Positions 1-17,875 of a DNA stretch of 17,875 nucleotides are shown here, piece by piece (positions within the stretch are counted from its first letter, which is position 1; each line of letters opens with the position of its first letter). Where the stretch lies: IMG/VR virus record IMGVR_UViG_3300045988_084715; one strand, written 5' to 3'. Position numbers and translations under genes: made by a program. The stretch is from a virus. The notes under the pieces were generated by a model that worked only from the letters and a program-made list of their open reading frames with translations, did no database searches and had not been told where the DNA came from.

Positions 1-111
1 TTAGCTAAGTTACGGTTACGTAAGTGTAGTTTGTTGGTTGGTGGGTGGGTGTTTGTTGTTGTTGTTGTGTTTTGTTTTTGGGTGTGTTGTTGTTTTGTTT
101 GTGGTATAGTG
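1..111. repeat. Left inverted terminal repeat (ITR)
   Basis: Base-by-base comparison: nt 1-111 equal the reverse complement of nt 17767-17875, apart from one 2-nt (GT) indel around nt 84-87. From about nt 25 the + strand contains only G and T plus a few A. Confidence 0.95.
102..110 (+). promoter_or_regulatory. Extended -10 promoter at the inner edge of the left ITR, firing inward
   Basis: TGgTATAGT (TG at 102-103, hexamer at 105-110). It is followed by the SD-like box TTCAAGGGAAAGGA (123-136) and ATG 143. The mirror copy sits in the right ITR. Confidence 0.45.
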
Positions 112-142
112 GTGGTGTTGGTTTCAAGGGAAAGGAATTGAT

Positions 143-373
143 ATGTGGCATTTTGTTATCACCGCAGATGGTTTTCAGGTGTTTGAGGTTTTGCCTTATT
201 GCTTGAAGATTAGTGGTGTGTTTCGTACGATGTCGTTGAAGGAGTCGTTGGATGGGGTTTTGTCTCATGTCCGTCATGCGTATTCCGGTATGGATGTGGA
301 CGTGGAGATTGATAATGCCACGTTCGATATGGATGGTAATATGGTCGGTATGGTTTGGGTGGTGATGTTGTAA
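143..373 (+). CDS. Hypothetical small early protein (76 aa)
   Basis: ATG 143 lies 7 nt after the AAGGGAAAGGA SD-like box. First codon positions are G-rich (gat, ggt, gtt, gag, gtg). The stop overlaps the next ATG (TAATG, 371-375). No recognisable domain. G/T-rich DNA makes ORF calling unreliable here. Confidence 0.45.
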   Translation: MWHFVITADGFQVFEVLPYCLKISGVFRTMSLKESLDGVLSHVRHAYSGMDVDVEIDNATFDMDGNMVGMVWVVML

Positions 374-540
374 TGGTTGGTTTGGTTGTTGCCGTCTGTA
401 TTCTTTCCGTGCTGTTTCTTGTGATGACCGTTATGGTGTTTTGTGAACTGCCGCGTAATGGGCGTGATGTGTTTTGTTTTTTGGTTATGCTTGCTGTGGG
501 CGTGTCCATTGTGTTGGGTTTTCTTGTTAGGGGGTTTTGA
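373..540 (+). CDS. Hypothetical small membrane protein (55 aa, two hydrophobic segments)
   Basis: ATG 373 is in frame within track ORF 355..540 and overlaps the upstream stop. VGLVVAVCILSVLFLVMTVMVF and VFCFLVMLAVGVSIVLGFLV are separated by ELPRNGRD. Caveat: G/T-rich DNA yields V/L/F/G-rich peptides in any frame. Confidence 0.4.
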   Translation: MVGLVVAVCILSVLFLVMTVMVFCELPRNGRDVFCFLVMLAVGVSIVLGFLVRGF

Positions 541-746
541 GATTGTATTTCCGTGGCTGGATATATTCGTGGGTGTGCGGTACATGCTCGTATGCCGATA
601 GTTATTGGCGTCTTCGTGCGTTTTGGGCTGGGCGCCGTCATAAAGGTTCGCCGGATGACCCGCCGAAAAGGTGTCCACGCTCTGACGTGTGGATGAACAT
701 GTGGCTGTATGGTGCCAGTGATTTTTCGGATGAATTGGAGTTTTGA
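537..746 (+). CDS. Doubtful small ORF (69 aa, W/C/R-rich)
   Basis: Only TTG starts are available: 537, overlapping the upstream TGA, or 543, which is 8 nt after AGGGGG at 529-534. Composition is odd and there is no domain. Kept only because it continues the + strand ORF chain. Confidence 0.2.
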   Translation: MRLYFRGWIYSWVCGTCSYADSYWRLRAFWAGRRHKGSPDDPPKRCPRSDVWMNMWLYGASDFSDELEF

Positions 747-915
747 CGTGTATAGCACTTTGTTGCTCTCGCTTATCTGAAGGATGCGAGTAAACCGCCT
801 ATCGAGGTCGGTTATGCGGACTCGTACGTGGATGCGGCGGACTTGATTAAGCGGTGGGTGTCCATTCGCTCTCATATGGAGAACATCTCGTATTTTCGGG
901 TGGTGAAACGGTATT

Positions 916-1434
916 ATGTTTGACCGTGGTGATGACAGAACGCCGATCTATCGTATGCGTCAGTTTGATGACGCGATTATGGAGTCACCTCGTGTTGTCA
1001 GAGCCACGCGGGGTCATACTCGTGAGTTGAATCTGAAACGGTATGATGTCGGGTTTGGTGATTTTGAATCGTGTTGCCGGGCTGTTAATATGCTGTGCGA
1101 ATTGTGGGGTGAAGCTCCGAGTGCTTGGTTTACGCAAGCGGTTGTTGCCGTGTCGCGGATATGCGCGGGTCTCTCTATGCGGGATGGACTCATTGATGTA
1201 TTGTCTCGTACGTATGATGTCGAGTATTTGGATGGTACTGTCAATCCGCCGAATTTGATTGCGTGGTGTGCTGTCTGTGCGGCCAAGGGCGGCACGTCAT
1301 ATGACTGTTGCACGGTTTTTGATAGTCCGCAAGCGCAAAACCTGATTATCGCCGTGTTTAAAAATTTTGACAGACTGGACACAACACGGTATAATGACAG
1401 TGGATTGCAAAAAATCTTGCTACAAGGGAGGTAA
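916..1434 (+). CDS. Hypothetical early protein (172 aa, Cys-rich), no recognisable family
   Basis: Clean ORF with good codon periodicity. It prefers T/G-ending codons (gat, ggt, cgt, ttg), unlike the C-ending codons of the rest of the genome. Weak SD (GGTG, 902-905). Its 3' end carries a consensus promoter. Confidence 0.65.
   Translation: MFDRGDDRTPIYRMRQFDDAIMESPRVVRATRGHTRELNLKRYDVGFGDFESCCRAVNMLCELWGEAPSAWFTQAVVAVSRICAGLSMRDGLIDVLSRTYDVEYLDGTVNPPNLIAWCAVCAAKGGTSYDCCTVFDSPQAQNLIIAVFKNFDRLDTTRYNDSGLQKILLQGR
1367..1395 (+). promoter_or_regulatory. Perfect sigma-70/sigma-A consensus promoter (early replication operon)
   Basis: TTGACA (1367-1372), a 17-nt spacer (1373-1389), then TATAAT (1390-1395), counted directly. 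It lies about 40 nt upstream of the GGGAGG SD and TTG start at 1437. Confidence 0.7.
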
Positions 1435-1436
1435 AA

Positions 1437-1751
1437 TTGGCTAGGACTAAAACCGATATTTTTCGCACGCGCGTGTACGCGGTGCTTAAGGGCATGGAAT
1501 TGGTGGACGGCGACTTCGTGGAAGCGGAGCACGTTATCGATGGACGTTTGAAGGACGCTCGCGCGTATTCGATTCGTGCAAAAAAACTGTTTCCGAATTT
1601 CATCCCGCGTTCCATCGGAATTTTTTCGCAAAAAGTTTCAATGGATGAAGAAACTTTCTATAAGTATGCTACTTTCGGGAAACCACAAGAATGGAAACCG
1701 GAAGAACATACAAAACGACACGCCAATATTGAAAATAATGACGGCATGTGA
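1437..1751 (+). CDS. Early protein, candidate phi29 p6-like double-stranded DNA-binding (origin-remodelling) protein, 104 aa
   Basis: TTG start 6 nt after GGGAGG (1425-1430). Same length as phi29 p6 and the same position, immediately upstream of the SSB-like gene. By-eye similarity to my remembered p6 sequence: LVDGDFVEAEHV vs MVDGEVQVEQL, and a later ...Y..ATF vs ...F.EVATV segment. The CDS itself is well supported; the function is tentative. Confidence 0.5.
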   Translation: MARTKTDIFRTRVYAVLKGMELVDGDFVEAEHVIDGRLKDARAYSIRAKKLFPNFIPRSIGIFSQKVSMDEETFYKYATFGKPQEWKPEEHTKRHANIENNDGM

Positions 1752-1757
1752 TATAAA
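1749..1757 (+). promoter_or_regulatory. Possible extended -10 promoter upstream of the SSB-like gene
   Basis: TGaTATAAA overlapping the stop codon of the upstream gene, in an AT-rich spacer (1752-1812). A weak hairpin TTTTAGGC-GTAA-GCCTGAAAA follows. Confidence 0.3.
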
Positions 1758-1812
1758 AGATTTTAGGCGTAAGCCTGAAAATAAAATAATAACAATCTAG
1801 GAAAGGTTAAAC

Positions 1813-2250
1813 ATGGAAAACACCAATAACGCACTCGTCGCATTCAACACCGAAAACACCGAACTCGGCACCGTCCAGCACTTCATCGACACTTCTACTC
1901 GTGAAGGCAAAATCAAGCTCTACAGCGCCCTACAGAACGCCGAAAAGCTCGATGAACACCTCAACGAGCCGCTGAACATGACGAACGCAGTCGCACAGGC
2001 CGTACAGGTGACCGACGATCAGACGGGAGAAGTCTCCAACACCGTGCGCGTCATCATCGTAACCGAGGACGGCAAGGCGTACGCGGCCACCTCACCGACT
2101 CTGGCGGCCGGACTCAACACCATGTTCGGCATTTTCGGAACGCCGAACACTTGGGACGCGCCACTCGCCATCAAGGTGGTGGAACGCCGCTCTCGTCGCG
2201 GCTTCAAGTTCTTCAGCATCGAACCGGTGGTGGACAAAAAGGCGAAGTGA
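1813..2250 (+). CDS. Single-stranded DNA-binding protein, phi29 p5-like (145 aa)
   Basis: SD GGAAAGG 7 nt upstream of the ATG. The N-terminus MENTNNALVAFNTENTELG resembles the remembered phi29 p5 N-terminus MENTNIVKATFDTETLEG. Further colinear matches: NAVAQ..QVTD..G, DGKAYAATS vs DGSLYSAIS, and the C-terminal RGFKFFSIE vs KGNVFFSLQ. Position matches phi29 gene 5. Confidence 0.65.
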   Translation: MENTNNALVAFNTENTELGTVQHFIDTSTREGKIKLYSALQNAEKLDEHLNEPLNMTNAVAQAVQVTDDQTGEVSNTVRVIIVTEDGKAYAATSPTLAAGLNTMFGIFGTPNTWDAPLAIKVVERRSRRGFKFFSIEPVVDKKAK

Positions 2251-2263
2251 TCTTGCGTGAGCT

Positions 2264-2272
2264 TGCTATAAT
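2264..2272 (+). promoter_or_regulatory. Extended -10 promoter (TGcTATAAT) upstream of the terminal protein and polymerase genes
   Basis: TG at 2264-2265, TATAAT at 2267-2272, in the 91-nt gap after the SSB gene. It belongs to the GCTATAAT(T)GG motif family also seen at 4781 and 13862. Confidence 0.5.
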
Positions 2273-2294
2273 TGGTAAGTAGCGTTCGTTCATA

Positions 2295-2319
2295 GAGAGC
2301 ACCCTAACCGGGTGCTCTC
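2295..2319 (+). promoter_or_regulatory. Perfect 10-bp hairpin in the leader of the terminal-protein gene
   Basis: GAGAGCACCC (2295-2304), loop TAACC, GGGTGCTCTC (2310-2319). No U-tract follows, so it is more likely a leader or processing structure than a strong terminator. Confidence 0.4.
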
Positions 2320-2341
2320 GCCATCTTAAGGACTGTGCCAT

Positions 2342-3304
2342 ATGTCTCGGAAGAAAAAGCATGTCAAGGCACGTCAGGCCGCACAAGCCCGCGCCGCACG
2401 TAACATCAAACAGCTTGGCGCCTACTCCCACTCGAATCTCGCCAAAACCGCAGACAAGCAATTGGTCAACATTGCGAAAACTTTGGGCGAGGAATGGGAA
2501 CGGCAGAAGAAGCAGACCATCGCGGAAGCGAAAGCAACACCATATCATGCCAGTGCCGTGGAGAAGCCGACGAAAAAAGACTACATGTTCGCCCGACGCC
2601 CCCCCATCACGGACGCACAGATCAGCGCGGAACCGGTGGCAAGACGCCGTAAACTGCTCAGGCAACAGCAGCGGAAAATCAATGCGGCACGACGGAAAAT
2701 CAACGAATGGAACAAAATGCGGGCCATGCCGCAACGCAGCGTATACGATCAGCGTGTGGCCGAAATCACCGGAACCACCGGCGAGGGTTTCGGGCGTACC
2801 CAGATCATTCCCTCAAAACTCACCGACTTTTTGCAAATGACGAACGTGTTGGGCGACGAAGCGTTCGTCCGATCCCAATTGGAGAGCGGACACCGCGATG
2901 AACTGCGCCGACAGATGCACGACGTTGCCGAAATACTGGGGCTGCGCACCGAACAGAAACGCAGGCCATCCAAAAAACGAGGAACAGGCAAACAGGGCAA
3001 GGACCTGTACGGCGAGCACGAATGGCCGTCATACATGCCACGCGGACGTTACGAAGTGTTCGAAAAAATCTTGGGCACCACGCTCGGTTCGAAACAGCTG
3101 AAACGATTCCGCCAACTGTCGGCAGCGCAAAAGAGGGCTTTCATCGAACAGACCGACGCCCCCCGCGTCGTGTTCGACTGGACGGCGTACGACCCGACTC
3201 GACACGGCTTCACATCGATCTTCCGGGACAACAGCAAGGGTTACCAGCGCGCACGGCGACAGTTCGACCGGTGGATGGCGGAAGCGGGCGCGTTGGAAAA
3301 GTAG
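2342..3304 (+). CDS. Candidate terminal protein (TP) for protein-primed replication (320 aa, very basic)
   Basis: Lies immediately upstream of the protein-primed polymerase, as phi29 gene 3 does. The N-terminus is highly basic (MSRKKKHVKARQAAQARAARNIK) and K/R-rich throughout. I saw no direct sequence similarity by eye; the call rests on synteny, composition and the ITR-bounded genome. Confidence 0.65.
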   Translation: MSRKKKHVKARQAAQARAARNIKQLGAYSHSNLAKTADKQLVNIAKTLGEEWERQKKQTIAEAKATPYHASAVEKPTKKDYMFARRPPITDAQISAEPVARRRKLLRQQQRKINAARRKINEWNKMRAMPQRSVYDQRVAEITGTTGEGFGRTQIIPSKLTDFLQMTNVLGDEAFVRSQLESGHRDELRRQMHDVAEILGLRTEQKRRPSKKRGTGKQGKDLYGEHEWPSYMPRGRYEVFEKILGTTLGSKQLKRFRQLSAAQKRAFIEQTDAPRVVFDWTAYDPTRHGFTSIFRDNSKGYQRARRQFDRWMAEAGALEK

Positions 3305-3335
3305 CGGACAGGCAAGCAAGGGGGAAAGTTATACC

Positions 3336-4787
3336 ATGACCATGCAAGACAGTCGGGTGGGATTATGGTGCGCGGATAACGTCATCCGCTGTACGGACGG
3401 CACCGTTCTGTGCGACGTCACCGCGCCACAGTGCCTTCTGGCATCCATCATGTCAGGCGGGAAACTCACCGTCTATGTGACCGATCCTGACGTTTTGGAC
3501 CCGTTTATGGCGCACGTCGTACACTCCCTGCCCCACAACGAGCACAGCGCGAATCTGAGTTGGGACGCGATTGTTTCGAAAAAGGCGAAATTTTTCAGTT
3601 TCACGGTGCGTATCGACCGTGAGAATTCCGCGCGCTTTTTCGACATATCGAATCTTTTGCGTGAGAACTGCCGTCTCACCATGACCGACACGCAACTGCT
3701 CAACATCTTGCGTGAATACGACAGCCGTGGCCTGTGCAAGATCACGGCGGGCGGTGCAAGTATGGAAGCGTTCGCGTCGGGCGAGTGGAAATGGTATTAC
3801 GACAAATTCCCACAACTCGAACCGGAGGATAAAGAGTCATTGCATGACGCTTATATCGGCGGTTTCATGCTCGCCAAAGAGGGAGAGTACGGTCGGGCCA
3901 TCGACGTTGACTGCAATAGCATGTACCCGTCCATCCTCCGGGACGAATGGCTGCCGTGGGGCGAACCGGAACCATACGACGGCAAATATGAACAGGACAA
4001 TGACATGCCGCTGCATTGTGATGAAATCATATTCCGCGCGGAACTCAAACCGGACGGATACCCCTTCCTGCTCGACAACCGCAGTATCTACGGTTTGAAC
4101 CGACTCACCTCAACACGCGGATACATCATGCGCGTGCTGACCGACATCGATCAGGAACTGCTTTACCGGAATTATGAAGTGATCGTCTACAAGCACGTAA
4201 GGGGATGGAAATTCCGACGCTCCAAGGGTTTCTTCCGGTCGTACGTGGATGAATGGGGTGAACTGAAACAACAAGCAACCGGCGAGAAAAAACAGATGGC
4301 GAAACTCATTATGAACGCGCTTGTAGGTAAAATGGCGAGTCTGCCAAAAGGCGCCGTCATGATCCCAACCTCACAAGACGGCGTCACGTTGGACTGGACT
4401 ATGGGACGGCGTGAAGAATCGAACCTCAAAACCGACTATCTGCCCGTGCCGGTCTGGGTCAACGCCTACGCCCGACGCAAACTTATCGACGTATGCCATG
4501 CGAACGCCGACCGGCTGCTGTACGCCAACACGGACGGCTGTATTTTGAGCGGCTGGGATCCGGTGGAATCATGTGACATCCATCCGACCGAACTTGGAAA
4601 ATGGAAAATCGCCGCCAAGTACGAGAGACTGACCATCCTCGGCATGAACCGCTACCAAGGATGGCGTGATGACGGCGGGGTTGACGTCTGCATGGCGGGG
4701 AACATGTTCACGGAACCAATACCGTACGAACAATTCCGGCATGGATCGCAAGTCACGGACGATTACGGCACAACGGTCATGCTATAA
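3336..4787 (+). CDS. Family-B protein-primed DNA polymerase (483 aa)
   Basis: YxGG motif AYIGGF (Y173). Motif A: DVDCNSMYPS. Motif B: KLIMNALVGK, vs phi29 KLMLNSLYGK. Motif C: YANTDG, vs YCDTDS. ELGKWK...NRY corresponds to the phi29 KLGYW...KTY region. Motif A-B and B-C spacings are similar to phi29, which leaves room for the TPR1/TPR2 insertions. SD GGGGGAAAG upstream. Confidence 0.95.
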   Translation: MTMQDSRVGLWCADNVIRCTDGTVLCDVTAPQCLLASIMSGGKLTVYVTDPDVLDPFMAHVVHSLPHNEHSANLSWDAIVSKKAKFFSFTVRIDRENSARFFDISNLLRENCRLTMTDTQLLNILREYDSRGLCKITAGGASMEAFASGEWKWYYDKFPQLEPEDKESLHDAYIGGFMLAKEGEYGRAIDVDCNSMYPSILRDEWLPWGEPEPYDGKYEQDNDMPLHCDEIIFRAELKPDGYPFLLDNRSIYGLNRLTSTRGYIMRVLTDIDQELLYRNYEVIVYKHVRGWKFRRSKGFFRSYVDEWGELKQQATGEKKQMAKLIMNALVGKMASLPKGAVMIPTSQDGVTLDWTMGRREESNLKTDYLPVPVWVNAYARRKLIDVCHANADRLLYANTDGCILSGWDPVESCDIHPTELGKWKIAAKYERLTILGMNRYQGWRDDGGVDVCMAGNMFTEPIPYEQFRHGSQVTDDYGTTVML

Positions 4788-4788
4788 T
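4780..4788 (+). promoter_or_regulatory. Extended -10 promoter (TGcTATAAT) overlapping the polymerase stop codon
   Basis: T4780 G4781 c4782 TATAAT 4783-4788, with the TAA stop at 4785-4787. Same GCTATAATGG core as at 2265 and 13862. Confidence 0.45.
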
Positions 4789-4794
4789 GGTTGA

Positions 4795-4962
4795 GTCCTG
4801 TGAGCGCCGGTTTTCGACTGGGAACGGACGTGTGAGGACTGCCACGGCTGAAAACGCCGCCGAACACGATTCGCTGCTGTGGTGGCAGCGCCCTACGATC
4901 ATCACATTTGCGCTCCAATAGGACAGTCCAGGCCCCGCGCGATTGCGGGGTCATTTTACTTT
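4795..4962 (+). ncRNA. Candidate structured small RNA of about 165 nt (possible pRNA-like packaging RNA or other sRNA)
   Basis: Bounded by the promoter at 4780-4788 and the intrinsic terminator at 4931-4962. A possible 5'/3' closing helix pairs GUCCU (4795-4799) with AGGAC (4920-4924) and AGCGC (4803-4807) with GCGCU (4910-4914), around an internal loop. There is a hairpin CGCUGC-UGUGGUG-GCAGCG (4872-4890) and a GUUUUC/GAAAAC helix (4810-4815/4850-4855). Alternative reading: a 44-aa ORF at 4787-4921. Confidence 0.35.
4931..4962 (+). terminator. Rho-independent terminator closing the early region
   Basis: GGCCCCGC (4931-4938), loop GCGATT, GCGGGGTC (4945-4952), then ATTTTACTTT. Confidence 0.75.
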
Positions 4963-4970
4963 CCGCCGCA

Positions 4971-4979
4971 TGATATAAT
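4971..4979 (+). promoter_or_regulatory. Extended -10 promoter (TGaTATAAT) of the late structural operon
   Basis: TG at 4971-4972, TATAAT at 4974-4979. It lies directly after the terminator and 36 nt upstream of the scaffold ATG (SD AAGGAGA, 5002-5008). Confidence 0.6.
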
Positions 4980-5014
4980 TTGATGAGAACACTACCAACG
5001 TAAGGAGAATTCGC

Positions 5015-5311
5015 ATGGCAAACCCAGACGATAACGGCGAGGAACTCACGACACCGCCGCCGACCGAAGAGGAACAGCAGACCCAAACCGTGGATGACGA
5101 AGTCAACCCGAAGGAACCGGAACCGGAACCGGAACCGGAACCCAAGCAGGACCCGGACGTTTCCGCGCGACTTGACGCACTCGAAAAGGAATTGGCCGCA
5201 TTGAAGGCCATGCTGGACACGCTCGGCTACAACGAACCCGCCCCGTCCGACAACGACAATGACGGCGACAACGACGGTGACGGCGAGTCCATCGAAGATC
5301 TGTTCGACTAA
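5015..5311 (+). CDS. Scaffolding protein (98 aa, acidic, coiled-coil core), phi29 gp7-like by position
   Basis: Strong SD. Lies immediately upstream of the major capsid gene. Very acidic, with an (EP)n tract and a DNDGD tail flanking the helical segment ARLDALEKELAALKAML. As I remember it, phi29 gp7 has the same length. Confidence 0.7.
   Translation: MANPDDNGEELTTPPPTEEEQQTQTVDDEVNPKEPEPEPEPEPKQDPDVSARLDALEKELAALKAMLDTLGYNEPAPSDNDNDGDNDGDGESIEDLFD
5114..5143 (+). repeat. Hexanucleotide microsatellite (GAACCG)x4 plus one imperfect unit, encoding EPEPEPEPEP
   Basis: Direct reading of 5114-5137 shows four perfect GAACCG units, followed by GAACCC. Confidence 0.9.
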
Positions 5312-5325
5312 AGAAAGGAATAACA

Positions 5326-7044
5326 ATGTCCAATATTCGACCATTGGCTGGCAAGGGTGACGTCGAGATTTTCAACGCCGTCCGCAACGCAACCAGCCCG
5401 CAGTTCCAGACCCGCATCCCCGCCGCAACGCAGGGCAATATCCGCAACGCGGTGGACACCATGCGCAATTTCCCCTACTTGCGGGACGAGTTCACCGGCG
5501 TGCTGATCCAGCGGCTGATCGGCCTTTACGTCCAGCATGCGGATTGGGATGACCCGCTCAAGCTGATCGGCTCTCCGCGCACACTCAAGCGGTACGGATC
5601 CACCTACGAACAGGCTGCCGTGGGCTTGGTCAAGGCCCGCACCCGCAATTTCAACAAGGAATACCTTGGAGATGACGTGTATGGCCGGTACTCGCTGCCG
5701 ACCGCAAGCGTGTTCCACCCCTTGACTTTCGATCATTACTATCCCGTCACCATCCCGGAGGACGCGCTGCTGACGGCGTTTGACGGCGAAAGCGGCATGT
5801 CGGATTACATCGCGGAAATCATGAACGCGCCCATCCTTTCGGATAGAAACGACATGTACTTGATGAAGACGCAGACGTTTGCCGAGTACGCGCGCAAGGG
5901 CGGTTTCTACCGCGTACACACCCCCGACGTCGGCAAGGCCGACTCGACCGAAGCGGACGCAAAGGGTTTGCTGCGCCTTATCCAGCAGATGGCGAACGAA
6001 CTCAAGGCGTCGCCAATGTCCGCCATGCCGCGATACAACGCCATGTCTTGGGTGACGCCGTGGCGCGATTCGGAAGCCATTCTTTTCGCCACCCCGCAGG
6101 TCATCGCCGCGCTCAATGTCGAAGCATTGGCCGCCGCCTTCAATATCGACAGGGCGAACGTGCCGTATCGCATCATTCCGATTCCGGAGGATATGTTCGG
6201 AATCGGCGGCAACGGCGGGAAGGTCCAAGCCGTCCTCACCACGGAGGACTTCTTCTTCTGCTGGGATGAAATGCTGGAAACCACCAACTCCCCCGTGAAT
6301 CCGATTGACGGCACACGTAACATCTTCTACAAGCATCGCGGCTCCATCACCCCCAATCCGTTCGCCAACGCCATCCTGTTCTGGACGGGCGAAGGATCCA
6401 ACGAGTCCGTGACCCTGCCGGACACGCTCACCACCTCCACGCCAAAGTTCGAATTGCGCGTGCAGAAGTACGGCCAGAACACGATCACCCCCGAAAACGT
6501 GTCGCGCGGTGACTTGGTTCAGGTGGTCTCCACCATTTCCAGCGGCAACAGGGAAACGGCGACATTCCAGCCGACCGGCATCAAATACGCCGTCGAGGGC
6601 GCCACCTCCCAGTTCACAAGCATCGACAATGACGGCATCCTGCGGTGCGGCCTTGACGAAACCGCAGAAACGCTCAAGGTCACCGCCCAAGCCACCTACA
6701 TCGACCCGGCCACTCCTGAAATCGACCAGACGGTTTCCGCCGCACTGTCCGTGCCCGTGGTCGGCACTTGGCTTGGCGGATGGAAGGCCGGATCCATCGA
6801 GTCCATTGAGATCCAAGGCGAAAAAACCGTCAAAGTCAAGGGGAATGTCGCACTGAAGGCCATTGCAACCAAGACGGACGGCAACACGACCGACGTGACC
6901 GACCTCGCCATGTGGTCGGTTGACGCCAACGCGACCGTCGCCCCCAACGGCATGCTGACCGGAACCGGTACAGGCACCGCCAAAGTCACCGCGAAATTCG
7001 CGGGGGAAACCGGACTGGCACAGGTCACCGTCACCGCCCAGTGA
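5326..7044 (+). CDS. Major capsid protein (phi29 gp8-like) with C-terminal bacterial Ig-like (Big_2-type) domains, 572 aa
   Basis: The N-terminal IFNAVRNATSPQFQTRIPAAT resembles the remembered gp8 segment [21 protein letters not shown]. The C-terminal SIEIQGEKTVKVKGNVALKAIATKTDGNTTDVTDLAMWSV...AKVTAKFAGETGLAQVTVTA is a typical Big_2 pattern, preceded by a second Ig-like segment. Position follows the scaffold gene. Confidence 0.9.
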   Translation: MSNIRPLAGKGDVEIFNAVRNATSPQFQTRIPAATQGNIRNAVDTMRNFPYLRDEFTGVLIQRLIGLYVQHADWDDPLKLIGSPRTLKRYGSTYEQAAVGLVKARTRNFNKEYLGDDVYGRYSLPTASVFHPLTFDHYYPVTIPEDALLTAFDGESGMSDYIAEIMNAPILSDRNDMYLMKTQTFAEYARKGGFYRVHTPDVGKADSTEADAKGLLRLIQQMANELKASPMSAMPRYNAMSWVTPWRDSEAILFATPQVIAALNVEALAAAFNIDRANVPYRIIPIPEDMFGIGGNGGKVQAVLTTEDFFFCWDEMLETTNSPVNPIDGTRNIFYKHRGSITPNPFANAILFWTGEGSNESVTLPDTLTTSTPKFELRVQKYGQNTITPENVSRGDLVQVVSTISSGNRETATFQPTGIKYAVEGATSQFTSIDNDGILRCGLDETAETLKVTAQATYIDPATPEIDQTVSAALSVPVVGTWLGGWKAGSIESIEIQGEKTVKVKGNVALKAIATKTDGNTTDVTDLAMWSVDANATVAPNGMLTGTGTGTAKVTAKFAGETGLAQVTVTAQ

Positions 7045-7061
7045 CGGCGTTTGACCGGTAA

Positions 7062-7101
7062 AATAGGTGTGGATAGACTTTTTATCCACACCTATTGTTT
7101 T
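7062..7101 (+). terminator. Strong intrinsic terminator/attenuator after the capsid gene
   Basis: Perfect 14-bp stem: AATAGGTGTGGATA (7062-7075) and TATCCACACCTATT (7083-7096), with loop GACTTTT, followed by GTTTT. Confidence 0.8.
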
Positions 7102-7113
7102 AGGAGGACTTTT

Positions 7114-9342
7114 ATGAGCGCGAACGATCTGTCCATCAATTTTTCATACGCCAAATGGACACCAAACACGCGGTTCAAACTGTGCAACGTGTCGTGGGAC
7201 ATGGGATACCGCGACATCGTCAAATGGGATCGAAAAACCCAGAAAGAGTATTTCGACCGGTTGGACGGCATCGAATTCTCGAACTGCACGATGGCGAAAT
7301 ACGGCCTTCCGGTACGACTGCCGGTGCCATTCGCCCAAGCCAGCCAATACAATTACCTGATCGCGACGAACGACTACGACTTCGACACCCCCCGTAGTTG
7401 GTATTACTTTGTCCAGACGTGCGACTATATCAACGCGAACACTACACAGCTCAATATCCAATTGGACGTTTGGCAGAGTTTCCAGCATGACATCCAGCTC
7501 GGCAACGCCTACGTCGAGCGCGGACATGTCGGCATTGCCAACGAAAACGCTTGGAAAGACTATGGCCGAACCTATCTCGACCTGCCGGAAGGGTTGGATA
7601 CAGGCAAGGCGATGGTGGTCACAGGCCAGCAATACAAAAGCCTGATCGGTGAGACCAACGGTTATACGACCTTTGGAGTGCTTGTGGTATCCACCACCAA
7701 ACTGGACGCCGATCCCGGCACCGCAAGCGCGCCGAAAACCACGTGCGCGGACGGCAGCGCTTTCGAAAACCATACAAACGGCACCGCCCTATACTATTTC
7801 TCGGACGCCTTGGACTTCCGTTCCGTCATGATCGCGGGCGCGGACTACCCTTGGGTGACGCAAGGCATTTGCGGCATCTACGCCATCCCCCAGCTTCCAG
7901 AAGCACTGTTGAAAAACCAGAAGGAACCCGGCGTCTTCTTCAACACAATGATCGACTGGCGCGGCGAATGCTACCGGTTGGAGATCCGTCACAATGACGC
8001 CAAAAGCCGCTACACCGACATCATCCACATCAAGGACTTCCGTGAGAATTTCAAACTCCCGGAACGATACAAGTATCTGAAAAAATTCCGCACCGCACCA
8101 TACGCGGTACTCGAATGCTCGTGTCTTAACGGCACGGTCATCACCTATAACCCCGAACAGATTCCAAGCGCCGACCTGACTATCCGCGAGGCGTGGGACT
8201 ACGCGCCCCCTTCGCCACGGCTCAATTTTTATCCGCGCGGCTATAATGCGGGGGACGTCAGCGAACAGTCGCCATTGCCGGATAATTCTGGTCTGCCGAT
8301 TGATTCGGGTGAAATGCTCAACGCAAGTTTCGGCATCACGAATTTCCCCACCTTCATGACCGTCAACAACGGCTCGGCCCTGTCGTTGGCGAACAGCGCG
8401 TACACGCGCCAATACGCACAGCAAAGCGCCGATTGGTCGTACCGGAAAACGCAGATGGGCATCAACAACGCTTATGCGCAGGCGCAACTTGGCACACAAT
8501 ACGCAAGCGCACAAAATCGGCTCGGCACGTCCAACCGTAATGCGATGAACGCGATCAGCAACCAGAGCGCGCAAATGGGTACAGATCTGACGCTGAAAAA
8601 CCTTGGGTTCAACAACCGGATGGCGCAGATCAACACCATCGGATCGGGTGTGGCCAACGCGGTGGGTTCCGCCGTCACAGGCAACATAGGGGGTGTGGCC
8701 GGTGCCATCGCGGGAACCGCGATCGGCGCATGGACAAACCAGATGGCCTACGACAACAACGTGTCAAGCGCGAACCAACAATTGGCGAACACGCAAACCA
8801 CCAACAACGCATCAACTTCACAGGCCAATGCCTATTCGCTTGCGCAAACGAACCTCGGCAATCAACAGACCATGCAGTTCGCGGACATGAACCGGCAGCT
8901 CGCCCAAGCCACCGCGCAAGGTGATTACGAGAACACCATCGCGAGCATCAATGCACAGGTGCAGCAGACCCAAACAGTACCCCCTACCACGTCGGGGGCG
9001 CTTGGCGGAGACGCCTTCAACCTTGCGAACGGATTGATCGGTGTCATGGTGCGTTTCCGGCAGATACCACCGGCCGCCATGCGAGCCATTGGCGAGGTGT
9101 GGTTGCGGTATGGATACTATGTGCAAAGGTTCATGAAACTGCCGGAAAATCTCATGGCAATGAGCAATTTCACCTATTGGAAATTGCATGAATTGTATGT
9201 GCGCTCAAGTACCTGCCCGGAGGAATACCGGCTTACGGTCAAAGGCATTTTCGAGTCCGGTGTGACGGTATGGACCGACCCTGATAAAATCGGCGTCACC
9301 GACTATGCGGACAACGTGCCACTATCGGGGATCGCATACTGA
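7114..9342 (+). CDS. Tail knob / distal tail tube protein (phi29 gp9-like), 742 aa
   Basis: ATG 7114 lies 7 nt after AGGAGG (7102-7107). The track start at 7051 was rejected because it would span the terminator hairpin. By-eye colinearity with remembered gp9: YNYLIATNDY...WYYFVQ...DVWQSF...YVERGHV vs YIMFQNADYGNKWFYAFV...DVLQTW...IVREHV. Confidence 0.85.
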   Translation: MSANDLSINFSYAKWTPNTRFKLCNVSWDMGYRDIVKWDRKTQKEYFDRLDGIEFSNCTMAKYGLPVRLPVPFAQASQYNYLIATNDYDFDTPRSWYYFVQTCDYINANTTQLNIQLDVWQSFQHDIQLGNAYVERGHVGIANENAWKDYGRTYLDLPEGLDTGKAMVVTGQQYKSLIGETNGYTTFGVLVVSTTKLDADPGTASAPKTTCADGSAFENHTNGTALYYFSDALDFRSVMIAGADYPWVTQGICGIYAIPQLPEALLKNQKEPGVFFNTMIDWRGECYRLEIRHNDAKSRYTDIIHIKDFRENFKLPERYKYLKKFRTAPYAVLECSCLNGTVITYNPEQIPSADLTIREAWDYAPPSPRLNFYPRGYNAGDVSEQSPLPDNSGLPIDSGEMLNASFGITNFPTFMTVNNGSALSLANSAYTRQYAQQSADWSYRKTQMGINNAYAQAQLGTQYASAQNRLGTSNRNAMNAISNQSAQMGTDLTLKNLGFNNRMAQINTIGSGVANAVGSAVTGNIGGVAGAIAGTAIGAWTNQMAYDNNVSSANQQLANTQTTNNASTSQANAYSLAQTNLGNQQTMQFADMNRQLAQATAQGDYENTIASINAQVQQTQTVPPTTSGALGGDAFNLANGLIGVMVRFRQIPPAAMRAIGEVWLRYGYYVQRFMKLPENLMAMSNFTYWKLHELYVRSSTCPEEYRLTVKGIFESGVTVWTDPDKIGVTDYADNVPLSGIAY

Positions 9343-9349
9343 CATATAT

Positions 9350-9389
9350 AATGGAGGGAGTCGAGAAAACTCTCTCCATTATTTATATT
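9350..9389 (+). terminator. Intrinsic terminator after the tail knob gene
   Basis: 11-bp stem: AATGGAGGGAG (9350-9360) and CTCTCTCCATT (9370-9380), with one G-U pair. Loop TCGAGAAAA, followed by ATTTATATT. Confidence 0.7.
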
Positions 9390-9401
9390 AAGGACGTGAC
9401 T

Positions 9402-10346
9402 ATGGGCAAGCGCAACAACGCGCGCAAGGCGGCACACTGGGACAACCAGAGTGTACTCGGATCCATGTGGAGCAATTTGAATCTGCCGGAAATGCGGCAA
9501 AGCCTGAGAATCAACCAGTACATGAAGCTGATTGAAATGCTGGCCGTATCCCGATTCAAATGGATAAACCTCCCACCATATATTGACGAACGATATTTAG
9601 AACTGACCCTGTTCGAGAACGGCTTGGCCCTCTTCTTCCCTGACAAGCGCGAAGGGGTACACCGTTTTATGGTCACGTCGGGCAATATCGGCGGAGTCAA
9701 CAATTACAATAATCCGACGTCATTCCAGCCCGTCGCCACGAACTACTCACATCCGCAGATCGGTTCGAAGGAATGCGTTCCGATCTGGGACAACCAGTTG
9801 CGTTGCACCATGATCGACGTCATGTGGAATTACGCGACGCGACTGGCTATCGCAGACCGGGCATTGGACGTCAACCTCGACAACATTTCGGTGCCGTTGA
9901 TTATCGCCACGTCGGAAACCAACAAACTCACCGCCCAAAACCTCATGAAAGCGAGGGAGGACGGCGATCCGTACGTGTACGCCTATGACTCGGCGGATAT
10001 TACCGGCATGTTCCAGACATTCCCAAATATGACGCCGTTTCTTGCGGATAAAATCATCACCACCAAAACGCAGATCTGGAATGAATTAGTCAATTATCTT
10101 GGTATTGACAACAGCACGACGGAAAAGAAGGAACGACTGCTCGAATCTGAAGTGACGGCGGGTAATTCGCGTACGAACGTGTTCCGCCTGAGCTATCTGA
10201 AAGCACGTCAACAGGCATGCGATACGATCAACCGGTTGTGGCCGCAAATGGCCGATTCCGGGAAACCCATCGGCGTCGAATGGAACGACATCACTTCGGG
10301 CGGACTCTTGGACGTTGATGGAAACAAAGAGGAGGAAGAACAATGA
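9402..10346 (+). CDS. Head-tail connector / portal (upper collar, phi29 gp10-like), 314 aa
   Basis: ATG 9402 lies 7 nt after AAGGA. The ATG at 9351 is rejected because it lies inside the terminator stem. [23 protein letters not shown] matches gp10 [49 protein letters not shown] matches [26 protein letters not shown]. Confidence 0.93.
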   Translation: [314 protein letters not shown]

Positions 10347-11155
10347 CGCAGGACTTGAGCATGTACGCCGTCAAAGACAGTATGGCGGATTACACGCTGA
10401 CGCTCGGCAATCTCATTGATCGCGGTTTCGATACGGACGAAAAACTGCACTTGAGCGCCCAATATTATCCGATTTTCGATGAAAACTACAGGCCAAAACT
10501 CAACGAGAAAATCGTCGCGCACTACGCACTACGTGAAATCGGCAGCGAAACACCGCAGATGTTCGTATTTTACTTGGGGCGTACCATGCGTGAGCAGATG
10601 GACTATTTCAACCAACTGTACTTGAGTGCGCAACGTAAGTTCGATCCGTTCGTCACGTCCGACATCCGGCAGGAAATGGACTCGACCAGCACGAACGAGT
10701 CCAGCGGGAAATCGAACGGTACGCAGTCGAACGAGTCCACGGCGAACAGTACATCCGACACCAAGGCGGACAATTCCAGCATGACGTTCAATTCGGAGTT
10801 CCCGCAGACCCGCATCGATGACTTCCGAAAGTATGCGACAACCGCTTCGCAAACCGATTCGACCGGCAACACGCATACCGCCACCCAACAGGACAGTACG
10901 GCCACCGCGTCCAGCACGAGCAACACGGATTACGCGCATTCATCTGATAAAGGCAACAGCACGTCGCATACGTTCGGCACCAGCGGTTCGCAGTCCCAAC
11001 TGTTGCAGGACTGGCGCCAGACCATGCTCAACATCGACATGATGGTGATCGACTCGCTCGAAACACTGTTTCTCGGCATGTGGGGCAGCGGTGACAATAT
11101 GACCAACGTGCCTCAGCTTTACAGCACGAGTCTTGCCTACAATCTCGGCCATTAG
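10343..11155 (+). CDS. Lower collar protein (phi29 gp11-like), 270 aa
   Basis: ATGA start/stop overlap with the connector gene, with SD GAGGAGG upstream. Position matches phi29 gene 11. The N-terminal YPIFDENYRPKLNEKIVAHYALREIGSETPQMF pattern is one I associate with picovirus lower collar proteins. The middle third is S/T/N-rich and low in complexity. Confidence 0.65.
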   Translation: MTQDLSMYAVKDSMADYTLTLGNLIDRGFDTDEKLHLSAQYYPIFDENYRPKLNEKIVAHYALREIGSETPQMFVFYLGRTMREQMDYFNQLYLSAQRKFDPFVTSDIRQEMDSTSTNESSGKSNGTQSNESTANSTSDTKADNSSMTFNSEFPQTRIDDFRKYATTASQTDSTGNTHTATQQDSTATASSTSNTDYAHSSDKGNSTSHTFGTSGSQSQLLQDWRQTMLNIDMMVIDSLETLFLGMWGSGDNMTNVPQLYSTSLAYNLGH

Positions 11156-11187
11156 AGTATACTTGATACAGACAGTTAGGAGGATTG

Positions 11188-11787
11188 ATGGACGGAATGA
11201 ACCTAAGCGCCGCGCCATTGGATATTGATCCGCGCCAACGCTATTTCACCACGGTTCAGCCTTTCAGCTACCGCGACACGTTGACCGTGCTCGGTTACGT
11301 GCAGGAGGTGGCCGAACATGTGGACGAATTGCGCGAACAACTCGACAATCTCGCAAAAGACGAAAACGCCGACATCGAAGCCATCAAACAGATGGTGGCC
11401 GGTTTCAACGAGCAGTTCGAACGCATCAACAAGACGCTGGATGACCTGGAGAAGCAGGTCGGCCAGTACGAGGACTCAAGCCTGACGTACAATCCGACGC
11501 GCGGGGAGTACGAGGACTCCAAAAACACGAATCGAGACATGTTCCGTGAGCTTGCCGTGTTCGGCGCGCGCGTCAACCAGATGGCCCAACTCTCCGTGCC
11601 AATGGCGGCCGCACACACATGTCTTGAGTTCGCTGTCCTCGGCAACAAAACCATTTTCCACAACGAGGAACCGCGCATCACACCACGCGACGTACACGTG
11701 GATGACGGCACCCCCATAACCCCGTTGACGGTGGAACTCCTCGCCAACGGCGTCGTGGAAAACAATTTCATGAAAACAGCACAGTAA
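11188..11787 (+). CDS. Hypothetical tail/appendage-associated structural protein with a coiled coil (199 aa)
   Basis: AGGAGG at 11178-11183. The ATG at 11188 is taken as the start; TTG 11185 and ATG 11197 are alternatives. Helical heptad-like segment VAEHVDELREQLDNLAKDENADIEAIKQMVAGFNEQFERINKTLDDLEKQV. It sits between the collar and fibre genes. Confidence 0.5.
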   Translation: MDGMNLSAAPLDIDPRQRYFTTVQPFSYRDTLTVLGYVQEVAEHVDELREQLDNLAKDENADIEAIKQMVAGFNEQFERINKTLDDLEKQVGQYEDSSLTYNPTRGEYEDSKNTNRDMFRELAVFGARVNQMAQLSVPMAAAHTCLEFAVLGNKTIFHNEEPRITPRDVHVDDGTPITPLTVELLANGVVENNFMKTAQ

Positions 11788-11796
11788 GGAATAGCA

Positions 11797-12150
11797 ATGA
11801 CACAGAAAACTCCAAACTACAATCTCGAAAAGTACGACGCCACGGACGCGCCGAACCTGCAAGGCGAATACAACCGCAGCATGGACATTCTCGACACGAC
11901 GTTGAAAACGCAGTCGGACAGGATTGACGCCATCCCGACGCCGGAAACCCTACCGGACGGCCTGAAAGCGTTCTGTGCGGCATTGAGTTTGACCAAGTCC
12001 AACGCGGAAGCACTCGGAACCGCGCTCAATCACTTCCTCAACCGTACGCCCGCTTCGGGTGGTGGACAGTACACCGTCAAAAACCTCAATGATACCAAGG
12101 TCACCGCAGAAGGTCTGCCGTTCGTGTCCACCACGGCTTCGGGGAAGTGA
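11797..12150 (+). CDS. Short fibre-like protein carrying the shared N-terminal fibre motif (117 aa)
   Basis: SD AAGGA upstream. The N-terminus PNYNLEKYDATDAPNLQGEYNRSMDILDTTL shares a motif with the next two ORFs. Confidence 0.6.
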   Translation: MTQKTPNYNLEKYDATDAPNLQGEYNRSMDILDTTLKTQSDRIDAIPTPETLPDGLKAFCAALSLTKSNAEALGTALNHFLNRTPASGGGQYTVKNLNDTKVTAEGLPFVSTTASGK

Positions 12151-12338
12151 TGGCCGTGGCAGACAACCAGCAAACCACACCCGTAGACTCCGCCGCATAC
12201 GATGTGACACGACATTGGGGGTTGCCCCTCTACAATGACGCGACGCCTATGGACATGCGTGATGGATACAACCGCGCCATGCGCATGATCGACCAGATCC
12301 TCACCCAACTGCAAACTCAGATCCGAGAAAAGGACTAA
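12150..12338 (+). CDS. Very short fibre-motif protein (62 aa)
   Basis: ATG 12150 overlaps the upstream TGA (TGATG), with GGGGAAG upstream. It contains HWGLPLYNDATPMDMRDGYNRAMRMIDQIL and then a short helical tail only. Confidence 0.5.
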   Translation: MAVADNQQTTPVDSAAYDVTRHWGLPLYNDATPMDMRDGYNRAMRMIDQILTQLQTQIREKD

Positions 12339-12344
12339 CATAAC

Positions 12345-13832
12345 ATGGCAACGGTATATACGAAAACCGACAATTACGGCCTGAACCTGTACGGCGACAA
12401 CGACCCCGCCGACTTGCGTGATGGCTACAACGGCAGCATGCGCACCATTGACTCCACGCTCGAAACGCATCTCAATCGCATCGAAAGCGTCGAATCGCGC
12501 GAAATCCACGACGGGGAAGTAGCCAAAGCACTCCTCGGAGACAACACGGTGGACAATGCCACCACCGCGAAAACCAAGTGGGACAAGGCCGCAAGCAACG
12601 CCGACAATAACAGCGCCATCCTTACCGCACTCGGCGCGGGCACCACCGCGCACGCCACCGACGCGAAAAACAGATGGGATAAAGCGAGTACGGATGCGAC
12701 ATCCGCAATCGACAAGGCGGATACCGCAAACGACAAGGCGGATACCGCAAACAAAAAGGCGGATACCGCAAACGGAAAGGCGGATACCGCAAACGGAAAG
12801 GCCGAGAACAACAGCGCCATTCTTGCCGCATTGGGCACAAGCTCCATTGACCTCGCAACGACGAATAAAACCAAGTGGGACAAAGCCAGCACGGACGTTG
12901 CGGACGTGACGAAACGCATCAATATCCTCACCGGACTGGCACACGAAAACATCATAGTAGTCGGTGACAGTATATCTCATGGCACCCGCGCATCGTCTAC
13001 ATCAAAATCGTGGGCCAATCGGTTGGGTAAGTATAGGGGCGCGACCGTCGTCAATCTTGCGCAAGACAATGCAGGATACCTCAACGGGCCGACCACGTTC
13101 GCACAGCAGCTTAGTGGATTCACCGGTGACAAAGACGCCGTGACCCGTATTCTCGTCGCCGGTGGCATCAATGACAAAACTCATGTGGCGGACGGTTCTG
13201 CAACCGATTCACTGCTTACGAGTGCCGCGCTGTCGCTGTTGGATTATGCGCGCACCAATTTTCCGCACGCGAAAATTCAGGTCATTCCGACCATCTGCGG
13301 TTTCACTCCGCCATCCATCTATAACGGAGACGTGCTCAAGGCTCGTGATCGAATTATCACCGCTTGCGGGATGCGCCACGTGCAGGTCATTCCGTACGGC
13401 TGGGAGTGGCTCAACGGAAACAGGGATTGGAGTTCCGGCGATGACGTACATCCAAATGATGCAGGCAATGATGTGCTACTCAAGCTGATTTGCGAAGCGA
13501 TGGATGGCGCCACCGTACGCAATTCGTGGAATGGATATGTTTCCGGACAGGACGCCCACGGGGAAATCACGCATTCAGAATTCCACGTGGAGGGCGATAC
13601 GGTGACATGCCACATTCAAGGCAAAGTGGTGGGGAATACCGGCGCGTATGCAAATATTTTCCAAGTACCGGCCGCCGCACGTAGCGCGATGAACTACTTC
13701 GTTCCGAACAGCCTTAACAAGCTGCTGTATACGCATTATGACAATACTATTCGCGCTTGCACGATTGGCACCACCACGGCAATTCCGGATAACACCGAGG
13801 TCTATTTGAGCTTCACCTCCCACATGAGGTAA
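12345..13832 (+). CDS. Tail fibre/appendage with an SGNH (GDSL-type) hydrolase/esterase domain, 495 aa
   Basis: N-terminal fibre motif DNYGLNLYGDNDPADLRDGYNGSMRTIDSTL, followed by a repeat-rich stalk. SGNH blocks: VVGDSISHG (about nt 12963), AQDNAG, AGGINDK (about nt 13161), and DDVHPND (about nt 13440). A C-terminal domain of about 100 aa follows. Confidence 0.8.
   Translation: MATVYTKTDNYGLNLYGDNDPADLRDGYNGSMRTIDSTLETHLNRIESVESREIHDGEVAKALLGDNTVDNATTAKTKWDKAASNADNNSAILTALGAGTTAHATDAKNRWDKASTDATSAIDKADTANDKADTANKKADTANGKADTANGKAENNSAILAALGTSSIDLATTNKTKWDKASTDVADVTKRINILTGLAHENIIVVGDSISHGTRASSTSKSWANRLGKYRGATVVNLAQDNAGYLNGPTTFAQQLSGFTGDKDAVTRILVAGGINDKTHVADGSATDSLLTSAALSLLDYARTNFPHAKIQVIPTICGFTPPSIYNGDVLKARDRIITACGMRHVQVIPYGWEWLNGNRDWSSGDDVHPNDAGNDVLLKLICEAMDGATVRNSWNGYVSGQDAHGEITHSEFHVEGDTVTCHIQGKVVGNTGAYANIFQVPAAARSAMNYFVPNSLNKLLYTHYDNTIRACTIGTTTAIPDNTEVYLSFTSHMR
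12711..12794 (+). repeat. In-frame 21-bp tandem repeat x4 (heptad DKADTAN) in the fibre stalk
   Basis: GACAAGGCGGATACCGCAAAC at 12711-12731 and 12732-12752. Variants AAAAAGG... at 12753-12773 and GGAAAGG... at 12774-12794, with a partial fifth unit. The repeat is nested inside a unit of about 30 aa repeated three times (KTKWDKAS / NNSAILxALG). Confidence 0.95.
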
Positions 13833-13850
13833 GGCTCGCTCTTAACCGGC

Positions 13851-13885
13851 AATGGCCATGCCGCTATAATGGTGGCATGGCCATT
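13851..13885 (+). promoter_or_regulatory. Perfect 12-bp palindrome enclosing a TATAAT box and the start codon of the tail lysin gene
   Basis: AATGGCCATGCC (13851-13862), loop GCTATAATGGT (13863-13873), GGCATGGCCATT (13874-13885). TATAAT at 13865-13870 lies 6 nt upstream of the A of ATG 13877. There is no usable SD. Confidence 0.5.
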
Positions 13886-15100
13886 ACTTTTGATGATTGG
13901 ATAAAACAGACGCAAGGCCGCTACTGGGACATGGACGGCGCGTACGGCGCCCAATGCTGGGACCTATGGGCAAAATACTGCATGGACCTGTACGGCGCGT
14001 CAGTAAGCGACTGCATCACACCAACCGGCTACGCAGAAGGCAACTACACACATTTCCCCACCAACGCGAAAATGGCGGCGATTTTCGAAAAGAAACCCAC
14101 CGACTACAGCCCCGTAAGGGGGGATGTGGCGTTCTGGAATTTCTCAAGCCATCACCCCGGATCACATGTGAGCATTGTCATCGAGAACGGCGTCCACGAC
14201 GGGCGCATCACCGTATTGTCGCAAAACCCCAACCCGGCGAAACGAATGACATTCGATCTGACCGCATTTCTCGGTTACCTCCATCCGAAGGCACTGGGTG
14301 AGGGAGGTGGAACGACCACCACGGAGAAAAACCCCACCGGCGACAACAGCCACGGTTCCGCCGATTCGTCGCGTGGCGGCGCGTGGATCCACTGGCAGGG
14401 AGACAACCTCTATCTCCACGAGTCCGACAACGCCGGAACGCGAACCCGCATTTTCTACAAGGCCACCGCCAACAATTTCTTGGAAAAGGCATCACAGTCG
14501 CAACCATCCAGCGACAAGGGACAGGCACACCCCTCCGTCTCTTTATCGGCGCAGAACTCATACGCCCTCTACGTGGTTGGCACGGTCGAATCAGGTCTAC
14601 GATGGGACGCGGTGGAAGCGGCCAACCGGCAGGGCATTGGAATCGCGCAATGGAGTTTCGAACGCCGCTTGCAAGTGCTCAACTCAATGGAAGCCGCCGA
14701 CCCAGCCGGATCCGCAACATTCAAAGCCGCCGCACCCGAAATCGCGGCACTCATGAAAACGGGCGGCACATTCAAACGTCCACTCACCACGGACGAAGCA
14801 GACGCCTTCCGCACATGGGCGCAACGAAGCGAGTCACGAGACGGCCAACGCAAGCAGTTCGCTGAGGATTACGCCGGATACCCCAAAGAGTACGAAGACA
14901 CCAAAATGCAGATTCTTTGGATGACCGCATATCACCAATCACCCGCCAACGCGCTCAAAGTGCCAAAGGCGTCGAACCTCGCACAACTCAAGAGCAACAT
15001 TCTATCCACGTTCCCGTTCGGCCCGTATACCACTCGATATAATCAGGCGTATTCGTTGTTAAGCGTGTGGGATGGGAAATCCAATCCGCCCGCGTTCTAA
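13877..15100 (+). CDS. Tail-associated peptidoglycan hydrolase: N-terminal CHAP domain plus a C-terminal lysozyme/SLT-like domain (407 aa)
   Basis: CHAP signature YGAQCWDLW (Cys) and PGSHVSIV (His), followed by a G/T/S linker. The C-terminal TVESGLRWDAVEAANRQGIGIAQWS resembles the SLT E-S...G-[LI]-x-Q pattern. Position corresponds to phi29 gp13. Confidence 0.8.
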   Translation: MAITFDDWIKQTQGRYWDMDGAYGAQCWDLWAKYCMDLYGASVSDCITPTGYAEGNYTHFPTNAKMAAIFEKKPTDYSPVRGDVAFWNFSSHHPGSHVSIVIENGVHDGRITVLSQNPNPAKRMTFDLTAFLGYLHPKALGEGGGTTTTEKNPTGDNSHGSADSSRGGAWIHWQGDNLYLHESDNAGTRTRIFYKATANNFLEKASQSQPSSDKGQAHPSVSLSAQNSYALYVVGTVESGLRWDAVEAANRQGIGIAQWSFERRLQVLNSMEAADPAGSATFKAAAPEIAALMKTGGTFKRPLTTDEADAFRTWAQRSESRDGQRKQFAEDYAGYPKEYEDTKMQILWMTAYHQSPANALKVPKASNLAQLKSNILSTFPFGPYTTRYNQAYSLLSVWDGKSNPPAF

Positions 15101-15105
15101 CAGTA

Positions 15106-15114
15106 TGGTATACT
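15106..15114 (+). promoter_or_regulatory. Extended -10 promoter (TGgTATACT) upstream of the packaging ATPase leader
   Basis: TG at 15106-15107, TATACT at 15109-15114. It resembles the ITR promoter TGgTATAGT and, like the left ITR copy, is followed by GGTGGTGT (15125-15132 vs 111-118). A TTGACA at 15114-15119 could instead pair with TAACCT 17 nt downstream. Confidence 0.45.
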
Positions 15115-15120
15115 TGACAA

Positions 15121-15216
15121 TGGCGGTGGTGTGTAATAACCTTTCCCCCTTGAACAGCCGCCAGATGACAGATTGGTGGAGGGCGCGCGAGTCATGGCGC
15201 ACGCCCTCCACTGTTT
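15121..15216 (+). promoter_or_regulatory. Structured leader or small RNA of about 95 nt with a C-rich anti-SD box and a terminator-like hairpin
   Basis: Helix UGGCGG (15121-15126) with CCGCCA (15158-15163) presents CCUUUCCCCCUUG (15140-15152) in its loop. A GC-rich hairpin follows: GTGGAGGGCG (15176-15185) with CGCCCTCCAC (15202-15211), extended by 3 bp, then TGTTT and the SD AGGAGGG (15217-15223). Confidence 0.45.
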
Positions 15217-15231
15217 AGGAGGGTTGCAAAC

Positions 15232-16299
15232 ATGACGTTGCAGACGCTCGATGAACACGATTATTACGATCTGCACAATCTGTTGACGCGGAACGCGCCG
15301 TGGAACTTCATCATCGGCGCACGCGGCCTAGGCAAGACGTTCGCCGCGAAAAGATACGGTATCAAAGAATATCTCAAGCACGGCCATGAGTTCATCTATC
15401 TCAGGCGCACCGACGTGGAACAGCACAGGAAGGAAACCTTTTTCAAAGACATTCAGGAGTTCTTTCCCTCATACGAGTTCAGGGTCAACGGTGAAAAAGG
15501 GCAGATCCATAAAACATCATGGAATGAAAAAGACTGGCGGACATGCTGTTATTTCGTCGCACTATCCCAAGCGGGCGGACTCAAGTCAGTCGCCTACCCC
15601 AAAGTGCATCTCATTATTTTCGATGAAATCTTCCCCGACAACCTGCGGTTTTTGAGCAATGAGGTAAACTCGTTTTCCGAATTTTACAACACCGTAGACA
15701 GGTGGCAAGACCGAACAAAAGTACTGTTCCTCTCGAACGCGGTTCAAAAAGCCAACCCATACTTCGCAAAATACCGGTTGGATATTGGCGTCCAACAAGC
15801 CAACCGGCAACAATACAAACTCTATTGCAGCGGGTTCATCTGTCTGGAGTTGGCCGACTATGGTGGTTTCTCGGCCAAAGTCGCGCAATCCAAGTTCGGC
15901 AGATTCCTCGAACGGTACGACGGTGAATACGCCGACTATGCCATACGCAACAAGTTCCGCGACGAGTCAGACACGTTGATAGCGCCAATCCCTAATGACG
16001 GCGAACTATCCTACGTTCTGGACACCACCGATTATGCGCAGTTCGGAGTGTGGGCTTCCGTGTCCGAACGCGACGGACATGTTTCCCAATATATTTCACG
16101 ACGCATTCCCAAAGACAACAACCGTCCAATATACACACTCGACCCGAACCATGTTGACGAAAAAACATGGTATGTCAAAAAATCGGATGATATAATAAGA
16201 CGGCTCACCACCGGCTATCGACTCGGCAAAATACGATTCGATGATTCACAAGTCAAAGCCGACTTCGGTTTGATTATCGGAGAATTGCTAGGTAAATAG
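15232..16299 (+). CDS. DNA encapsidation (packaging) ATPase, phi29 gp16-like, 355 aa
   Basis: WNFIIGARGLGKTFAAKRY...FIYLRR matches gp16 LNFVIGARGIGKSYAMKVY...FIYVRR (Walker A). AYPKVHLIIFDEIF matches AYPNVSTIVFDEFI (Walker B). LSNAVQKANPYF matches LSNAVSVVNPYF. Confidence 0.95.
   Translation: MTLQTLDEHDYYDLHNLLTRNAPWNFIIGARGLGKTFAAKRYGIKEYLKHGHEFIYLRRTDVEQHRKETFFKDIQEFFPSYEFRVNGEKGQIHKTSWNEKDWRTCCYFVALSQAGGLKSVAYPKVHLIIFDEIFPDNLRFLSNEVNSFSEFYNTVDRWQDRTKVLFLSNAVQKANPYFAKYRLDIGVQQANRQQYKLYCSGFICLELADYGGFSAKVAQSKFGRFLERYDGEYADYAIRNKFRDESDTLIAPIPNDGELSYVLDTTDYAQFGVWASVSERDGHVSQYISRRIPKDNNRPIYTLDPNHVDEKTWYVKKSDDIIRRLTTGYRLGKIRFDDSQVKADFGLIIGELLGK
16188..16196 (+). promoter_or_regulatory. Possible extended -10 promoter (TGaTATAAT) for the lysis cassette, inside the 3' end of the ATPase gene
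   Basis: TG at 16188-16189, TATAAT at 16191-16196. The 9-mer is identical to the late promoter at 4971-4979. It lies about 120 nt upstream of the holin ATG. Confidence 0.35.
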
Positions 16300-16318
16300 G
16301 AAGAAAGGAACAGCAACA

Positions 16319-16681
16319 ATGACAACAGTGGAAAAATGGTGTGCCGGGGCAGTGATGTTCTTCATCATCACGGATTACGTGACCGGCGTGGTGAAAGCCA
16401 TCATGCAAGACAATCTAAGTTCAGGAAAAATGCGTGAAGGACTGGGCCACAAGTTCGCCTACTTCATCCTCGTATTAGTGGCATGGTTCATCGACAAAGT
16501 GAACCTGCATGTCGACTTGGGGCTGCCGGTGTCCGTATTTATCTGCACGGTCAGCGGGATCTGTCTGATCGAACTCACATCGATTCTGGAAAACATCACC
16601 GCAATCAACCCGGAACTGGCGGACGCGCCATTCATGAAGGTTTTCGCCCAATCCACGAACGGCAAGCATAAGGCGGAATGA
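16319..16681 (+). CDS. Holin (three predicted TM segments; phage_holin_4 / toxin-secretion holin-like), 120 aa
   Basis: ITDYVTGVVKA near the N-terminus and ELTSILENI in the last TM are typical of this holin family. There are three hydrophobic stretches and a charged C-terminus. The gene sits immediately upstream of the endolysin and overlaps it. Confidence 0.85.
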   Translation: MTTVEKWCAGAVMFFIITDYVTGVVKAIMQDNLSSGKMREGLGHKFAYFILVLVAWFIDKVNLHVDLGLPVSVFICTVSGICLIELTSILENITAINPELADAPFMKVFAQSTNGKHKAE

Positions 16682-17466
16682 TGAACGAAGTGAAATGGAT
16701 AGGATCTCCAAACCATTACAACGGGCGCGGCGGCCACAAGGTGACACACATCACCCTGCATGTCATGGCCGGTTATCTGGCCGGAACCGACAACGTGTTC
16801 TCACGTCCATCCAGTCATGCGAGCGCGCATTACGGTATCGGAGCCAACGGCGAAATACACCAATACGTGGACGAAGCCAACGGAGCATGGTCAGACGCCA
16901 ATTACGAATCCAACATGTCAACAATCAGCATCGAGCATGAAGGCGGCATCCCACAAGCCCGATGCACGCAAGCATGCATCGACGCAAGTGCGCGACTCTG
17001 CGCCGACATAGCGGAACGCTACGGACTAGGCATGTTATGGCATGATGGGACACGCGGCAACGTTTGGCTGCACCGGGAGATACCGGGCACCGACCACACC
17101 ACATGCCCGGATCTAGCACCGAACGGACTACCCTACCAGCAAGTAATCGACAAAGCCAACAAGATAATAGGAGGTACAGCAATGACCAACGCAGGAGACG
17201 AAGTTTGGAACTGGGCCTACAAGCCGGACGGAAAGAACGCCACTCCGGGCGGGAACATGTACAACCTGCTCACCTACGAGCTACCGACACGCATCCGCGA
17301 CAGCATCATGCAATACAACTTCAAAAACACCGCGCCCGGAGGAAACATTTATAATACTCTCTGCTTCGAAATCCCCGGAATGTTGAAACAGATCACCCAA
17401 ACAATCGAAGAACAGCAGAAACAAATCGAAGCACTGACCGAAAAAATCGACAAACTACAAAAATAA
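16678..17466 (+). CDS. Endolysin: N-acetylmuramoyl-L-alanine amidase (Amidase_2/PGRP type) with an unusual C-terminal repeat and coiled-coil region, 262 aa
   Basis: ITLHVMAG, ASAHYGIGANGEIHQYVDEANGAWS, STISIEHEG and LHREIPGTDHTTCP match Amidase_2 zinc-ligand and catalytic patterns. The ATG overlaps the holin stop. Confidence 0.9.
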   Translation: MMNEVKWIGSPNHYNGRGGHKVTHITLHVMAGYLAGTDNVFSRPSSHASAHYGIGANGEIHQYVDEANGAWSDANYESNMSTISIEHEGGIPQARCTQACIDASARLCADIAERYGLGMLWHDGTRGNVWLHREIPGTDHTTCPDLAPNGLPYQQVIDKANKIIGGTAMTNAGDEVWNWAYKPDGKNATPGGNMYNLLTYELPTRIRDSIMQYNFKNTAPGGNIYNTLCFEIPGMLKQITQTIEEQQKQIEALTEKIDKLQK

Positions 17467-17478
17467 AACAATGAAACA

Positions 17479-17507
17479 AAAGCCCCTAGGCCAAACCTAG
17501 GGGCTTT
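17479..17507. terminator. Bidirectional intrinsic terminator between convergent genes
   Basis: Perfect 12-bp stem: AAAGCCCCTAGG (17479-17490) and CCTAGGGGCTTT (17496-17507), with loop CCAAA. Flanked by A-rich sequence upstream and T/A-rich sequence downstream. Confidence 0.85.
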
Positions 17508-17512
17508 ACTCA

Positions 17513-17734
17513 CTAAAAATAATAAACACGTTCCGCTCTCGCAAGCACATCCAAGTGCTGCTCAACACTATCCATAGGATTGATACCAAACGCCATCATG
17601 TAATTGTAGATACGAGCTAGATTAGCTGTTGACATTGCAGTATGCGCATAATGCATGAAGATACTACCGGCAAGCGGATTATCCATGCGAGCGAACTCCG
17701 ATGCAGTCAGTTGACGAAAAAGAATGTTGCTCAT
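17513..17734 (-). CDS. Hypothetical right-end early protein (73 aa), the only minus-strand gene
   Basis: The ATG is preceded on the - strand by TTCAAGGGAAAGGGA (SD-like box) and by the right ITR promoter. It ends at the bidirectional terminator. Visibly more AT-rich than the rest of the genome. No recognisable domain. Confidence 0.6.
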   Translation of the reverse strand: MSNILFRQLTASEFARMDNPLAGSIFMHYAHTAMSTANLARIYNYMMAFGINPMDSVEQHLDVLARAERVYYF

Positions 17735-17766
17735 TTATTTTCCCTTTCCCTTGAAGTTGGTAATTA

Positions 17767-17875
17767 CACTATACCACAAACAAAACAACAACACCCAAAA
17801 ACAAAACACAACAACAACAACAAACACCCACCCACCAACCAACAAACTACACTTACGTAACCGTAACTTAGCTAA
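17767..17875. repeat. Right inverted terminal repeat (ITR)
   Basis: It is the reverse complement of nt 1-111, minus one GT dinucleotide. Confidence 0.95.
17768..17776 (-). promoter_or_regulatory. Extended -10 promoter at the inner edge of the right ITR, firing inward
   Basis: The reverse complement of 17768-17776 is TGGTATAGT, identical to nt 102-110. Confidence 0.45.

Follow-up and report, generated by a model that had tools for sequence, protein, structure and literature searches.

What occupies the 227-bp gap that separates the polymerase stop codon (ORF 3336–4787) from the next start codon, an ATG at 5015, in the phage genome recovered as IMG/VR record IMGVR_UViG_3300045988_084715? Throughout, 'the window' denotes the whole 17,875-nt stretch of DNA that was analysed, and all features of the gap described below lie on the plus strand. 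The gene order in this phage is SSB, a 320-aa ORF, polymerase, promoter, RNA and terminator; the ORF starting at the ATG encodes an acidic, scaffold-like protein of 98 aa, and the genome ends in 85-bp inverted terminal repeats. Protein-primed replication is inferred. An earlier note had proposed that the gap holds a self-contained promoter-to-terminator RNA, possibly the prohead (packaging) RNA, pRNA, of a phi29-type motor. Our analysis supports this proposal, with transcription, prohead binding and the role in packaging remaining inferences only.

A promoter-to-terminator unit downstream of the polymerase gene

A promoter (4780–4788), a 130-nt structured core (4795–4924) and an intrinsic terminator (4931–4962) form a single unit of ~165 nt; the gap, the extended −10 element over the polymerase stop and the good terminator described by the earlier note all held. 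The extended −10 promoter, TGCTATAAT, overlaps the last polymerase codons and the stop codon, and is assigned by motif match only, there being no transcript data. Its motif, TGNTATAAT, is found at four sites in the window, all on the plus strand, as compared to 0.23 expected by chance (none of 200 shuffles reached four), and these sites are located upstream of ORF 2342–3304, the RNA, the scaffold ORF and the holin ORF, respectively. The copy preceding the RNA is kept in relatives. The 6–7 nt separating it from position 4795 vary among these relatives and conservation restarts precisely at 4795; transcription is predicted to start at about G4795.

The 3′ part of the unit (4925–4962) consists of a variable 6-nt linker and the terminator, a stem-loop at 4931–4952 followed by AUUUUACUUU, with the U tract extending to 4962. 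The terminator ranks among the best in the window and its stem covaries in relatives (CCCCGC/GCGGGG, CCCUCC/GGAGGG, CCGCAC/GUGCGG). Linker and terminator correspond to the linker and domain II of phi29 pRNA. Finally, the unit is bounded on its 3′ side by a second extended −10 promoter, TGATATAAT (4971–4979; again a motif match), the CATGATATAATTT of which is kept in all relatives. As inferred from sequence alone, this second promoter would drive the scaffold and capsid (late) genes.

A promoter, a structured RNA with a 5′/3′ helix, a terminator and late genes, in this order, is also the layout of an attenuator or of a put-type element. The RNA could accordingly act in cis at the early/late boundary, either by processive antitermination, as HK022 put does, or as a protein- or ligand-sensing attenuator, with the nascent RNA deciding between a stop at the 4931–4962 terminator and read-through into the scaffold and capsid genes. 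HK022 put and attenuator leaders are likewise structured RNAs located between a promoter and a terminator, ahead of late or structural genes. This rival is further favoured by the equivalent element of Arthrobacter phages (see below), which begins at the stop codon of the preceding gene with no promoter motif evident upstream. Against it speaks the conserved extended −10 at 4971–4979: since this promoter follows the terminator, late transcription needs no read-through. Furthermore, no alternative (antiterminator- or riboswitch-type) pairing of the 3′ strand of the core with the terminator is conserved among the relatives, as the linker joining the two is variable. Attenuators, in contrast, rely on alternative antiterminator pairings and lack a promoter beyond the terminator, while HK022 put consists of two simple stem-loops; neither has a pRNA-type three-way junction with a complementary bulge and loop. 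The detailed match to pRNA documented below, including loop-bulge complementarity at identical positions, would not be expected of an attenuator. We consider cis-regulation unlikely.

A conserved, folded, non-coding RNA

More than 110 related genomes of human-gut phages each carry a single copy of the unit, and without exception it sits between the polymerase gene and the capsid gene. A covariance model derived from the family yields exactly one match per genome (107–155 bits) in 92 of 92 loci. Across the alignment 98.1% of pair cells are in the paired state, as compared to 32–49% when the partners are slid, and compensatory changes are seen at 26 of the 43 pairs, a value that none of 500 shuffles reached. 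Covariation, which the earlier note had named as a check, is therefore strong. The single-sequence folding energy, on the other hand, is unremarkable, with non-significant z-scores of −1.4 to −1.7 and neither strand standing out; support for the element thus rests on comparison with relatives, and thermodynamics alone would have missed it.

Could the region code for a peptide instead? This genome does contain a 44-aa ORF (4787–4921) that overlaps the polymerase stop codon in a TAATG and might be translationally coupled to it. The TAATG start is, however, found in just 32 of 93 relatives, and the length of the ORF is erratic: 5 aa in 19 of those 32 and 13–64 aa in the others. Every reading frame across the core is interrupted in at least some members, indel lengths are not multiples of three, and substitutions follow the pattern of base-paired helices. 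We rejected the ORF as a conserved gene, since neither its start nor its length is kept; the earlier note had named conservation of this ORF as something that would speak against an RNA, and no such conservation is seen. The coding alternative is all but excluded, and the element is a conserved, folded, non-coding RNA.

Secondary structure of the core

The two ends of the core are closed by a long, irregular helix, here called A-like, which totals 19 bp in five segments (P1a, P1b, P1c, P2a and P2b, 5+6+2+3+3), all five with compensatory changes. In the outer part of this helix P1a pairs GUCCU (4795–4799) with AGGAC (4920–4924); 99% of cells are paired, and the pair types seen include UG, UA and CG at one position, while a second position shows UA and CG. 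P1b pairs GAGCGC (4802–4807) with GCGCUC (4910–4915), is paired in 99.8% of cells and shows compensation at 3 of 6 pairs (e.g. GC:78, AU:10). The inner part comprises P1c (GG 4809–4810 with UC 4902–4903), P2a (UCG 4814–4816 with CGA 4896–4898) and P2b (GGG 4820–4822 with CCC 4891–4893), and four divergent members carry exact compensatory changes here (e.g. AGG/CCU, GAG/CUC, UUG/CA). P2a and P2b flank an ACU/UA internal loop (4817–4819 / 4894–4895) of which the ACU is near-invariant. The 3′ strand of the whole A-like helix (4891–4924) carries the partners of P2b, P2a, P1c, P1b and P1a; from about 4899 to 4909 it is variable and unpaired.

The A-like helix runs into a three-way junction. One arm starts with P3, the C-like helix (4829–4837 with 4860–4868), in which 7 of 9 pairs show compensatory changes and which in this genome contains a tandem G.A/A.G at 4834–4835 / 4862–4863. 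It continues through a 7-nt bulge on the 5′ strand only, ACUGCCA (4838–4844), which resembles the CE loop of pRNA, into P4, the E-like hairpin (4845–4859), with a 4-bp CGGC/GCCG stem and the 7-nt loop UGAAAAC. The UGA of this loop is invariant in the family, the stem shows one compensatory change (CGAC/GUCG, in a single member), and its 3′ strand passes straight into that of P3. The other arm is P5, the D-like hairpin (4872–4890), whose 7-bp stem (4872–4878 / 4884–4890) carries the 5-nt loop GUGGU (4879–4883); all 7 pairs show compensatory changes and 99.5% of cells are paired. The 3′ strand of P5, ending at 4890, abuts the CCC of P2b (4891–4893) without any unpaired base in between, and from the comparative secondary structure we infer that the D-like hairpin is stacked on the 5′/3′ helix.

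How do these elements compare with those proposed in the earlier note? The complementary 5′ and 3′ segments held, both helices (4795–4799/4920–4924 and 4802–4807/4910–4915) covarying in relatives. The internal 6-bp hairpin with loop UGUGGUG held in part, the comparative structure having 7 bp and the shorter loop GUGGU. Complementarity of this loop to CCAC at 4842–4845 held as well, being conserved as complementarity to (G)CCA(C) at 4841–4845, while CACA failed as a second loop partner: the stretch at about 4903–4906 is variable and its columns are partly gapped. The GUUUUC/GAAAAC helix is present in this genome but was rejected as a conserved feature, with an A.C mismatch in 29 of 90 relatives, no compensation, and disruption in divergent members. 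Its place is taken by the covarying helix UCG..GGG (4814–4822) with CCC..CGA (4891–4898).

Complementarity between the bulge and the D-like loop

The last four bases of the bulge, GCCA (4841–4844), are complementary to loop bases 2–5 of the D-like hairpin, UGGU (4880–4883). With the adjacent C–G, which overlaps the first pair of the E-like stem, counted as a fifth pair, 99 of 114 distinct elements keep five of five pairs, and the two central C–G pairs are essentially invariant. The pair 4841–4883 is GC, GU or AU and never A with C, the partner of A being U in all 10 cases; a tree of the flanking sequences requires at least 5 changes between G and A at position 4841 and at least 9 between C and U at position 4883. 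The complementarity is thus conserved and one of its pairs covaries. Some changes speak against pairing: an uncompensated A-to-U at the fourth bulge position in at least 8 distinct elements scattered over the tree, and an uncompensated U-to-C in the loop in 2 further elements. That the contact forms between molecules rather than as an intramolecular pseudoknot is an inference, as the sequences fit both equally well.

A putative packaging RNA

The genome encodes the protein components of a phi29-type motor, with the PHROG families terminase, upper collar and lower collar all identified. The ATPase matches full-length phi29 gp16, including the C-terminal domain (7jqq, residues 7–341, E = 3.6e-37), whereas its match to the ATPase of asccphi28 is confined to the N-terminal domain. 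asccphi28 is a phi29-like phage that is reported to show no evidence of a pRNA (PMC7823558), and a gp16-like ATPase therefore does not require one. The portal matches phi29 gp10 (1h5w, E = 7e-29) and its likely N-terminus, MGKRNNARK, is basic; in phi29, the first 14 residues of the connector are those that bind pRNA (Xiao et al. 2005, cited in PMC9965433).

We propose that the element is most likely the gene for a phi29-type prohead RNA. Four points are directly shown: the secondary structure is conserved, loop and bulge are complementary and one of their pairs covaries, the element occupies a syntenic position in single copy, and the motor proteins are of phi29 type. Transcription, binding to prohead and ATPase, and the role in packaging are inferred, in the absence of RNA-seq, Northern or prohead data for this phage group. 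In the proposed mechanism, transcription would begin at the RNA's own extended −10 promoter and stop at the intrinsic terminator, giving a transcript of ~165 nt made up of a 130-nt domain I, a short linker and the terminator hairpin. Domain I would fold as a long irregular A-like 5′/3′ helix running into the three-way junction, one arm of which would be the 9-bp C-like helix with its 7-nt 5′-strand bulge, capped by the 4-bp E-like hairpin, and the other the 7-bp D-like hairpin stacked on the 5′/3′ helix. By analogy with phi29, the bulge GCCA of one molecule would pair with the loop UGGU or UGGC of the next, closing an RNA ring that surrounds the prohead's portal vertex. Contacts with capsid and portal would be made by the E-like loop and the region of the junction, and the protruding A-like helices would dock the gp16-type ATPase, which would then pump the terminal-protein-capped genome into the head. 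The RNA is inferred to be essential for packaging.

As a second rival, the element could give a stable small RNA, or form the 3′ terminus of the polymerase mRNA, and serve some other role, such as regulation of host or phage genes in trans, protein sequestration or 3′-end protection; loop and bulge would in this case pair within one molecule, as a pseudoknot that makes the fold more compact. In its favour, the structure and its conservation are certain and yet do not specify a function, and covariance models provide no link to pRNA. Three-way junctions with arms in loop contact are, moreover, common in monomeric RNAs, purine riboswitches being an example. However, 3′-end protection does not require an invariant bulge, loops and junction, and we noticed no conserved single-stranded seed of the kind typical of base-pairing small RNAs, with no specific search being made. 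Finally, pRNA topology together with a phi29-type motor and a phi29-like gene order would be an unlikely coincidence. We consider this rival, too, unlikely and favour the packaging RNA.

Similar elements in other phages

An unannotated element of the same topology is found at the same locus in the Arthrobacter phages Mendel, Anjali, Tillums and Swim and in 8 IMG/VR (soil virome) relatives. Its A, C and D helices covary, (A/C)GCU of the bulge complements AGC(U/A) of the D loop, and the E-like loop reads UUGAAU, similar to UUGAGU, which is conserved in phi29. As in the Bifidobacterium phage family, it lies directly upstream of the scaffold-like and capsid genes and is followed by a terminator. 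The Arthrobacter core is shorter (~105 nt as compared to 130 nt), its bulge reads xxCGCU or xCAGCU, its D loop has 6 nt instead of 5 nt, and an extra ribbon-helix-helix gene is located between polymerase and RNA. The window-family covariance model (R1) produced nothing better than E = 1 on BadAztec2, Mendel and Mantle and did not detect phi29, and the Arthrobacter model (R2) gave no match on the window, BadAztec2, phi29 or two family members. Homology between the Bifidobacterium-phage and Arthrobacter elements is thus unproven, the sequences not being detectably related. The sole R2 match is to Curtobacterium phage Mantle (E = 0.006), which carries an element homologous to the Arthrobacter one; the available relatives of the Curtobacterium element are 97–98% identical and hence offer no power to detect covariation. 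Of the BadAztec-type element, GenBank phages and IMG/VR contain only two distinct sequences. It could adopt a pRNA-like fold (−35.1 kcal/mol, as compared to −42.2 kcal/mol for the optimum), and its structure is undetermined with two sequences.

Reviews up to 2024 treat pRNA as something that only phi29 and its Bacillus relatives have (PMC5066667, PMC11476376), and authors working on other phi29-like phages, who report no evidence of one, base hypotheses on its absence (PMC7823558). To our knowledge, no other RNA component of a viral DNA-packaging motor has been described. Our results permit a bolder reading, to which we incline without pressing it: that a packaging RNA is widespread and probably ancestral in the phi29-type motor, and not peculiar to Bacillus phages. 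On this reading, at least two families, one in human-gut Bifidobacterium phages and one in Arthrobacter/Curtobacterium phages, would share the pRNA topology beside head genes without any sequence similarity being detectable between them or with phi29 pRNA, and would have escaped annotation since covariance models of the Bacillus family are blind to them; a third family, in bee-gut Bifidobacterium phages, is possible. If true, covariation-supported pRNAs in phages of Actinobacteria would mean that the RNA belongs to the basic design of the motor, and dozens of natural variants would reveal its essential features, candidates being the 4-bp E hairpin with a purine-rich loop, the two G–C kissing pairs and D stacked on A. 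New, culturable systems (the relatives BP1 and BD811P1-3) would become available for studying what the RNA does, and RNA nanotechnology would gain new three-way-junction and ring-forming modules. In terms of annotation, the gain would be a conserved gene in an abundant group of human-gut phages.

Comparison with phi29 pRNA

The known system is the pRNA of the Bacillus phages phi29, PZA, M2/Nf, B103, SF5 and GA1, covered by Rfam family RF00044 (Phage_pRNA). As a functional class, phi29-type pRNA attaches to proheads, is needed to package DNA and is missing from mature virions. The element is not recognised by the RF00044 model, comparison with which was another check named in the earlier note. 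An Rfam search of the whole window at gathering thresholds returned nothing relevant, and a permissive search of 4600–5150 with RF00044 gave no match at E ≤ 10, other Rfam matches in it being at chance level (E ≥ 1); phi29 itself, the positive control, scored 145.4 bits against a gathering threshold of 100 bits. The element therefore has no detectable sequence similarity to phi29 pRNA and is a new variant outside the Rfam family. As the covariance models do not cross-detect, there is no demonstration of common descent with phi29 pRNA; the likeness could also stem from convergence, or the similar fold could serve a different function.

At the level of secondary structure, by contrast, comparison of the family consensus with the RF00044 consensus structure shows that the fold corresponds to domain I of phi29 pRNA element by element, a likeness far closer than the earlier note could see. 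Both RNAs have an A helix closing the 5′ and 3′ ends and a three-way junction of A, C and D, within a domain I of 130 nt here and ~117–120 nt in phi29-type pRNA. In both, the C helix has 9 bp with a single 5′ bulged base (3+6 bp here, 5+4 bp in phi29) and leads into a bulge confined to the 5′ strand (7 nt and 9 nt, respectively). The E helix has 4 bp in both, with a loop of 7 nt here (UGAGAAU or UGAAAAC) and of 6 nt in phi29 (UUGAGU), and the 3′ strands of E and C are contiguous in both. C and D are joined by 3–7 mostly A/U-rich nucleotides here and by UUU in phi29; the D helix has 7 bp and 6 bp, respectively, and in both RNAs its loop has 5 nt and its 3′ strand is contiguous with A. The complementary bases, namely the last 4 nt of the bulge and loop nt 2–5, occupy identical positions.

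The differences are concentrated in the A-like helix, which is more broken up (5+6+2+3+3 bp) than that of phi29 and is joined to C by 5–6 nt as compared to 1 nt. The three-base CCA bulge of helix A, which binds the ATPase in phi29, is absent; its nearest analogue is the near-invariant ACU/UA internal loop at 4817–4819 / 4894–4895, although whether the two are equivalent is unknown. Both RNAs end in a linker and a terminator hairpin, domain II of phi29 pRNA folding as a hairpin followed by a U tract, and the overall lengths are ~165 nt here and 174 nt in phi29 (PMC5066667).

The likeness extends to the genomes. While the host is a human-gut actinobacterium (Bifidobacterium) here and Bacillus for phi29, both are small phages with inverted terminal repeats, a gp16-type ATPase and a gp10-type portal. 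The gene lies mid-genome between polymerase and scaffold here and at the left end in phi29; the pRNA genes of GA1 and Karezi are likewise non-terminal (PMC9965433). In both phages the RNA gene runs from promoter to terminator and follows the polymerase gene on the same strand, and we judge the phi29 order (polymerase, gene 1 cluster, promoter A1, pRNA, domain II terminator) to be equal to that of the phage studied here.

Genomic context and conservation of the element

The window, 17,875 bp long, spans a complete linear phage genome bounded by perfect 85-bp inverted terminal repeats (1-85 and 17791-17875; 94 bp when some mismatches are tolerated) that are rich in GTT/GGT repeats and, judging from sequence alone, fit the expectation for protein-primed replication. 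Bifidobacterium phages BP1 and BD811P1-3, along with contigs from the human gut, are related to it at 74-81% nucleotide identity, and its gene set is that of a phi29-like podovirus: a single-strand DNA-binding protein, a 320-aa protein in the terminal-protein position, family-B DNA polymerase (3336-4787), an acidic 98-aa scaffold-like protein (5015-5311), major capsid protein, tail protein, upper collar (portal), lower collar and, finally, lysis genes and a 355-aa packaging ATPase. The ATPase aligns to full-length phi29 gp16 (7jqq, residues 7-341, E = 3.6e-37), and the portal to phi29 gp10. The longest portal ORF begins at 9351; homology and the basic N-terminus (MGKRNNARKAAH) suggest the ATG at 9402 as the true start (window 9351-9404), and this N-terminus is similar to the pRNA-binding N-terminus of the phi29 connector. 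The very acidic scaffold-like protein includes a (PE)5 repeat as well as a segment predicted to form a coiled coil, and matched no family in PHROGs. Separately, the strand opposite the major capsid gene carries a 593-aa ORF (5308-7089, minus strand), probably a codon-bias artefact in this 54% G+C genome. A 35-bp near-perfect palindrome (13851-13885, 16 pairs, TATAAT in and around the loop) lies directly 5' of a 407-aa endolysin-like gene, overlapping its start (13877), and might be an operator or regulated promoter.

The gap between the polymerase and scaffold-like genes contains a conserved, structured, non-coding RNA gene, although transcription itself is inferred. To collect relatives, we scanned three DNA patterns, two of which let the disputed loop and bulge vary, against IMG/VR and metagenomes; together with GenBank phages this yielded 114 distinct copies. 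In all 97 loci holding both genes the element lies between polymerase and capsid genes on the same strand, starting 10-23 nt past the end of the polymerase match, and, with a covariance model derived from 47 representatives, each of 92 loci gave exactly one match (107-155 bits). The single-sequence folding energy is unexceptional (z about -1.5), so that the evidence has to come from the relatives. The alternative raised in the earlier note, a conserved 44-aa ORF, failed: 32 of 93 relatives have its start, and in 19 of these 32 the ORF runs to just 5 codons. A coding role for the region is all but excluded.

Covariation supports the secondary structure

The structure was derived with RNAalifold and explicit pair counts on MAFFT and model-based alignments, with results in agreement: 96.7% and 98.1% of pair cells, respectively, are paired, as compared to 32-50% after the partners have been shifted by 1-3 columns. 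Changes on both sides are seen in 26 of 43 pairs, and the observed values were matched by none of 500 shuffles. The outer 5'/3' helix P1a (4795-4799/4920-4924) is followed by P1b (4802-4807/4910-4915), P1c (4809-4810/4902-4903), P2a (4814-4816/4896-4898) and P2b (4820-4822/4891-4893). P3 (4829-4837/4860-4868) leads, through a bulge on the 5' strand only (4838-4844), to P4 (4845-4848/4856-4859, loop UGAAAAC); a junction (4869-4871) then connects to P5 (4872-4878/4884-4890, loop GUGGU). A variable linker (4925-4930) precedes the terminator (4931-4962), the stem of which covaries. The covariation check that the earlier note had named supports the structure, and the 5'/3' helix and hairpin it had predicted both held; its GUUUUC/GAAAAC helix and its CACA partner for the loop failed in the comparison with relatives.

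On its 3' side the bulge ends in GCCA, the complement of P5 loop bases 2-5 (UGGC or UGGU). Complementarity is full in 99 of 114 distinct elements, counting the adjacent C-G, the C of which is shared with the first P4 pair. At the outer pair most elements have G-C and the others G-U or A-U; A with C was never found. On a neighbour-joining tree of the flanking genes only, this pair changed between G and A at least five times and between C and U at least nine times, with A opposite U in 10 of 10. The central two C-G pairs show essentially no variation. An uncompensated A-to-U change at the fourth bulge position occurs in at least 8 distinct elements scattered over the tree, and a U-to-C change in the loop in a further 2; these changes count against a strict four-pair helix. 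For the phi29 interloop contact, NMR detected just two G-C pairs (PMC5066667), a precedent with which the pattern seen here is compatible.

Predicted promoters and terminator flanking the element

The 227-bp gap, the promoter and the terminator described in the earlier note all held, the promoter as a motif. An extended -10 sequence, TGCTATAAT, overlaps the polymerase stop (4780-4788), and the hairpin at 4931-4952, followed by AUUUUACUUU, is among the best terminator-like sites. Four copies of the motif TGNTATAAT are present in the genome (0.23 expected by chance), in two spellings, exclusively on the plus strand and each 5' of an ORF or the RNA. TGCTATAAT precedes ORF 2342-3304, itself 5' of the polymerase gene (motif at 2264-2272), and the RNA; TGATATAAT precedes the scaffold and capsid genes (motif at 4971-4979) and the holin gene (motif at 16188-16196). 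The spellings could represent early and late promoter classes. The conserved motif at 4971-4979 is located 3' of the terminator and is predicted to serve the scaffold and capsid genes. That the element acts in cis at the early/late boundary is a rival explanation that we consider unlikely.

The same locus in other actinobacterial phages

More distant actinobacterial phi29-like phages keep the gene order, including a gap 5' of the scaffold-like gene. In Arthrobacter phages (Anjalivirus) and soil virome relatives this gap contains a structured RNA that lacks annotation and has the topology of phi29 pRNA, shared by four GenBank phages and eight IMG/VR relatives with 71-100% identical capsid proteins (loci L163 4929-5037, Arthrobacter phage Mendel; L222-L224; L227-L242). 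Its neighbours are a ribbon-helix-helix gene on one side and the scaffold-like gene on the other, with a terminator after the RNA. Among 12 distinct sequences, covariation is seen in its A helix, its C-like helix (one pair is CG in 6, AU in 4 and GC in 2) and the D-like hairpin next to the terminator (one pair is CG in 9 and GC in 3). The 5' bulge is 6 nt long, the E-like hairpin is [C/U]CCC-UUGAAU-GGG[G/A], with a loop close to the conserved UUGAGU of phi29, and GCU in the bulge and AGC in the D loop are complementary and invariant.

The model of this Arthrobacter element found neither the window RNA nor phi29 pRNA. It matches Curtobacterium phage Mantle at the same locus, in the gap 5' of the scaffold-like gene (L164 4642-4769, 18.9 bits, E = 0.006; hairpin GGCGG-UUGAUU-CCGCC), where the available relatives are too similar to allow a covariation test. 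Mantle also has a separate element directly 3' of its polymerase gene (L164 4228-4320), where a TTGACA...GTACAGT promoter-like site precedes an 87-nt RNA that a 12-bp helix closes (z = -3.65). In the bee-gut Bifidobacterium phages BadAztec2 (L162 12705-12884, minus strand) and BadAargau2 (L166), a TGCTATA(A/G)T motif (TGCTATAGT or TGCTATAAT) overlaps the polymerase stop. At this same locus they also have a closing helix, GUGAGCG/CGCUCAC, followed inward by compensatory changes, a covarying GC-rich hairpin, a CGUA-UUAAGU-UACG hairpin and a GUGGU able to form a hairpin loop; two sequences are insufficient to fix the fold.

Comparison with phi29 pRNA

The Rfam model RF00044 scores phi29 pRNA at 145 bits and has no match in the window, BadAztec2, Mendel or Mantle. 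By this comparison, which the earlier note had also proposed, the element therefore falls outside that sequence family, and covariance models give no statistical link between element and pRNA. For at least one phi29-like phage, the absence of any evidence for a pRNA is reported (PMC7823558). A review from 2024 on phi29-like phages, with BD811P1 in its data set, regards pRNA as restricted, so far as is known, to phi29 and its Bacillus relatives (PMC11476376), and the full-text literature that we searched holds no report of one outside Bacillus phages.

Prohead RNA is the most probable function, because of the topological identity with pRNA, the phi29-type motor (ATPase C-terminal domain included), the gene order shared with phi29 and the recurrence of this topology in another phage lineage; that the RNA is transcribed, oligomerises, binds proheads and is needed for packaging is inferred. 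Neighbouring molecules would pair GCCA with UGGC and so close a ring of RNAs, which would sit on the portal vertex and dock the gp16-type ATPase. Alternatively, the loop-bulge pairing could be an internal pseudoknot in a small RNA with another role, which appears unlikely.

As to the favoured prohead-RNA reading, the printed RF00044 consensus and that of the window family correspond element for element. Both have an end-closing helix, a three-way junction and a 9-bp C helix with a single bulged base on the 5' strand. The CE bulge, on the 5' strand only, is 9 nt in phi29 and 7 nt here; the E helix is 4 bp in both, with loops of 6 and 7 nt, and the E and C 3' strands are contiguous. The short junction is U-rich in phi29 and mostly A/U-rich in the window family, the D helix has 6 and 7 bp, respectively, with a 5-nt loop in both, and its 3' strand is contiguous with helix A. 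The A helix of the window family is, however, more interrupted, with a near-invariant ACU/UA internal loop in place of the CCA bulge of phi29, and its A-C junction of 5-6 nt is unlike that of phi29. The E-loop sequence differs too; its invariant UGA recalls phi29 U54-G55-A56, which touch the capsid (PMC6542822), a resemblance and no more. The complementary bases are placed alike, at the bulge end and at loop bases 2-5, and phi29 domain II, a hairpin followed by a U tract, corresponds to the terminator. Finally, the order polymerase, gene 1 cluster, promoter A1 and pRNA on the phi29 early strand is mirrored by polymerase, promoter and RNA in the window.

Follow-up and report, generated by a model that had tools for sequence, protein, structure and literature searches.

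The endolysin-ATPase spacer

The window, that is, the whole stretch of DNA analysed (17,875 nucleotides), is the complete 17.9-kb genome of a phi29-like Bifidobacterium podophage with nearly all of its genes on one strand. The spacer between the endolysin and ATPase genes is kept in more than 100 relatives, and its order is extended -10 promoter, 5'-terminal hairpin (HP1), GC-rich hairpin (HP2), ATPase SD and ATG. In the window the features are as follows.

15106..15114, + strand: extended -10 promoter TGGTATACT, beginning 6 nt past the endolysin stop codon; activity inferred
15121..15163, + strand: HP1, the 5'-terminal hairpin; stem 15121-15127 with 15157-15163, loop 15128-15156
15135..15154, + strand: anti-early box AATAACCTTTCCCCCTTGAA in the HP1 loop, the proposed seed for early-gene initiation regions
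15164..15172, + strand: single-stranded linker between HP1 and HP2, variable (0 to ~22 nt) and unconserved in sequence
15173..15214, + strand: HP2, the GC-rich hairpin; core 15176-15189 with 15198-15211, loop AGTCATGG at 15190-15197
15212..15231, + strand: tail (TGTTT), ATPase SD (AGGAGGG, 15217-15223) and spacer, read directly
15232..16299, + strand: phi29-type DNA-packaging ATPase gene, ATG at 15232; matches PHROG 2150 (terminase) with E=7e-61

All 79 distinct spacer versions, drawn from GenBank and IMG/VR, have the promoter motif TGnTATAAT/TATACT in a constant position, as do new metagenomic lineages. In the window it is one of six extended -10 sites on the + strand, all mutually alike, so that 15106-15114 cannot be distinguished as late. 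The ATPase is 93% identical to the DNA packaging protein of phage BP1, and its gene has no promoter of its own after HP2, from which it follows that any ATPase transcript has to cross HP2. BadAztec1, Av-1, Fairywren and Mendel, phi29-like phages of actinobacteria that are more distantly related, lack the spacer and were unusable for comparison; the annotated 'packaging RNA' of Av-1 showed no significant fold.

Two hairpins with covarying stems

Direct checking confirmed that TGGCGG (15121-15126) is complementary to CCGCCA (15158-15163), which form the HP1 stem of the window. In most of 78 parsed spacer versions this stem begins 5-7 nt past the -10 element, which places HP1 at the predicted transcript start. 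HP1 stems are wholly unlike between lineages and pairing is always retained, as in TGGCGGT/GCCGCCA, TGGCAGT/GCTGCCA, GTCGGC/GCCGAC, GTCGACC/GGTCGAC, GCGGG/CCCGC, GCGTGATGGG/CCCATCACGC and GCACGTCATG/CATGACGTGC. The HP2 core reads GTGGAGGGCGCGCG/AGTCATGG/CGCACGCCCTCCAC (15176-15211), followed by TGTTT and then the ATPase SD. In the B and D clades, 6 of 11 HP2 pairs show compensatory changes and 98.9% of cells are paired, a result matched by 0 of 500 shuffles. For a set of 70 distinct sequences the paired fraction of stem cells is 98.6%, with many compensatory pairs, versus only 30-47% in slid controls. Both stems, HP1 and HP2, covary. The HP2 loop motif GTCATG hardly varies within the W, B and D clades and is absent from clade E and lineages L192 and L081.

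These results depend on a hand-given structure and a covariance model, used because whole-element alignment with MAFFT and RNAalifold misaligned HP1 between clades; minus-strand matches of the palindromic HP2 were filtered from the covariance-model alignment, and the official pair count derives from a search at a stricter E-value. Covariance model R1 found one + strand match per genome at this site (15122-15216 in the window), any other matches being weaker, on the minus strand and over the palindromic HP2 only. The minimum-energy fold of the window's RNA, taken from its predicted start (15120-15218), consists of exactly two hairpins with the box unpaired (z-score -3.4; none of 200 shuffles equally stable). 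The minimum-energy folds of five lineages likewise have two hairpins and an open loop (z-scores -2.3 to -5.3), and the box lies inside the HP1 loop both in these folds and in the covariance-model alignment. No Rfam family came near its gathering score for the element, the best hit reaching 17.6 bits versus a threshold of 71.8.

A small structured RNA with its own promoter, adjoining a phi29-type ATPase gene, could be this phage clade's analogue of the packaging RNA (pRNA); a 2024 review restricts known pRNAs to phi29 and related Bacillus phages, which leaves the slot open here. This explanation is all but ruled out. The pRNA family RF00044 gave no match at E<=10 in the whole window, nor in 15090-15245 with lax filters, and the element comprises two independent hairpins with a variable linker, without the 5'/3' A-helix that closes a three-way junction. 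The sole complementarity between its loops, AUGAC in loop 1 with GUCAU in loop 2, is not kept, and the HP2 loop is unrelated in clade E and L192. Finally, a much better pRNA candidate is present at 4794-4962.

As a separate observation, the RNA at 4794-4962 is a second, pRNA-like RNA in this genome, and fits pRNA architecture better than the spacer element does.

Three further readings of the spacer were considered and rejected. Kissing between loop 1 and loop 2 (AUGAC/GUCAU) was discarded since the AUAAC, AUUAC and GUUAU variants are uncompensated. An upstream open reading frame from the ATG at 15194 to the TGA at 15233, overlapping the ATPase start (ATGA), was dismissed as a conserved feature, since in relatives its frame ends after 6-8 codons and lacks a usable SD ahead of it. 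A minus-strand gene with the box as its SD would have a 10-codon reading frame in the B clade, a 3-codon frame in the D clade and no start codon in the W clade.

Loop complementarity to early-gene initiation regions

The HP1 loop contains two exact complements of early-gene initiation regions. CTTTCCCCCTTG (15141-15152) is the reverse complement of CAAGGGGGAAAG (3317-3328), which ends 8 nt upstream of the DNA polymerase ATG at 3336, and TAACCTTTCC (15137-15146) is the reverse complement of GGAAAGGTTA (1800-1809), which ends 4 nt upstream of the SSB ATG at 1813. The sequence TTCAAGGGAAAGG is present upstream of both ITR-proximal genes, at 123-135 (+ strand) and 17755-17743 (- strand). The coordinates and exact complements reported in the initial annotation all held when checked directly against the sequence. 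The predicted targets are listed below; the polymerase and SSB identities are supported by the same protein-family search that typed the ATPase.

3316..3341, + strand: predicted target 1, DNA polymerase initiation region (SD, spacer and start codon); top genome-wide duplex site
1799..1815, + strand: predicted target 2, SSB initiation region AGGAAAGGTTAAACATG; 10-nt exact complement, duplex -16.5 kcal/mol
123..135, + strand: predicted target 3, box of the left ITR-proximal gene (ATG 143); duplex -17.0 kcal/mol
17743..17755, - strand: predicted target 4, box of the right ITR-proximal leftward gene (ATG 17734); box match
1423..1431, + strand: predicted weaker target, initiation region (CAAGGGAGG) of the 104-aa early gene starting at 1437 (g1437); duplex -12.7 kcal/mol

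The predicted duplex between loop and polymerase mRNA comprises 22 bp (-27.8 kcal/mol) and in the window covers both the SD and the AUG. When RNAduplex was used to search the whole + strand for partners of the HP1 loop, the polymerase initiation region came first, at -29.5 kcal/mol versus -23.4 for the next site, and the polymerase site is top genome-wide in 32 of 67 genomes. In B-clade genomes, where the g1437 homologue is often the second-ranked site, mean duplex energies are -20.4 (polymerase), -16.9 (g1437) and -15.2 kcal/mol (SSB), compared with -5 to -10 for late genes. The g1437 homologue also carries its lineage's box in clades E, L080, L173 and L185. For the long W loops, and for the very short class-2 loops described below, genome scans on energy alone were too noisy to order the targets, and a motif census with tables of longest helices took their place. 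The early genes are not all addressed, as the gene in the terminal-protein position (2342) lacks the box.

It could be argued that a pyrimidine-rich loop will fit any purine-rich SD, and that the hairpins are merely the terminator of the upstream gene. SD regions are indeed purine-rich, and the loop resembles the 16S rRNA 3' end (CCUU core). However, dinucleotide-preserving shuffles put the expected count at 0.04 for the 12-mer match (up to one mismatch) and at 0.02 for the 10-mer; each was observed twice, and two were reached in 0 of 200 shuffles. A chance origin of the loop-target matches is thereby excluded. Late-gene SDs are unmatched, the complementarity reaches non-SD spacer bases and covaries, and class-2 loops are not C-rich, which together leave the wider explanation by composition with next to no support.

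Loop and targets change together across lineages

Complementarity between the HP1 loop and early-gene initiation regions, those of the polymerase and SSB among them, is seen in at least 11 lineages, and loop and targets switch together among three box types: GGAAAGG, AAGGGAAG and AAGGTTG. The longest Watson-Crick helix formed by the loop is 6-13 nt with the polymerase initiation region and 5-10 nt with that of SSB, compared with a maximum of 4-6 nt (mean ~4.4) against eight late genes. The changes can be followed base by base. In the B and D clades the loop ATAACTTCCCTTG matches the polymerase sequence CAAGGGAAGTTAT, while the L083 pair, loop ACATCTTCCCTT and polymerase AAGGGAAGATG, represents two double compensatory changes; in L185 an A to C change at the polymerase is accompanied by U to G in the loop, and in L183 a 13-nt loop-target match reaches into the spacer. 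The AAGGTTG type is found in four lineages (L080/81, L173, L174-177 and L192) with unrelated HP1 stems, whose loops contain GCAACCTT and whose polymerase, SSB and g1437 initiation regions carry AAGGTTG(C). These class-2 loops (GCAACCUU) lack the UCCC motif and present CAACCUU opposite the AAGGUUG boxes.

Permuting loops among the 11 lineages gave a mean sum for the polymerase of 71.8 versus an observed sum of 105, which none of 20,000 permutations reached; the corresponding p-values were 1e-4 for SSB and 0.047 for g1437. Neither the shuffle nor the permutation p-values are corrected for phylogenetic relatedness, and the truly independent co-variation events number roughly 5-8. The motif census placed coding-strand copies of the loop core's reverse complement almost exclusively 5-10 nt ahead of the start codons of early-region genes and the right-end gene, and none at late genes; a single inverted copy lies in the loop. 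In L174, for example, 5 of 5 + strand box matches are early initiation regions. The box also reaches beyond the SD-anti-SD core, with GUUAU and GGUUGC in the spacer, and so plain mimicry of the 16S 3' end is no explanation.

In the window's own clade the polymerase initiation regions vary, the match with the phage's own loop is often just 7 nt with a bulge, and B/D-type loops would match these regions better than the own loop does; the strongest loop partners in this clade are SSB and the ITR-proximal genes.

A DNA-level regulon, in which the box is the site of a co-evolving phage or host DNA-binding regulator and RNA complementarity a by-product, would account for part of these observations, as an inverted site in double-stranded DNA is an identical site and co-variation of every copy between lineages is equally expected. 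We nevertheless consider it very unlikely. The box is fixed 5-10 nt from start codons, including those of internal operon genes without a nearby promoter, such as the polymerase gene ~30 nt behind the preceding gene, and its lone inverted copy is without exception placed in a hairpin loop closed by a covarying stem, which a DNA site would not need. Moreover, positions that are not Watson-Crick pairs in the duplex are mostly G.U rather than A.C (28 vs 7, 45 vs 9 and 35 vs 13). This bias is expected if both partners are + sense RNAs, and favours RNA-RNA pairing; a 3-5 fold preference for G.U in the differences between the loop and the reverse complement of its targets is strand-specific, and is predicted by RNA pairing and not by a DNA site.

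The main idea of the initial annotation, that a trans-acting RNA pairs through its loop with early-gene SD regions, is thus supported as far as comparative sequence analysis goes. It had proposed that loss of complementarity where the ribosome-binding sites of relatives differ would refute this idea, and the opposite was found, with co-variation in at least 11 lineages and three box types. Its emphasis on a C-rich box held only in part: the W, B and D loops contain the C-rich UCCC motif, but the CAACCUU of class-2 loops shows that C-richness itself is unconserved.

HP2 termination and effects on the ATPase gene

The HP2 stem is GC-rich and stable, with a loop of 8-12 nt across lineages. Its U-tract is interrupted: of 78 versions, 73 have 4-6 T in the best 8-nt stretch following the stem, the window has 3, and L081 and L083 have 2 each. 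The tail of clade E is also not U-rich, and a terminator scan does not flag HP2. Judged on sequence alone, HP2 appears terminator-like yet imperfect and is not a canonical terminator, and termination there is unproven. A cleanly terminated RNA of ~95 nt, as envisaged in the initial annotation, may therefore be doubted, because ATPase mRNA must cross HP2 and the U-tail is only moderate or, in some lineages, missing.

The obligatory passage of ATPase mRNA through HP1 and HP2, with no later promoter, is also an argument for a purely cis-acting leader or attenuator, in which HP2 would be a partial terminator or stabiliser setting a low ATPase dose and the SD would be sequestered by the loop or by the HP2 3' arm. 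A 5'-terminal hairpin is a plausible mRNA stabiliser. Within the window's clade a helix is possible between CCCTCC of the HP2 3' arm and GGAGGG of the SD, and the duplex of the loop with the ATPase initiation region is predicted at -15 to -19 kcal/mol. Across lineages, however, the helix between loop and ATPase amounts to 3-5 Watson-Crick pairs, equal to the late-gene background, and that between the HP2 3' arm and the SD to 5-6 bp in W-type lineages and 3-5 bp elsewhere. Gating of the ATPase SD in cis, which the initial annotation had offered as its alternative, consequently fits only the window's clade, with its 6-bp CCCTCC/GGAGGG helix. A purely cis-acting leader would furthermore not account for the way in which the loop follows the early-gene box across three classes of sequence. 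We regard it as an unlikely sole explanation, though a cis effect on the ATPase may coexist as an extra role of the RNA. The HP2 loop GUCAUG could additionally form 7 bp with CAUGAC at the polymerase or ATPase start in the W clade, which is partly trivial since CAUG is palindromic, and the HP2 loop differs in clade E, L192 and L081.

A proposed trans-acting repressor of early genes

The comparisons above show that the structure is conserved, that the loop is complementary to its targets, that this complementarity is confined to early-gene initiation regions and that loop and targets co-vary. Promoter activity, start site, pairing in vivo, repression and timing are inferred. With this distinction in mind, we lean towards the hypothesis that the leader, possibly as a ~95-nt sRNA, represses early-gene translation in trans. 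The spacer would encode a structured RNA module starting at its own extended -10 promoter, with HP1 at the extreme 5' end exposing an unpaired loop, followed by HP2 and the ATPase ribosome-binding site. The loop would serve as the address sequence for a box, specific to each lineage, that makes up the SD and spacer of the polymerase, SSB and 104-aa protein genes and of the ITR-proximal gene at either end. As a minimum, the RNA would be the 5' leader of the ATPase-holin-endolysin mRNA, and perhaps it also exists as an RNA of ~95 nt freed at HP2. Pairing in trans is predicted to cover the SD, plus the start codon in the case of this phage's polymerase, so that ribosome binding would be blocked and/or decay triggered, and synthesis of replication proteins would be lowered while packaging and lysis transcripts build up.

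The pairing could be real and have another outcome, as the comparative evidence shows pairing and not its sign: early mRNAs might be stabilised or activated, they might act as sponges for the ATPase/lysis transcript, or decay might be coupled through a double-strand RNase. We consider such outcomes unlikely. A duplex on the SD, and in the window's polymerase on the AUG too, has occlusion of the ribosome-binding site as its default consequence, and the very stable HP2 separates HP1 from the ATPase SD, which would make an effect on ATPase translation less direct. Repression in trans remains our preferred reading. The initial annotation had further suggested that the RNA is expressed late and replaces a missing p4-type switch; both stay inferences only, as there are no expression data and the absence of p4/p6 is unverified.

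A bolder version of the trans-repression hypothesis, which in our judgement is slightly more likely to fail than to hold, is that one loop acts as a class-wide translational off-switch in a virulent phi29-like phage. All early genes, in both arms, would carry the box and the packaging/lysis leader the anti-box, so that the accumulating packaging/lysis transcript would outcompete the ribosome on early mRNAs only, and box and anti-box would co-evolve between phage lineages in lock-and-key fashion.

Temporal control in phi29-like phages is a textbook protein-based transcriptional switch and, to our knowledge, almost nothing is known of gene timing in these minimal genomes outside Bacillus phages. 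The element suggests a compact solution, a single loop addressing a gene class through a shared ribosome-binding-site box. Phages BP1 (host B. pseudocatenulatum U19) and BD811P1-3 (host B. dentium DA811) are in culture, and the classes of co-varying box and anti-box lend themselves to swap tests of the prediction. These phages infect gut Bifidobacterium, and Actinobacteria generally lack Hfq; for this group, box and anti-box together would make a small, orthogonal repressor of translation. For annotators, the element is a reason not to treat the endolysin-ATPase spacer as empty.

Comparison with known systems

In the literature searched, no case is described of a virulent phage whose replication genes are repressed in trans by one of its own RNAs, and the phage sRNAs listed in one review come mostly from temperate phages and prophages. 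The phi29 pRNA (RF00044) is similarly a small, promoter-driven, structured RNA in a phi29-like genome, but the spacer element fails both the architecture and the covariance-model tests for it. A closer parallel is the c4 RNA of phages P1 and P7, which is phage-encoded and trans-acting, with short loops that pair with the ribosome-binding region of the target; a review lists c4 as a trans-acting RNA of 77 nt with ant mRNA as target. The P1 and P7 c4 regulator and its target differ in a matched way between related phages, as do loop and box here. In contrast to the present element, c4 acts on one operon (icd-ant) in temperate-phage immunity and is processed from its target's own transcript. The element belongs to a virulent phage and its predicted targets are a class of early genes 11-15 kb upstream on other transcripts, or on the opposite strand at the right end; it is not co-transcribed upstream of a target operon, and an Rfam search of the element gave no match to the C4 family.

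Among bacterial RNAs, the C-rich (UCCC-motif) sRNAs of Gram-positive bacteria, such as the hairpins of Staphylococcus aureus RNAIII and RsaE/RoxS, use a pyrimidine-rich loop to block several G-rich SDs with no obvious need for Hfq. The W, B and D loops of the element resemble them in containing CUUCCC or CUUUCCCC. The element nonetheless has no sequence or structure homology to these sRNAs, is phage-encoded and fused to an mRNA leader, and conserves complementarity to a lineage-specific box rather than C-richness. Listeria SreA acts in trans though derived from a riboswitch, and SreA/SreB and IsrK illustrate how a 5' leader element by a terminator-like hairpin can regulate a distant mRNA through pairing. 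They differ from the phage element in that no ligand-binding aptamer is evident in the latter, for which termination at HP2 remains to be proven.

With respect to function, the nearest counterparts are phage-encoded proteins. T4 RegA is a repressor of many early mRNAs and has been reviewed in the context of T4 translational repression; like the proposed RNA, it is a phage factor that targets many early initiation regions in a post-transcriptional shut-off of translation. RegA is, however, an RNA-binding protein, whereas the repressor proposed here would be a base-pairing RNA loop. In phi29, a member of the same phage group, the p4/p6 switch turns down early genes as late functions start, but this control is transcriptional, protein-based and exerted at divergent promoters, while that proposed here would be translational and RNA-based. 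If the bolder reading is true, the loop would represent an RNA-based counterpart of T4 RegA or of the phi29 p4/p6 switch.

Genome and gene setting

The window is a complete linear genome of 17,875 bp with inverted terminal repeats (ITRs) of ~95 nt, and shares 76-80% identity across about half of it with the Bifidobacterium podophages BP1 and BD811P1-3. Nearly all genes lie on the + strand, with a single small leftward gene at the right end. PHROG profiles identified a holin and a second endolysin, together with the following genes:

1813-2250, SSB
3336-4787, DNA polymerase, protein-primed type
13877-15100, endolysin or cell-wall hydrolase
15232-16299, packaging ATPase, phi29-type

Extended -10 motifs (TGnTATAAT-like) occur six times on the + strand (102, 2264, 4780, 4971, 15106 and 16188) and once on the - strand, within the right ITR. 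An identical extended -10 (TGTGGTATAGT) is present at both ITR ends, each followed by near-identical early-box initiation regions. The + strand of the ITRs and left ~900 nt (1-900, 17760-17875) has an extreme G/T bias (GC skew +0.4, AT skew -0.4). The sole perfect sigma-70 consensus promoter of the genome (1367-1395, +; TTGACA-17-TATAAT, 12/12 matches) lies upstream of an early gene encoding 104 amino acids (start 1437; hereafter the 104-aa gene), and the motif at 16188-16196 (+; TGATATAAT), within the 3' end of the ATPase gene, is well placed to serve as a separate promoter for the holin and endolysin genes. A perfect 16-bp hairpin at 13851-13885 (+), flagged as a terminator, holds TATAAT in its loop and the endolysin/hydrolase ATG (13877) in its 3' arm, and may act as terminator, promoter and translational gate combined.

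A conserved two-hairpin RNA precedes the ATPase gene

Everything that the initial annotation had stated about the sequence of the endolysin-ATPase spacer and its complements was confirmed by direct inspection. An extended -10 (TGGTATACT, 15106-15114) precedes a 5'-terminal hairpin (HP1; helix TGGCGG/CCGCCA), whose loop includes exact complements of the polymerase SD region (12 nt; 15141-15152 versus 3317-3328) and the SSB SD region (10 nt; 15137-15146 versus 1800-1809), and TTCAAGGGAAAGG boxes occur at both ITR-proximal genes, the outermost gene at each end. A GC-rich hairpin (HP2, 15176-15211) follows, then TGTTT and the ATPase SD. The 12- and 10-nt complementary words were each observed twice, compared with 0.04 and 0.02 occurrences expected from dinucleotide-preserving shuffles. 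RNA folded from the predicted start forms exactly two hairpins with the complementary box unpaired (z = -3.4). The polymerase initiation region ranks first in a whole-genome duplex scan (-29.5 vs -23.4 kcal/mol), and its predicted duplex with the loop comprises 22 bp in three segments (-27.8 kcal/mol), covering both SD and AUG.

Relatives comprised 219 sequences from IMG/VR, obtained by ATPase protein query, and 45 metagenomic contigs, mostly whole genomes, obtained by portal query. The 79 distinct spacer versions share one anatomy: stop codon, extended -10, HP1 (beginning 5-7 nt past the -10 in most versions), variable linker, long GC-rich HP2, short tail, SD and ATG. With a covariance model trained on a single sub-clade, each genome gave one + strand match, always in this spacer (window 15122-15216); the model's other matches were weaker, confined to the minus strand and over the palindromic HP2, and more distant phi29-like phages gave no match. 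Stem cells are 98.6-98.9% paired with many compensatory pairs, values equalled by none of 500 column shuffles, and slid registers gave 30-47%. HP1 is near-constant inside clades B and D, and its stem is wholly different between lineages yet remains paired (TGGCGGT/GCCGCCA, GTCGGC/GCCGAC, GTCGACC/GGTCGAC, GCGTGATGGG/CCCATCACGC, GCACGTCATG/CATGACGTGC, GCGGG/CCCGC). Four more distant actinobacterial phi29-like phages (BadAztec1, Av-1, Fairywren and Mendel; loci L085, L086, L087 and L088) lack the spacer, their ATPase gene touching or overlapping the gene before it, so the leader element is specific to the human-gut Bifidobacterium clade. An Rfam search of the element returned no family matches, and on this basis we assign it to no described RNA family.

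The HP2 loop GUCAUG (window 15190-15197) is nearly invariant in clades B, D and W (the window's own), forms the palindrome GUCAUGAC in B and D, and is the complement of CAUGAC at the start codons of polymerase and ATPase. An unrelated sequence occupies the loop in clade E (UCGAAUGGGUUC), L192 and L081, and the role of the conserved loop is unexplained. A 13-codon uORF running from this loop (15194-15235, +), with its TGA overlapping the ATPase ATG (ATGA), was considered and rejected, as it is not conserved and the frame ends after 6-8 codons in relatives.

The HP1 loop co-varies with early-gene initiation regions

Joining ATPase-centred to polymerase-centred loci yielded 67 near-complete genomes, to which whole-genome metagenomic contigs were added. 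Complementarity between the HP1 loop and the polymerase initiation region is present in essentially all lineages, and loop and target co-vary. The initial annotation would have been refuted by loss of complementarity where the ribosome-binding sites of relatives differ; the opposite was found, with loop and site changing together.

Table. HP1 loops and their early-gene partners by lineage
B/D-type phages: loop ATAACTTCCCTTG; polymerase CAAGGGAAGTTAT; 12-13 nt
L183: 13-nt match, reaching into the spacer
L083: loop ACATCTTCCCTT; polymerase AAGGGAAGATG; two positions altered on both sides
L185: polymerase A to C with loop U to G
L080/L081, L173, L174-177 and L192 (four lineages, unrelated HP1 stems): loops with GCAACCTT; AAGGTTG(C) directly 5' of the polymerase, SSB and 104-aa gene starts
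Window's own clade: loop GA[U/C]GACCUUUCCC...; best partners SSB (GGAAAGGTTA) and the ITR-proximal genes

In representatives of 11 lineages, the loop forms a longest Watson-Crick helix of 6-13 nt with the polymerase and 5-10 nt with SSB, against a maximum of 4-6 nt (mean ~4.4) with late genes. When loops were permuted among lineages, none of 20,000 permutations equalled the observed polymerase sum (105, permuted mean 71.8); SSB (p = 1e-4) and the 104-aa gene (p = 0.047) were also supported. No phylogenetic correction was applied to these p-values, and the independent co-variation events number ~5-8. Mean duplex energy also separates the gene classes: in clade B it is -20.4 (polymerase), -16.9 (104-aa gene) and -15.2 kcal/mol (SSB), whereas late genes give -5 to -10 kcal/mol.

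The loop core of each lineage was reverse-complemented (to GGAAAGG, AAGGGAAG or AAGGTTG) and its occurrences were recorded. On the coding strand this box falls almost exclusively 5-10 nt before a start codon, either of a gene within the left 5 kb or of the leftward gene at the right end. It was never found at late genes, and the only inverted copy is formed by the loop. All five + strand matches in L174 are at early initiation regions; BP1 has matches at three such regions, at the right-end gene and in the loop. The box is missing from the gene in the terminal-protein position (2342). The sole + strand GGAAAGG copies outside early-gene initiation regions derive from a 21-nt direct repeat (CCGCAAACGGAAAGGC...; 12766-12810, +) within a 495-aa gene (12345-13832).

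An inverted double-stranded DNA site for a regulator protein would co-vary too; however, three points argue for RNA pairing instead. Firstly, the boxes keep a fixed distance to start codons, even within operons. Secondly, a covarying hairpin, located where a transcript is predicted to begin, always displays the lone inverted copy in its loop. Thirdly, at non-Watson-Crick duplex positions G.U is 3-5 times commoner than A.C (28/7, 45/9, 35/13), an asymmetry that only pairing between two + sense RNAs would be expected to give; for example, polymerase GUUAU pairs with both GAUGAC and GAUAAC loops. Mimicry of the 16S 3' end is by itself insufficient, because complementarity reaches spacer bases outside the SD-anti-SD interaction.

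Leader, short RNA or cis element

No promoter was found in the 20 nt between HP2 and the ATPase ATG, and therefore every ATPase mRNA includes HP2, as well as HP1 if started at 15106 or upstream. The element is thus at least a 5' leader of the ATPase mRNA, with promoter use inferred. The terminated RNA of ~95 nt envisaged by the initial annotation remains possible but unproven: HP2 resembles a terminator in its GC-rich stem of 11-20 bp, but the tail that follows is interrupted (U at 4-6 of 8 positions in most versions, three in the window, two in L081 and L083, and not U-rich in clade E) and a terminator scan did not flag it. The alternative that the loop or HP2 controls the ATPase SD in cis fails beyond the window's clade, as loop-ATPase helices are only 3-5 bp in all lineages and the proposed CCCTCC/GGAGGG pairing of an HP2 arm with the SD is limited to W-type lineages.

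A second conserved RNA with pRNA topology

A promoter between the polymerase and capsid modules (4780-4788, TGCTATAAT), overlapping the polymerase stop codon, precedes a ~165-nt RNA ending at a strong terminator (4931-4952 plus U-tract); promoter and RNA together occupy window 4780-4962 (+). Across 78 versions, ~125 nt fold as a 5'/3' closing helix and a three-way junction with two hairpins, followed by the terminator, with compensatory changes in 20 of the 40 pairs and 99% of cells paired. Its internal-loop GCCAC complements the second hairpin's loop GUGGC, a pairing compensated as ACCAC/GUGGU in two lineages (L162, L002) and carrying U.U mismatches in six sequences. This RNA is unannotated in BP1 and BD811P1-3 and has no Rfam match. 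Its topology is that of phi29 pRNA, so the ATPase-leader element need not be read as a pRNA. The GenBank 'packaging RNA' of Actinomyces phage Av-1 (16295-16402) overlaps minus-strand ORFs and folds no better than shuffles (z = +0.5); on this evidence the annotation appears unsupported.

Proposed mechanism and comparison with known systems

The structure of the element, its complementarity, its restriction to one gene class and its co-variation are shown. We cautiously favour a model in which the leader of the packaging/lysis transcript, perhaps with a short RNA freed at HP2, would present the HP1 loop for pairing in trans with the box of early-gene ribosome-binding sites, thereby occluding them; promoter use, in vivo pairing, repression and timing are all inferred. 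Even if the promoters do not fall into classes, build-up of the RNA with genome copy number would provide feedback or a timer. The 'late' expression proposed in the initial annotation is not established, because the extended -10 sites all resemble one another.

The papers describing BP1 and BD811P do not mention non-coding RNA, and the phage sRNAs in a 2025 review come mostly from temperate phages and prophages, with none from a phi29-like phage. The job proposed for the element is that of T4 RegA and phi29 p4/p6, and the closest in way of working are the P1/P7 c4 antisense RNA and the C-rich-loop sRNAs of Gram-positive bacteria.
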